Shown in pieces: positions 1 to 64,000 of a stretch of 64,000 bases of DNA. A model generated the notes under the pieces. It saw nothing but the letters and a program-made list of their open reading frames with translations. It had not been told where the DNA came from and searched no databases. The first letter of the stretch is position 1, and each line of letters starts with the position of its first letter. The DNA lies in NCBI GenBank assembly GCA_965238175.1, contig CBDEGZ010000003.1, positions 2,656,001 to 2,720,000 of the forward strand, given 5' to 3'. The DNA comes from Gammaproteobacteria bacterium. GTDB lineage: Bacteria; Pseudomonadota; Gammaproteobacteria; CAJXQU01. A program made the position numbers and the translations under genes.

Positions 1-1310
1 GAACCGTTAGATTCAGTAATCTCTGATACAACTCGAACCACATAAGGGAATTCTTCAATCGTTGGCATAACACCAATAATGCCACGTTTAGCTAAACGGC
101 CATGGCCAATTTCACGTCGTTTTGGTGTACCTACCCGGCCTGTTTCACCAACACAATAAGGAGGAAAGTTGTAGTGCAACATGAAGTTGTCTTTAAACGA
201 TCCTTCAAGCGCGTCGATTATTTGGGCATCTCTTTGCGTTCCAAGCGAAACTGTCACGATGGCTTGCGTCTCACCACGTGTGAATAGAGCTGAGCCATGT
301 GTTCTTGGTAATACACCAACGCGAACAGCAATATCACGGATATCATCTTTCTGACGTCCATCAATCCGTGTTTCACCGCCGATGATAGAACTACGCACCA
401 CTTCGTGTTCTAAATGCTCTATTGCATTCCCAACTTCGCCTTCACTCCATTGATCGTCTTCTTCACCGATTAATGCTTCTCTAGCCTGGTTACGCACCTC
501 TGAAAGCACACCATAACGATCCATTTTATCTTTGATGTTATAAGCATCTTTGATCTGACTCTGGAAGCCCGAAGCTAATTTGCTTGCGAGATCAGTATCT
601 TCTTCAGGTGCTTCCCAATCCCAGGATTCTGTACCGACTTCTTTTGCTAATTCAGCAATATTGTCGATTACTGTCTGGAACTGCTCATGCCCGAACATGA
701 CTGCACCTAACATCACGTCTTCAGAAAGTTGCTGTGCTTCAGACTCAACCATCAAGACTGATGTTGATGTACCGGCAACAACCAGATCCAATTCTGAATC
801 ATCTAATTCTGAAAAAGATGGGTTGAGTATATATTCGCCCTCTTTATAACCGACACGTGCAGCACCAACTGGACCACTAAAGGGAACACCTGTGATTGCT
901 AGCGCTGCTGATGCACCAATTAAAGCAACAATATCTGGATCAACTTCTGGATCTAATGACATTACTGAGGCAACTATTTGCACTTCATTAACAAAACCTT
1001 TTGGAAATAATGGACGTAATGGTCGATCAATTAAGCGGCAGGTCAGTGTTTCTTTTTCAGTTGGACGACCTTCACGTTTAAAGAATCCTCCTGGTATTTT
1101 GCCCGCTGCATAGGCTTTTTCTTGATAATCAACCGTCAAAGGAAAGAAGTCACGACCATGATCCGCATTCTTTTTGCCGACAACCGAAACAAAGACGACT
1201 GTATCGCCCAGGCTTGCCATGATTGATCCGGTTGCTTGTCTTGCGATCTCCCCGGTTTCCAGAGACATCGTTTTATTACCGTATTGAAATGTTTTTTTAA
1301 TTGCCGCCAT
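1..1310 (-). CDS. pnp: Polyribonucleotide nucleotidyltransferase (PNPase), 3' part runs off the window
   Basis: Minus-strand ATG at 1310 ([11 protein letters not shown]...). Reading frame contains [34 protein letters not shown] and [15 protein letters not shown]. Lies downstream of rpsO as usual. Confidence 0.97.
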
Positions 1311-1352
1311 ATGAGATCACTTTATATTGAATTATTTTGATAAGTCAGAACG

Positions 1353-1380
1353 ACACTACCCGGGCAAACCCGGGTAGTGT
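1353..1380. terminator. Perfect 12-bp hairpin between rpsO and pnp (terminator or processing stem)
   Basis: acactacccggg-caaa-cccgggtagtgt. There is no U-run on the rpsO/pnp strand, so its exact role is uncertain. Confidence 0.6.
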
Positions 1381-1403
1381 ATTTTTATTTGTTTTAGATA
1401 TTT

Positions 1404-1673
1404 TTACTTTCTCAGTCCAAGACTGGTGATCAGTGTCCGGTAGCGTTCAATATCAACACCCCGAAGATAATCTAACAACTTACGCCGTTGATTAACCATC
1501 CTTAGTAAGCCTTGTCGCGAGTGATTGTCTTTTTTATGTTCTTTGAAATGATCAGACAAATCTTTAATTCGTGTGGTTAACAAAGCAACCTGTACTTCAG
1601 GAGAACCAGTGTCGTTATCTGATTGTTGATATTCTTTTACTACTTCGCTTTTGTCAGCGGCTGTCAGTGCCAT
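1404..1673 (-). CDS. rpsO: 30S ribosomal protein S15
   Basis: [13 protein letters not shown]...[25 protein letters not shown]; 89 aa. Confidence 0.99.
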
Positions 1674-1940
1674 TAATGGACTCCATACTTATACATACTT
1701 TTGAGGTGGCGTATTGTAACCGTGAGCTATTGATTGGACAAGGAATTCTTTATATTAAAGTAGAAAAATCAGTTGGTTTTTATTCACAATCAAATCAGTA
1801 GCTCTAAAAGTGTTACATTTTACTCCTTTTAAAGCGGTTGTCGCGATAGAATTTGATCATTTTTACACGATCAAATTGCCTGAACGTTTCTCAAAAAAAA
1901 CGGCCCACTTAAGCCGTTCTTGTCTGATCAAATTATATGT

Positions 1941-2864
1941 CTAAGTTTTGCCTAAGCAGGTGGCAATTAAACGTTTGGGTACGATACGTCCTTCTGTCGT
2001 GATTTCAGCAATGCCGATAAATTGATCAGTACCACGATACACTCTGATTAAGCCGGATTTTTCTGGACAGGGCGTCATCACCGGCTGACCATTGAGAAAA
2101 CATAATGCGGTCTGTTCGGATAAATGACAAACCGGGAGATCGTTTAAACCTGCATCGACAGGAAGCAGTAATTGATCTAATTCTTCAGGTGCATCAGCCA
2201 GCGCTTCGATCGTGTCAACGGTATAGGCATTGTCCAGATCAAAACAACCGACTTTTGTTCTTCGTAAACTTAGAACATGTGCACCACAACCGAGTGCTTC
2301 TCCAATATCTTCGGCCAGGGTTCTAATGTAGGTTCCTTTTGAACAATCCACCTCGATAATGAAGCTGTCTGTTTTTAGATCACTCGCTTCAAGTCGATAT
2401 ATTTTTTGTTGCCTTTCCTTGCGTTTGACCTCTTTGCCCTGTTGAGCCAGTTTATAGAGGCGTTCTCCATCATGCTTTAGTGCAGAATACATCGGTGGGA
2501 TCTGAACGATATTTCCTCGAAACTGTTTAAAAATATCTTCCAATTGGGTTTCTGTAAATGCCGGTACAGGACGAGTTTTGAGGACTTCTCCCTCAGCATC
2601 TAAGGTTGTTGTATTGATACCTAACTTAACGTCTGCAATGTAGGACTTATCTGAATCCAGTAAGTAAGTCGTCATTTTGGTCGCTTCACCAAAACAGATC
2701 GGTAACAGACCTGTTGCAGGTCCATCAAGATTACCAGTGTGGCCAGCTTTTTGAGCTTGAAAAAGTCGTCTTACTTTTTGTAGTACTTGATTACTGCTGA
2801 TCCCGGCGGGTTTGTCCAACAAGAGTATGCCATCGACTTTTTTTCCTTTTCGTCGTCTAGCCAC
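1941..2864 (-). CDS. truB: tRNA pseudouridine(55) synthase
   Basis: GILLLDKPAG, KAGHTGNLD, QIPPMYSALK, CSKGTYIRTL; synteny with rbfA and rpsO. Confidence 0.97.
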   Translation of the reverse strand: MARRRKGKKVDGILLLDKPAGISSNQVLQKVRRLFQAQKAGHTGNLDGPATGLLPICFGEATKMTTYLLDSDKSYIADVKLGINTTTLDAEGEVLKTRPVPAFTETQLEDIFKQFRGNIVQIPPMYSALKHDGERLYKLAQQGKEVKRKERQQKIYRLEASDLKTDSFIIEVDCSKGTYIRTLAEDIGEALGCGAHVLSLRRTKVGCFDLDNAYTVDTIEALADAPEELDQLLLPVDAGLNDLPVCHLSEQTALCFLNGQPVMTPCPEKSGLIRVYRGTDQFIGIAEITTEGRIVPKRLIATCLGKT

Positions 2865-3231
2865 TATTGGATGAGTTTGAATCTTTTAATGCGACTTCAT
2901 CAAGTAATGCTTCCATTTTGTTTCCTCTTTCAATGGAAACATCATAATAAAACTTGAGACGAGGGACACTGCGCATCGTCATAATTTGTGAGAGACAATG
3001 GCGTAAGTGAGGGCTTGCATCATTTAGAACAGCTTCACCTTCTTTTTCAGTTAACTGTGAGCCGAGAAGGGTGAAATAAACTTTTGCTATTGATAAATCC
3101 GGTGCTGACTCGACCGCAGTAAAAGTCACCATGCCTAAACTTGGCTGATCAACTTCGTTTTTGATCAAGGAGGCAAGCTCTCTTTTGATCTGCTCCTCGA
3201 CTCGTCGAGCTCGGCTAAATTCTTTAGGCAT
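2857..3231 (-). CDS. rbfA: Ribosome-binding factor A
   Basis: MPKEFSRARRVEEQI...DLSIAKVYF...RSVPRLKFYYD; synteny. Confidence 0.97.
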   Translation of the reverse strand: MPKEFSRARRVEEQIKRELASLIKNEVDQPSLGMVTFTAVESAPDLSIAKVYFTLLGSQLTEKEGEAVLNDASPHLRHCLSQIMTMRSVPRLKFYYDVSIERGNKMEALLDEVALKDSNSSNSG

Positions 3232-3269
3232 GTAACTATCGGTGTTCTATATGTCAGGTCTAATCAAGT

Positions 3270-5789
3270 TTAAAGTGTTCTGGCGACTTCGGTTCGATCA
3301 AAAACCTCAATTTGATCGCCACTTCTGATGTCGTTGTAATTTTTCACGCCAATACCACATTCTGTACCAGATTTAACTTCATTCACATCATCTTTGAACC
3401 GACGTAAAGATTCCAGCTCGCCCTCATATACCACGACGTTGTCACGTAGAACGCGAATAGGACTACTTCGTTTAATCACACCAGTAGCAACGATACAACC
3501 CGCAATGGCTCCCAGCTGTGATGATCTAAATACATCTTTCACTTCTGCGACACCAATAATTTCTTCCCTGATTTCGGGTGATAACATTCCACTAAGAGCA
3601 GCTTTAACATCATCAATCACATCATAAATAACACTGTAATAACGAAGATCTAATTCCTCATCTTCGATTAATTTTCGTGCTGTACCGTCCGCGCGAACGT
3701 TGAAACCGATAATAACGGCTTGAGAAGCCATTCCAAGCGTGGCATCTGATTCGTTGATACCACCTACTCCACTTGCTACAACATTGACACGAACTTCTTC
3801 AGTGTTTAATTTGATCAACGATTCGCTCAACGCTTCGGCAGAACCATGAACATCCGCCTTGATCAAAACGTTGAGTGTGAAAACCTCACCCTCTTCCATT
3901 TTCGAAAACATCTGATCGAGTTTTGCAGCCTGCTGTCTGGCAAGTTTTACCTCACGAGTTTTATGCTCTCGATGCTCAGCAAGTTCTCTCGCCTGGCGTT
4001 CATCCTTTACAACCATGGCTTCATCACCTGCGACAGATGCACCCGACAAACCGAGAACTTCAACTGGAATCGAAGGTCCCGCATTTTGTAGCTGTGTACC
4101 ATGCTCATCAATCAAAGCACGCACTCGTCCATACTGTTCACCCGCAAGTAAAATGTCACCTTTTTTAAGTGTTCCAGCTTGAACCAGAATTGTCGCGACA
4201 GAACCACGCCCTTTATCAAGCCTGGACTCAATGACGATACCTCTGGCACTGCCTTCTACGGGTGCTTTGAGCTCAAGTAATTCTGCCTGAAGCAATACAG
4301 CATCTAATAATGCTTCGACACCCTCACCAGTATGAGCAGAAACAGGAATAAATTGTGTATCCCCTCCCCAATCTTCGGGGATCACTTCCTGAGCAGAAAG
4401 CTCATTCTTTGCTCTCTCAGGATCCGCGCCTTCCTTATCCATTTTATTCACTGCAACTATAATCGGCACGCCTGCTGCTTTTGAATGCTGAACCGCCTCA
4501 ATTGTTTGTGGCATAACTCCATCATCGGCGGCTACTACGAGGATCACAATATCGGTTGAGTTTGCCCCCCTGGAGCGCATTGCCGTAAATGCTGCATGGC
4601 CAGGTGTATCTAAAAAGGTAATTTCACCATGAGATGTTTTTACATGGTAGGCACCAATATGTTGAGTAATGCCACCCGCTTCACCATCCGCCACTTTTGC
4701 AGAACGAATATAGTCGAGCAGTGATGTCTTACCATGATCAACATGGCCCATTATAGTTACCACAGGGGATCGAGGAACTAATTCACCTTCAGGCTGAGTT
4801 TCGATCTGAATTTCTTCTTCAAGTGCATTTTCACTGATTAGTTTAGGATTATGTCCTAGTTCTTCAACAACCAAAATTGCAGTATCTTGATCCAAGACCT
4901 GATTAATTGTCGCCATCGTACCCAAATTCATCAATACCTTGAGTACTTCTCCGGATTTGATCGACATTTTTTTGGCTAGATCAGCCACTGATATATTTTC
5001 TGGAACTTCAACAGTATGGACAGCTGATTCTGTCGGCATTTCAAAACCATGTTTGGTATCACCTGTAGCGATAGGAGCTCTTCGTCTAGTCGGTTTATTT
5101 CGACGACGACCAGCTTTGTTACCTGCCACATGTAATTCAGAGCGACCACCGTAACGAGGTTTAGGTTTCTTCTCTTCTTTTCCTCGTTTTGCTTTAGCTT
5201 CAGTAGCAGTACGTGCTTTTTCTTCCGCTAACCGCTGCTCTTCAACAGCCTGTTTACTCGCGGCTAATACTTCTTCTTCAGCTTCTTTACTTGCTGTTTC
5301 TTCCGCCTTAGCCTTTGCCTCAGCTTCTTCTTTTGCTTTCACTTTTTCTTCTTGTGCAGCACGAATCGCTTCTTCTTCAGCGCGTTTTTCGGCCTCTATC
5401 AGATCACGTTTTTGCTGTTCTTCATCTGCTCGTTTCTGTTCTTCTTCCTCGATAACGCTGCGTTTGACATAGGTACGTTTTTTTCTGACTTCTATGCTGA
5501 CTGTTCGGCCACCAGTACGTGTACGTGTCGTTGCTCTCGCACCAGGAAGATTTAATTCGCTAACAGATTTACGCTTTAACGTGACTTGCTTAGGTTCGGA
5601 GGATGACTCCTTATCATCATCTTTCCCATGTTTTTGCCGTAAATGCGCAAGCAATTTCGTCTTTTCATCGTCACTTATTGATCCGTCTGCCTGTTTTGCG
5701 GGCACACCGGCTTCTTCCAGTTGGTTTAACAACTTGTCAACTGATATGCCGACAACACCAGCGAAATCTTTAACGCTTACTTCTGCCAT
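3270..5789 (-). CDS. infB: Translation initiation factor IF-2
   Basis: [20 protein letters not shown] and NKMD GTPase motifs; C-terminal [12 protein letters not shown]. Confidence 0.99.
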
Positions 5790-5841
5790 TTTTTTATTCC
5801 AGAATTTTTCAAGAACCTACTGTTTAACCTGCAAAAAGGAT

Positions 5842-7371
5842 CTAGACGTCTTCACCCTCATTTTCAAACCATGGTTTTCGAGCAGTCATAATCAACTCAC
5901 CTGCACGTTTTTCATCAACACCTTCAATATCCAGGAGCTCATCCGTTGCTTGTTCTGCAAGATCTTCCATCGTTACAACTCCTCGACCAGCAAGAATAAA
6001 GGCCAGGCCCTCGTCCATCCCTTCCATCGTTAATAAGTCTTCCGCTGGTTTTGCATCACCGATTTCTTCTTCACTTGCTATTGCTCGGGTCAATAACAAA
6101 TCTTTTGCTCGACCTCTGATCTCTTGAACTAAGGTCTCATCAAACTCTTCGATACCCAACATTTCTTCTTCAGGTACATAGGCTACTTCCTCAATAGTAG
6201 TAAACCCTTCTTGAACAAGAATCATGGCAATTTCTTCGTCAACATCAAGAAATCCGGTAAACATTCCCAGGATCTTCTGCGCCTCGCCCTCACTTTTCTC
6301 AGCGGCCTCGTTCTCTGTCATGACATTAATTTGCCATCCAGTTAACTGGCTTGCCAGACGTACGTTTTGACCGCCCCGTCCAATAGCTTGTGATAATTGA
6401 TCTTCTACAACAGCGACATCCATACTGTGCGAATCTTCATCAACGATGATAGATACCACTTCGGCTGGAGCCATTGCGTTAATGACAAACTGGGCAGGGT
6501 TATCATTCCATAAAATGATATCTACCCGCTCACCGCCTAACTCATTCGAGACTGCCTGTACTCGTGAACCACGCATACCAACACACGCACCGACTGGATC
6601 TGTTCGTGGATCCTCTGATCTAACCGCTATTTTCGCACGTAGACCCGGATCTCGTGATGCTCCCAAAATTTCGATCAAATTCTCACCAATTTCCGGGACT
6701 TCAAGCTTAAACAATTCGATCAATAATTCATTTGCTGTACGACTAACAAAAAGTTGTGGACCTCGCTTTTCAAATCGCACTTCTTTTAAATAACCACGCA
6801 GTCGGTCACCGGATCGTACCGATTCTCTTGAAATAACCTCTTCGCGAGGAATAAAGGCTTCAGCATTGCCACCAAGATCAAGAATAATGTTCCCTCGATC
6901 CATTCTTTTTACTGTGCCCATGATCAATTCGCCGACACGATCCTTATAAGCTTCTACAACCTGTGCTCGTTCAGCTTCCCGAACTTTTTGCACGATAACC
7001 TGTTTTGCAGTCTGTGCAGCAATTCGACCAAATTCTGCAGCCTCAATCGATTCTTCTATATAGTCACCAATCTGTAGCTCAGGTTTTTCCTTAACAATAT
7101 CTTCAAAGAAAACTTCACGCTCAGGCGCAAATTCATCAACTTCACCTTCTACATTGATAACTGGCGCATCACCATCAATCACTTCCCAACGGCGAAAAGC
7201 CTCATACTCGCCAGTGGTCCTATCAATACTCACTCTAACGGCAATGTCTGTCTTGTGAAATTTTCGAGTCGCCGCCGCCAATGCCTCTTCCAACGCTCCG
7301 AAGATAACTTCTCTAGAGACACCTTTTTCATTCGAAACCACATCAACAACTGTCAGAATTTCTTTGCTCAT
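5842..7371 (-). CDS. nusA: Transcription termination/antitermination factor NusA
   Basis: [13 protein letters not shown]; S1 and KH domains ([23 protein letters not shown]); acidic C-terminal repeats. Confidence 0.99.
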
Positions 7372-7412
7372 ATAATCACTCTTGTCGTCATATTTTCTTT
7401 AAATATATACTT

Positions 7413-7886
7413 TTATAACCCTTTCGCTACTAACCGTCCTTTATCAATCATATTGAACGGAATACTTAGTTCTTCTTCCTGTCCCGTAGAATTTTCTAGC
7501 GCAATAATAACATCTTGTTCATCAGTTCTACGTAACTCGCCTTTTATCCGGCGCCTACCATTTAATATCCTGGCCAGTCTAATTTTAACCATTGAGCCGC
7601 TATATTTTTCATAATGCTCTAATTTAAACAATGGTCTATCCAGACCCGGAGAGGATACTTCTAGAAAATATTGCCCTCTCACTAAATCTTCAACATCAAG
7701 CACACCGCTGATGTGACGACTGACAGTTTCGCAGTCTTTTATAACAATACCATTTTCATGATCAATATAGATCCTTAAAATAGCACCACCAGTGTCCTGA
7801 ACCTGTTCAAACCCCAACATTTCATAGCCTAATCCAGAAATGCTGGAGTCAAGTAATTTATACAATGGCGAACTATCGTTATACAT
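7413..7886 (-). CDS. rimP: Ribosome maturation factor RimP
   Basis: LRIYID, DCETVS, LEVSSPGLDRPLF. Confidence 0.97.
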   Translation of the reverse strand: MYNDSSPLYKLLDSSISGLGYEMLGFEQVQDTGGAILRIYIDHENGIVIKDCETVSRHISGVLDVEDLVRGQYFLEVSSPGLDRPLFKLEHYEKYSGSMVKIRLARILNGRRRIKGELRRTDEQDVIIALENSTGQEEELSIPFNMIDKGRLVAKGL

Positions 7887-7905
7887 CCCTTAAATCCCAC
7901 AAAAT

Positions 7906-7931
7906 AAAAAGCCCCGATAGCGGGGCCTTTA
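7906..7931 (-). terminator. Intrinsic terminator/attenuator after tRNA-fMet
   Basis: Minus strand reads GCCCCG-CTAT-CGGGGC followed by TTTTT. Confidence 0.75.
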
Positions 7932-7935
7932 TTGT

Positions 7936-8012
<77 letters not shown>

Positions 8013-8231
8013 CTTGTATTAGTGCGCGGAATGTTACCTTCAACCGCTAATTTATTCAAGCTGAATGATCTAAAGAGTACTCAAATATATTATGCCTGGC
8101 CAATATCTTGACAATTCTTTAACTAAAGGTTCATGTTAGTAATGTCGATAACGCCTTTAAGGATCTAGAGATATAAGTATTTTTATCTTATCTCAAAATT
8201 ATTTAAGGATCAGTTTCACAATAATACGGAT

Positions 8232-9070
8232 ATGCTCGGAAATTACTCGATCCCAAATCATAAATTGATCAAAAAGATCTGTCATACCGGAATGTCATCA
8301 GTATATTTGGCGCAATCTTTGGTTGATCAAGATCTCGTGATCATAAAAATTCTCGATTTTGATCCGAATGACGAAACAGATTGTAAAGCAGTTAAACGCT
8401 TTGAGCAGGAATACGAACTTTTAAAATATTTAAACCATCCGAATATTGCTGTAATCAAAGACAGGATCGTTAGTAGCCATTACGCCTGCATTATTATGGA
8501 GTATTTCCCCAATGGTGATCTGTCACAAAAGATATCTGAAGGTATCGACACGAATCAAGCCATTAATTATTTCATTCCGATGGTTCAGGGACTAGACATA
8601 ATCCATGAACGAAATATCGTTCATAGAGATATAAAACCAAGAAACATTTTATTTCGTTCAGATAATTCGCTAGCAATTTCAGATTTTGGTATTGCCAGGG
8701 TAATGGAGCAATCGTATGGTTTGACTCTGAAGGGGGTCATTCTCGGCTCCCCTTATTACATGAGCCCGGAACAAATTGACGATGAAAAAACTGATCGACG
8801 CGCTGATTTATACAGTCTTGGTGCCGTTTTTATGAGATGTTAACTGGCAAAAAACCGTTTCGTGGTGGATCTTTGATGAAGATATTTTACGCCCACCTGA
8901 ATGATCCCATACCTACCTTGCCTGCCTTATTACAGGACTATCAGCCGATTATTGATCTGTTACTGGCTAAAAATCCAGATGACCGTTTCGACTGTGCTGC
9001 CGATCTACTATATGCACTCAAAATGATCAAAACCCCTGATAAAGAATCAGCAGATTTAATGCTGGCCTAA
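8232..9070 (+). pseudogene. Hanks-type Ser/Thr protein kinase split by a 1-nt frameshift (pseudogene or sequencing error)
   Basis: HRDIKPRNIL, DFGIAR, GSPYYMSPEQ and ADLYSLG are in ORF 8232-8843; MLTGKKPF...LLAKNPDDRF continues in ORF 8837-9070. One extra T in the T5 run at 8827-8831 restores GAVFYEMLTG. Confidence 0.85.
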
Positions 9071-9184
9071 TCCTATAAAACCCGTTTTCAGACCATTTAA
9101 ATTTTCTTCAGCAATGCTTACCTTATTAGCCATCAATTCCAAACTGAACTATTAGCCCCCTTTTATAGATAATTAATGAATAAA

Positions 9185-10669
9185 TTACGGCATCATTATT
9201 CCCTGCTGTAATGCCTCCCAAGGTATGGGTTGATCAACCATTTCTCCTAACATATCTAGAACCGGCATAGACTCACCATTGACTTCGACCTCGCCAGTAT
9301 CAAGGACAGCATCCAGCTCATAAGTTTCACCCTTGTCTACAGCAAAACCCATCGCCACGGGCATACCAATCGCTTCTTCGGCTGGAGTACCGGCGATCAT
9401 ACCTTTACTTAGACTAATTTTTAATTGACCTTGCAGTGCGATGATCAAATCTCGAACCGTCTTAAGCTCTAGCAAATTTTTAGTATCTGCATAATTCAAA
9501 TCGAAATTAATAGATGACTTGCCGTTCTCGTTACTCACCTCTACTAAATTGTTTGTTTCAACGCCTTGCCTGATTACTTCTGAAAGGACTGAAAAATAAG
9601 CTGCTGCTGATTTCACCATGGCTTCCTGTGATGCTTCCAAATTATCACTTCCCAGCATTTCAAACTGTGTCTTATTTATCTGTTGTCCAACATCAATTAG
9701 CTTAGTGACATCCTCTCGATTAAAACCTTTGATCCCCATGCTCATGTGAACCTTTGATGCAGGGAATTCAATTCCTGAATCCATTGATGGAATCGTTAAC
9801 TGGTCAATATCAAACGTTCCTACGCCAGAAAAACTACCATTTTCACCTTTAGCAATTGAGCTTAATGTCAACCCTTGGAGCTTTAAACCTTCAATTGATC
9901 CGTTAGAGAACGAAACTTCAGGAAGCCTCATGACAATATTCCCATCAATCATTGTGCCCTTATAGATCTCATTGATATCCATTGAGAACGAAGAAGGAAC
10001 CATCGACATTTTGAATGCTTTACCTTGTTCTTCACCCTCCATATCTATTGCACCGACATGCATGGTTCCCGCTAGACGCGTGCCTTCAATATTACCAGTG
10101 AAGTCGCCTTTGATACCTGCCACAGCTATTTTAAAGGGATATTCTTCATCAGAATCTTTACCACTTAACTCAGCTAAACCCTTTGCATCAACCGATATTG
10201 GTGCAACTTCGAGATCAAACTCAGCCAATTCGCCCAAGCCAGTATGGACACCCGATGTAAAGGGTTCTTTTTCAGAAAAAAACCAACTAACCATTTCTCG
10301 AACACCAACAGAAAGGGTTGATTGATCCAAAGTTGTTTGTATATAGCTAGTGCCAAATTTTATTCCTTTCGGCGTCATCATTACTGGACCATGATAAATT
10401 TTATGCTCCAAAACAATCTCAACAGGCTCTTCTTTTTCACCACCAATGTTCAGATCAATTATTGTTACAGATTTTGCCAGGCTCGTAGTAAACCCTTTTT
10501 CATAGGATTTTTTTTGTACTTTAATAAAAGGAAGGCTTTCTGTGTATTGCCGACTGGCTTCTGTCAATATTTCGTCAAAATTTTCTTCCGTTTGATTGGA
10601 GGCAAACCAGGTAATACCCGCCCAAAGCGCCGGCACGATCAAAACAATACTTAACAGTAATTTTTTCAT
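9185..10669 (-). CDS. YdgA/DUF945 family protein
   Basis: N-terminal anchor, then SYEKGFTTS and LEHKIYHGP, as in DUF945 N-termini; 494 aa. Confidence 0.7.
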   Translation of the reverse strand: MKKLLLSIVLIVPALWAGITWFASNQTEENFDEILTEASRQYTESLPFIKVQKKSYEKGFTTSLAKSVTIIDLNIGGEKEEPVEIVLEHKIYHGPVMMTPKGIKFGTSYIQTTLDQSTLSVGVREMVSWFFSEKEPFTSGVHTGLGELAEFDLEVAPISVDAKGLAELSGKDSDEEYPFKIAVAGIKGDFTGNIEGTRLAGTMHVGAIDMEGEEQGKAFKMSMVPSSFSMDINEIYKGTMIDGNIVMRLPEVSFSNGSIEGLKLQGLTLSSIAKGENGSFSGVGTFDIDQLTIPSMDSGIEFPASKVHMSMGIKGFNREDVTKLIDVGQQINKTQFEMLGSDNLEASQEAMVKSAAAYFSVLSEVIRQGVETNNLVEVSNENGKSSINFDLNYADTKNLLELKTVRDLIIALQGQLKISLSKGMIAGTPAEEAIGMPVAMGFAVDKGETYELDAVLDTGEVEVNGESMPVLDMLGEMVDQPIPWEALQQGIMMP

Positions 10670-10843
10670 ACAAATGAGTCCTTGAAAATATATTTAAAAT
10701 TTCGCTCCCTCTGCATAAATATACACAGGATCTTAAGCTCAATAATGTGTCGTCACATAACCCTAAAAACTTAAACTTCCAAAATAAATTGAAATTTCTA
10801 AATAATTTTATCCTCACTTTGATTAAAAACAACCATAATCCAG

Positions 10844-12622
10844 TTAAACACGGTAACTCTTCTCTATCGCCTCTCGATCAATAATACCCTGAATTGGAAC
10901 AGTTATTTGATCATTTAACAGTGCGCTAAGACGAATAACATAAAGTGCTTCAACTTGGGAGACTTCCATAATTTCTCTCGCTTCTTGCAAAGTCGCTCTT
11001 CGATGTACGGAAGCAAGTTGTTGTCTTTGTGAAGGGATCTCCATTAGATCAATCTCTTTTAGTTCATTCTCAAACTGATCTTCTGTCTGCAATTGCTCCG
11101 ATTCCTGCTTCTGCAGTTCTTCCAAAAAGCGTAAAAGATCTGCGGCAGGCATACGCAACTTATTTTCCGCCTTTTCAATTATCAACCAACGTGGTGAGTT
11201 TGTAAGAAGTTCTTGCGCTTTTTCTCGATCAATTACTTGCTCGGTTAGAACAAATTCCTGATCCATTACCGAAGTAATTGATAGACGCCGAAGCGACTGA
11301 GTGATCGGATCAGTCTTATAGTAAAGACCCAATGCCTGCATCTGAGACATAAAAATGGACTCTTTAGAGAATAGTTCTTTTGCTGTTAAATTAGCGCTAA
11401 TGATCACTAACATTCCGGGTAGAATAATATTTGGGTTCGCGGTTAATTCTAATAAGGTTACTAATGCGGCAAGCGGTGCTTGTAAACAAGCACTCATCAT
11501 CGCTGCCATGCCTAACATTGCATAGAACCCGGGATGTGAACCACCTTCCATAGGTATATATCCCGCCATCAATCCCAGCGCGCCGCCTGCCGTTGCTCCC
11601 ATGAATAACGTTGGACCAATCAAACCACCAGGCACACCCAACCCTATGCTAAGAGATGTCGCGATTACCTTAAATAAAACGATGATTAACAACCCACTAA
11701 GCGCTGCCGAACCATGCAGTGCATAGTCCACCGTATCATAGCCGATCCCCATGACCTCAGGTACAGCCATTGCGCAAAACCCACAACCAACCCCAGCAAG
11801 GATCATTCTGAAGAAGATTGGTCGATTCCGATTTTTCTCCGTTATCCATGACAAACTACTAATGAAGCCAGCTGCAAGTGCGCCTAAAACAACTCCCATG
11901 ACCAAAACAACCGGGATTTCATAAAATGAGTACATCTCAAAGGGTGGGACAGAAAAAGCGGGGGCAGAACCATAAACCCATTGCATCAATACCGTCGCAC
12001 TAAATGCGGCTAAAATCACCGGTGTAAAACCGGCAATGGTGTACTCCATCATCACAACTTCCATGGCAAATATGACGCCTGCAAGTGGTGTGTTAAATGA
12101 TGCAGCAATAGCTGCAGCTGTTCCACAAGCCACCAAAGTGCGAATACTATTATTTGGTAAAAGTAGGTAGTGCCCCATAAGACTGGAGCTTGCCGCTCCA
12201 AGATGAGCACTCGGCCCTTCTCGTCCAACAGACTGTCCAGAAACCAAAGCGACTACAACACCGAAGAATTGTAAGATCATATTTCGTATTGGCATATTAC
12301 CTTCAAAGTAGGCCAACCTTTCCAAAATATGCACCACACCAAAACGATAGCTAGGCTTAGAAAAAAAATGAAAAATTATTGCTAACACTAAACCTCCAGT
12401 GGCTGGAAATAAAAAACGCTCAAACGTTGTGAATGCTTCAAAATTTCCTGAGCTATCTCCAGGGAGTAATCCTGACTGGGTATTTTCAACTGTTTTTCGG
12501 AAGAGGATAATAATCCCACCTGAAATCAAGCCGCTTGTTAGTCCCAGTAAGGCAAGCAGTGGCTGGGCATTAAATCCAGCGAGGCGAAGTCGGAGTCGTT
12601 CGAGAAAATCAACCATAGTCAC
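10844..12622 (-). CDS. ClC (EriC) family chloride channel/antiporter with a degenerate CBS-like C-terminus
   Basis: GQSVGREGP, AASFNTPLAGVIFAME and GGLIGPTL motifs; many TM helices. Confidence 0.9.
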   Translation of the reverse strand: MTMVDFLERLRLRLAGFNAQPLLALLGLTSGLISGGIIILFRKTVENTQSGLLPGDSSGNFEAFTTFERFLFPATGGLVLAIIFHFFSKPSYRFGVVHILERLAYFEGNMPIRNMILQFFGVVVALVSGQSVGREGPSAHLGAASSSLMGHYLLLPNNSIRTLVACGTAAAIAASFNTPLAGVIFAMEVVMMEYTIAGFTPVILAAFSATVLMQWVYGSAPAFSVPPFEMYSFYEIPVVLVMGVVLGALAAGFISSLSWITEKNRNRPIFFRMILAGVGCGFCAMAVPEVMGIGYDTVDYALHGSAALSGLLIIVLFKVIATSLSIGLGVPGGLIGPTLFMGATAGGALGLMAGYIPMEGGSHPGFYAMLGMAAMMSACLQAPLAALVTLLELTANPNIILPGMLVIISANLTAKELFSKESIFMSQMQALGLYYKTDPITQSLRRLSITSVMDQEFVLTEQVIDREKAQELLTNSPRWLIIEKAENKLRMPAADLLRFLEELQKQESEQLQTEDQFENELKEIDLMEIPSQRQQLASVHRRATLQEAREIMEVSQVEALYVIRLSALLNDQITVPIQGIIDREAIEKSYRV

Positions 12623-12809
12623 AGTATTACTTTTTTAGAAATTAGAGATTTATTAGTTATCAGGCTAGAATACCATGCTCTTTCTGGAGGGTATGATACT
12701 TCCGGCAAACACTATTTAAACTAAATGTCCGCTATAAAATACTAATAATACGGACTTTTTTATCCATAAACTTAATTAGCCATAGCTCAAAGATGAGAGG
12801 AGCAATGAC

Positions 12810-14483
12810 ATGTCAGATATAGAAATCGCCCAAAAAGCAAAAATGAAGCCTATTATTGGCCTCGCTAAAGAAAAATTCGGGGTTGAAGCAGAACACCTCG
12901 ATCCATACGGTCACTACAAAGCCAAACTGTCACTCGATTATGTTGAAAGCTTGAAAGACAGGGAAAATGGAAAACTCGTCCTAGTAACCGCCGTCAGCCC
13001 AACACCTGCAGGTGAAGGTAAAACAACGACAACGGTAGGTCTTGGCGACGCACTAAACAGAATTGGTAAAAAAACAATCATGTGCTTGCGTGAACCTTCA
13101 CTCGGCCCATGTTTTGGTATGAAAGGTGGTGCTGCAGGCGGCGGTTATTCGCAAGTCGTACCAATGGAAGATATCAACCTTCATTTTACGGGTGATTTCC
13201 ATGCAATTGGTGTAGCACATGCGCTTTTAGCTGCCATGATTGATAACCATATCAATCATGGTAACGAATTAGGTATCGATCCTCGTCGTATCCAATGGAA
13301 ACGTGTCGTCGATATGAATGATCGAGCTTTGCGTAAAATCACTATTGGTCAGGGCGGACCAGCAAATGGTTATTTGAGAGAAGATGGTTTTGATATTGTT
13401 GTCGCCTCTGAAATCATGGCTATTCTTTGTCTCGCCACAAGCCGATCAGATCTGAAAGAAAGACTTGGACGTATTCTGGTTGGTTATAAACGTGATAACA
13501 AGACGCCTGTTTATGCGCGTGATCTCAATGCTCAAGGCTCTATGGCCGCACTGCTAAAAGATGCGATTAAACCAAACTTAGTACAAACATTAGAAAACAA
13601 TATCGCCATTATTCATGGTGGTCCATTTGCAAATATTGCTCATGGTTGTAATACCGTAACCGCAACTAAAACTGGTTTGAAACTAGCCGATTATGTGATC
13701 ACTGAAGGTGGTTTCGGTGCAGATTTGGGTGCTGAGAAATTTATTAATATAAAAACACGAATGGCGGGTTTAAACCCTTCAGCCGTTGTATTAGTAGCAA
13801 CAATACGCGCACTTAAATTCCACGGCGGCGTTGCTAAAGAAGATCTGAATACTGAAAATCTTGATGCGCTTGCTAAAGGCATGATCAATATGGAGCGTCA
13901 TGTTGAAAATATTCAAAACGTTTACGGGCTACCTTGCGTAGTTTGTTTAAATCACTTCACTTTAGACACAGATGCAGAAGTTGCCTTACTACAAAAACGT
14001 TGTGAAGAACTAGGAGTGAGATCAGTCGTCTCCAAACACTGGGCAGACGGTGGTGCAGGTGCAGAAGACCTCGCACACGCCGTAGTAGACGTTGTAGAAA
14101 ACAATCCTGGCAAGCACACTTTTGTCTATGACGACGATATGCCTTTATGGGATAAAATCGAAGCAATCGCCACAAGAGTCTATCGCGCAGCCAGCATTTC
14201 AGCCGATGCAAAAGTGAAGAAACAACTTGCTGACTGGAATGAAGATTATGGCTCCTATCCGATCTGTATGGCAAAAACTCAAATGTCATTCTCAACAGAT
14301 CCGACGGCTAAAGGTGCCCCAACAGGACATAATGTACACATTACTGAGGTTCGCTTAAATAATGGTGCAGGATTTGTTGTCGCCATTGCCGGTAGTATGA
14401 TGACAATGCCGGGACTACCTAAAGTGCCAGCAGCAGAGCGAATTGATATTGATGATGATGGAAACATCACTGGTTTATTCTAA
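12810..14483 (+). CDS. fhs: Formate--tetrahydrofolate ligase
   Basis: [50 protein letters not shown]. Confidence 0.98.
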
Positions 14484-14511
14484 AAAATCTGATCAAATAA
14501 TACTTCTGAAT

Positions 14512-14542
14512 AAAAAAGGCCGGTTAATGACTGGCCTTTTTT
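14512..14542. terminator. Bidirectional intrinsic terminator after fhs
   Basis: aaaaaaggccggt-taatg-actggcctttttt, with A/T runs on both sides, between convergent fhs and the DGR RT. Confidence 0.8.
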
Positions 14543-14754
14543 AGTTGAACTGTAGATGTGTAATAGCTCAGATTAAAATGATAATTTGAAAATATGAGTT
14601 GTATTAGCCTTATAGTTTGTAAAATATTAGAAGTCTCAAACCGTCTAACTGCTACCATTCGATTAAAGCTTTTTATAACTTTCGACTGCTCATAGTGGCA
14701 TAACCGGTCAATAAACAATCTAACGATCTAATAGTAGTCGACCTCATCTAGTAG

Positions 14755-16230
14755 TTACTGTGAAATTAGCCTACATGTCGGCTCCCGTTGCATTACTTCC
14801 ATCGATACCGAGACTTGTTCTTCAATAAACAACACAGACCTTCCACATTCCAAAATCGTCTTAACTTTCTCTATCGCCAGTCTCACAGGAAACCCAAAAC
14901 GTGCGCCACGATGATTCCGTTTCATTCTGGTAAGATCAAGCTTTTTAGCAACAACCTCATCGGAATGATGATAAAACTCATAAAACTTCCCCACCCGAAA
15001 GAACAACACGTCCCCAGGAAAACGCCAGCGAAAATATCCATACTGTTGACTGACTCGCTGAAAGTTCTTTGGTACAGCATATTTTCTGATCAACTTCCAG
15101 CTAACACTATCAAACTCAAAATACTGCTGCAAATAATCAAATCTGTTCCAAATCGATTGCCACAGGTTCCAGCAACTGGCGAGTTTAAAATGTCCCAGAT
15201 ACGACGATAGCATTGCTGATAATTTATCCAGCAAAGTAATATCAAAGCGATAGCGCGTGACACCGCCCCTTTCTTCAACCAGCAAGGATTCATAGTCACA
15301 CAATTGTTCCTTAAGGTGATTCACCACCCGCCGCCTCACCAGCATATAATCCCGTCGCACGATATAACCGAGAAAATCCAGCCCATTCGAAACTGAGGCT
15401 AGCGGCTGTCGTGAGTTGAGTTGTAACTGGCGATGTTCATTCAGATTAACTTCTATCTGACTTTTCCATTCCAGTAGTTGCTCTCGCTCCTTTGCCAGCA
15501 GCACAAAATCATCACAATAACGTAAGTAATACCGGCACTTCAATTGATGCTTAATCAGATGATCCATACCGGTCAGATAGACATTGGCAAAAAACTGGCT
15601 ATTCAAATTACCGATGGGCAATCCTTTATTGTCACCACAACCAAACAGGGTTTTATGTGCGGGTATTCGTCCAGTTAAATCACGTCCCCGAAAAATATGG
15701 TTCTGTGTACAATCATGATAGACCAGTATTTTCGTCAACCATAATGCCGTGTCATCGTTAAGCTTTGCCGACAATAAGCCATAAAGAATATCCTTATCAA
15801 TGGTCATGAAATAATTACGGATATCCAGTTGCAAATAATACGCTGGTTGTATGCCGTTGCAGGTCACTTGTCGAATAAACCGCTGTAGACGTTTCACACC
15901 ACGATGCACTCCTTTGCCTTTTCGACAGGCATAGGAATCATGGATAAATATTGGTTCCCAGATTTTCTCCAGATAATCTACCAGTAAATGATGCACCACA
16001 CGGTCACGAAAATCGGCAGCAAAGATTTCGCGTAACTTAGGTCGAGTTGAAAAAAAGCAGACAGAACGGGTCGGCTGGTAAGTACGATTGATCAATGACT
16101 CTCGCAGGCTCAACAGTTGTTTCTCCTGCTCAGCTTCAAAACGCAATGCATTAATTGTGTTGCGCTTATTTCTGCGACAGGCGTAATACTGCCGATAGAG
16201 ATTTTCAAGCGACAGGTCGAGAGTGATCAT
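14755..16230 (-). CDS. DGR reverse transcriptase with C-terminal MutS domain-I-like module
   Basis: SLENLY..YY.CRRNKR N-terminus, PKLREIFAADFRDRVVHH, IHDSYACRKGKG, LDIRNYF, GLPIGNLNSQFFANVYL (DGR-type SQ motif), YLRYCDDF and DFLGY. C-terminal FPGDVLFFRVGKFYEFY...GFP...G.SVLFIEEQ resembles MutS_I. Confidence 0.95.
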   Translation of the reverse strand: MITLDLSLENLYRQYYACRRNKRNTINALRFEAEQEKQLLSLRESLINRTYQPTRSVCFFSTRPKLREIFAADFRDRVVHHLLVDYLEKIWEPIFIHDSYACRKGKGVHRGVKRLQRFIRQVTCNGIQPAYYLQLDIRNYFMTIDKDILYGLLSAKLNDDTALWLTKILVYHDCTQNHIFRGRDLTGRIPAHKTLFGCGDNKGLPIGNLNSQFFANVYLTGMDHLIKHQLKCRYYLRYCDDFVLLAKEREQLLEWKSQIEVNLNEHRQLQLNSRQPLASVSNGLDFLGYIVRRDYMLVRRRVVNHLKEQLCDYESLLVEERGGVTRYRFDITLLDKLSAMLSSYLGHFKLASCWNLWQSIWNRFDYLQQYFEFDSVSWKLIRKYAVPKNFQRVSQQYGYFRWRFPGDVLFFRVGKFYEFYHHSDEVVAKKLDLTRMKRNHRGARFGFPVRLAIEKVKTILECGRSVLFIEEQVSVSMEVMQREPTCRLISQ

Positions 16231-16233
16231 TCT

Positions 16234-16363
16234 CCGGGGCGAACGGCAAGGGCAAACAAATTATTAGTCTTATTGTTGTTGTTCTGGTTGCCGTTATTGA
16301 AGTTAAAGTTCAGCGCATTAGAGGAATTCAACTCCACGCCTGACCAGTAGTTATTCGACTGGA
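16234..16363 (-). repeat. DGR template repeat (TR)
   Basis: 130-nt copy of 17270-17399 (offset 1036). In the target's frame it reads QSNNYWSGVELNSSNALNFNFNNGNQNNNNKTNNLFALAVRPG, with 15 AAY codons. Confidence 0.96.
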
Positions 16364-16583
16364 CAATTACCTGCCCTCTTTCCGATAGTATCCTGAGGAT
16401 AAACTCACAAAACGGATACCACCCCACCGGCAAGAAATCTTTGTAATAAAGTAGCCTTGCCTGAATTAACATGCCAGAGAAACTATTCTCAGGCGGGACA
16501 GGCGCACAATGATACACGTTGGTACGCTTACCTGAACTGTCCATACAAACAGGACAAATTAACAGATAATTCTGACTCTCTCA

Positions 16584-16955
16584 TCAAACTACACCTTTTT
16601 CATTTTTTCGTACTCGACTGCTCCTTATCCAGCCCTCGTTCTGTCTGCAAACTGACACCACCTGTTCGATGGCAAATTGAAATGATTTAAAACTTTTGAA
16701 GGCCTTTGCCTCTTTCGCTATACGCACGAGTATCAATAATTCATCGAGCTGTTCGCGCAAGACCAGAAGATGAGGGCGCTTATCCCTGGCGGCATTGGCT
16801 TTCATAATCAGGGAAACCACTACACGGCTTTTGTTGCGTAGTTCTGTGCCGAGCGTGTATTTGTGATAACGGGAGAAGCCCGAAACCACTTTTTCGAAAT
16901 AAACGGCCACATCCATCGCTTGTTTGTAAATCGGAAGATGTTCGTATCTTGCCAT
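16584..16955 (-). CDS. avd: DGR accessory variability determinant (Avd-like four-helix-bundle protein)
   Basis: Basic 123-aa helical protein (HLPIYKQA...FSRYHKYTLGTELR...QNEGW) located directly upstream of TR and RT. Confidence 0.88.
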   Translation of the reverse strand: MARYEHLPIYKQAMDVAVYFEKVVSGFSRYHKYTLGTELRNKSRVVVSLIMKANAARDKRPHLLVLREQLDELLILVRIAKEAKAFKSFKSFQFAIEQVVSVCRQNEGWIRSSRVRKNEKGVV

Positions 16956-16981
16956 GAGTAAAATTCCTTTTTCTGTAGCGC

Positions 16982-17103
16982 TTGTAGGTCGGATTACAAC
17001 TGCATATATGCCGGAGGTAAGTAGCGCAGGAGCAGTTACCGAGCGCAGCGTAATCCGACAAATAATAAATGCTGGATTATGCTATCGCTAATCCAACCTA
17101 CAA
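16982..17103. repeat. REPIN-like pair of inverted GTAG-type REP sequences with a nested ~46-bp insertion
   Basis: GTAGGTCGGATTA[insert 16997-17042]GCGCAGCGTAATCCGAC faces an inverted copy, TGGATTATGCTATCGCTAATCCAACCTAC. Confidence 0.75.
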
Positions 17104-17178
17104 ATTCAAAACCGCAGGGGGCGTCCCCTACCCCCCTAAAGGGTCAAATCATACAAATGACCGAATGACCAAATTACG

Positions 17179-17958
17179 TTACCGCCGTTTCCTTCTAAAC
17201 CCTGCCAACCCAAACAATGCGGAACCCATCAGCCATACAGCCGCTGGAACTGGGACGGCGGCAACATCGCCGGGGCGAACGGCATGGGCAAACAAATTAA
17301 AAGTCTTATTGCGGTTGCGCTGGTCGCCGTTAGTGAAGCTAAAGAGCAGCGCATTAGAGGAACCCAACTCCACGCCTGACCAGTAGTTATGCGACTGGAG
17401 GTTGGTGAATTGGCCTACGTTGTTGAGTCCAGCGCCTGTTTGTGCGACACAGCCGGTTGGGGCGCTGTTGTTGGGTGTGCAAAAGCCCAGGTTGCCCAGC
17501 GTTGCGTAGTATAAATGACCCATTTCTGAGACTGGGGTGTTACTACTGTTCTGCCAGCCGATGCCAGTGGCGCCTGTACCAATGTCGCTGGTGCCGTTGT
17601 TGGTGAAGCCGGTCTGGAAGCTTGTACCATTGATGGGACTTAGGCTTGGCAGGCGCCAGTCGTTGAAGCCGAGGTGGTTGGCGCTGTTCATGCCCGCTAT
17701 CCACAGGTTGGCGTTGTCCCAGGTCATGCGACCGGTGCTGCCAACAGTGTTGGCGGTGTCGTCAGCTTCATTGGTGCTGAGTGTCAGGCCAAACTGGTTG
17801 GTCAGTGCCAAGTTGGCATTGGAGAGCCAGGTGATGTCCAGTACATCATCATAGAGGGCATCGCCGCCCAATCTTGAGATTAAGGTGGCGTGGGCGGTGC
17901 TGCTTAAGCAAATGAGTAGTGTTATTACGCTGAAAGACTTAATACTGATGAGTTTCAT
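17179..17958 (-). CDS. DGR target: secreted DUF1566/Lcl (C-type-lectin-like) protein with PEP-CTERM-type (VPVPA) sorting signal
   Basis: Signal peptide ending AHA; LDITWL..ANL, MTW..A, GFNDWRLP, YWSG and AVRPG motifs. C-terminus is VPVPAAVWLMGSALFGLAGFRRKRR (motif, TM helix, basic tail). AAGGAG SD upstream. Confidence 0.92.
   Translation of the reverse strand: MKLISIKSFSVITLLICLSSTAHATLISRLGGDALYDDVLDITWLSNANLALTNQFGLTLSTNEADDTANTVGSTGRMTWDNANLWIAGMNSANHLGFNDWRLPSLSPINGTSFQTGFTNNGTSDIGTGATGIGWQNSSNTPVSEMGHLYYATLGNLGFCTPNNSAPTGCVAQTGAGLNNVGQFTNLQSHNYWSGVELGSSNALLFSFTNGDQRNRNKTFNLFAHAVRPGDVAAVPVPAAVWLMGSALFGLAGFRRKRR
17270..17399 (-). repeat. DGR variable repeat (VR) inside the target CDS
   Basis: 15 mismatches versus TR, 14 at TR adenines on the coding strand. 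Nine Asn codons are changed (to H, G, L, S, T, D, R, R, F). Confidence 0.96.
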
Positions 17959-18017
17959 ATTGTTCCATCTCCTTTTTTATGTTTCGTTTTTGTCGTTGAT
18001 CCTTCTATACGGCAGAA

Positions 18018-18034
18018 AGCAAGTATTGCGCCCG
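18018..18034 (-). promoter_or_regulatory. sigma54 (-24/-12) promoter of the DGR target gene
   Basis: Minus strand CGGGCGCAATACTTGCT has GG-N10-GC spacing with TTGC, about 60 nt upstream of the ATG. Confidence 0.7.
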
Positions 18035-18051
18035 AGTATTGCTTCCTTACT

Positions 18052-18085
18052 TTTCAATGGCTTAGCGCATATCGATAGTTTTACA
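18052..18085. promoter_or_regulatory. Putative IHF site (18052-18064) and enhancer-binding site (18070-18085)
   Basis: TTTCAATGGCTTA has 1 mismatch to WATCAANNNNTTR. Minus-strand TGTAAAACTATCGATA contains the TGTAAA/TTTACA motif recalled from PEP-CTERM upstream regions. Confidence 0.55.
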
Positions 18086-18216
18086 AAGGCTCATTAAGTC
18101 AAATTGTGTTGCCTGTGGGCGACAAATAGGCGTAAGTTGCGCCTGGATAAAGTGAATCAATTTGGGAAATTTTAATTCGAAGAGTCGTGTTTTGCAATCA
18201 AGGGCAGACATTCAAG

Positions 18217-18732
18217 CTAGTAATGAATCAAAGAGTGGATCCGATAACCGGATAACTTTTCTCGCCCCTTAAGTTCGTCAAGCTCAACAATAAATGCGCA
18301 GGCCACCACTTCCGCACCTAACTTTTCGATCAATTTACAACTCGCAGCAGCCGTTCCTCCGGTTGCAATTAAATCATCAATAATTAATACGCGATCTTTC
18401 TCTGTTAATGCATCAATATGTACTTCTAGTGAGTTAGCTCCATACTCAAGATCATATGATGCAGTTACAACATCAAAGGGTAATTTTCCAGGTTTACGCA
18501 ATGGTACAAAACCAACACCTAGTTCCCATGCAACTAAGCTTCCAAAAATAAAACCTCGAGCCTCCATTCCTGCGACAGCTGTAATTTCCTCGCCTAAGAA
18601 AGGTTGTATCATCTGATAAACAGCTAATTTCATCGTTGCAGGATCTTTTACAAGTGGCATAACATCTTTAAATTGAATTCCTGACTCGGGAAAGTCAGAA
18701 ATATTTCTTATTTTATCTTTTAGCTGTTGCAC
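18217..18732 (-). CDS. apt: Adenine phosphoribosyltransferase
   Basis: DFPESGIQFKD, EARGFIFG, RKPGKLP, YDLEYG, IIDDLIATGGT. Confidence 0.97.
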   Translation of the reverse strand: MQQLKDKIRNISDFPESGIQFKDVMPLVKDPATMKLAVYQMIQPFLGEEITAVAGMEARGFIFGSLVAWELGVGFVPLRKPGKLPFDVVTASYDLEYGANSLEVHIDALTEKDRVLIIDDLIATGGTAAASCKLIEKLGAEVVACAFIVELDELKGREKLSGYRIHSLIHY

Positions 18733-18843
18733 AACATTTCCTTTTTAATTCAGAAACTTACTCAATAATAACATACCAAACTATTGACAAACATCACAAT
18801 TTTATAGAAGGTTACACTAAAATTATTTCAGGGTGGGTAAAAC

Positions 18844-19407
18844 ATGTTTAAAGTATTAATTGCAGCTATTCTTGGTGGAGCTATATCCTTTGCATGGACA
18901 AGTGCTTCCTGGATGTTCTTACCATGGCACCAACAAACAATTAAACATTTTGATAACGAACAAGCTGTAGCAAAAACACTGAAAGCTCAAGTCGAAGAAG
19001 ATGGAATTTATCTTATACCTAAAATTGATCAAAATTCAGCAAAGCCAATGGAGGCAACAGCAAGTACGGATACATTTGCCTTTATTTCTCTTAGATCAAA
19101 TGGTACAGGCATGAGTATGCAAGAGTCTATGAAATTTTCTTTTTTCAATAGCATTTTTATCAGTATCCTCATCGTAATACTTCTATCATGCACTTCTGAT
19201 CTAGGTTATATGGCTAGAGTATTTTTTGTTATGATGGTTGGTTTAATAGGAGCTTTATCAGGCCATGTTCCCAACTGGATCTGGTGGGGGTTTGCTACCA
19301 ACTATACTATTGTAATGATGGTCGATATCGTTATCGGTTGGTTTCTTGCCGGCTTAGTTATCGCTGCATTTGTCGGACGTGAACCTGAGTTTGAACTTAA
19401 CGAGTAG
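18844..19407 (+). CDS. Hypothetical integral membrane protein
   Basis: 187-aa ORF with about 4 hydrophobic segments; fills the gap between apt and the LysR gene. Confidence 0.75.
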   Translation: MFKVLIAAILGGAISFAWTSASWMFLPWHQQTIKHFDNEQAVAKTLKAQVEEDGIYLIPKIDQNSAKPMEATASTDTFAFISLRSNGTGMSMQESMKFSFFNSIFISILIVILLSCTSDLGYMARVFFVMMVGLIGALSGHVPNWIWWGFATNYTIVMMVDIVIGWFLAGLVIAAFVGREPEFELNE

Positions 19408-19417
19408 CCATTTAAGT

Positions 19418-20329
19418 TTATGCTGTCCACTCATCCCAATAAGGTATTGGCTGGAAACGTTGGATCAAAAATTCCACAAACATTCGAACCTTGGCAGAAA
19501 GGTGTCTACGGTGTAAATACATAACATGGATGGGTCGTTGTGCGGGTTCGTATTTTTCCAAAATAACTTTCAACCGACCTAGTTTTATATCCTGACCAAC
19601 CATGTAAGTTGGCTCCTGAATAACACCCAAACCTTTTATACCACCTACTCTGAGTGTGTCGCCGACATTTGATTTCATACAACCTGATACTTTAACCGAA
19701 AAATCTTCGCCATCTCGTCGAAACTGCCATTCATTCGAAGGAAACCTTGGTGTGAAAAGCAAACATTTATGCTCTGCTAATTCCTCCGGGGTTTTAGGAA
19801 TGCCGTGCTCAGCTAGATAGTCTGGAGATGCACAAACAACCATTCTTGCAGAAGCAATTTGACGCGCAATTAAGCTAGAATCGCTTAATTCACCAACTCT
19901 AATAGAAAGATCTAATCCTTCTTCTACAAGATCAGCTTCACGATCCGTTAATATTAATTCAACACTAATATCGGGAAATTCCTCCATAAAATCAGCAGCG
20001 GCTCTTGAGAGATGGAAAGCACCAAATGATGTAGGTGCCATCATTTTAAGCATCCCAGTTGGCTCGGTGTTAAGGTGAGAAACAGAGAGTTCAGTTTCTT
20101 CTATCTCCGCTAAAATAACACTAACCCTCTCCCGATAAGCTGAACCAACTTCTGTCAAACTAATTTTCCTGGTGGTGCGGTTGAAAAGACGGACTCCCAA
20201 TGTGTTTTCTAAAGCAGTGATATGTTTTGAAGCCATTGCCTTAGAGATACCAAGATCTGATGCTGCGGCCGAAAAACTTCCAAGTTTTGCAACGCGAGCG
20301 AACACTTTCATACTAACTAATTTATCCAT
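19418..20329 (-). CDS. LysR-family transcriptional regulator (CrgA/DmlR-like)
   Basis: GSFSAAA..LG.SKA.ASKHI..LE..LGVRLFNRTTR HTH; DLVEEGLDLSIRVG; SAKVRMFVEFL. Confidence 0.93.
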   Translation of the reverse strand: MDKLVSMKVFARVAKLGSFSAAASDLGISKAMASKHITALENTLGVRLFNRTTRKISLTEVGSAYRERVSVILAEIEETELSVSHLNTEPTGMLKMMAPTSFGAFHLSRAAADFMEEFPDISVELILTDREADLVEEGLDLSIRVGELSDSSLIARQIASARMVVCASPDYLAEHGIPKTPEELAEHKCLLFTPRFPSNEWQFRRDGEDFSVKVSGCMKSNVGDTLRVGGIKGLGVIQEPTYMVGQDIKLGRLKVILEKYEPAQRPIHVMYLHRRHLSAKVRMFVEFLIQRFQPIPYWDEWTA

Positions 20330-20616
20330 AGCATCAATATTTTCTTATTTTGAAACAATATATTAACTAACTGCTGTATTGAAATGCAAATAGAATAACA
20401 ATATTATCTAAGTAAGTAGATAACTCCTGAATAATTTACTAGGTTTCTATTGAATCTATTGAAATAACTAATGAAAGAAATCGAAAACATCACTGTCATG
20501 ATGCTAAGTGAAGAAATTTATAAACAGGTTTTCCTAACCAGCAATTCAAATCATGGCCTCCCCTAGTGTAATTGCTGATTTTTGTACACAACGAAAGTTA
20601 TGTACTTTTTTATTCC

Positions 20617-20648
20617 AGCCTGCTGGTATTCTATCAGCAGGCTTTCTT
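20617..20648. terminator. Hairpin terminator at the 3' end of ppc
   Basis: agcctgctg-gtattctat-cagcaggct followed by ttctt. Confidence 0.6.
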
Positions 20649-20653
20649 AATTA

Positions 20654-23398
20654 TTAACCTGTCCAACCTAAACCTGAAGCAATACAGTTGATTGATAGAA
20701 GTAGTGGAATTAATTCCTTTTCACGTTCACTACCTATTTTATCAGATCCTCTGAACTGCTTGATCAAACCAACTTGTTCCCTTCCTATCTGATTAATTGT
20801 TACGAGGCGCCTTTTCAACTTACGACGAAAACGAGGGAACCTCTCTGCGAGTGTTTCTCCTCCTGAAACTCGAAGAACTTGTTCTACCGTTTTATGAAAC
20901 TCAGTTTCAATCATTGAAAATATTCGCTCTCGAAGATCTGCATTTTGTACCAAATTAGCATATTCTCTGGCTATTTCCATATCAACCTGAATTAAGGTTT
21001 TTTCGGCTTCATCAATTATCAATCTAAAGAGACGAGAACTATCAAACATTTCTCGCAGCAACGTTACTCCTTCAGCTCCATTTTTAGACAAGTAGTTTTC
21101 AAGTGCACTCCCTAATCCATACCAACCGGGAACAAGGTGACGATTTTGACTCCATGCAAACACCCAAGGAATAGCCCTGAGATCTGACAACGAACTCGCA
21201 CCAAAACGTCTTGCGGGTCTCGATCCTATATTTAACAGTACAAGTTCTTCGACAGGGCTAGCTGCTTCGTAATAATCAACAAGTCCTGGTGTTTCAACTA
21301 ATTCCCTATAAGCAGAAAAAGAACCAGCAGATAAGGAACTCAGTGCAGTTTCAAATTCAGGTTGCGGTGATAATGCTTGTTCTTTTTTTGATAAAAGAGA
21401 ATGCGCAATAACACTTTCTGCTAGCAACTCCATGTTGTATTGTGCGGTTCCGCGGTTAGCAAACTTTGAAGACACAACCTCACCTTGCTCAGTTATGCGC
21501 AGTTGTCCATGAACAGAACCCGCTGGCTGTGCCGCTATTGCATGTCCGGTAGGTGCGCCACCCCGACTAACAGAGCCGCCTCTTCCATGAAAGAATGAAA
21601 TCGGTATTCCGGTTTCTTCACCAACAATCGTAAGTTGTTTTTGTCCAGATGTTAATTCCCAATTAGAGGTCAAATAGCCTCCATCTTTATTAGAATCTGA
21701 GTAACCGATCATTACTTCCTGTGATCCACCACACGCATTAATTGATCGCTTTACCAAAGGAATTACAAAAAGTTCACGCATGATATCTGGCGCGGCTCTT
21801 AAATCTCCTATCGTTTCAAATAAAGGCACAATCGCTATTGTGCAACATCTAACACCCTTAGCATCTTTGAATAAACCACCATATTTTGCCAGCAAATAAA
21901 TACCCAATATGTCAGTTGCACTTTGAGTCATACTTAAAATAAAACAGCCTATCGCCTCTCGATCCATTTTGTTTCTTGTTTCAGCAATCAACTGCATGAG
22001 CTCTATCGTCTCCTGCGCTTGATCTGGCAAATCGCGGAAACGAATATCATAATTAAGTGGTTTTTTAAGTTCTGACAAAATCCAATTCTTCCAACTTGGT
22101 GAGGTTTTATCTGGACATTTTGATATGTCCATGCCTGTTAAACAGGTCCAAATAGATTGTAAGGTAGAATTTGTTGTATCAGAATTTTGACGAAGATCTA
22201 AACTGACTGTTTTAAAACGAAAAGCCTCAACTTCTCTTCGAAGTGGCAGCAACATATTTTTAGTAAGTAATTCGCTACCAGAATCAGTTAGCGCTTTTTC
22301 CATGACATTAAGATCATTAATCAATTTATCTGCCGTCGAATAAGCATAATCTGCTTTTGCAGGAATATCATCCAGTTCAGCTTTATTAATAGTCTCTTCC
22401 AATTTCAAAAGCATACAAGCAGAATATTGGCGAAAAATCTCACCTGGATTCCTACTTGTAATTGACTTCCCTTTTCCAGAAGCTCTTAACTCCTTATTCA
22501 ACTTATTTTGGAATGACTTTGATATATTAAGAGAGTTTTTTGTCACACTTAATTTAGCTGAGAAGTCCATCAACTGTTTTCTATAACGATACAAAGTTGC
22601 TCGTCGATATCTAAATAAAGTTGTGCGTGTGACTTCGTTCGTTACAAAAGGATTCCCATCTCGATCTCCTCCTATCCATGATCCAAATTGGAAAAATGGT
22701 GGCATCGAAAAGCTGTCCTCAGAATATTCTGCTTTTAAAGCCAATTCAAATTTTTCTAATAATTCAGGAACACGATCAAATAGTGATTCTTTGAAAAAAT
22801 GTAGGCCCCACGCAACCTCTTGTTCAACACTGGGTTTTTCTAAACGTAATTCCCCGGTTAACCAAAGAAGATCTATTTCACTTTTAAGCTCATCAACAAA
22901 AGATTGTCGTTCTCTTGGGGTCCAACGTGCATTATCAATTTTAATAAGAAGGAGATATATACGGCGGTGTATTTCAAGTACGGTAACTCGTTTTGCCTCT
23001 GTAGGATGGGCCGTGATAACCGGACGAATACGCGCTGTATCAAGTAATGATTGAAATTCAGCGGCAGTAACACCCGCTTTTTTTGCAGTAGCGACAATGC
23101 TTGCGAAAGAACCGGCTAACTCAGAACCACTGCGTTCTGTTTCAATCAAACGACGGCGACGCATTCCTGCGCTTTCTTCAGCGATATTAAGAAGCTGAAA
23201 CCAAATACCTTGAGCTTGTAAGACAGGCACCAACAAACCGTCGTCAGCTGAAACTTCCTCTTCACCCTTAATAACGGCAACGATTTCAGGCTGCCGATTC
23301 TCTAGAGATTCAATTAAAGTTTCAAAAAGTAAAGTAGCGGTCTTATTTGCATAAGCCGCTACTCTTTCTGCTATTGTTTCATTAGAAGTCGTGGTCAT
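20654..23398 (-). CDS. ppc: Phosphoenolpyruvate carboxylase
   Basis: VITAHPTE, GSWIGGDRDGNP, QEVMIGYSDSNKDGG, FHGRGGSVSRGG, LRAIPWVFAWSQNR. Confidence 0.97.
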   Translation of the reverse strand: MTTTSNETIAERVAAYANKTATLLFETLIESLENRQPEIVAVIKGEEEVSADDGLLVPVLQAQGIWFQLLNIAEESAGMRRRRLIETERSGSELAGSFASIVATAKKAGVTAAEFQSLLDTARIRPVITAHPTEAKRVTVLEIHRRIYLLLIKIDNARWTPRERQSFVDELKSEIDLLWLTGELRLEKPSVEQEVAWGLHFFKESLFDRVPELLEKFELALKAEYSEDSFSMPPFFQFGSWIGGDRDGNPFVTNEVTRTTLFRYRRATLYRYRKQLMDFSAKLSVTKNSLNISKSFQNKLNKELRASGKGKSITSRNPGEIFRQYSACMLLKLEETINKAELDDIPAKADYAYSTADKLINDLNVMEKALTDSGSELLTKNMLLPLRREVEAFRFKTVSLDLRQNSDTTNSTLQSIWTCLTGMDISKCPDKTSPSWKNWILSELKKPLNYDIRFRDLPDQAQETIELMQLIAETRNKMDREAIGCFILSMTQSATDILGIYLLAKYGGLFKDAKGVRCCTIAIVPLFETIGDLRAAPDIMRELFVIPLVKRSINACGGSQEVMIGYSDSNKDGGYLTSNWELTSGQKQLTIVGEETGIPISFFHGRGGSVSRGGAPTGHAIAAQPAGSVHGQLRITEQGEVVSSKFANRGTAQYNMELLAESVIAHSLLSKKEQALSPQPEFETALSSLSAGSFSAYRELVETPGLVDYYEAASPVEELVLLNIGSRPARRFGASSLSDLRAIPWVFAWSQNRHLVPGWYGLGSALENYLSKNGAEGVTLLREMFDSSRLFRLIIDEAEKTLIQVDMEIAREYANLVQNADLRERIFSMIETEFHKTVEQVLRVSGGETLAERFPRFRRKLKRRLVTINQIGREQVGLIKQFRGSDKIGSEREKELIPLLLSINCIASGLGWTG

Positions 23399-23436
23399 GC
23401 CGTTACCTTTTATTTTTCCGGCATCTACTAAACACC

Positions 23437-24408
23437 TTAAACCACACGATCTCTAGGTGGCTCACCAGCAAAGAAAGCATTAAGATTTTCAACTACTCTC
23501 ATACCCATAGCAATACGTGTATCAAGCGTAGCGCTTCCTAAATGAGGTAATAAGACGACGTTATCCATAGTCAACAGTTCTTCAGTTACTTGTGGCTCTT
23601 TGGCAAAAACATCCAATCCTGCTGCAGCGATCGTGCCTTTCTTAAGTGCATCAACTAATGCGGGTTCATCCACAACATCACCCCTGGCAGTATTAATCAG
23701 AATCGCATCATCTCGCATCAGAGCAAATCGTTTAGCATTCATAAGATTCGTATTAGAACCACCTCCAGGGCAGTGTAATGTAACAAAATCAACTTGTGAT
23801 AATACTTCTTCAACAGTATCACATTGAATAGCACCAAACTTATTGATCACTTCTTGACTTGGTGGATATGGATCATAAAAATAGATCTTCATACCGAAAC
23901 CAAAATGTGCTTTATGGGCCATAGCCTGGGCGATACGGCCAAAACCGATCAAACCAAGTTTTTTACCAGTAACCTTCGTACCCATCATGTGAGTTGGGCG
24001 CCAACCAGTCCAGGCTTTCGTTCGAACATGTCGTTCACCCTCACCAGCACGTCTCGCTGTCATGAGCATTAATGTCATGGCAGTATCAGCCGTACAATCC
24101 GTCAATACTTCTGGTGTATTAGTGACGACTAAATCATTCAATTTTGCAGCTTCAAGATCAATATGGTTAAACCCAACGCCAAAGTTACCAATAACTCTAG
24201 CTTTCATATTGTCTACATTAATAACGTCCGCATTTATTTTGTCCGAAACAGTTGGGCAAACAGCATCTGCAGTCTGAAACGCATTAGCTAATTCATCTGC
24301 AGTCATTGGTACGTCATCTGTGTTTAATTGCACATCAAACAATTCTTGCATATGTTTTTCGACAGCTTCAGGCCACCGACGAGTTACAATAACTTTAGGT
24401 TTACTCAT
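23437..24408 (-). CDS. hprA: Hydroxypyruvate reductase / D-glycerate dehydrogenase
   Basis: D-2-hydroxyacid dehydrogenase motifs (GFGRIA, INTARG, GLDVF, LPHLGSAT). The specific function is inferred from the serine-cycle operon context. Confidence 0.8.
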   Translation of the reverse strand: MSKPKVIVTRRWPEAVEKHMQELFDVQLNTDDVPMTADELANAFQTADAVCPTVSDKINADVINVDNMKARVIGNFGVGFNHIDLEAAKLNDLVVTNTPEVLTDCTADTAMTLMLMTARRAGEGERHVRTKAWTGWRPTHMMGTKVTGKKLGLIGFGRIAQAMAHKAHFGFGMKIYFYDPYPPSQEVINKFGAIQCDTVEEVLSQVDFVTLHCPGGGSNTNLMNAKRFALMRDDAILINTARGDVVDEPALVDALKKGTIAAAGLDVFAKEPQVTEELLTMDNVVLLPHLGSATLDTRIAMGMRVVENLNAFFAGEPPRDRVV

Positions 24409-24418
24409 GAGTTAACTC

Positions 24419-25309
24419 CTACGAAATTTTTTCCATGATCTTTGCAACAGTAGGTCCAAAGTCGGAAGGTGTTGGCACAATAGTGACGCCCATATCTTGG
24501 AGTAGATCAACTTTTTCTGCTGCACTTTCACCTACCGCAGAAATAATCGCGCCAGCATGTCCCATTCGGCGACCTTTAGGAGCGGTCAATCCAGCAATGT
24601 AGGCAACAACAGGTTTGCTCATATTTTCTTTCGCAAACATGCCAGCATCAACTTCTTGAGGTCCACCGATCTCACCGATCATTACAACTACTTTAGTTTC
24701 AGGATCTTCTTCAAAATACTCAAAATGATCTCTGAAGGCACTACCATTAATCGGATCACCACCAATACCTATACTGGTTGAGATCCCGATACCCAGTTCT
24801 TTCATCTGCGATGCGGCTTCATAGCCCAATGTACCGGATCGACCAACAACACCCACATTACCCGGCATGTATATATGGCCTGGCATAATGCCCATCATGC
24901 ATTTTCCTGGGCTTATTGAGCCTGCACAGTTAGGTCCAGTTAGAACCATTCGATCTTCTCGTTTATAACGTCGCATATAACGCTTAACACGGATCATGTC
25001 ATGTGAAGGAATACCATCAGTGATTGCTACACAAAACTTTATACCACCATCTGCGGCTTCCATAATGCCATCTGCAGCATACGGTGGTGGTACAAATACG
25101 ATACTCGCATCTGCTCCAGTCTCTCTAACAGCATCTTTCACTGTATCAAAAACTGGACGGCTTAAATGAGTTGTACCACCTTTACCAGGTGTTACACCAC
25201 CAACAACATTTGTACCATATTCGATCATTTCCTCAGCATGGAAAGTACCGATCTGGCCGGTGAATCCTTGAACGATCACCTTTGAATTTTCATCTAATAA
25301 AATTGCCAT
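24419..25309 (-). CDS. mtkB: Malate--CoA ligase alpha subunit (SucD-like)
   Basis: VQGFTG, GVTPGKGG, GPNC, GRRMGHAGA; adjacent to mcl and sga. Confidence 0.85.
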   Translation of the reverse strand: MAILLDENSKVIVQGFTGQIGTFHAEEMIEYGTNVVGGVTPGKGGTTHLSRPVFDTVKDAVRETGADASIVFVPPPYAADGIMEAADGGIKFCVAITDGIPSHDMIRVKRYMRRYKREDRMVLTGPNCAGSISPGKCMMGIMPGHIYMPGNVGVVGRSGTLGYEAASQMKELGIGISTSIGIGGDPINGSAFRDHFEYFEEDPETKVVVMIGEIGGPQEVDAGMFAKENMSKPVVAYIAGLTAPKGRRMGHAGAIISAVGESAAEKVDLLQDMGVTIVPTPSDFGPTVAKIMEKIS

Positions 25310-25327
25310 TTTCGAATTCCTCTTGTC

Positions 25328-26506
25328 TTATGACTTTCCAGTGTGACCTTTCCAAACTGCCACCGCTTTTTCTGCCGCTTCTTGGAGAGTATCCGCCATG
25401 ATGATATCGAGACCACTGTCTTTGATGATCTTACGACCAGCCTCGACATTAGTACCAGACAACCTTACAACTAAAGGAACACCTAGTTCTATTTTCTGAA
25501 CCGCCTGGACAACCCCTTCTGCAATCCAATCACAGCGATTGATACCGGCGAAAATATTAACAAGGATCGTTTCAACATTATCATCCGCCAGAACCAGCCG
25601 GAATGCTTTTGCAGTACGCTCTGCGGAAGCACCTCCACCGATATCCAGAAAATTGGCAGGTTCGCCACCAGAATGTTGGATCATATCCATAGTCGCCATA
25701 GCCAAACCAGCACCATTGATAATACAGCCAATATTCCCATCCAGACCAACATAACTTAAGCCACGATCAGCGGCTTGCATTTCACGGGGATCTTCTTGTG
25801 ACTTATCTCGAAGTTCAGCAATTTTCGCATGTCGGAACATTGCGTTATCATCAAAGGACATTTTGCCATCTAATGCTAATAATCGACCATCTCCGGTCAC
25901 AACAAGAGGATTGATCTCAACCATAGTGCCATCAAGATCGCGCATAGCGCGATAAGCCCCCTGGAACGTAGTTACCGCTTGACTAGTCATTGAAGCAGGT
26001 AAATCCAATGCAAATGCTAATTCTCGCGCTTGAAAGTCTTGCAGACCAACCGCAGGTTCCACATGAATTTTAATAATTGCTTCTGGCTTTTCGACGGCCA
26101 ACTGCTCAATGTCTATTCCGCCTTCTGCGGAAGCCACAACAGTGACTCGCTCAGCCGCGCGATCTAAAACAAATGCCAGATATATTTCACGCTTAATATC
26201 ACAACCTTGTTCTATATAAAGTCGGTGTACCACTTTGCCCTGCGGACCTGTTTGATGAGTAATTAAGCGTTTACCGAGTAATTCATCGGCCGCATCCCAA
26301 ATTTCGTCATCTGTTTTACAAATCTTGATACCACCCGCTTTACCGCGAGCGCCTGAATGGATCTGAGCCTTAACGGCCCAGACTTCGCCACCTATTTCCT
26401 TAGCTCGATATACAGCTTGTTCTGGACTATAGGCTAAACCACCTGGTCCTACGCCAACACCAAATTCAGCCAGGAGTTCTTTTGCTTGATATTCGTGGAT
26501 TTCCAC
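25328..26506 (-). CDS. mtkA: Malate--CoA ligase beta subunit (SucC-like)
   Basis: [38 protein letters not shown] (MtkA-type wording); operon context. Confidence 0.88.
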
Positions 26507-26529
26507 TACGATTCTCCTCTTTTAAATTA

Positions 26530-27477
26530 TTATTTCGCACCAATTTGATCGGCTTGTGCGATCACATTACGTGCCATCTTTTCAGACGCAATATCGATCA
26601 TTTTACCGTCTAATTGAGCAGCGCCTTTACCTGCTGCCGCAGCCTCCTCCAATGCTTCTAAAACACGACGTGCACGAGTTACTTCTGCTTCAGGCGGAGA
26701 CATAACTTCGTTCGCTAATGGGATCTGTTTAGGATGAATAGCCCACTTTCCTTCATAGCCAAGGGCTGCGACACGTCTTGCCGCTTCACGGAAAGCATCA
26801 TCATCGCTGAAATCACCAAATGGACCATCAATCGCACGTAAGCCAAAAGCACGACATGCCGTCAACATTTGTACTTGTGCTGCATGCCATTGATCAATCT
26901 CAACACCCTTACAAGCGTAATCCGGGTTTAAACCACCAATTACTGTAGTACGCGAACGTAGACTGGCAGCATAGTCAGCGACACCAAAATGCAGAGCTTC
27001 CAATCTAGGGCTTGCTTGTGCAATCGTCATCACATTCGCACCGCCTAATGCAGTCTCAATTAAACATTCAAGACCAATTTTTTCTTTGATACCCATCGCA
27101 TCTTCAACTTGCGTTAATAACATATCAACAGCGTAAACATCTTGTGCTGTTCCCACTTTCGGGATCAAAATCGTGTCGAGGTTGTTACCGGCTTGTTCAA
27201 CTATATCAACAACGTCGCGATACATGTAATGAGTATCGAGTCCATTAATTCGAACAGAAATGGTTTTGCCACTCCAATCAATATCATTTAAACCCTGGAT
27301 AATATTTTTGCGTGCCTGATCTTTATCATCAGGAACTACGGCATCTTCACAGTCAAGAAAGACGTAATCTGCCTCTGATGATGCTGCTTTTTCAAACATT
27401 CCTGGATTTGAGCCTGGTACTGCAAGTTCACTTCGTTGCAAGCGCGGTTGCGCTTGTTCATATTGTGTAAAACTCAT
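26530..27477 (-). CDS. mcl: L-malyl-CoA/beta-methylmalyl-CoA lyase
   Basis: RLQRSELAVPGSN, VRINGLDTHYMYRDV, LHFGVADYAAS, DGPFGDFSD, GKWAIHP. Confidence 0.93.
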   Translation of the reverse strand: MSFTQYEQAQPRLQRSELAVPGSNPGMFEKAASSEADYVFLDCEDAVVPDDKDQARKNIIQGLNDIDWSGKTISVRINGLDTHYMYRDVVDIVEQAGNNLDTILIPKVGTAQDVYAVDMLLTQVEDAMGIKEKIGLECLIETALGGANVMTIAQASPRLEALHFGVADYAASLRSRTTVIGGLNPDYACKGVEIDQWHAAQVQMLTACRAFGLRAIDGPFGDFSDDDAFREAARRVAALGYEGKWAIHPKQIPLANEVMSPPEAEVTRARRVLEALEEAAAAGKGAAQLDGKMIDIASEKMARNVIAQADQIGAK

Positions 27478-27521
27478 ATATAACCCTTCCTAAGTCTTAT
27501 AAACTTTTATTTTATTGTTAT

Positions 27522-27548
27522 AAAAACATCCGCACTAGGCGGGTGTTT
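27522..27548 (-). terminator. Terminator-like hairpin between sga and mcl
   Basis: Minus strand AAACACCCGC-CTAGT-GCGGATGTTTTT. Confidence 0.55.
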
Positions 27549-27561
27549 AGGTTAATTACGA

Positions 27562-28737
27562 TCAAATTCGGTCTTTAGCTGTCGAGCACAAATATTCTTG
27601 GGCTGCAGCAACACCACTACCTAATTCAATTGGGTAGCCAAGATCTTTCATACTCATCTCTGCACCGCTTAACGGAATCATAAGCATCAACTCATTCATA
27701 TCGCCCATGTGGCCAATACGAAAACCTTGTCCCATCACTTGTCCAATAGTGATCGAAATTGCCAAGTTATATCGGCGATATGCATGACGAGCAACTTCGT
27801 TTCCATCAAAACCTTCTGGAGTACGTACTGCTGTTACTGTATCTGATTGCCAACCATCTTGAGCAATAGTAGACATTCCCCAAGCTTTAACAGCCGCTCG
27901 AGTTGCAGTTGCAAAACGAGTATGACGAGCAAAAACGTTGTCCAAACCTTCTTCGAACAACATGTTTAGAGATTCACGCAAACCCCGGAGTAGATTCATA
28001 GGTGGTGTATATGGGAAAAAGCCAAGATCATTTGTTGCAATTTGATCTTCCCAGGCGAAGAAACAACGCGGGCATTCCGCTGATTTATTTGCTTCAAGTG
28101 CTTTCTCACTTGCACAGACAATACCTAAACCCGTCGGTAGCATAAAACCTTTTTGTGAACCAGAGATTGCAAGATCAACACCCCATTCATCCATACGGAA
28201 ATCCAAACTGCCAACACCACTTACTGTGTCTACAAAATATAATGCAGGGTGATCACAAGAATCAATTGAGTCACGAACGGCTTTAATGTCAGACATAACG
28301 CCCGTTGCTGTTTCATTATGTGTTGCGAAAACTGCTTTAATCTCATGGTTTTTATCTTCTGCAAGAACTTCAGCAAATTTGTCAGCTGGCGTGCCAACCC
28401 CCCACTCACAATCGACTTCAATCACTTCCATACCAAGTCGTTGTGCACAGTCGATGAAAAGATGACTAAACTGACCGAAACGTGAAGCAAGTACTTTGCT
28501 ACCTGGCTTTAATGTATTTGTAATTGCAGATTCCCAGGCACCTGTTCCGGATGAAGGAAAGATGAAGACTCGACCGTTTTCGGTTTTGAAAACTTTCTTC
28601 ATGTCTGCATAAAGTGGTTTTGTGAATTCTGGAAGGTCAAGGGCACGCATGTCCTCTTGTTCTACGTTGATAGCATTCTGGATACGACGCGGTACGTTCG
28701 TTGGCCCAGGTATATATAGGAAATTACGTCCAGCCAT
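27562..28737 (-). CDS. sgaA: Serine--glyoxylate aminotransferase
   Basis: MAGRNFLYIPGPTN, SSGTGAWE, HNETATGV, GSQKGFMLP, FRIGHMG, GSGVAAA. Confidence 0.92.
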   Translation of the reverse strand: MAGRNFLYIPGPTNVPRRIQNAINVEQEDMRALDLPEFTKPLYADMKKVFKTENGRVFIFPSSGTGAWESAITNTLKPGSKVLASRFGQFSHLFIDCAQRLGMEVIEVDCEWGVGTPADKFAEVLAEDKNHEIKAVFATHNETATGVMSDIKAVRDSIDSCDHPALYFVDTVSGVGSLDFRMDEWGVDLAISGSQKGFMLPTGLGIVCASEKALEANKSAECPRCFFAWEDQIATNDLGFFPYTPPMNLLRGLRESLNMLFEEGLDNVFARHTRFATATRAAVKAWGMSTIAQDGWQSDTVTAVRTPEGFDGNEVARHAYRRYNLAISITIGQVMGQGFRIGHMGDMNELMLMIPLSGAEMSMKDLGYPIELGSGVAAAQEYLCSTAKDRI

Positions 28738-29059
28738 TATAATTAAATCCTCTCATTTTATTGTTGTAGAAGAACCATAAAAACTCTGTCTGCAAAATTC
28801 AGGAACAAAAAATTTAAACTCCTAAAAATTGGATCCAGATTTTTTACTTAAATTTATTAAGTTTATAATCGCTGCGAGACTATCGTTGCGATGCATCAGG
28901 AGATGCTATAGCTAAAGATATGATGGTGTCGTAATATAAGACACTCATTCAAGGTTCTTGACTCGCCTGAGCGAATGTTGATTTTACAAAATTATACTGA
29001 TTTTAACAAAAATGCAATGAATAAGATTGATTCTCAAAAGTAACCAATCATTTTTCTGT

Positions 29060-30229
29060 TCAAGAAAGATCTTTCTTCAGATCTTCAATATCTTCTAAAC
29101 CAATCGACAGCCGGATCAGACTATCAGTAATACCTACTTCCTTCCTCTCAGACTCTGTCAGTCGCCAATGCGTTGTTGTTCCAGGGTGAGTGATGGTACT
29201 TTTTGTATCGCCCAAATTAGCCGTAATTGAGAAAATCTTTGTATTGTCGATCAGCTTCCATGCGCCATTTTTCCCACCCTCAACTTCAAAAGAAACAACA
29301 CCACCATAACCAGACTGTTGATCGGTTGCTAATTTATGCTGTGGATGATTTTCTAGCCCAGGATAATGTACCTGTTTTACAAACGATTGTTGTTGTAACC
29401 ACTGCGCCATATTCAAAGCACTCTCACAATGTGCTCTCATTCTAATTGAAAGTGTTTCCAAGCCCTTAAGAAAAATCCAGGCATTAAACGGACTCATCGT
29501 TGTGCCACCAGTTCGTAATATTCCGAACACCGATTTTCCGATCAATTCTTCGCTACCCAGAATAGCTCCACCAACACAACGCCCTTGCCCATCCAGATAC
29601 TTTGTTGCTGAATGAATGACGATATCAGCCCCTAGATCGAATGGCTTTTGTAATGCAGGTGTGCAAAAACAATTATCAACAACCAATAGACAATCACGCG
29701 ATTTTGCCAAACGGGCAAGGGCAGCAAGATCGGCCACTTCCATCAATGGGTTTGAAGGTGTCTCAAGAAATAAAATGCGCGTCTCAGGGCGAATAGCCGC
29801 TTTCCATGCTGCGATATCAGTGAGTGGAACAAAGCTTGTTTCGATCCCAAACTTACTCAAAATACTATTAAATAGACCGACAGTAGTACCAAAAATACTA
29901 CGTGAGGAAACAATGTGATCGCTTTGTTTTAACAAGCCTAGACAAGTACTCAAAATTGCACTCATTCCTGATGAGGTCGCAATACAACGTTCAGCACCTT
30001 CAAGTGCAGCTAACCTTTGTTCAAAAATTCTGACCGTAGGATTTGTAAATCGGGAATAGATGTTACCTGGCTCTTGATCAGAAAAACGCGCCGCCGCCTG
30101 TGCCGCATTTTTAAAGACAAAACTGGAGGTAGGAAAAATTGGTTCGCTATGCTCCGACTCAGCCGTTCTATGATGTCCCGCTCTAATCGCCAGAGTTTGC
30201 AAGCTATAGTCGTTCTCTTTTTGAGTCAT
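29060..30229 (-). CDS. metZ: O-succinylhomoserine sulfhydrylase
   Basis: EHSEPIFPTSSF, YSRFTNPT, HSATKYLDGQGR, ITANLGD.K; located downstream of purF as in many gammaproteobacteria. Confidence 0.93.
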   Translation of the reverse strand: MTQKENDYSLQTLAIRAGHHRTAESEHSEPIFPTSSFVFKNAAQAAARFSDQEPGNIYSRFTNPTVRIFEQRLAALEGAERCIATSSGMSAILSTCLGLLKQSDHIVSSRSIFGTTVGLFNSILSKFGIETSFVPLTDIAAWKAAIRPETRILFLETPSNPLMEVADLAALARLAKSRDCLLVVDNCFCTPALQKPFDLGADIVIHSATKYLDGQGRCVGGAILGSEELIGKSVFGILRTGGTTMSPFNAWIFLKGLETLSIRMRAHCESALNMAQWLQQQSFVKQVHYPGLENHPQHKLATDQQSGYGGVVSFEVEGGKNGAWKLIDNTKIFSITANLGDTKSTITHPGTTTHWRLTESERKEVGITDSLIRLSIGLEDIEDLKKDLS

Positions 30230-30263
30230 TTTGACACCCGAATAAATTCATCGGCCATAAATG

Positions 30264-30298
30264 AAAAAAACCCACATTTAGCAAAAGCCAAAGCAGGC
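30264..30298 (-). terminator. Riboswitch-associated intrinsic terminator upstream of metZ
   Basis: Minus strand GCCTGCTTTGGC-TTTT-GCTAAATGTGGGT followed by a T run, between the aptamer and the metZ ATG. Confidence 0.65.
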
Positions 30299-30302
30299 CG
30301 AA

Positions 30303-30358
30303 CGCTTTAGCAATATTTATTACGCGCCTGCAAGCTGAAATTAATCAAATCGGCGCAG
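30303..30358 (-). ncRNA. SAM-II riboswitch aptamer
   Basis: Minus strand GCGCCGATTTGA...GCTTGCAGGCGCGTAATAAATATTGCTAAAGCG matches the SAM-II pattern (GCGC.GAUUU...UUGC..GCGC...AAAU...GCUAAA), upstream of a methionine gene. Confidence 0.85.
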
Positions 30359-30478
30359 AAATGAGACTAGAAGATAGAGAGTGTCCTGTCAATTAAAAAG
30401 CTTAAAGCAAGACGAAAATACTGATATTGTCTAAGGATATAGTCTGGGTTATATAAACTCTGAGTCATATATCTAATA

Positions 30479-31996
30479 TTAAGCTGTCATAGAAATTTCG
30501 TCTGAAGATTCATCTCCATCGTCATCATCTCGTTTTTGTTTTGCCTTATCAGAACGTGCTTTTTCCAGATTATGTAAATAATCAGTACTGATATCACCTG
30601 TTACATATGCACCAGTGAAACAAGATACATCAAACTCGGTCACTTCAGGGTTACCAGCATGAGCAGATTCAATTAAGTCACTAAGTTCCTGGTAAATTAA
30701 GCGATCAGCACCGATCAAATCACAAACATCCTGCTCTGTTTTGTTATGAGCAATCAATTCGTCAACTGATGGCATGTCGATTCCATAGACATTTTGATAT
30801 CGAACAGGGGGCGCAGCCGACGCAAAATACACCTTCTTTGCGCCAGCATCTCTAGCCATCTGGATAATTTGTCCTGAGGTTGTTCCACGTACAATTGAAT
30901 CGTCAACCAGCATGACATTCTTATCTTTAAATTCCAAATCAATAGCATTGAGCTTTTGTCGTACTGACTTTTTGCGTTTGCTTTGGCCAGGCATAATGAA
31001 TGTTCGAGGAATATAACGGTTCTTGATAAACCCTTCTCGATACTTCACATCCATCTCATGCGCCATTTCCATCGCCGCAGTCCGACTTGTATCGGGGATA
31101 GGTATTACCACGTCAATATCATGATCTGGCCAGTCTCGCTGGATCTTTCTGGCCAACAATTCTCCCATTCTCATACGCGATTTAACAACCGATATACCCT
31201 CAATAATCGAATCGGGTCTGGCAAAGTATACATATTCAAAAATACATGGGTTGTGTTTCGCCTCAGGAACACACTGGCAGGTTTTAATATTGCCTTTTTT
31301 GTCCACGAAAACCGCCTCGCCAGGTTTCACATCACGGATTGTTTCAAAACCTAAGGAATCTATTGCAACACTTTCAGAGGAAAAAATGTATTCAGTTCCT
31401 CTATCAGTTTCACGTTTTCCAAATACAATAGGCCGGATACCATTTGGATCTCTAAACCCAACAATCCCAACACCATTGATCATAGCAACCGACGCATAAC
31501 CGCCACGGCATCGTTGGAAGAGGCCTTTCATTGCTGTGAATATATCATCCGCATTTATTCTGAACTTACCCATTTTTTGCAATTCATCTGCAAAAACATT
31601 GAGCAAAACTTCTGAGTCAGAATCGGTATTGATATGACGTAAACCATCACTAAAAAGCTGTCGTTTTAGTTCTGTTACATTGGTTAAGTTACCATTGTGA
31701 GCGAGTGAAATACCATAGGGAGAATTAACGTAAAAAGGTTGAGCTTCTGCGGTTGAAGAACAACCAGCCGTGGGATATCTAACATGACCAATGCCCATCT
31801 TGCCTTGAAGATTAAGCATATGCCGCGTGTGAAAAACATTATCGACAAGCCCATTCGACTTCCGAAGTTTCAATTTACCTTTATTATAAGTTGCTATGCC
31901 TGCAGCATCTTGACCACGGTGTTGTAAAACGGTTAATCCATCATAAATCGTCTGGTTAACCGCACTATTCGCAACTATACCTATGATTCCGCACAC
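30479..31996 (-). CDS. purF: Amidophosphoribosyltransferase
   Basis: N-terminal [37 protein letters not shown]. Confidence 0.98.
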
Positions 31997-31999
31997 AGA

Positions 32000-32566
32000 T
32001 CATTCACCTTTGATAATTTTATTTATCTCAATAGGCACGCTCTCTGAATTAATAACTTCAGATTCATACGTTGTCGATTCAGCTATATTCAGTGACTCTT
32101 TAATACCTTCAGGTAAATATCCTTTAACCCAATCAGTCGCAGATTGAAAATGAGGGATCAATAATGATCGTTTGTACAACTTGTTATTTATAAATGGTGT
32201 TATTCCAACCAAATCGATCAAAATCATGACAATGAGATAACCACGTGCAATTCCAAATAACACACCCAATAATCTATCTGTACCGGATAAACCAGCACTG
32301 TTCATCAGTCTAATGATCACATAATTAAATAAAGAAAAAGCAATTAGTACGGTAATAAAGATTAAAAAAACCGCAACAGCATTACGAAGAAACTCCGGTT
32401 CTATGGAGGTTAAATATGACGCTACTTCTCCACGAAATATCCAGGCCACGTAGAAAGCAGCAACCCACGAAATGAACGATAAAACTTCTCGAACAAACCC
32501 TCTGAAAACACCTATCACAGCGGATAGAAAAACGAGGGCAATAATTGCAATATCAACTGTATCCAT
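32000..32566 (-). CDS. cvpA: CvpA family membrane protein
   Basis: RGFVREVLS, GLSGTDRLLGVLFG; located between dedD and purF. Confidence 0.93.
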   Translation of the reverse strand: MDTVDIAIIALVFLSAVIGVFRGFVREVLSFISWVAAFYVAWIFRGEVASYLTSIEPEFLRNAVAVFLIFITVLIAFSLFNYVIIRLMNSAGLSGTDRLLGVLFGIARGYLIVMILIDLVGITPFINNKLYKRSLLIPHFQSATDWVKGYLPEGIKESLNIAESTTYESEVINSESVPIEINKIIKGE

Positions 32567-32657
32567 TTCTCAATAACTCCTTAGTCCTGCTTCATAATAT
32601 TATTCTCGTAAATAGATTGGCGATGTTATCAGAGCAATTGTGCCTTAGCTACTGAAT

Positions 32658-33287
32658 TTATTCCAACGTAACAATTAAAGTTTGTAGCTTCTCTTTTTGA
32701 TCGATTTGTTTTTTTAGTTTTTCTATTTCAAACTTTGAACCAATCGGTCCAATTCTTACCCGGTAGATGGTTTTACCGCTCGTAGGAACTCCTTCAAAAT
32801 ATGCAGACAAATTTTCGGACTTCAGACGCTTCACAAGCCTGTCTGCATTTTCTTTACTTGAAAAGCTGGCTATTTGAAGTACCCACTGAGACTTCCCTTC
32901 GCCTTTTTCAGGGGCTTTATTTTCTACCTTCCTTTCGGGATTTTTAGAATTTTGACTATGTCCCGAATTGGCAATTTCCGATTTCACTTCTGTTACTATT
33001 TGATTTGACGTTGTTATTTGAGGTTTTTGCTCTACTTCTTGCGAAATATTATGATTGCCTTCGACATCACTCCCTTCATAACGAGCGATCACTTCTGAAG
33101 GTATAGCACTTGCTGAGGGAGTTTCCTGAAAAGATTGATGACCGGTCACAGGTTTAACATCAATATCAGTAACTTCTGGTAAGTCTTCAGTCGTCACTGG
33201 TTTCTCTAAGATAAGGGGCAAGATGATAATGCCAAGTACGACAAGTACAACAGCACCAACTAGTCTTTGTTTTAGATCTTCCTTCAA
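32658..33287 (-). CDS. dedD: SPOR-domain cell division protein DedD
   Basis: LKQRLVGAVVLV N-terminal anchor; C-terminal SPOR domain (WVLQIASFS..ENA...YRVRIGP). Confidence 0.88.
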   Translation of the reverse strand: MKEDLKQRLVGAVVLVVLGIIILPLILEKPVTTEDLPEVTDIDVKPVTGHQSFQETPSASAIPSEVIARYEGSDVEGNHNISQEVEQKPQITTSNQIVTEVKSEIANSGHSQNSKNPERKVENKAPEKGEGKSQWVLQIASFSSKENADRLVKRLKSENLSAYFEGVPTSGKTIYRVRIGPIGSKFEIEKLKKQIDQKEKLQTLIVTLE

Positions 33288-34570
33288 GACTCCTGTTCCA
33301 TTATTTTCATCACAGCAGAAACCGTATGAAATGATCCTGCGACCAAAATCCGATCACCCGCTTTAGCCTCTTTTTGCAAAGCAGTATAAGCGGTTTTAAC
33401 CGAATCAAAAGGGATCACAGGCACGTTCATTCCTGCGTCTTCTAAAAGCTTTACTAATCGCGCACTTCCAGCACCTCGGGAACCTCCAAGTGCCGCAACA
33501 TACCAATCATCAACATATTGTCCAACTTCTTCAATAACACCTCCAGCATCTTTATCTTTGAGCATACCCAGCAAGAGATGATTCTTACCCTGAACTGGAT
33601 TTGATTTTAAAAAACTGGCCAACGTTTTAGCCGCATGTGGATTATGTGCAACATCGAGGACAATTTCGACATCACCAGGTATTACCTGGAAGCGTCCAGA
33701 TAATTCTGTTGCCTGTAATCCCTGATGAATATGCTGTTCAGAAACAATGTATCGATCCGGTAAGCATTGAATAACTTTCAAAACACCTGCAGCATTCATC
33801 AGTTGAAAATCACCACGAAGACTCGGCCGCGGTAACTCATCGTAACTAACCTTCTGATCATTCCAACACCACGTCTCGTCTGAAGAAGATTCGGCAGAGA
33901 AACTATAATGATAGTCTTTACCGGAAAGGTAGAGATCTACTTTTTGATCTTGTGCAAACTCCACAAGACTCTCCGGCGCGTTCAGATCAGAACATACTGC
34001 CGGATTACCAGAGCGCATAATCCCTGCCTTTTCTAACGCAATATCATTTCGATTATCGCCCAACCAATCCACATGATCGATCGCAATAGATGTGACCAGT
34101 GCAACGTCTGCATCCATCATATTGACAGCGTCTAATCGCCCACCTAATCCAACTTCAAGGACTGCAAAATCAACCTCTTCTCGTTCAAAAAGATAGAAAG
34201 CAGCCAAGGTTCCAAATTCAAAATAGGTTAACGAAATCTCGCCTCGAGCCTGATCAATACACTCAAATGCCTCACACAGAAGCTTATCTGAAACCATTTC
34301 ACCATCAATACAAATTCGTTCGTTGTAATGGATCAAGTGTGGGGAAGTATAGACACCCGTTTTATAACCAGCTTGCCGCATAATGGTACTTAGCATAGCG
34401 ACACTGGAACCTTTTCCATTAGTGCCCGAAACACTGACAAAACCGTATTTTGGCTGTTTGAGATCCATGCTATCTGCAACCGATTTGCAACGCTCCAAAC
34501 CTAATTCAATTTCGTTTAGGTGTAGGGTTTCCTGCCACGAAAGCCAACCTGTCAGATTATCGAAGCGCAT
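33284..34570 (-). CDS. folC: Bifunctional folylpolyglutamate/dihydrofolate synthase
   Basis: GTNGKGS, YTSPHL, LEVGLGGRLDA, LDVAHNP. Confidence 0.97.
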   Translation of the reverse strand: MRFDNLTGWLSWQETLHLNEIELGLERCKSVADSMDLKQPKYGFVSVSGTNGKGSSVAMLSTIMRQAGYKTGVYTSPHLIHYNERICIDGEMVSDKLLCEAFECIDQARGEISLTYFEFGTLAAFYLFEREEVDFAVLEVGLGGRLDAVNMMDADVALVTSIAIDHVDWLGDNRNDIALEKAGIMRSGNPAVCSDLNAPESLVEFAQDQKVDLYLSGKDYHYSFSAESSSDETWCWNDQKVSYDELPRPSLRGDFQLMNAAGVLKVIQCLPDRYIVSEQHIHQGLQATELSGRFQVIPGDVEIVLDVAHNPHAAKTLASFLKSNPVQGKNHLLLGMLKDKDAGGVIEEVGQYVDDWYVAALGGSRGAGSARLVKLLEDAGMNVPVIPFDSVKTAYTALQKEAKAGDRILVAGSFHTVSAVMKIMEQES

Positions 34571-34594
34571 TTTGAGAGTCCCGAGCTTACCCTG

Positions 34595-35455
34595 TCAGGC
34601 GGCAGTTTGATGAGTCATCATGGCTAATAGACTTGAAATTTGATCACGCATTTCCCTGCGATCAACAATCATATCAAGCGCGCCGTGCTCAAACAGAAAT
34701 TCACTGCGCTGGAAACCATCCGGTAAAGTTTGTCCTACCGTTTGTTCTATTACGCGAGGACCTGCAAAACCTATCAGTGCTTTTGGCTCGCCAATATTAA
34801 TGTCGCCCAACATGGCTAAGCTGGCGGACACTCCACCCATCGTTGGATCTGTCATCACGGAGATATAAGGTAAGCCTTTTTCGCTTAACTTAGCGAGTAC
34901 TGCACTGGTTTTTGCCATTTGCATAAGTGAGACCAATGCTTCTTGCATTCTTGCTCCACCACTGGTGGAAAAACACACCAAAGGTATATTTTCTTCCAAA
35001 CTGGTGTTTGCCGCCTGGAAAAAACGTTCACCCACAACGGATCCCATAGTTCCCCCAATGAAACCAAAATCAAAAGCGCACGCAACTATCGGTATCGCTT
35101 TTAACTCCCCTTTCATTACAACGAGTGCATCGGTTTCATCTGTCGTTTTTTGTGCATGTATTAAACGATCTTTGTATCGCTTTAAATCTTTAAATTTAAG
35201 AAAATCCTCTGGGGTTATATTTGCACCAATTTCGGTAGTCGTATCTTTATCAAGAAAATGTTCGAGACGCTTACGCGCACCAATACGCATATGGTGACCA
35301 CATTTAAGACAAACATCCTGATTTCTTTCCAGTTCCGAACGATACAAAACTTCCTTACAGGATATGCAGCTCGTCCAAAGACCTTCAGGAATAGATTTTT
35401 TTGAGGTACTGTCTGTGCGAATACTCGCCGGCAATAATTTTGTAAACCAATTCAT
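34595..35455 (-). CDS. accD: Acetyl-CoA carboxylase carboxyltransferase beta subunit
   Basis: C4 zinc finger, [30 protein letters not shown]. Confidence 0.98.
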
Positions 35456-35482
35456 TTTTATTCTTCCTCACAAGTGATCAGA

Positions 35483-36286
35483 TTATTGATCAATAGCATT
35501 GCGTAATTCTGCCATGAAACTGCTTATCTCATCAGATATTTTTTCAGGTTGTTCTTGCAACGCTTCCATCTTTGAGACTAAAGCACTCCCGACAACAACC
35601 GCATCACTAACCTTTGAAACCCTCGCAGCCGTCTCACCATCTTTAATACCAAATCCAACACCCACAGGTAATTTCGTATATTGACGGATCAGATCCATTT
35701 TTTCTCGAATACCACCCGTATCAAGTTGACTACTACCCGTCACACCTTTCAAAGCCACATAATAAACAAAACCTGTTGCTGAATGACAAATCTTCTCAAT
35801 TCTTTCTGGCGTTGTCGTAGGCGAGATCAAAAAGACCGGATCAACACCGGCTTCTTGTAACATAACATTAAACTCTTGCGACTCTTCAGGCGGTAAATCG
35901 ACAGTAAGTATTCCATCAACACCTGCTGCTTCTGACATTTTCGCGACTTTTTCATAACCCATAATTTCAATCGGATTACAGTAACCCATCAAGACGACAG
36001 GAGTTGTTTGATTTTTGATCCGAAACTCTTTAACCATGTTAAAAACATCAACTAATGAAACCTTATGTTTCAACGCACGTTCACTTGAATGTTGGATGAC
36101 TGGACCATCCGCCATCGGATCAGAAAAAGGTACACCCAATTCTAATATATCAGCACCACCTTCAACCAATGCGTGCATAAAAGAAACCGTGTAATCTGGA
36201 TGTGGATCACCTGCCGTAATAAAGGGGATCAAAGCAGTTCGATTATTAGCCTTGAGATCTTTAAATATCTGGTTTATTTGACTCAT
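35483..36286 (-). CDS. trpA: Tryptophan synthase alpha chain
   Basis: LELGVPFSDPMADGPVIQ, GVTG, VGFGI. Confidence 0.98.
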   Translation of the reverse strand: MSQINQIFKDLKANNRTALIPFITAGDPHPDYTVSFMHALVEGGADILELGVPFSDPMADGPVIQHSSERALKHKVSLVDVFNMVKEFRIKNQTTPVVLMGYCNPIEIMGYEKVAKMSEAAGVDGILTVDLPPEESQEFNVMLQEAGVDPVFLISPTTTPERIEKICHSATGFVYYVALKGVTGSSQLDTGGIREKMDLIRQYTKLPVGVGFGIKDGETAARVSKVSDAVVVGSALVSKMEALQEQPEKISDEISSFMAELRNAIDQ

Positions 36287-36344
36287 AATTATTATTGATT
36301 TACGAAGGTTTTAATAAGCAATACTAGGGGTTTACTAAGCAACA

Positions 36345-37592
36345 CTAAGCCGTTATATCTTTGTCTATTCCCTGTCGAGCAGCAACGGTATGCATATCTT
36401 TGTCACCACGTCCGGATAGATTAACGATAATGTTTTGATCTTCAGTCATTTCTTTTGCAAGTTTCACCGCGTAAGCCAACGCATGGCTGCTTTCCAATGC
36501 AGGAATGATCCCTTCTATTCGAGTCAGATCATAAAAAGCAGCTAGTGCTTCATCATCGGTGATAGGCACATATTGAGCACGGCCAATATCCTTAAGCCAG
36601 GCATGCTCAGGGCCCACTCCAGGATAATCCAGACCCGCCGAAATAGAGTGCGTCTCAATAATCTGACCATCATCATCTTCGATCAAATAAGTTCGATTAC
36701 CATGCAGCACACCCGGTTTTCCTGCATAAAGTGAGGCAGAATGGCGACCGGTTTCGATACCATCTCCTGCCGCTTCAACCCCGTACATAGCAACTGACTC
36801 ATCATAAATAAATGGGTGAAAAAGACCAATAGCATTTGAACCACCACCAACACATGCAACTAGCGCATCCGGCAATCGGCCCGTTGCTTCAATACATTGT
36901 TCCTTTGCTTCACGACCGATAATGGCTTGAAAATCTCTGACCATCGCAGGGTAAGGGTGCGGCCCAGCCACCGTGCCGATGATATAAAATGTATCATCGA
37001 CATTAGTAACCCAATCACGCATGGCCTCATTAAGCGCATCTTTGAGCGTTTTTGATCCTGACTCGACTGGCACAACGGTCGCACCAAGTAACCTCATCCG
37101 ATAGACATTGGTTGCTTGCCGTTCGATATCTTGGGCACCCATATAAACAATGCACTCAATTCCAAGTCGGGCTGCAATAGTTGCAGTTGCAACGCCGTGT
37201 TGACCGGCACCCGTTTCAGCAATAATGCGCGTCTTTCCCATTCGTTTTGCCAGCAATGCCTGACCAATCGTATTATTGATCTTGTGCGCACCCGTGTGAT
37301 TTAAATCTTCACGCTTTAGATAAATCTTTGCGCCACCGAGTTCTCTGCTCCAGCGTTTAGCTAAATAGAGTGGCGAAGGTCTACCCACATAATGTTTAAG
37401 ATCATCGTCAAACTCTTTTAGAAATTCCGGATCTTTTATATATTTTTCATACGCTTCTTGAAGCTCTGTAACCGGCTCCATAAGCGTCTCAGAAATAAAC
37501 TTTCCACCATACTCACCAAAGTGACCTCGTTCATCGGGTAACGTTTGGGTCTTATACCCAAGTTCCTTGAGAATGCCTGTTTCAGCGGTCAT
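36345..37592 (-). CDS. trpB: Tryptophan synthase beta chain (probable start ATG 37592, inside the MITE)
   Basis: [54 protein letters not shown]. The ATG at 37592 has AGGA upstream. Confidence 0.95.
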
Positions 37593-37721
37593 GATGCGCT
37601 TCCTGGCAAGGCCTGTTTTGCAGATAATGGTGGTTCCATTATCAAAAAATAGAACGCCGCGAGGGAGGGCATCATGACCTCCCAAAGGGCGAGACAGGCA
37701 TTCTCAAGAAACTTGGGTATC
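37553..37721. mobile_element. ERIC-like palindromic MITE inserted at the trpF/trpB junction
   Basis: 30-bp terminal inverted repeats with 2 mismatches (atacccaagttccttgagaatgcctgtttc / gagacaggcattctcaagaaacttgggtat), inner palindromes (ggtcatgatgc/gcatcatgacc, gataatgg/ccattatc), and TATACCC...GGGTAT ends. Confidence 0.85.
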
Positions 37722-38363
37722 TCTAAAGCCATTGCTTACTCCATTCATAAAAGCATTCATTTTTTTATTATCTTTAATTCCCTTAATCTGTTCGATACCA
37801 CCACTGACATCTACTGCAAAGGGGCGAACGTTTTTGATCGCTTCTGCGACATTATCAGGACTCAGTCCACCTGCCAAGATAATTGGCATAGAAAGATCCT
37901 TTGGAATGATATCCCAATCAAACGCCTTACCTGTTCCACCGTACTTTGCTTTATCGTAGGCATCGAGTAATAGTGCTTGAGCATTGTTAAACTGTTGGGA
38001 GATTTTTTTAAGATCAATTCCTTCTTGCATACGTACCGCCTTAATAAAAGGTCGATCATAGTGCTCACAATCTTCCGGCGATTCATCTCCATGAAACTGT
38101 AAAACATCCAGACCAACTTCTTTTGAGATCTGCTCAACTTCTACTCTTTCCGCATTCACAAACAAACCTACCCTAGTGACAAAGGGTGGCAAACTGTCAA
38201 CGATTGCTTTCGCTTGTTCAATTGATACAACTCTCGGACTTTCTGCATAAAAGACCAGGCCAATGGCATCGACGCCAATCGACGCAGCATGTAAAGCATC
38301 TTCAACACGCGTAACTCCGCAAAACTTAACTCGTGTTTTTAAAGGTGAAAATGTTAGATCCAT
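37704..38363 (-). CDS. trpF: Phosphoribosylanthranilate isomerase
   Basis: [37 protein letters not shown]. Confidence 0.97.
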
Positions 38364-38493
38364 GCATTAAGATACACACTATTAGATAAGGTGCAATTGT
38401 ACAGTAAAAACTGAGATTTTTACGGCATTAATGAATACGTTTTAATCAAACAAAACTATAAAGATTAAGACTATTTAGAGATTAATCTAGTTC

Positions 38494-39759
38494 CTATCGA
38501 ACAGCTAATCGCGTTCCCGGTGGGGCATACTCAGAAAAGTATTTGGTCACACCATTATGAATAGCATTAACCAGTTTATTTTGTTCCTTTGAACTCAACA
38601 ACTTACGCTCTTCTTTCGGGTTGCTGATAAAGGCTGTTTCGATCAATATTGACGGGACATCTGGCGCCTTCAACACGACAAAACCGGCGTGCTGTACTTT
38701 TGATTTGTGTACCTTCCCAACCTTTTTCAAACCTTGTAAGACTTTATCGGCGACATTAACGCTGGCATCCATTACTGCATTCTGTGAGAGATCAAGCAAT
38801 ACTCCGTTTAATAAGGGATCACCCTTATCAAAATGAACACCGCCAACAAAATCAACAGCATTTTCCTGCTCTGCTAATAGTTTTGCTGCTTCACTACTGG
38901 CACCTTTTTCGGACAGAACATAAACTGATGAACCTTGAACAGAGTGGTTTTTAATTGCATCAGCATGAATTGAGATAAAAAGATCTGCATTCTTACTCCG
39001 TGCAATATCAACGCGTTTGCGCAATGACAAGAATTGATCTTTATTTCGAGTTAAAACCGCCTTCATACCTGGTGTAGCATCAATTTTCTTCGCCAGTTTT
39101 TTTGCAATGGACAGAACAACATCTTTTTCTTTAGTACCCCGTTTGCCGGTAGCGCCAGGATCTTTTCCACCATGGCCAGCATCCACCGCAACAATGAGAT
39201 CGCGAAGAACAACTTTCTTTTTAACAGCTGGTTTTGCAGCTTGTTGTTTAGTAGTTTGAGCTGATTTAACTTTTACTACTTTGTTCTGTCCCCTTTGCAT
39301 TGGTACGACAGAAGACTTTTTCTGCATGTCTTTCGAGACAATTAGAGAAGCTTGCTTGGTGTTTTTTAGATCTAACAGATCAACAACCAGTCGGTGCCCA
39401 CGCTTGCCTTCTGGCCCAAGCTGAAAACTATTAATTTTAACTTTGCGACGTAAATCAAGAACAACACGAAAGGCATGGTTTTCTTTTCCTGCAGAGCGGA
39501 CTTTCCTTAGCAGTTTATTTTTACTGACAGGTGCTATGAGTTTCTTGCGGGTATCACTGTTTCTAAAATCGATAACGACTCTTAAAGGATCCTCTAAGGT
39601 GAAAATCTTGTAATTAATCGCGTCATTCAGATCAAAAACTACACGTGTCTTCTCTGGTGCGGGCCAAACCCGCATCTCTTCTATGTTCGCAGCATAGCTT
39701 GCCTCCCCTACACATAGGAGGGTTAGAAAAAACAAAAATTGAACGGATTTCTTGAGCAC
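38494..39759 (-). CDS. amiB: N-acetylmuramoyl-L-alanine amidase (AMIN + Amidase_3; AmiB/AmiC type)
   Basis: MRVWPAPEKTRVVFD, VDAGHGGKDPGA, FISIHAD, PSILIETAFISN; downstream of tsaE. Confidence 0.88.
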   Translation of the reverse strand: MLKKSVQFLFFLTLLCVGEASYAANIEEMRVWPAPEKTRVVFDLNDAINYKIFTLEDPLRVVIDFRNSDTRKKLIAPVSKNKLLRKVRSAGKENHAFRVVLDLRRKVKINSFQLGPEGKRGHRLVVDLLDLKNTKQASLIVSKDMQKKSSVVPMQRGQNKVVKVKSAQTTKQQAAKPAVKKKVVLRDLIVAVDAGHGGKDPGATGKRGTKEKDVVLSIAKKLAKKIDATPGMKAVLTRNKDQFLSLRKRVDIARSKNADLFISIHADAIKNHSVQGSSVYVLSEKGASSEAAKLLAEQENAVDFVGGVHFDKGDPLLNGVLLDLSQNAVMDASVNVADKVLQGLKKVGKVHKSKVQHAGFVVLKAPDVPSILIETAFISNPKEERKLLSSKEQNKLVNAIHNGVTKYFSEYAPPGTRLAVR

Positions 39760-39883
39760 TACAAATATATCCTTTATCCTAAATTAGGGTGAATTACCTT
39801 AATTTTGCAGTAGTTAAGCTATAAAATACAAGTAATATTTTATAATAATACACTACCTTATTGATTTAAATATATTATATTAT

Positions 39884-40354
39884 CTAAATTTCTCTATAAA
39901 TATCGATGGTTTTGAGACCTGTTTCACTTATAGGCTCAAATTCTATCTGTCTTTTTTCATCTTCATACCTGAAATTAATAAGAATATCCGCTGCCGGTAA
40001 AAGGCCTTTTCCGTTCTGAGGCCATTCAAGTAGGCAGATCGAAGTTCCATCAAAATAATCTCTAATACCCATAGCCTCTAGTTCTTCTGGATCAGTAAGA
40101 CGATATAGATCAAAATGATGGATAGTGAATTGCTTGTTTTGAAATATGGTTTGATAGGAATGAACAATGTTGTATGTCGGGCTCTTAACAGTACCAGTAT
40201 GACCAAGCCCGAATAAAAAACCTCTAGCGAATGTGGTTTTTCCAGCACCAAGTTCACCCTGAAGATGGATGCTCATTCCTTGTTGGATAATAGAAGCCAA
40301 ACCTGCGGCCTTCGATTCGGTCTGTTCAGCCGATTCGGTAAGATAGCTAAGCAT
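39884..40354 (-). CDS. tsaE: tRNA threonylcarbamoyladenosine biosynthesis ATPase
   Basis: GELGAGKTT, VKSPTY, HFDLYRL, EWP. Confidence 0.96.
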   Translation of the reverse strand: MLSYLTESAEQTESKAAGLASIIQQGMSIHLQGELGAGKTTFARGFLFGLGHTGTVKSPTYNIVHSYQTIFQNKQFTIHHFDLYRLTDPEELEAMGIRDYFDGTSICLLEWPQNGKGLLPAADILINFRYEDEKRQIEFEPISETGLKTIDIYREI

Positions 40355-40375
40355 AACTCTACGCTTCCCAGGAGA

Positions 40376-41857
40376 TTAAAAGTTCACCGAGGCTCGAATT
40401 TCAGGCATTAAATCCAGAGCCAGCATTCCTCGCTGCCCACTTTTTGCCGCCATGTCCGCAGCATTTGCATGCACACTTACCCCCGTTTGCGATGCAGAAA
40501 ATAGATCCAACCCCTGAGCAACAAGACCAGCGATAACGCCTGTCAAAACATCTCCTATGCCACCACTCGCCATGCCAGGATTACCCTGTGAACAAAGCGA
40601 AATACCCATTTTTTCAGAAGTGATTAGAGTTCCTGAGCCTTTCAATACGATTACACCGCCATACTTTTGCTGTATCGCAGTGACTGCGGCAAAACGATCT
40701 TGTTGTATTTCAGCGACCGAACAACCCAACATTCTTGCGGCTTCACCCGGATGCGGCGTTAAAACCCAGTTTTCCCGTTGTACTGGATCTTGAGCAATTA
40801 AATTCAACGCATCTGCATCAACAATCAAAGGCAAGGAAGTTTCCAGGACACTGCCCAACATTTCTTGCCCCCACTTATCCAAACCAAGTCCAGGGCCAAT
40901 GGCAACAACCGAAGCGCGATGAATCAAATTCAACAAAGTATCACTGCGCTCAACACTGTGAGCCATAAGTTCCGGCCGACTCATCGCGATGTGTGTCGCA
41001 TGTCGTTCTCGGGTAGCCAGGCTAACTAACCCAGAACCTGATCGCGCTGCAGCCTCAGCAGCCATTCGCGCGGCACCAGCAAAACCATGATCGCCGCCTA
41101 CGATTAGAGTATGGCCATATTGACCTTTATGGCCAGTTGCTTTTCGTGTATCTAAAGTAGGTTTTTGCGTTAACAAGTCTATTCTTAAACAAGAAACAGG
41201 AACAGATTCATAAACTTCATCAGGTACTTCTAAATCATCAAAGTAAACATCGCCACTGTGGGTGGCACCCTCTCCCGTTAGCAAGCCCTGCTTAGCACCA
41301 ATAAAACTGATCGTTGCCTGAGCTTCTATCGCGGCCCCCATAATACTTCCAGTATCCGCGTTTAAACCCGTTGGAATATCTACTGCTAAAATGGGAGCAG
41401 AAGATTTATTGATAGCGTTAACGATATCAATATATTCTTCGTTAATATTTCGGTCCAACCCTGTCCCTAAAATTGCATCAATAATCACATCAGCTTGTTT
41501 TAGTTTCTCTACCGAAAAAGCTTCATGTTTGATCTCCGCTTGAGCAGATTTTTCTGCACAGGTTTTAGCATCACCCTGCAGATTTTCATGATCACCTACC
41601 TGTAAAAGGACAACATTTTTATCACTTTGTTGGGCAAGCCTAGAGATGACATAGCCATCTCCACCATTATTTCCATTACCACAAACAATCACGATTCGCC
41701 AAGCATCTGGCCATAGTTTATTTAGTAAATCAAACGCTGCTTGCCCAGCAGCTTCCATCAGTGAAAGCCCTTCCAAACCTTGCGCCTCAATCGCCTGCTT
41801 ATCCAGCTCGCGAACTTGAGTCGATGTATATAAATTTCGAGGTAAAAGACTATTCAT
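40376..41857 (-). CDS. nnr: Bifunctional NAD(P)H-hydrate epimerase/dehydratase
   Basis: CGNGNNGGDG, DAILGTG, DIPTG, HKGQYG, TPHPGEA, GGIGDVLTG. Confidence 0.95.
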   Translation of the reverse strand: MNSLLPRNLYTSTQVRELDKQAIEAQGLEGLSLMEAAGQAAFDLLNKLWPDAWRIVIVCGNGNNGGDGYVISRLAQQSDKNVVLLQVGDHENLQGDAKTCAEKSAQAEIKHEAFSVEKLKQADVIIDAILGTGLDRNINEEYIDIVNAINKSSAPILAVDIPTGLNADTGSIMGAAIEAQATISFIGAKQGLLTGEGATHSGDVYFDDLEVPDEVYESVPVSCLRIDLLTQKPTLDTRKATGHKGQYGHTLIVGGDHGFAGAARMAAEAAARSGSGLVSLATRERHATHIAMSRPELMAHSVERSDTLLNLIHRASVVAIGPGLGLDKWGQEMLGSVLETSLPLIVDADALNLIAQDPVQRENWVLTPHPGEAARMLGCSVAEIQQDRFAAVTAIQQKYGGVIVLKGSGTLITSEKMGISLCSQGNPGMASGGIGDVLTGVIAGLVAQGLDLFSASQTGVSVHANAADMAAKSGQRGMLALDLMPEIRASVNF

Positions 41858-41873
41858 AATGGCTTTTTCAATA

Positions 41874-42428
41874 TCAAATCTTCAGTACATTTTTACGGAA
41901 ATATTTAAGCTCTTCGATAGAGTCTTTAATGTCGTCCATTGCAAGGTGTTTACCGCTTTTGTTATATTTAGGCAGTTCTGGTGCCCAGCGTTCTGCAAGC
42001 TCTTTGATCGTACTTACATCTATATGTCGATAGTGAAAATAATGTTCTAACTTGGACATTAATCGATGCATAAAGCGACGATCCTGACAAATGGTGTTTC
42101 CACACATTGGAGATAGTCCGGCAGGTACATATTCTTTGAGAAAATCCAGGGTTTCTTGTTCTGCTACTTCAACCGTATATTTTGATTGTCTTACACGTTC
42201 AGTTAATCCAGAATTACCGTGCTGATTGGTATTCCAGTCATCCATTGCTTCAAGAATATCATCAGGTTGATGAATTGCGATCGTTGGTCCTTCAGCCAGA
42301 ATATTCAATTGCTGATCAGTGATAATCGTTGCAATTTCGATGATATAATCTTCATCGGTATCGAGCCCTGTCATTTCAAGATCGATCCAGATAAGATTTT
42401 TTTCAGAAACTTTTTCGGAACCACTCAT
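41874..42428 (-). CDS. orn: Oligoribonuclease
   Basis: [30 protein letters not shown]. Confidence 0.97.
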
Positions 42429-42448
42429 GGAGTTATCCTTATATTATT

Positions 42449-43693
42449 ATGGAAATGAATAATTTTACCACGTTGTTTATTGTAGCGATCATCATCAATG
42501 TTGGCATACATTTCTGGTTATCGCGACGGCATATCAGCCATATCTTATCTCATCGAGCACAAGTTCCGAATGCTTTTTCTGATGCTATTCCATTAGACTC
42601 ACATCAGAAAGCGGCCGATTATACTGTTGCAGGGCAACGTTTTGGTTTGTTTGAATTATTCCTGGGCACCCTCTTTTTATTCGCCTGGACAATAGGTGGC
42701 GGTTTTGATCTGCTTGATCAATTCTGGCGAGGCTATCAATGGTCATCCATTACTACAGGTGTCGCTGTACTCCTTTCCTCATTTGCAATCATGGCGATTC
42801 TGGATATCCCATCTTCCTTGTATCGTACCTTTAGTATTGAAGAACGTTTCGGTTTTAATAGAACCACAATGAAGATCTTTTTTTCTGACATGATCAAACA
42901 AACATTTCTAATGTTACTGATCGGTATTCCAATGATATGGATGGTTCTTTGGCTGATGGAAAATGCCGGTGAAAAATGGTGGCTCTATGTTTGGATTGTA
43001 TGGATGAGCTTTAGCCTGTTAATGATGTGGGCATTTCCAACGTTTATTGCACCGTTGTTTAATAAATTTGAACCACTGGCCGATGAAAATTTGCGATCAA
43101 GAATAGAAGCTTTGTTGGAACGTAATGGTTTCTCAAGTCAGGGGATATTTGTTGTTGATGGCTCAAAACGTTCTTCCCATGGTAACGCCTATTTCACCGG
43201 TTTTGGTGCAAATAAACGCATCGTTTTTTATGACACCCTGATCGATGATCTTGAAGTCGACGAGATCGAAGCAGTTCTAGCTCATGAACTTGGTCACTTT
43301 AAGCGTAAACACATTATTAAGCAGGTGGCCTTCATGTCAGTGATCAGTCTTACAGGACTTGCTCTTTTGGGGTGGTTGATCAAACAAGACTGGTTTTATA
43401 CTGGGTTGGGTATTTCCCAACCCTCTATCTACATGGCTTTAATTTTGTTTATGATGGTCGCACCGATTTTCAGCTTTTTTCTTGGCCCTTTGATGGCAAA
43501 ACTCTCAAGAAAATTTGAATTTGAAGCAGACGAATATGCATCTAAAAATGCTGACGCAACTAAATTGATCAGTGCATTAGTTAAACTCTATAAGGAGAAT
43601 GCAAACACCTTAACACCAGACCCTTTATATTCAGCCTTCCACGATTCTCATCCTCCAGCGTCGGTTAGAATTGCCCATTTAGAATCGCTTTAG
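42449..43693 (+). CDS. M48 (Ste24-like) membrane zinc endopeptidase
   Basis: DGSKRSSHGNAYFTG, AVLAHELGH (HExxH), EFEAD, SHPP...RI. Confidence 0.93.
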   Translation: MEMNNFTTLFIVAIIINVGIHFWLSRRHISHILSHRAQVPNAFSDAIPLDSHQKAADYTVAGQRFGLFELFLGTLFLFAWTIGGGFDLLDQFWRGYQWSSITTGVAVLLSSFAIMAILDIPSSLYRTFSIEERFGFNRTTMKIFFSDMIKQTFLMLLIGIPMIWMVLWLMENAGEKWWLYVWIVWMSFSLLMMWAFPTFIAPLFNKFEPLADENLRSRIEALLERNGFSSQGIFVVDGSKRSSHGNAYFTGFGANKRIVFYDTLIDDLEVDEIEAVLAHELGHFKRKHIIKQVAFMSVISLTGLALLGWLIKQDWFYTGLGISQPSIYMALILFMMVAPIFSFFLGPLMAKLSRKFEFEADEYASKNADATKLISALVKLYKENANTLTPDPLYSAFHDSHPPASVRIAHLESL

Positions 43694-43776
43694 TAATACG
43701 ATTCAGATAGTGGAAGCTTTTTAAATAAAGATAGTAAAGGTAGTAAAGGTATTTGTCAGAAAGGACTTAAAAAATA

Positions 43777-43847
43777 GGGCACTTTAATAGACAAGGAAGG
43801 GAGGTGCACCAAAGCAATAGCTCAGTGCCTTGTCTACTAAAGACCCC
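43777..43847. repeat. Imperfect inverted repeat (MITE remnant or RNA hairpin)
   Basis: gggcactttaatagacaagg ... ccttgtctactaaagacccc; arms 17/20 complementary. Confidence 0.55.
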
Positions 43848-44046
43848 AGTTATAACACCCATTCAGTATACAACATTAGAAATATACTTAAGAACGCTAT
43901 TCGTTGCCTTTGTTTGTTTTCCAAAAAACAAATTCGTTGAAAAACACATTTATTACAAGATGTTATACTTCTTTCGATGAAACATTGTAAATAAGATCAG
44001 GCACAGTAAAATTTAACAAAACCACAGCTCATTTAGTATCCCCCAT

Positions 44047-45828
44047 TTGGGGGGTATTTATGTTAATCAGAAGATGAATAACCTTTCACAAGAAAACCAA
44101 AATAACCTTATATCCACTGAGGCACTACGTTTTTATTACAGTAATATTATTGATGTCAGTTACTTACAAATGGTTTTCCCTTTTGTTGTTGTCTGGACGT
44201 TCTTTAATACTGTCAACAATATAATACTTACTCTCTGGCTGATCCTTACAATCTCTGTTTTTATAATCAAGATAATGCTCGCTAAAAATTATCTGAAAAC
44301 ATCTCCTCCTGCAGATCAAATTCAACGGTGGGGTAAATACCTGACGATAACCACTTTATTTTCCGGGATTTTATGGGGAATTGCCGGATTTTATTTCCAT
44401 GATCCAGATCAAATTTTTCATGGCCTAATCCTTTATATGATCATTCTGGGTATTTCGGCAAGCTCATTAACTCATACAGCCTATTGGCTTCCGGCATTCT
44501 ATACATACACTATTCCCGCTATTTCTGGAGTAATGTTAGGTCTTGTTTTTCACTTTCCTATAGAAGGTTATATTCCAGCTTTACTCCTCCTTATTTTTCT
44601 CTTAATTCTTTTAAAAATGGCTACCAGCAGCAGGAAAGTGGCTTACGATGCCATTAGACTTAGCTTGGTTAATACTGAGTTAATCAAAAATCTAGAACAA
44701 GAAAAGAAAAAGGCTGAAACCGCAAGTAATGCAAAAACTCAATTTCTTGCATCAGCAAATCATGATCTACGACAGCCTGTTCATGCGCTATCTTTACTCG
44801 TTCACGGCTTACAAAAAGAATTAAAATCCGTACAAGGAAAGTTATTATTCTTTCGCTTAGAACAAAGTGTCAAAAACCTTGGAAACCTACTGGAATCTTT
44901 ACTCGATCTCTCTCGTCTTGATGCCTCTGCAGTTAAGGTCACTCCAACACACTTTCCTGTGTCATCCATTACATCCCAAATACTGATGGATTTTTTACCT
45001 AATGCAAGTAGTAAAGGGCTCAAGTTCAGCGTTCGACATTGTAATGAGGTACTTTTCACCGATAGAACGCTGCTCGAGCGCCTGTTGAGAAATTTACTCG
45101 ACAATGCTTTTCGCTATACCCATAACGGTGGTGTTGTTCTTGGGTTCCGAAAACGTAACAACGACCTTGTCTTTGAAATCTGGGATACTGGGATAGGTAT
45201 TTCTAATAGCGAAAGTGACAAAATCTTTAACGAGTTTTTTCAAGTAAGGAATAGCGAACGAGATCGCTCGAAAGGATTAGGTCTCGGATTATCAATTTGT
45301 CAAAGGATTGCCATCTTATTAGGCACCGAGATCCAATGCCGCTCAATACCTGAGAAGGGTTCCGTTTTTCATTTTAAACTTCCTGTTTCCGCAATGAGTA
45401 AGCCTTCGAAAGAAACGATAATTCATAATGTTAAAGAAAACATGAACATGATTGCACTTAAAGGAAAAGTCATACTGGTAGTGGATGATGATCTGGAAGT
45501 TATTCGGGCAATGTCTCAATTAATTAAAAATTGGGAAATGATTCCACTCACTGCACGTGAGAGTGACGAGGCCTTGGATATATTGCAACAGAGGCAACTT
45601 TTACCTGATTTGTTGATTTGTGATCATCGCTTAAATAGTGGTGAAACGGGACTTGAGGGAGTTAAAAAAATTCAAAAAAAATATCTCATTCCGGCACTAA
45701 TGATCACTGGTGACACTGCACCAGAGAATCTTTATGCACTCAACGATTCAGGTTTACCCATTGTCCATAAACCTGTTACACCCGAGATCCTTTATGAGAA
45801 TATTAGTAGCTTATTGGATCAAAAATAA
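44047..45828 (+). CDS. Membrane-bound hybrid sensor histidine kinase/receiver (start may be ATG 44074)
   Basis: N-terminal TM helices, FLASANHDLRQP H-box, NLLDNAFRYT, DTGIGI, GLGLGL, and a receiver domain (VDDD...LLICD). Confidence 0.92.
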   Translation: MGGIYVNQKMNNLSQENQNNLISTEALRFYYSNIIDVSYLQMVFPFVVVWTFFNTVNNIILTLWLILTISVFIIKIMLAKNYLKTSPPADQIQRWGKYLTITTLFSGILWGIAGFYFHDPDQIFHGLILYMIILGISASSLTHTAYWLPAFYTYTIPAISGVMLGLVFHFPIEGYIPALLLLIFLLILLKMATSSRKVAYDAIRLSLVNTELIKNLEQEKKKAETASNAKTQFLASANHDLRQPVHALSLLVHGLQKELKSVQGKLLFFRLEQSVKNLGNLLESLLDLSRLDASAVKVTPTHFPVSSITSQILMDFLPNASSKGLKFSVRHCNEVLFTDRTLLERLLRNLLDNAFRYTHNGGVVLGFRKRNNDLVFEIWDTGIGISNSESDKIFNEFFQVRNSERDRSKGLGLGLSICQRIAILLGTEIQCRSIPEKGSVFHFKLPVSAMSKPSKETIIHNVKENMNMIALKGKVILVVDDDLEVIRAMSQLIKNWEMIPLTARESDEALDILQQRQLLPDLLICDHRLNSGETGLEGVKKIQKKYLIPALMITGDTAPENLYALNDSGLPIVHKPVTPEILYENISSLLDQK

Positions 45829-46443
45829 TCCAAGCTGACGCGCGGTCTTCACACAACCACTTCTAGTCTTCGCGCCTAATACATTGTAAAGCGCCTTAAC
45901 ATGTGTTTTAACGGTACTTTCAGAAATACTCAATTTCTCCGCGATTTGCTTGTTTTGCAACCCTTCATCAAGGAGCTTAAGAACTTCGAGTTGTCTAGAA
46001 GTGATCCCAAGATGCTTAGCTAAATTGGCAATTTTTTCGTCCATCGCCAAGGTCTCTGTCACCGATCCTGCTGGCCATGACTCTTCGCCGAGTAGTAGTT
46101 TATCGATGGCATCGAGTAGTAGTACCGGACTTTTAGATTTGTGATAAAAACCTTTTGCCCCCATTGATTTTGCCATTCTAATCGTATCAGATACATTGTC
46201 TTTGCCTGTGATAATAAGTACAGGTGGGAAGTAGTCATAGTTCTGAAAAAATTGTAGCAAAGACTGCCCATCGCTATCAGGTAAACCCATGTCCAACAAA
46301 ATGAGATCGTAACGACTTTCACTTTTGATCAGTTCTAGTGCTTCATTACAACTTGTTGCCGTTGATAAATCCACTGTTCTTTCGAGTAGTAATTGTAAGC
46401 TCTCAGAAACGTAAAGATGATCCTCTACCAGCAATAATTTCAT
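45811..46443 (-). CDS. NarL/LuxR-family DNA-binding response regulator
   Basis: LLVEDH, LLDMGLPD, TSRQLEVL...NKQIA..LSISESTVKTHV; convergent with and overlapping the kinase gene. Confidence 0.93.
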   Translation of the reverse strand: MKLLLVEDHLYVSESLQLLLERTVDLSTATSCNEALELIKSESRYDLILLDMGLPDSDGQSLLQFFQNYDYFPPVLIITGKDNVSDTIRMAKSMGAKGFYHKSKSPVLLLDAIDKLLLGEESWPAGSVTETLAMDEKIANLAKHLGITSRQLEVLKLLDEGLQNKQIAEKLSISESTVKTHVKALYNVLGAKTRSGCVKTARQLGLFLIQ

Positions 46444-46521
46444 AACAACATCCTCTGTATTTTTATAATTATAAGGTATGTTCGAATTTAGCGTAAAATC
46501 TTACGTCAGATATAAACTCAA

Positions 46522-47118
46522 TCAAATTTCCTGTCTTGATGTCAACGCATGAGATAGGGTTCCACCATCGATCAGATCTAGTTCACCGCCAAGCGGGACG
46601 CCATGAGCAATGCGTGTCACTTTGGCCTCTGAGGACACGAATATCTGACTTATATAGTGCGCCGTTGCTTCACCTTCTAAAGTTGTACCGGTTGCCAGTA
46701 TGACTTCTTTAACATGGTCTTGTTCAACAATTAATTTCAACTTGTCCAAACCAATCTCGTCTGGGCCAATTCCATCAAGCGGTGATAAATTGCCCATCAA
46801 AACAAAGTAGCGTCCAAAAAAACTACTTGTTTGTTCAATAGCGACAACATTAGCCGGACTCTCCACAACACATAATGATGACGAATCACGTTTTGGACTG
46901 GAGCAAATCTCGCAAATCTGTGTCTCACTAAAATTACGGCATCGCTCGCAATGTTGAACTCCATCCATGGCATTATTCAAAGCCTCAGCAAGTTGCCTGG
47001 CTCCGAGACGATTTCGTTCAAGCAATTCAAACGCAATACGTTGCGCGGATTTTGGCCCAACTCCAGATTGACAGCGTAATGCTTCGATTAAATGATCAAT
47101 AAGAGGCGTATATTTCAA
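46522..47118 (-). CDS. recR: Recombination mediator RecR
   Basis: [10 protein letters not shown]4 zinc finger, [27 protein letters not shown]. Confidence 0.97.
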
Positions 47119-47122
47119 TGGT

Positions 47123-47446
47123 TCAAAATGGCATCTTTAAACCGGCTGGAAGATCAATTCCAGACGCCATACCGCCCATCTTTTCCTGTGAAACCGTTTC
47201 AACCCGACGATTAGCATCATTAATGGCTGCGGCAATCAAATCCTCCAGCATTTCTTTATCTTCATTCATTAACGTCGGATCAATTGTCACTCGTTTTACA
47301 TCGTGTTTTCCTGTCATAACAACCTTAACCATACCTGCACCAGACTCGCCATTGACTTCCATATTTGCGATTTCTTCTTGCGCCTTTTTAAGATTCTCCT
47401 GCATCTTCTGAGCCTGCTTCATTAAATTTCCCATTCCACCTTTCAT
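47123..47446 (-). CDS. ybaB: YbaB/EbfC nucleoid-associated protein
   Basis: [16 protein letters not shown]...GESGAGMV...EDLIAAA.NDA. The start at 47446 follows the dnaX stop. Confidence 0.95.
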
Positions 47447-47447
47447 A

Positions 47448-49073
47448 TCACTTTTCTCCATCTGCTGGACGAATACTGTCCTCAATAATGGTTGCATCAA
47501 ATGCATCACATAATGCCTGAATATCAGGATCTGATTTTATCACCTGTTTGGCCTGCTCCAATCGTTGACCATCTTCCCTCACCTGAATTGCCCTGGGGGT
47601 TTGCTGATCTTCAAGCTTCTTTTCGGTTATAACTAATTTCAAATTATGATCAAATTTTGTTCGTAATGCCTCATGTATCTGTTGTTCCATCCTGCGAGTA
47701 CGCATTGCACCTGGTGCGACAACCAAATGAAACTCATTATTTTCAAAGCTCTCCATCGTACAATTAATTGCCAGTTGGAGTGCTAAGCCCTTTAAATTTA
47801 GTTGTTCAATTAACGTATGCCACTCATTGAATTGCTCTGTTTTTGATTCAGACGCTGATAGCGATACGAAATCGTTCTTTTGCAAAGAATCTACTTGATC
47901 GGTTTTCTGTTGAAAATCTGACTGTGCTTCAAACTTAACGCTTGTATTATCTAGCGTCTTTTTTTTTACTGGATTAGGATTCGGATCTACATCCATTTTC
48001 TGAAATGCCAACATTCTTAGCAAGATCATTTCAAAACCACTTTCAGGATCTGGATGAAACGGTAAATCACGCTGTCCGATCAGCACTATTTGGTAATATA
48101 ACTGACATTCCTCAACCGTCAATAAAGCTGCAATTTGCTCTAAACGCTCACTATCACGATGATCTCTTCTCGCTTCGGGCACCAATTGTTTGACTGCGAT
48201 AGCTTGAAGTTGAATCAATAATTCTGCCAGTACGACTTGGTAGTCAGGACTCAACTCAGCCAATTGTTCAGTTTTATTCAGCACTGCAATCGCATCTTTA
48301 GATGCCAGCAATTCGAGCAAACTCAAGACTTGATCTTTATCAATAGTACCCAACATCCCAGCGACATCATCGGCTTTTAGTTCCCCACCACCAAATGAAA
48401 TCGCTTGATCTAGCAAGCTTAAACTATCACGCAAGCTACCATCTGCAGCAAACGCAATCATTTCCAAAGAGCGATCATCAGCATTGATCTTTTCCTCTTC
48501 CAAAATATGTTTTAACTGCTGTTCAATTTGATCGGGTGTTATGCGTTTTAAATTAAACTGTAAACAACGCGAAAGGATCGTTGGAGGAATTTTTTTTGGA
48601 TCTGTCGTTGCCAACAAAAATTTAACATGCGGCGGCGGTTCTTCCAGCGTTTTCAATAAGGCATTAAAACTGCTTTTTGAGAACATGTGTACTTCATCTA
48701 TAAGATAAACCTTATAACGTCCTCGTGTTGGTGAATATTGAACATTATCCAATAGATCACGCGTATCATCGACACCAGTTCGAGAAGCTGCATCAACCTC
48801 GATCAGATCAACAAATCGACCTTCATCAATTTCCATGCAAGAACTACATTGACCACAAGGATTAGCACTTACACCATTTTCACAATTTAAACTTTTAGCA
48901 AAAATTCTCGCAATCGTTGTTTTACCAACACCACGTGTTCCGGTAAACAAGTACGCATGATGTAGGCGATCACTGTCCAACGCATTGGTTAAGGCTTGCA
49001 AGACATGTCGTTGACCGACCATATCTTCAAAACAATGCGGACGCCACTTTCGGGCCAGAACTTGATAACTCAT
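47448..49073 (-). CDS. dnaX: DNA polymerase III subunit gamma/tau
   Basis: [46 protein letters not shown]. Confidence 0.98.
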
Positions 49074-49159
49074 AGCGACATTATAATTCAGCTGCCTCTA
49101 AAATGAAGAAATTTCGAGAATAATAGATAAAGATAAATAACATAACGATTATTCAAAAA

Positions 49160-49272
49160 GGTGGCGGCCACACCCGCCACACCCCGGCACCCGCATCCGC
49201 TGTTGCCGCTGCTCCCTTCCGGGCCTGACGGGGTTCACAACTTCGCGTCGCGGAGGGACTGATGTAGCCACC
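49160..49272 (-). ncRNA. ffs: Signal recognition particle RNA (4.5S)
   Basis: Minus strand GTCAGGCCCGGAAGGGAGCAGC (domain IV core) lies in a long stem closed by GGTGGC/GCCACC; located upstream of dnaX. Confidence 0.92.
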
Positions 49273-49349
49273 ATTGAAAGAAGCGCATTCTATCACATCA
49301 TGCAAGAGGAACTGAATGACCGTTAGCTCTTTAAATAACTAAATAAAGA

Positions 49350-50159
49350 CTAGGGTAAATATTTCCGTGGATCTACCGACTTACCATCCTTACGTATCTC
49401 AAAATGCAACTTAACTTGATTGGTTGCGCTGTTGCCCATTTCTGCAATCGGTTGACCACTGCTCACATCTGCGCCTTCTGTGACTAACAAACGACTATTG
49501 TGAGCATAGGCGCTGAGGAATGAATTATTGTGTTTGATAATGATCAAATTCCCATAGCCTACCAATCCGCTGCCACTGTAGACCACTTTCCCAGCAGCGG
49601 CAGCTTTTACAACTTGTCCCATATTGCCTTTGATATCAATGCCACTACGCGCGGAGGCGGTATTCGATGAGATCAATTTTCCCTTTGCTGGCCATACCCA
49701 GATGATTTTTTTCGGTACTTTTTTAACGATAGGCTTGGTAACCGACACTTTTGGTTTAGGATCTGTTTTAGGAACCGGTTTTGGCTTTTCTGCCTTCGTT
49801 ACTGTATGGATTGGCTTCTTAGGTGGCGGAATTAGACGCAGCTTCTTACCAACAAAAATAGTATACGGTGAGCGAATACCATTCCAATTTGCCAATGATT
49901 TATAATCAATTTGATAACGCCAGGCAATTGAATAAAGTGTATCGCCACGAACAACGGTATAATAATCTTTACGGATTTCTGGTTTAGAAACCTGGTCTTG
50001 AGATTTTTGTTTTTTCTCGACTGATTTTTTTTCTGAGGGATCTGCTTTCTGTTGCTCTCGGCTATAAACCGGAGCCTGGCCTCCACTCATGCAAGAGGTA
50101 AGACCAATGACAGAAATAACTAACAAGCATGCAAAGATCGATTTCTGATCAGTCAACAT
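49350..50159 (-). CDS. nlpD: LysM/M23 lipoprotein NlpD
   Basis: Lipobox LTSC, LysM (YTVVRGDTLYSIAW) and M23 (GYGNLIIIKH, LHFEIR); downstream of pcm. Confidence 0.92.
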   Translation of the reverse strand: MLTDQKSIFACLLVISVIGLTSCMSGGQAPVYSREQQKADPSEKKSVEKKQKSQDQVSKPEIRKDYYTVVRGDTLYSIAWRYQIDYKSLANWNGIRSPYTIFVGKKLRLIPPPKKPIHTVTKAEKPKPVPKTDPKPKVSVTKPIVKKVPKKIIWVWPAKGKLISSNTASARSGIDIKGNMGQVVKAAAAGKVVYSGSGLVGYGNLIIIKHNNSFLSAYAHNSRLLVTEGADVSSGQPIAEMGNSATNQVKLHFEIRKDGKSVDPRKYLP

Positions 50160-50189
50160 ACTTAACCTCCCTTAGATCCCCGGATCGTA

Positions 50190-50849
50190 TTACTTGCTTA
50201 CACCACTGCGCATCGGCACAAAACTGACTGCATCCAATTTTTCTTCACTATAATTCGTTTCATCTTCTCGAGTAATTAACGAAAGTGTTTGAGAACTTTC
50301 ATTACCTATCGGAATAATCAAACGCCCACCGACTTTTAATTGTTGTAATAATTGAGGTGGAACAACGATGGGTGCAGCTGCGACAAGAATAGCATCATAA
50401 GGACTATTTTCAGCCCATCCTTCCATTCCATCACCATGTTTAACAAGAATATTAGGGTAACGTAATTGTTGGATCCGTTCCCTTAACTTAATAGCTAAAA
50501 AAGCAATTCTTTCGACCGCAAATACCTTGCTGGCACACTGTGAAAGAACAGCACTTTGATAACCACAACCTGCACCAATTTCCAGCACCTTTTCATGTGA
50601 TCCTTGCAGCAATAACTCTGTCATTCTAGCCACAATATAAGGCTGTGAAATAGTTTGTCCGTGGCCAATGGGTAAAGCGGTATTCTCATAAGCACGAGAC
50701 GCTAAACCCTCATCGATAAACAAGTGTCTGGGAATTGTCTCAATGTATTTTAGTACAACTGAATTAGAAATACCCATGTCTGAAAGTTGCTTTGATAAAC
50801 GAACACGCGTTCGTTCAGATGTCAGCCCTATGCCACGATGATCATTCAT
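50190..50849 (-). CDS. pcm: Protein-L-isoaspartate O-methyltransferase
   Basis: [34 protein letters not shown]. Confidence 0.96.
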
Positions 50850-51610
50850 CTTTTATCTATATTCTCCAGCCACTGAGAAACCATCTCTAGCGAACTATGT
50901 TGAGTCAAATCAATTTGTAGTGGCGTAATCGACACGTATCCTTGTCTAATGGCCTGGAAATCCGTCCCTGAACCGGCATCCTGTTCTCCACCTGGTGGCC
51001 CAATCCAGTAGATATCCTGGCCGCGAGGGTTCTTATCTTTGATTACTGGTTCTGACTTATGTCGTTGTCCTAATCGTGTTACTTGCAAGCCTTTTATTTG
51101 ATCCAATGGCAGATCCGGTACATTTATATTCAAAATCGTATCTGCAGGTAAAGGATTTTTGTCCAGCTTATAGATCAAATTTTTGATTATCGATGCCGCA
51201 GTTTCATAATAAACTGGATCTTCGCCAGTATCACTCGCTAAGGAGATTGCCAGTGCTGGAAGTCCCATAAATCGACCTTCCATCGCTGCCGCTACCGTAC
51301 CTGAGTAAATAACATCATCACCAAGGTTGGCGCCAGAATTGATCCCTGAAACCACCATGTCAGGCATCTTATCAAGCAATCCTGTAATCGCAATATGCAC
51401 ACAGTCAGTTGGTGTTCCGTTTATAAAGTACTGATTTTCAGAAAATTTCTGAACTTGCAACGGGTTGTCCAATGTCAGTGAATTACTCGCTCCACTACGA
51501 TTTCGATCAGGGGCAACTACTGCCACCTCTCCTATTGATGAAAGTGTCTCTGTCAGGGTTTTGATCCCTGTTGCACGATAACCATCATCATTACTGATCA
51601 AAAAATACAT
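50846..51610 (-). CDS. surE: 5'/3'-nucleotidase SurE
   Basis: [34 protein letters not shown]. Confidence 0.97.
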
Positions 51611-51611
51611 A

Positions 51612-52514
51612 TTAGCCCATCAGAAATTCAAGTAGAGCTTTTTGTGCATGTAGGCGATTTCCGGCCTCATCCCAGACCACGCTTTGTTCGCTGTCTAAAA
51701 CGTCAGCAGTCACTTCTTCACCGCGATGAGCCGGTAGACAATGCATAAATAATACATCAGGATTGGCCAGCGACATCAGATCAGCATTAACCTGAAAGGG
51801 TTCAAATGTATGTGCACGCTCTTCGGCTTCTTCTTCCTGACCCATGCTAGCCCAAACATCTGTGACGATTAGATCAGAGTTTTCTGATGCTTCTTTTGCT
51901 GAAGTAAAAACCTTAATTCGATCACCTGCTTTCTTAACAATATCTTCATCAGGTTGATAACCTTCGGGGCTGGCAATATTTAATTGAAAGTTTAATAACA
52001 TTGCTGCATTAACGTATGAGTGACACATATTATTTCCGTCGCCAATATAGGTCACCGTTTTTCCTTCAATGGATCCTCTATGCTCCTGATAGGTTTGCAT
52101 ATCGGCCAACAATTGACAGGGATGATAGGTATCTGTCAGGCCATTAATCACCGGAATTGAAGAGAACTCCGCAAAACGTTCGACATTTGTATGCTCAAAT
52201 GTTCTCACCATGATCCCATCAACCATGCCGGAAAGAACACGAGCAGTATCACTGATTTCTTCGCCACGCCCTACTTGTGAATGTTGAGGCGATAAAAAAA
52301 TCGCACTTCCCCCGAATTGAATCATGCCCGTTTCAAATGAAACACGGGTACGCGTTGATGATTTTTCAAAGATCATACCGAGTACTTTGTTCTTTAACGG
52401 CTCGAAAATTCGTCCTTCTTTTTGCCAGGTTTTAAGCTCGCTTGCACGATTCAACAATTGTCGAAACTCATCACTGCTCAAATCATGTAAGGTCAGAAAA
52501 TGTCTGCTTGTCAT
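51612..52514 (-). CDS. argF: Ornithine carbamoyltransferase
   Basis: [26 protein letters not shown]. Confidence 0.97.
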
Positions 52515-52527
52515 AACGTTAAAATCA

Positions 52528-53706
52528 TCATGTTTGTAAAAAGGAGCTAATTAATGGTGTCAAAATATCTACAATCTGATCACATTCAACTTCGCTTATG
52601 ATCAAAGGTGGTAGTAAACGGATCGTGTTAACAGCCGTCACATTGATCAATAATTTTTGATCGAGCGACTGTTTCACTAACTCAGCACAAGGTCGATCAA
52701 GTTCAATGCCTATCATCAACCCTCTGCCACGGATATCTACAACTTCTTGAATATCGCGTAGGGACTCTTGAAATTTTGCAAGCAAATATTGGCCACGTTG
52801 TTGAGCTTGTCCAATTAAATTATTGGCTTCCAACACATCAATAACCGCTATTCCAGCACGACATGCGAGAGGATTACCACCAAAAGTAGAACCATGACTA
52901 CCAGGCGTAAATAAACTGGCAGCTTTACCTTTTGCAAGGCAAGCTCCTATTGGGACACCATTTCCAAGTGCTTTAGCTAACGTCATCACATCTGGAATAA
53001 CTTTTTCATGCTGAAATCCAAACCATTTGCCGGTTCTACCCATCCCAGTCTGGATCTCATCTAGCATCATAAGCCAATCATTCTGATCACACAGTTCTCG
53101 GATTTGGGAGAGAAAACCTTCAGCTGGTACGTTAACACCGCCTTCACCTTGAACAGGCTCACATAAAACGGCAACTATATCTTTATTTTCTTTGGCTAAC
53201 GAAGTTAATGCATCAATGTCTCCGAAAGGGATATGCACGAATCCTTGAACTAATGGTTCAAAATTCGCACGTACATTTGGATTCCCAGTGGCGCTTAACG
53301 TCGCCATGGTTCTACCATGAAAACTGCCTTCCATAACGACAATCGTTGGAACCTCTAACTTTTTATTTCGACCATGTAATCGCGCAAGCTTGATGGCAGC
53401 TTCATTTGCTTCTGCACCAGAATTACCGAAGAAAACTTTCTCCATCGACGAAAGTGCACATAGTCGATCTGCAAGTTTCTCTTGTAGATCTATTTGATAA
53501 ACATTTGAGGTGTGTAATAACGTACAAGCTTGATCAGATATTGCTGCTGCAATATCCGGATGCACATGACCAAGACCACACACAGCAATACCTGAAAGCG
53601 CATCTAGATATTGATGCCCTTGCTCATCTTCCAACCAAATACTTCTACCCTTGGTAAACCTGATAGGAAGTGGCGAATAAGATGTCATAAGATGCGATGT
53701 TGTCAT
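52528..53706 (-). CDS. argD: Acetylornithine aminotransferase
   Basis: [46 protein letters not shown]. Confidence 0.95.
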
Positions 53707-53781
53707 GTTGATCTTCTAGAAAAAGGAAATTCGCAGCACGGACATCCATGTTGCGAATTTCCTTATCATGTGTTGATTTAT

Positions 53782-54360
53782 TTAGAGGTTGCTAGTTGCA
53801 AAATCCCAATTAACCAGTGCCCAGAAAGCCTTCAAATAATCAGGTCGCACATTTCTATAATCAATATAGTATGCATGCTCCCACACATCACAGGTCAACA
53901 ATGGGGTATCTCCATCGGTCAATGGACAGGCTGCATTACTAGTGTTTACGATGGCTAACGATCCATCCGCTTTTTTAACCAACCAGGTCCAGCCTGATCC
54001 AAAGTTATTTATTGCTGAATTACTGAACTCTTCTTTGAATGTCTCCAAATTCCCGAAGGCTTTGTTTATACCTTCCAGTAACTCACTGGTCGGCTCTCCA
54101 CCACCATTAGGACTCATAGAATTCCAATAAAAAGTATGATTCCAGATCTGCGCAGCATTATTAAATACAGGGCCTGCAGATGCCTTGGTAATTATTTCTT
54201 CCAAAGAAGCATCCGAAAACTCCGTGCCTTCGATCAAACCATTTAATTTAGTGACATAAGTTGCGTGATGTTTTCCGTAGTGAAAATCTAATGTTTCAAC
54301 GGAAATATGCGGTACTAAAGCATCCTTAGCGTATGGCAAGGCAGGTAAAACGTGTTCCAT
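53782..54360 (-). CDS. sodB: Superoxide dismutase [Fe]
   Basis: [16 protein letters not shown] (Fe-type AAQ), DVWEHAYY. Confidence 0.95.
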
Positions 54361-54559
54361 AAAATCCTCTCAAAGTATTGTTTTCTAAATTTATATCTTC
54401 ACGAGTGATATTCACTATTACCCGCAATCCAATCAATCGGGCATCCTATCACATCATGTTGATTTTTATAATTAATATCTTGGATATATACGTAATAAAG
54501 GTTTTTATTATAGTCTTATGTAAGAATTAAAGTTATTTGAAAATTGACCGCTAAACATA

Positions 54560-54634
54560 TGGTCAGGACGGATTCCCCTCCCCTCCCTTATCCGTTCTGC
54601 CCTGGGTCGGAGCGTAAGCTCCGGCCTTTTTTTT
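54560..54634 (+). ncRNA. Candidate small RNA: C-rich-loop hairpin plus intrinsic terminator
   Basis: caggacgga-ttcccctcccctccctta-tccgttctg, then ggtcggagc-gtaa-gctccggcc-T8. G-U pairs and the T run favour the + strand, where no CDS lies upstream. Confidence 0.5.
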
Positions 54635-56870
54635 AACCAACTTTCATCCCTGATACATTTTGATACCCCCGCGGAAGTTTATTTCCACGTCGTCCCCGTT
54701 CACCAGTGTAGTTATCAAAATCTCGTGGTTTTAATGTCAAATGTCGCTGGCCTGAGAAAATTAAGAGATTCGAATTCTCAGGTATTGCGAGGGTGGCGAC
54801 TAAGTATTCTTCGCCAGAAATGAGTTTTGGAGCTGGGATCTGCATTATTTTCAAACCTTTACCTTTAGCGAGCTGGGGTAGCTCACTTAGATCAAAAATA
54901 AGTAATCTTCCTATATTTGATAGTACCGCTACGCGATCACGTTCATGATCTTCTACCACTGAAGGCGCTAACACTTCAGCATCTTTAGGTAGTTTTAATA
55001 TTGATTTTCCAGCTTTATTCTTACTGTATAAATCTCCTAATTTAACGACATATCCATAGCCCGCATTGGATGAAATTAAATATAGTGTTTCAGGCTTGCC
55101 ACATAAAACACTAACAAACTCTGCTCCATCGGGAGGTGAGACTTTTCCAGAAAGTGGTTCTCCTAAACCTCTTGCTGATGGCAATGCATGCGTCGCTAAT
55201 GAATAACTGCGTCCGGTTGAATCAATAAAGACAGAAAGTTGATTACTACGACCAGTGGCGCATGAACGGAACCCATCACCCGCTCGATAATTAAGATCTT
55301 CAGCTTCAATTTCATGCCCTTTCGCTGCACGAATCCAACCTTTTTGTGATAATACTATCGTCACAGGATCAGATGGAATTAAGGCTGTTTGATCTAATGC
55401 CTGTGCCTGCTGTCGTTCTACGATAGGCGAGCGTCTATCATCTCCATATTTTTCTGCATCTTCTTGAATTTCTTTACGAATGAGGGTTTTTAATCTTCGA
55501 GTTGATCCTAGTATCAGCTGTAATTTATCTCTCTCTTCAGCCAATTCATCCAATTCACCTCTTATTTTCATCTCTTCGAGTCTGGCTAGGTGACGTAACT
55601 TTAACTCCAGGATAGCTTCGGCTTGTTCATCAGTAATGCTAAACCTCTGTATCAATACAGATTTAGGTTTATCTTCATGCCTGATAATTCTGATCACTTC
55701 ATCGATATTCAGAAAAGCTATTAATTGGCCTTCTAAAATATGTATTCGTTTATTTACTTTATCTAACCTATATTCAAGCCGTCTTCGGACAGTTACTGTC
55801 CTGAATTCTATCCATTCATTTAATAGATCTAGTAAATTTTTAACCTGTGGTCGGCCATCAATACCGATCATGTTTAGATTAACCCGGTATGTTTTTTCTA
55901 GATCAGTAGTTGCAAATAAGTGGGCCATTAACTGTTCAATATCAACTCGGTTTGATCTTGGGAAAAGAACCAATCGTGTTGGTGTCTCATGATCAGATTC
56001 ATCACGTAGATTATCAAGCATTGGTAATTTTTTAGCTTCGATCTGAGCTGCTATTTGTTGTTGGATTTTTGTTCCCGAACTTTGATAAGGAAGGCTTGTA
56101 ATGACAATATCGCCGTTCTCAATTGTGTAAACCGCTCTCATTCTGATCGAGCCAGTACCGGTTTTGTAAATATTAAATATTTCATCTTTCGAGGAGATAA
56201 TTTCAGCATCCGTAGGGTAATCTGGACCTTTAACATGATCAAAAAGATCTTCAAGCGATGCTTTTGGAGCTTCTAGTAAGTGTATACATGCACTTGCTAC
56301 TTCTTTGAGATTATGAGGTGGAATATCAGTGGCCATCCCTACAGCAATTCCTGAACCTCCATTAAGTAATATGTTAGGTAATCTTGCAGGTAATAACTTT
56401 GGTTCGTCTAAAGTCCCATCAAAATTTGCTATCCAATCAACAGTTCCATCACTCGCCTCTTTTAATAATAAATCGGCATACCCTGTCAACTTCGATTCCG
56501 TGTAACGCATTGCAGCAAAAGACTTTGGATCATCCATTGATCCCCAGTTACCTTGACCATCAACAAGCGGATATCGATAAGCAAAATTCTGAGCCATCAA
56601 AACCATTGCTTCATAACATGCCGAATCACCATGTGGATGAAACTTGCCAATTACATCACCGACAGTTCTAGCAGATTTTTTAAACTTTGATCCTGCTTTT
56701 AAACCTAATTCTGACATGGCATAGACTATTCGTCTTTGCACAGGTTTTAAACCATCCCCTATATTAGGAAGTGCCCGATCAAGAATAACATACATAGAAT
56801 ATTCCAAATATGCCTGCTCGGTAAACTCGTGAAGAGACTGCTGTTCATTAAATTCTAATGGTAGGTTCAT
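54633..56870 (-). CDS. parC: DNA topoisomerase IV subunit A
   Basis: [43 protein letters not shown]. Confidence 0.97.
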
Positions 56871-56969
56871 CGTTTTAATTCTTATAGTGGAGTTAATTGT
56901 TTTGCCGATCTAATTTAACACAACTAACTTTGTGTAAAAATTTTATATACATAACTTAAATAAAAGACA

Positions 56970-57005
56970 AAAAAAAACCCCGACTCCTTAAGAGAAGTCA
57001 GGGCT
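56970..57005 (-). terminator. Intrinsic terminator after xoxF
   Basis: Minus strand GCCCTGACTTCTC-TTAA-GGAGTCGGGGT followed by a long T run. Confidence 0.75.
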
Positions 57006-57047
57006 TATCGTCACTAATTGCTTAGTTTAGATTATCTAGCTGCTTTT

Positions 57048-58898
57048 TTATGGCAGACTGAATACGCTCAACACACCGCCAAGACGAGTGTAGTCGTTCA
57101 GACCTTTGTAAGCACCAACAGCGCCTAAGCCGTCAGTATCATTGATAAGGCCAGCAGCCATACCGATACCAGCCCAGCCACCAACACCTGACAATACACC
57201 TACATATTGCTTGCCTTTGTGAGACCACGTGTTTGTGTTACCAATGATGCCCGATGGAGTTTTGAATTTCCAAAGGAGCTTACCGCTCTTAGCATCAATC
57301 GCTTTCAAGTAACCCGCAAGATCGCCATAAAAAACGACGTCTCCAGCAGTTGCAAGCGCACCAGACCATACAGAGAAACGCTCTGGAATTGACCACACAA
57401 CTTTACCTGTGTTCGCATCCCAAGCAATGAAATTACCTAGGTTGTTATCTTCAGCATTGTTGTTAGGACAGTCAGGACAAACACGACCCGCAGGGAACAT
57501 GTTCAATACCGCGTTTACATATGGCGCACCAGCGACATATTCACCACCTGATACTGGCTCATAATCCATACAAACGTGGTTTGTAGGAACATAGTTAAGA
57601 CCCGTTCGTGGAGAGTATGCTGCAGGCTGTTGATCTTTAGAACCTAAAGCCGCAGGACAGATGTTAGTTGAGTTCACATCTTCACCGTTTTGGTGAGTTG
57701 AGTAACGTGAAACAACTTGTGGACGACCTGTCTTCATGTCAACGTGAGTTGCCCAGTTAACCGCTGCATCAAATTTTTCAGCAACAAGCAATTCACCAGT
57801 TACACGATCCATAGTATAGCCAAAGCCATTACGGTCAAAATGTACAAGACCTTTATGAGTTTTGCCATTGACAGTTACATCTTGAAGGATCATTTCGTTG
57901 ATACCATCATAATCCCATTCATCATGTGGCGTCATTTGGTAAACCCACTTAGCAACACCTGTGTCTACATCACGTGCAAACATAGTCATTGACCATTTAT
58001 TGTCACCTGGACGAACAACCGGGTTCCAAGTAGATGGATTACCATTTCCGTAATACATCAGGTTCAGATCTGGATCATACGGCCACCAACCCCAAGTAGA
58101 ACCACCACCAATTTTCCATTGATCACCTTTCCAGGTTTTCAGTGAAGAATTTTTACCAACTGGTTTGCCCAGCTCAGTCGTGTGTACAGGATCAATCAGC
58201 ATATCTGCATCAGGGCCCATTGAGTACGCTCTCCAAGCCATTGAACCATCGCTGATGTTATACGCATTCATCCAGCATCGAACACCGAATTCAGCGCCTG
58301 AAATACCAGTGAAAACTTTGTCTTTGATGATGTGTGGTGCGTTAGTATTGGTTTGTCCTTTTTTAGGATCACCATTTTTAACAGACCAAACTTTTTCACC
58401 TGTAGCCGCATTCAGTGCTACAAGAACAGTATCTGCTTGTTGAAGGAAGATTTTTCCTTCGCCATAGCCTAGACCACGATTAACCGTGTCACAGCACATT
58501 ACAGGTACAGTTTCGTCATAATCTTGAATAGGCACATATTCCCAAACGATTTCCAACGTATCTAAGTCGATAGCGAAAACATTGTTAGGAAATGCAGCGT
58601 GGATATATAGAGTATCTCCACCAAGACCAGTAGAGCTGCTAGGCAATACTAATGGTCCACCTTCGTGTCCACGAAGTACACCCGTTGAAAATGTCCAAGC
58701 CGCTTGCATCTGATGAGCATTACCACTGTTGATTTGGTTCAACTCAGAATAACGCCAGCCTGAAAAGTTACCACTAGGCATAACCCAGTAGTTTGCATCT
58801 TGCTGCAATTTAAGCAGCTCTTCGTTAGCCATTGCTGACGCAGACATGGTTAGTGCTGCACCCGCTAGAAGCCATCGATTTAACGATGATTTTCTCAT
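57048..58898 (-). CDS. xoxF: PQQ/lanthanide-dependent methanol dehydrogenase (XoxF, probably XoxF5-like)
   Basis: Signal peptide, [27 protein letters not shown], and [10 protein letters not shown] (extra lanthanide-ligating Asp, where MxaF has Ala). No mxaI nearby. Confidence 0.92.
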
Positions 58899-59365
58899 GA
58901 CCTCCTCCTTATATATAATTTACTGTTAACAGTTTCGGTCTCTGTTCTATTTTTATAACTCAATGGAAGCCCGAGACCGGAAAGATACCATTGAGCGGAA
59001 AACTTTTGTGTTGTTCTAATGAGGGACTAATGTATTTGTAAGAATATGTGTTTGAGTCAACACATGAGGAATAGCTTGAGTGGCTCAGTGACGATAGCCA
59101 ATGTTTTGAATGAAAATATTGAAATAGGATATTCATTTAATACTTTTTATCTTCCCTCAACTTGCTGTTTAACTCATTCCAAAGGACGGAACAGAAATAA
59201 CAACGAGGGTTGATTATAACTAAATAGCAGGAACTATCAATATTTTTTTTGGGAAAATCTCACATAACCGATCAGGCTTAATATTAAATGACCAGAACAA
59301 TTACTATCTTATTGATTCTGCTTAAAATTAATATAAAACACATGATCGATATATGTACTGAAAGC

Positions 59366-59746
59366 TTAATTTGTAGCCGTCACATCCTTGCTTTTTTTAT
59401 GTCTGACGCCAACAAAACAGCGCTTTTCAGCCTCTGTCTCTGCAGCTTCAAGTACTGGCACGACTTCATCAGCCCGATCGCTATCCCTGAAAAGACCACC
59501 TTTCTCACCAGGCAAACGTTTATAAGTTTTGAACGTTCTTGCCTCATCCCACAAATCAAATGGAACTTTACTGGCAATGACATCGATTGTGCATGAACAA
59601 GAATAAAGATTCTCAACAGTCTGGCCACCATGCTTTGCCATGCAGGTGAGAACAGCATCTACCCGTTCTAGCGTAGGGTAATCATTCCCATAAGCAGAAA
59701 AAGACGTCAGTGCTATTAAAAATGGTACAAATCGTATTAATTTCAT
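59366..59746 (-). CDS. Secreted Cys-containing conserved protein, typical of PQQ/methylotrophy loci
   Basis: Signal peptide, then NDYPT..RV..V..CM...G....CSC.ID.IA...GGLFRD...CF. Family assignment is from recall only. Confidence 0.65.
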   Translation of the reverse strand: MKLIRFVPFLIALTSFSAYGNDYPTLERVDAVLTCMAKHGGQTVENLYSCSCTIDVIASKVPFDLWDEARTFKTYKRLPGEKGGLFRDSDRADEVVPVLEAAETEAEKRCFVGVRHKKSKDVTATN

Positions 59747-59836
59747 AATGACTCTCCAGTAAACCCGTCTTATTTCAGGGCGGTTTATTTATATTTTTTC
59801 CCAATCATACCATCGACTACAAACCAGGTATAAAGT

Positions 59837-60886
59837 TCATCGATTAGTTAGCGTTTCGTTTTGTTTGGATACTTCATGTGTCAAAGGTGTATTCAATGCA
59901 ATACCTGATTCAAGTGATAGTTCGTATGCCGATCGGTTAACCGCAAATTCAGCATCGTAGAAGCCGTAAATATTTTTTACCCAATAAGCTAACCTCCAAA
60001 CTACCGCATGATCTCCATTTTCTACTACCAATATTTTAGCTTGTTTTTCGGAGTTTAATGCTTTTTCCCTTTCACATGCTTGTATCCAGACATCATTTAG
60101 AAATATTTCTATATCTTCAGCAGGTAAACCATAGCCAATCTTGAAATCGACAAATCGCATTAAGCCAACTGCTGGACATTTGTTTAAGACTTCAACTTTA
60201 GCATTTCTCAATTTAGAATTCGGCATAACGACGACATGCCGCGAACGAAGATCTCTAAACCGAGTTTGCGTTAGAGTCGTTTCAATCGTTACTGCGACTA
60301 AATCATATTCATCAATCTTGATAATGCTACCGGGTTCGACATCACCATTGTATAAAAGCATTAAACCATTGATGTTATCTGGAGCCCAATAATCTTTCGT
60401 TGAAAATAATACGATCAAAAGACCTCCCAATACACTCGTTGTTTTAAACCAGTCTGTTACACCCCATATATTGATTACCGCAATCAATACGATAGTAAAG
60501 GCTGCAATGATGATTAACAGGTTAAATATTTCTGACTGGTATGTTTCTACTCGATATTCAGAACCATCGATCTCTTTAAGTCTCCCATATTTTCTTATAA
60601 TAACTATATGCAGAAAATTGACTATTAAATAAGCGATCAAGAGCGTTAAGCCGGTGCGAGAAAGTTGTGATGTCCACCCTCCGACAAATAATTCTAAAAA
60701 GTAAATTCCAAAAAGAACGATGTTGATCAGTCGTAAGGTCCAAATTTTCGTTTTTACTGAAGTTGAATCTTTGTCTGAACGAAATACTGTAACAATTTGT
60801 TGGGTAAAAACGAATAATAAAAAATTGATCCCAAGCGCGATCAGATCTAGTAAGGACAAAGTTCCTAATATAGGTATGTCAGACAT
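59837..60886 (-). CDS. MscS-family mechanosensitive channel domain protein
   Basis: N-terminal TM helices followed by an MscS-like beta domain (G..IKID...TLTQTRFR...VMPNSKL). Confidence 0.75.
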   Translation of the reverse strand: MSDIPILGTLSLLDLIALGINFLLFVFTQQIVTVFRSDKDSTSVKTKIWTLRLINIVLFGIYFLELFVGGWTSQLSRTGLTLLIAYLIVNFLHIVIIRKYGRLKEIDGSEYRVETYQSEIFNLLIIIAAFTIVLIAVINIWGVTDWFKTTSVLGGLLIVLFSTKDYWAPDNINGLMLLYNGDVEPGSIIKIDEYDLVAVTIETTLTQTRFRDLRSRHVVVMPNSKLRNAKVEVLNKCPAVGLMRFVDFKIGYGLPAEDIEIFLNDVWIQACEREKALNSEKQAKILVVENGDHAVVWRLAYWVKNIYGFYDAEFAVNRSAYELSLESGIALNTPLTHEVSKQNETLTNR

Positions 60887-60959
60887 GTAAGTTATTAGAT
60901 TTTAAATATCAACTATGCTGCCTGACTGTTATTCAAATCACAACTATAATCAGGTCAAA

Positions 60960-61490
60960 ATGAAACTAGTAAATATTTATTTCCTGATACCTCTGACTCT
61001 ATTAGTCATTACCGTTGTTGTTATCAATAGCCTTGGTAATACACGTCCATTAACAAAATATGAAATAAAAGAATTACAAAGTGTATTCTTTGAGCAAGTG
61101 GATTACTCAAAAATCACACTTGTTACCGCTAATCTTCCACCAACACTTGCGGCGCTCGTTTTTGGTAATTTTATTCTTTATCGAGAGGAGTATCACAATG
61201 AAGACTTTAGCCATGATTACTTAAAAATGGGTCGGTTGGTTCATGAGGTAGGACATGTATGGGCAAACCAGACTAAAGGGTTACAAACTTCTGTCTACGC
61301 TGTTTTAGAGCAGATCAGATATCAAGACAAAGTTTATACCCATAAACTCTTAACGGGCGAAAATTCGCTAGATGAATTCCGTTACGAACAGCAGTGTCGT
61401 ATATTGAGCGACTATTATATCAATCGCCATCTTGGTTTCGATATCACGCAATACGAGTCAACTATCTACAAAACGATCAAGATTAAATAA
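60960..61490 (+). CDS. Putative secreted HExxH zinc metallopeptidase (DUF4157-like)
   Basis: N-terminal hydrophobic segment, RPLT.YE, VDYSKI, LVHEVGHVW and YEQQ. ATG 60960 is preferred over 60915. Confidence 0.6.
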   Translation: MKLVNIYFLIPLTLLVITVVVINSLGNTRPLTKYEIKELQSVFFEQVDYSKITLVTANLPPTLAALVFGNFILYREEYHNEDFSHDYLKMGRLVHEVGHVWANQTKGLQTSVYAVLEQIRYQDKVYTHKLLTGENSLDEFRYEQQCRILSDYYINRHLGFDITQYESTIYKTIKIK

Positions 61491-62433
61491 ACGCATCCAC
61501 AAGACCAACACCCTTTCTCACTACTTTCACTTGTCCTTCATCTTCTTCAAGATCGTCTTCTGCAAATGCATCCTGTTCGTGATCCGACAAAGCTGCTGTC
61601 GCCCGATCATTATCCGACGATTGCTGAGACACATCCGCATCAGCCAACATCAAACCACTCTGTTCCAACATCTCCTTTAAACGTGGTATTGCATCCTCAA
61701 CGGCTTCTTTTACGGAACCATGATTAGCAACAAATTGCACATGTGCTTGATCATCAATAATGTTTATCTTGATTTGTAATGGACCAAGTTCACGTGGATT
61801 TAAACTGATCTTCGCTTCTTGAATTGTTTGCCCAATTTGCCACTTAACCCGAGAAACTAACTCATCTCCCCAATTCTGCGTTCCTATTGGATTTGTGATC
61901 GCAGTAAATCCAGTCGCACTCGCTTGAGCTCCCTTTCCACGTAACGATGAATTCGTAAGTTCCTGCACTAAACTACGTACAAAATCAGTATCTGTATCCA
62001 GATCGCCGTCAGTTTGAAACGCTTCAAGAAAATTTTGTGCAGATAACATTTCCTTAGATAATACTTCACTGTTGAGATTCGAAAATATCTTATTACCCAA
62101 CAATTGGTCGGTTACGTTAAGTACAGGAACCAATTTATCCCCTGCTAATTGTTCTGTTCCTCCCCCCAAAAACAACTGCGACAATATTGGCCGCTCTTGG
62201 ATCCCTTCCGGAAAAAGCTTGCCGCTGAAAGACCCTGACTCCAATTGCTGTTTAAGTTGGCTAAGATCAGTAATTACAGGTGCAACCTGTGATTGAAATA
62301 AAGCCAGAAAACCTAGGTCTGACGAGGCCTCTGAGCCCGATGTAGGTAACGACGCTGATCCTTCTGCAGACGCTGTAGCTGTTGTTTTTAAACCTACTGA
62401 ACTTGATATTGCTTGCATCCTTGTCGTCTCCAT
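61483..62433 (-). CDS. fliK: Flagellar hook-length control protein FliK-like
   Basis: C-terminal WGDEL..RV.W......AKISLNPRELGPLQIKI...A...IPRLKEML..SG..L.D.DVS domain; low-complexity N-terminus. Confidence 0.85.
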   Translation of the reverse strand: METTRMQAISSSVGLKTTATASAEGSASLPTSGSEASSDLGFLALFQSQVAPVITDLSQLKQQLESGSFSGKLFPEGIQERPILSQLFLGGGTEQLAGDKLVPVLNVTDQLLGNKIFSNLNSEVLSKEMLSAQNFLEAFQTDGDLDTDTDFVRSLVQELTNSSLRGKGAQASATGFTAITNPIGTQNWGDELVSRVKWQIGQTIQEAKISLNPRELGPLQIKINIIDDQAHVQFVANHGSVKEAVEDAIPRLKEMLEQSGLMLADADVSQQSSDNDRATAALSDHEQDAFAEDDLEEDEGQVKVVRKGVGLVDAFI

Positions 62434-62454
62434 TTATTAACTTTCCTGAGAAAT

Positions 62455-62471
62455 TGCAAAGGCTATGCCAG
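62455..62471 (-). promoter_or_regulatory. sigma54 promoter of fliK
   Basis: Minus strand CTGGCATAGCCTTTGCA is a near-consensus TGGCA-N6-TTGCA, 22 nt upstream of the ATG. Confidence 0.8.
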
Positions 62472-62503
62472 ACACTGAATCAAGTTCTCAACTAGTATTA
62501 AAA

Positions 62504-62618
62504 TAGGGGCTGTTGATCTTTCATGGGCATTAGCTGCTGGGACGTTTTTTGTCCCAACAAGGCAGAGGGCAAGAGGTTTAGTCAACAGTTAACGCCCATG
62601 AAAGATCAACAGCCCCTA
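62504..62618. mobile_element. 115-bp palindromic MITE flanked by TA
   Basis: Perfect 25-bp inverted arms taggggctgttgatctttcatgggc / gcccatgaaagatcaacagccccta; inner hairpin tgggac/gtccca. Confidence 0.85.
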
Positions 62619-63380
62619 GAAAGCCTTAATGGAATATATATCGTAGCGTGTGTTTGGACTACTAATACTCGTATTCGGCTTTGGGCCGGTTAGAATTTCG
62701 GCCGATTTAGGTCGTTTAACAACCACACGGTATTTTGCCGCTTGTAAGGCTATACTGAGTAACTTATGACTCTCTTGATCTGGTCCAACTAGTTTTTGCA
62801 AAATACACATATCTTTCTTAACCGCTGCTGATTTCCGCTTTTTTGGATACATAGGATCAAGATAGATAACATCTGCTGAGAAGGTTTCTGTTTGAACCTT
62901 CGTAAGATACTCACAAGCATCAAAACAAGTCACTGAAAGTCGATTAACAATTGCAAAAACCTCTTCCTCTTTCTGTGCTCTATCAAGTGCGTCTTTTAAC
63001 AAAGCCACAACTACTGGTGAACGCTCGATCATTTTCACCTTACAACCCAATGTCGCTAAGACAAAACTATCGCGCCCCATGCCCGCTGTAGCATCTATAA
63101 CTGTGGGTGTCTTTTTACTGGAAAGTCCAATCGCTCTGGCGAGAGCTTGTTTTTTACCACCACCAAACTGTCGGCGATGCGCAAGTTTGCCTTCAACAAA
63201 ATCTATAAATACTGGCCCACTATCCTTGCAAAAAAGCGCGAGCTTTTCTTCGTGCCAGCCGAGTAATAAATCGGGTGATCCTTCAAGTTCTGTTTCGAGA
63301 GGAAGACTAAGTTTTGATGCAAGTGCTGCTGCACGTATTTTATTCTGTTTGTCTTCAGGATCTAGTTTAACCGCTAACAT
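62616..63380 (-). CDS. rsmJ: 16S rRNA m2G1516 methyltransferase
   Basis: IDFVEG...HRRQFGGG, DATAGMGRDSF, IERS, YLDPMYP, RVVVKRP. Confidence 0.93.
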   Translation of the reverse strand: MLAVKLDPEDKQNKIRAAALASKLSLPLETELEGSPDLLLGWHEEKLALFCKDSGPVFIDFVEGKLAHRRQFGGGKKQALARAIGLSSKKTPTVIDATAGMGRDSFVLATLGCKVKMIERSPVVVALLKDALDRAQKEEEVFAIVNRLSVTCFDACEYLTKVQTETFSADVIYLDPMYPKKRKSAAVKKDMCILQKLVGPDQESHKLLSIALQAAKYRVVVKRPKSAEILTGPKPNTSISSPNTRYDIYSIKAF

Positions 63381-63435
63381 AGCGACCAGTATAATTGATC
63401 GCTATGTTTATATAACTTGAATTCAAGAATTAATT

Positions 63436-64000
63436 TCAGTGATCAGATGATCCCCAAAGTTGCTTAACGCGTTTATCACGACCACAACCATGGCGATAGT
63501 AACGATAACGTAACGGATTCTTTTTGTAATAATCCTGGTGATATTTTTCCGCCGCATAAAACTGTGAAGCTTCTATCAATTCAACTTTTATAGGCTCTGA
63601 AAATGGTTTTACTTTTTCAATATTTTCTTTAGAAGCAAGCGTTAATTCTTTTTGATCATCGGTATAAAAAATAGCTGGGCGATATGATGGCCCTGTATCA
63701 CAAAACTGACCATCATCACGAGTGGGATCAATATGTCGCCAGAAGTAGTCTAAAATTTCTGAATAGCTAACCACTTTCGGATCATAAAGCACTTTTACAA
63801 CCTCTATATGTCCCGTACCACCAGCAGATACTTTTTTGTATGTTGGGTTCAACGTATGCCCGCCGCTGAAACCTGAAATGACTTCAGTGACACCTTCCAA
63901 TTTTTCAAAGTCAGCCTCAATACACCAATAGCATCCCCCACCGAGGACAGCAGATTCCATTTTATCTGATGCGCTAAATACTGTGCTAGAAAACAATAAA
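63436..64000 (-). CDS. msrA: Peptide-methionine (S)-S-oxide reductase; signal-peptide N-terminus runs off the window
   Basis: GGGCYWCIE, GHIEVV, GQFCD.G, AEKYHQDYY. Confidence 0.93.
   Translation of the reverse strand, partial: LLFSSTVFSASDKMESAVLGGGCYWCIEADFEKLEGVTEVISGFSGGHTLNPTYKKVSAGGTGHIEVVKVLYDPKVVSYSEILDYFWRHIDPTRDDGQFCDTGPSYRPAIFYTDDQKELTLASKENIEKVKPFSEPIKVELIEASQFYAAEKYHQDYYKKNPLRYRYYRHGCGRDKRVKQLWGSSDH

Follow-up and report, generated by a model that had tools for sequence, protein, structure and literature searches.

[quoted passage not shown] The element lies on the minus strand of the window, that is, of the whole 64,000-nucleotide stretch of gammaproteobacterial DNA analyzed here, in which the order is target gene with variable repeat (VR), avd, template repeat (TR) and RT gene. 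An earlier note on this DNA had proposed the fusion and implied that only stand-alone MutS-like genes had been described in DGRs. The proposed identity of the module was borne out, whereas its novelty was not, since Wu et al. (2018; NAR 46:11, PMC5758913) already report MutS_I-like extensions of DGR RTs. The fusion is common among related DGR loci.

The DGR cassette

The following features were assigned (window coordinates).

14755..16230, minus strand: DGR reverse transcriptase gene, 491 aa plus a TAA stop, from the ORF list and translation (P0001)
15364..16038, minus strand: RT fingers/palm domain, residues 65-289, the range of the Pfam RVT_1 match (E 1.4e-15)
15508-15519, minus strand: catalytic Y238-C239-D240-D241, all four invariant across nine homologues
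14782..15054, minus strand: MutS domain-I-like module, residues 393-483, Pfam MutS_I, in frame after the thumb
14977..14985, minus strand: Phe416-Tyr417-Glu418, the Phe-X-Glu motif, opposite GDFYE in alignments with Taq and E. coli MutS
16231..16363, minus strand: TR, 133 nt, a direct repeat 88% identical to the VR
16584..16955, minus strand: avd accessory gene, 123 aa, Pfam bAvd 48.2 bits (cut-off 40)
17179..17958, minus strand: target gene, 259 aa, Lcl_C (DUF1566)-type with a C-terminal PEP-CTERM/VPLPA-CTERM sorting signal
17267..17399, minus strand: VR, codons 187-231 of the 259-codon target, from the repeat comparison with the TR

Both the RT and the repeats place the locus among DGRs. The RT gene, which is the last in this compact cassette, matches RVT_1 and encodes the YCDD motif, and the best PDB match of its full-length AF2 model is the Bordetella DGR RT, 8ub7_A (E 4.4e-24, TM 0.87 on the target). 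RT motif 4 reads IGNLNSQ, in which we take the 'SQ' to be DGR-typical. The TR and the VR, the latter in the 3' part of the target gene, differ at 16 of 133 nt, and 15 of these 16 mismatches are at TR adenines, of which the TR has 40, while 14 of the 16 fall on target codon positions 1-2. Judged from these fixed differences the element looks active. With the TR as query, no second VR was found in the 3.35-Mb genome, and a scan of the cassette for promoters and terminators gave nothing exceeding the shuffled expectation.

The assignments of the accessory and target genes differ in strength from one profile to another. The avd gene, described beforehand as a normal avd alongside the fused RT, indeed passes the bAvd cut-off, and it also matches NCBIfam DivGenRetAVD (E 1.7e-11), but at 44.3 bits, below the cut-off of 80. 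Similarly, the target matches Pfam Lcl_C with an E of 5.4e-8 and 33.6 bits, slightly below the cut-off of 34.9, and its C-terminus matches Pfam PEP-CTERM (E 0.0026) and NCBIfam VPLPA-CTERM (29.1 bits, cut-off 25.35). In addition, the TR ends at the base immediately before the RT start codon, so that any equivalent of the spacer RNA would have to lie inside the RT coding sequence, unlike the arrangement in BPP-1.

Identity and predicted docking of the C-terminal module

Profile, alignment and fold agree on the identity of the RT C-terminus. Residues 393-483 match Pfam MutS_I (PF01624) with an E of 3.3e-10 and 40.6 bits against a cut-off of 20.6 when the whole protein is scanned, and the last 115 aa scanned alone score 44.3 bits (E 2.4e-11). 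RVT_1 and MutS_I therefore both match in the one 491-aa frame, and the Pfam residues correspond to 14782-15054, which confirms the range of 14758-15050 that the earlier note had assigned to the module from the sequence alone. Its placement of FYEFY at 14971-14985 is exact, the reverse complement reading TTT TAT GAG TTT TAT. In phmmer alignments against the PDB, GKFYEFY pairs with GDFYECF of Taq MutS (1ewq, E 1.8e-4) and with GDFYELF of E. coli-type MutS; in this ungapped aligned stretch F416 and E418 correspond to Phe36 and Glu38 of E. coli MutS (1e3m numbering), and the Phe-X-Glu motif is thus intact, as had been claimed. For the tail, an AF2 model from an alignment of 44 modules reached a mean pLDDT of 92.8 and a pTM of 0.85 and has the fold of MutS domain I. 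A Foldseek search with this model gave 49 PDB matches at E <= 1e-3; those listed were all MutS, MSH6 or MSH3 chains, and the top one among them was 3k0s_A (E 8.4e-7, TMq 0.74).

The remainder of MutS is lacking. The protein terminates 8 residues past the MutS_I match, leaving no connector, clamp or ATPase domain, and the Pfam scan of the 491-aa protein found none of the other MutS domains (II-V: connector, lever, clamp, ABC ATPase), which agrees with the earlier proposal of a module without an ATPase. NCBIfam MutS equivalogs score only 31.3 and 25.9 bits on the RT, against cut-offs of 480 and 641.7. Taken together, these results identify a MutS domain I and not a MutS, and a module devoid of all other MutS domains is incapable of ATP hydrolysis, clamp formation or MutL signalling.

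The module is also predicted to dock rigidly on the RT, with no flexible tether between them. The full-length AF2 model, computed from an 81-row alignment, has a mean pLDDT of 94.8 and a pTM of 0.89, with no segment below a pLDDT of 50, and the linker between RT and module is predicted to be structured, with strands at residues 371-374 and 379-382.

Conservation of the module and distribution of the fusion

The residues that contact mismatched bases in MutS are among the best conserved of the module. In an alignment of 44 modules, comprising the query and 43 of 47 fused loci (L007, L019, L021 and L065 were omitted for odd frames or truncation), G414 and E418 occur in 44 of 44, position 416 is always F, Y, H or W (F 32, Y 8, H 2, W 2), and R482, G446 and P448 occur in 43, 42 and 40 modules, respectively. 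As the invariant Glu has no ATPase to signal to, a direct contact with bases is indicated. Canonical GDFYE has an Asp ahead of the Phe, but none of these 44 modules does (R 13, K 8, A 7, C 7, S 4, others 5). Their isoelectric points are basic, at 10.12 for the query and 10.49 on average for all 44 (sd 0.82, minimum 8.75), whereas domain I of the canonical MutS of the same genome has a pI of 4.85. From these sequences we infer that the module is probably an autonomous nucleic-acid binder, strongly basic unlike the domain I of the host MutS.

Database searches and a genome scan revealed that the single-frame fusion recurs. A word-indexed search with residues 380-491 retrieved 8 other RT-length proteins (461-512 aa), of which 7 are full-length RTs with the module and one (P0008) ends inside it; 6 of the 8 have precomputed RVT_1 and MutS_I matches, and F416 and E418 are invariant in the alignment of these homologues. 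A scan of one genome per GTDB species yielded 518 RT relatives, and among the best 80 of these 518, an HMM from the tails of the query family found RT and module in one stop-free frame in 47 loci, although six of the 47 are weak (E 1e-3 to 1e-6) and one, L065, is a frameshifted RT in three pieces. Among the remaining loci, two have the module in an adjacent frame (L068, L076), three have only a stand-alone MutS-like gene (MSL) upstream (L031, L033, L045), and 28 have no module. With Pfam's own MutS_I model at E <= 1e-3, 36 of 81 RT ORFs match, the query included. The hosts include Pseudomonadota, Thermodesulfobacteriota, Nitrospirota, Myxococcota, Elusimicrobiota, Chloroflexota, Spirochaetota, Calditrichota and others. 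When the 115-aa tail was searched against a representative library, 242 clusters matched at E <= 1e-3, 55 of them at E <= 1e-10; among the 150 clusters listed, G-x-[FYWH]-x-E is present in 139, and 136 are of at most 350 aa, a size at which fragments of fused RTs are indistinguishable from stand-alone MSLs.

The distribution of the fusion on an RT-only tree (77 rows, after 4 rows with short RT parts were dropped) is clustered and repeatedly interrupted. The query falls in a supported clade of 19 rows, 18 of which are fused, and the 'fused' label requires 12 changes over the tree, against 23.4 in shuffles. At least 7 switches between fused and module-less states lie on supported branches, which suggests that the module was gained or lost several times among these 77 rows (7-12 changes). 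Within the genus, one of six other genomes contains an orthologue, 86% identical, whose frame of 501 aa is likewise open. The fusion is thus real and under selection. Both outcomes that the earlier note had named as fatal to its proposal, a lack of profile or structural similarity to MutS_I and separate ORFs in homologues, are contradicted by these results.

Genes for mismatch repair are present in the genome in which the locus lies, namely those for a canonical MutS with an 862-aa frame (MutS_I 140 bits) and for a MutL with a frame of 629 aa. This genome contains two MutS_I matches in total, those of MutS and of the DGR RT, and no further small MutS_I frame. To compare fused and module-less elements, 50 of the 80 loci were sampled. 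These were 26 of the 49 fused or adjacent-frame loci, hand-picked so that no genome was counted twice, and 24 of the 28 without a module; the four left aside (L037, L062, L072 and L081) have a short or cut RT. Canonical MutS is present in 25 of 26 fused-RT genomes versus 11 of 24 module-less ones, or in 26 of 27 versus 11 of 24 with the present genome included (Fisher p 7e-5). The 13 MutS-negative genomes are all of 0.5-1.9 Mb, and MAG incompleteness also plays a part. An independent-pairs test on the RT tree found only 3 contrasts on supported branches (sign test p = 1). Because the co-occurrence of MutS and module is phylogenetically confounded, with these 3 supported contrasts, it is not counted as support for any role. 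Small stand-alone MutS_I frames were located elsewhere in three 'module-less' genomes (G031, G044, G050).

Neither the type of target nor the mutational load follows the module. Lcl_C is the target domain with and without the module, in 48 of the 52 ORFs that bear a VR in fused elements and in 22 of 26 elsewhere. TR/VR pairs of at least 90 nt were recovered by an A-biased repeat finder for 37 of the 49 fused loci, for 19 of the 28 without a module and for 1 of the 3 with an upstream MSL, those without a pair being mostly on short contigs. The mismatch density was 0.143 per nt with the module and 0.140 without it (51 and 25 pairs), so the module is not tied to a heavier mutational load.

Possible roles of the module and relation to known systems

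We tentatively favor a role in which the module, by binding the cDNA heteroduplex with its mismatches, makes reversal by host MutS less effective, a reading that we consider plausible and somewhat short of an even chance. The RT-borne module would recognize mispaired or extrahelical bases in the duplex formed by the adenine-mutagenized cDNA, its likeliest substrate probably being the cDNA:VR heteroduplex, and would occupy or distort this heteroduplex without recruiting MutL. Host MutS/MutL would then undo the new sequence, in its all-or-nothing manner, less often, and the yield of diversified VRs would rise. The conserved wedge residues, the basic charge, the adenine-biased TR/VR differences and the presence of MutS and MutL in the host are consistent with such a shield. 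On the other side, the stoichiometry is awkward, with one module per RT for about 16-20 mismatches per VR, and eight module-less DGRs reside in MutS-positive genomes in which no small MutS_I frame was found. In addition, the mismatch density is equal with and without the module, the predicted rigid docking would suit equally well or better an action on the duplex that the RT itself produces, and mutS is dispensable for Bordetella phage retrohoming according to Wu et al. (2018; PMC5758913).

In another reading the module acts during reverse transcription, as a mismatch-tolerance or processivity clamp on the TR-RNA:cDNA duplex emerging beside the thumb. The module would then stabilize A:N mispairs or mispaired primer ends and let synthesis proceed past misincorporations. 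RT and module form one rigid body in the full-length model, in every fused locus the module follows the thumb, and its basic charge and conserved wedge residues would suit any mispaired duplex. The coexistence of the module with avd also indicates that the known cofactor of cDNA synthesis has not been replaced by it. However, MutS domain I reads kinked B-form DNA, and not an A-like RNA:DNA hybrid. Moreover, adenines are mutagenized without any such module by many relatives and by the Bordetella bRT, which has 328 residues in 8ub7. We regard an action during reverse transcription as rather unlikely.

Less likely still, in our estimate, is a generic nucleic-acid-binding or RNP-scaffolding domain of MutS_I fold that has neither mismatch specificity nor any link to mismatch repair and helps the RT to keep hold of DGR RNA, cDNA or target DNA, for instance at the IMH end. 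The inversion of charge to a pI of about 10 and the loss of the Asp of GDFYE would be expected of such a binder, the module was repeatedly gained or lost on the RT tree with no change of target type, and in one clade all 4 stand-alone MSLs have a Gln where the Glu would stand. Yet the residues best conserved in the fused modules are those of mismatch contact (Glu in 44 of 44, F/Y/W/H in 44 of 44), which is hard to reconcile with generic binding of the backbone. Finally, although stand-alone MSL genes exist, two of the 80 loci have the module in an adjacent frame and the L065 RT is in three pieces, the chance that the fusion is an artefact, in which the genes for an RT and an MSL were joined by a sequencing or assembly error, is practically nil, given the uninterrupted frame here, in the 86% orthologue, in 7 database homologues and in 47 of 80 loci of many phyla, and a model with no disordered linker.

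Returning to the shield against host MutS, a broader claim would be that MutS domain I, carried by the RT, binds mismatches of the RT's own making, acts in cis against repair and makes a large DGR lineage intrinsically resistant to host MutS/MutL, which on balance we doubt. If it were true, retrohoming would stay efficient in repair-proficient cells, and DGR directed-evolution tools could be given the module, or the RT as a whole. It would there replace the mutS deletion or dominant-negative MutL by which tools in E. coli disable mismatch repair (PMC12875486; 10.64898/2026.07.21.739853). A lineage of RTs with a built-in mismatch-binding domain unable to signal repair is an obvious test case for the escape of DGRs from mismatch repair, and its conserved contact residues, inverted charge and wide distribution make it suited to that purpose. 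The present locus adds nothing in kind; its value is that of a clean, complete, single-target example whose nearly closed genome has genes for MutS and MutL as well.

In a Bacteroides DGR, deletion of mutS raised VR mutagenesis 5- to 10-fold, and heteroduplex repair looks all-or-nothing; the same preprint names Msl in three DGRs and gives no assay of it (bioRxiv 10.1101/2024.11.15.621889). The literature searched (subscription journals and supplements excluded) contained no analysis of the RT-MutS_I fusion and no binding or genetic experiment on the fused module or on stand-alone Msl, and neither PMC7159879 nor PMC6642488 mentions MutS or MSL in DGRs.

The RT-MutS_I fusion as a kind has been known since Wu et al. 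(2018; PMC5758913), according to whom about 20% of DGR RTs bear C-terminal extensions and three related RTs have an extension with weak identity to MutS_I. Compared by description, those RTs and the one studied here share a post-thumb extension that matches MutS_I. They differ in that the identity there is called 'weak' and is not analyzed, whereas here the Pfam cut-off is passed, the fold is confirmed by a model and 47 of 80 related loci have the fusion. The same paper defines the MSLs as a stand-alone MutS-like accessory class of 112-283 aa (pI 7.2 +/- 1.7; Architecture D) in 16 DGRs, all with avd, a class restated in a review (PMC8632793). Like the module, MSL/Msl is a MutS mismatch-recognition domain without an ATPase in DGR cassettes with avd, and stand-alone MSLs also occur within the same RT lineage (L031, L033, L034, L045). 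In contrast, the MSL is a small separate gene and the module is in frame with the RT; by the published values the MSLs are near neutral whereas the fused modules are basic (mean pI 10.5), and the four stand-alone MSLs of this lineage have Phe-Met-Gln where the fused modules have Phe-X-Glu.

With MutS domain I itself (E. coli 1e3m, Taq 1ewq) the module shares its fold (TMq 0.73-0.75), its Pfam family and the G-x-F-Y-E, G-F-P and conserved Arg motifs; it differs in having no domains II-V, in the replacement of the Asp before the Phe, and in a pI of 10.1 against 4.85 for the host domain I. BPP-1 bRT-Avd (8ub7) is the best structural match of the RT part, with 27% identity, and likewise has avd adjoining TR and RT and adenine-specific TR/VR differences, but the 328 residues modelled for its bRT include no C-terminal module. 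What the present comparison adds to these known systems is that the fused module is basic, is predicted to dock rigidly on its RT, and tracks neither target type nor mismatch density.

Stand-alone and fused MutS-like units

Among the best 80 of 518 RT relatives (one genome per GTDB species), one RT clade from Chloroflexota and Verrucomicrobiota was found to carry a separate MutS-like accessory (MSL) gene upstream of the RT at four loci:

L031, 234-680: stand-alone MSL gene, upstream of RT
L033, 1-417: stand-alone MSL gene, upstream of RT
L034, 1983-2381: stand-alone MSL gene, upstream of RT
L045, 2176-2496: stand-alone MSL gene, upstream of RT

All four products read G-A/V-F-M-Q-V at the motif, which retains the Phe and has Gln in place of Glu. 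With pI values of 5.1-5.9, three of these products are acidic, whereas the modules fused to the C-terminus of the RT are basic. The RT of L034 also gave a weak match to the fused module (E 2.4e-4), so that some DGRs may possess two MutS domain-I-like units per element.

The genomes of 50 of the 80 loci were scanned for MutS_I. On one contig (C49) of G012, the genome of locus L018, two matches at 2010-2252 and 7900-8142, 5.9 kb apart, scored identically (45.3 bits), each within a 498-aa frame, and the pair looks like a duplicated fused-RT DGR. Five matches were observed in the 2.3-Mb Elusimicrobiota genome of L028 (G019), comprising the canonical MutS, a 534-aa frame of RT length and three short frames of 87, 90 and 177 aa; an in-frame TGA interrupts one of these short frames. 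At L007 (3998-6556), the stop-free frame of the fused RT continues over 853 aa and takes in a Pfam semialdehyde dehydrogenase, which is probably a downstream gene sharing the frame of the RT and not a true fusion.

Target gene and its flank

The target gene of the window (17179-17958) encodes an Lcl_C/DUF1566 variable domain and a sorting signal of the VPLPA-CTERM/PEP-CTERM type (29.1 bits against a cut-off of 25.35), and its VR lies upstream of the sorting-signal anchor instead of at the extreme C-terminus. PEP-CTERM signals were detected in 6 of the 52 VR-bearing ORFs belonging to fused-RT elements. A hairpin rich in G+C, with a T-rich tail behind it (17114-17131, minus strand), sits 48 nt past the target stop and before avd and may serve as a terminator or attenuator between the two genes; the promoter and terminator scan of the cassette, taken overall, did not rise above shuffled expectation.

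Junction of TR and RT

The TR is spanned by a 105-aa ORF (16227-16544, minus strand) with a faint Lcl_C match (Pfam, E 0.01), which is expected since the TR copies the VR-coding segment, and this ORF is most likely not a gene. Within 16227-16363, the last base of the TR (16231-16363) directly precedes the RT start codon (at 16230), and in most related loci the distance from the end of the TR to the RT match is likewise no more than about 20 nt. In the Bordetella element, an intergenic spacer between TR and RT primes cDNA synthesis, whereas the window cassette has no such spacer; because the TR abuts the RT start codon, any equivalent of the Bordetella spacer RNA would reside inside the RT coding sequence.
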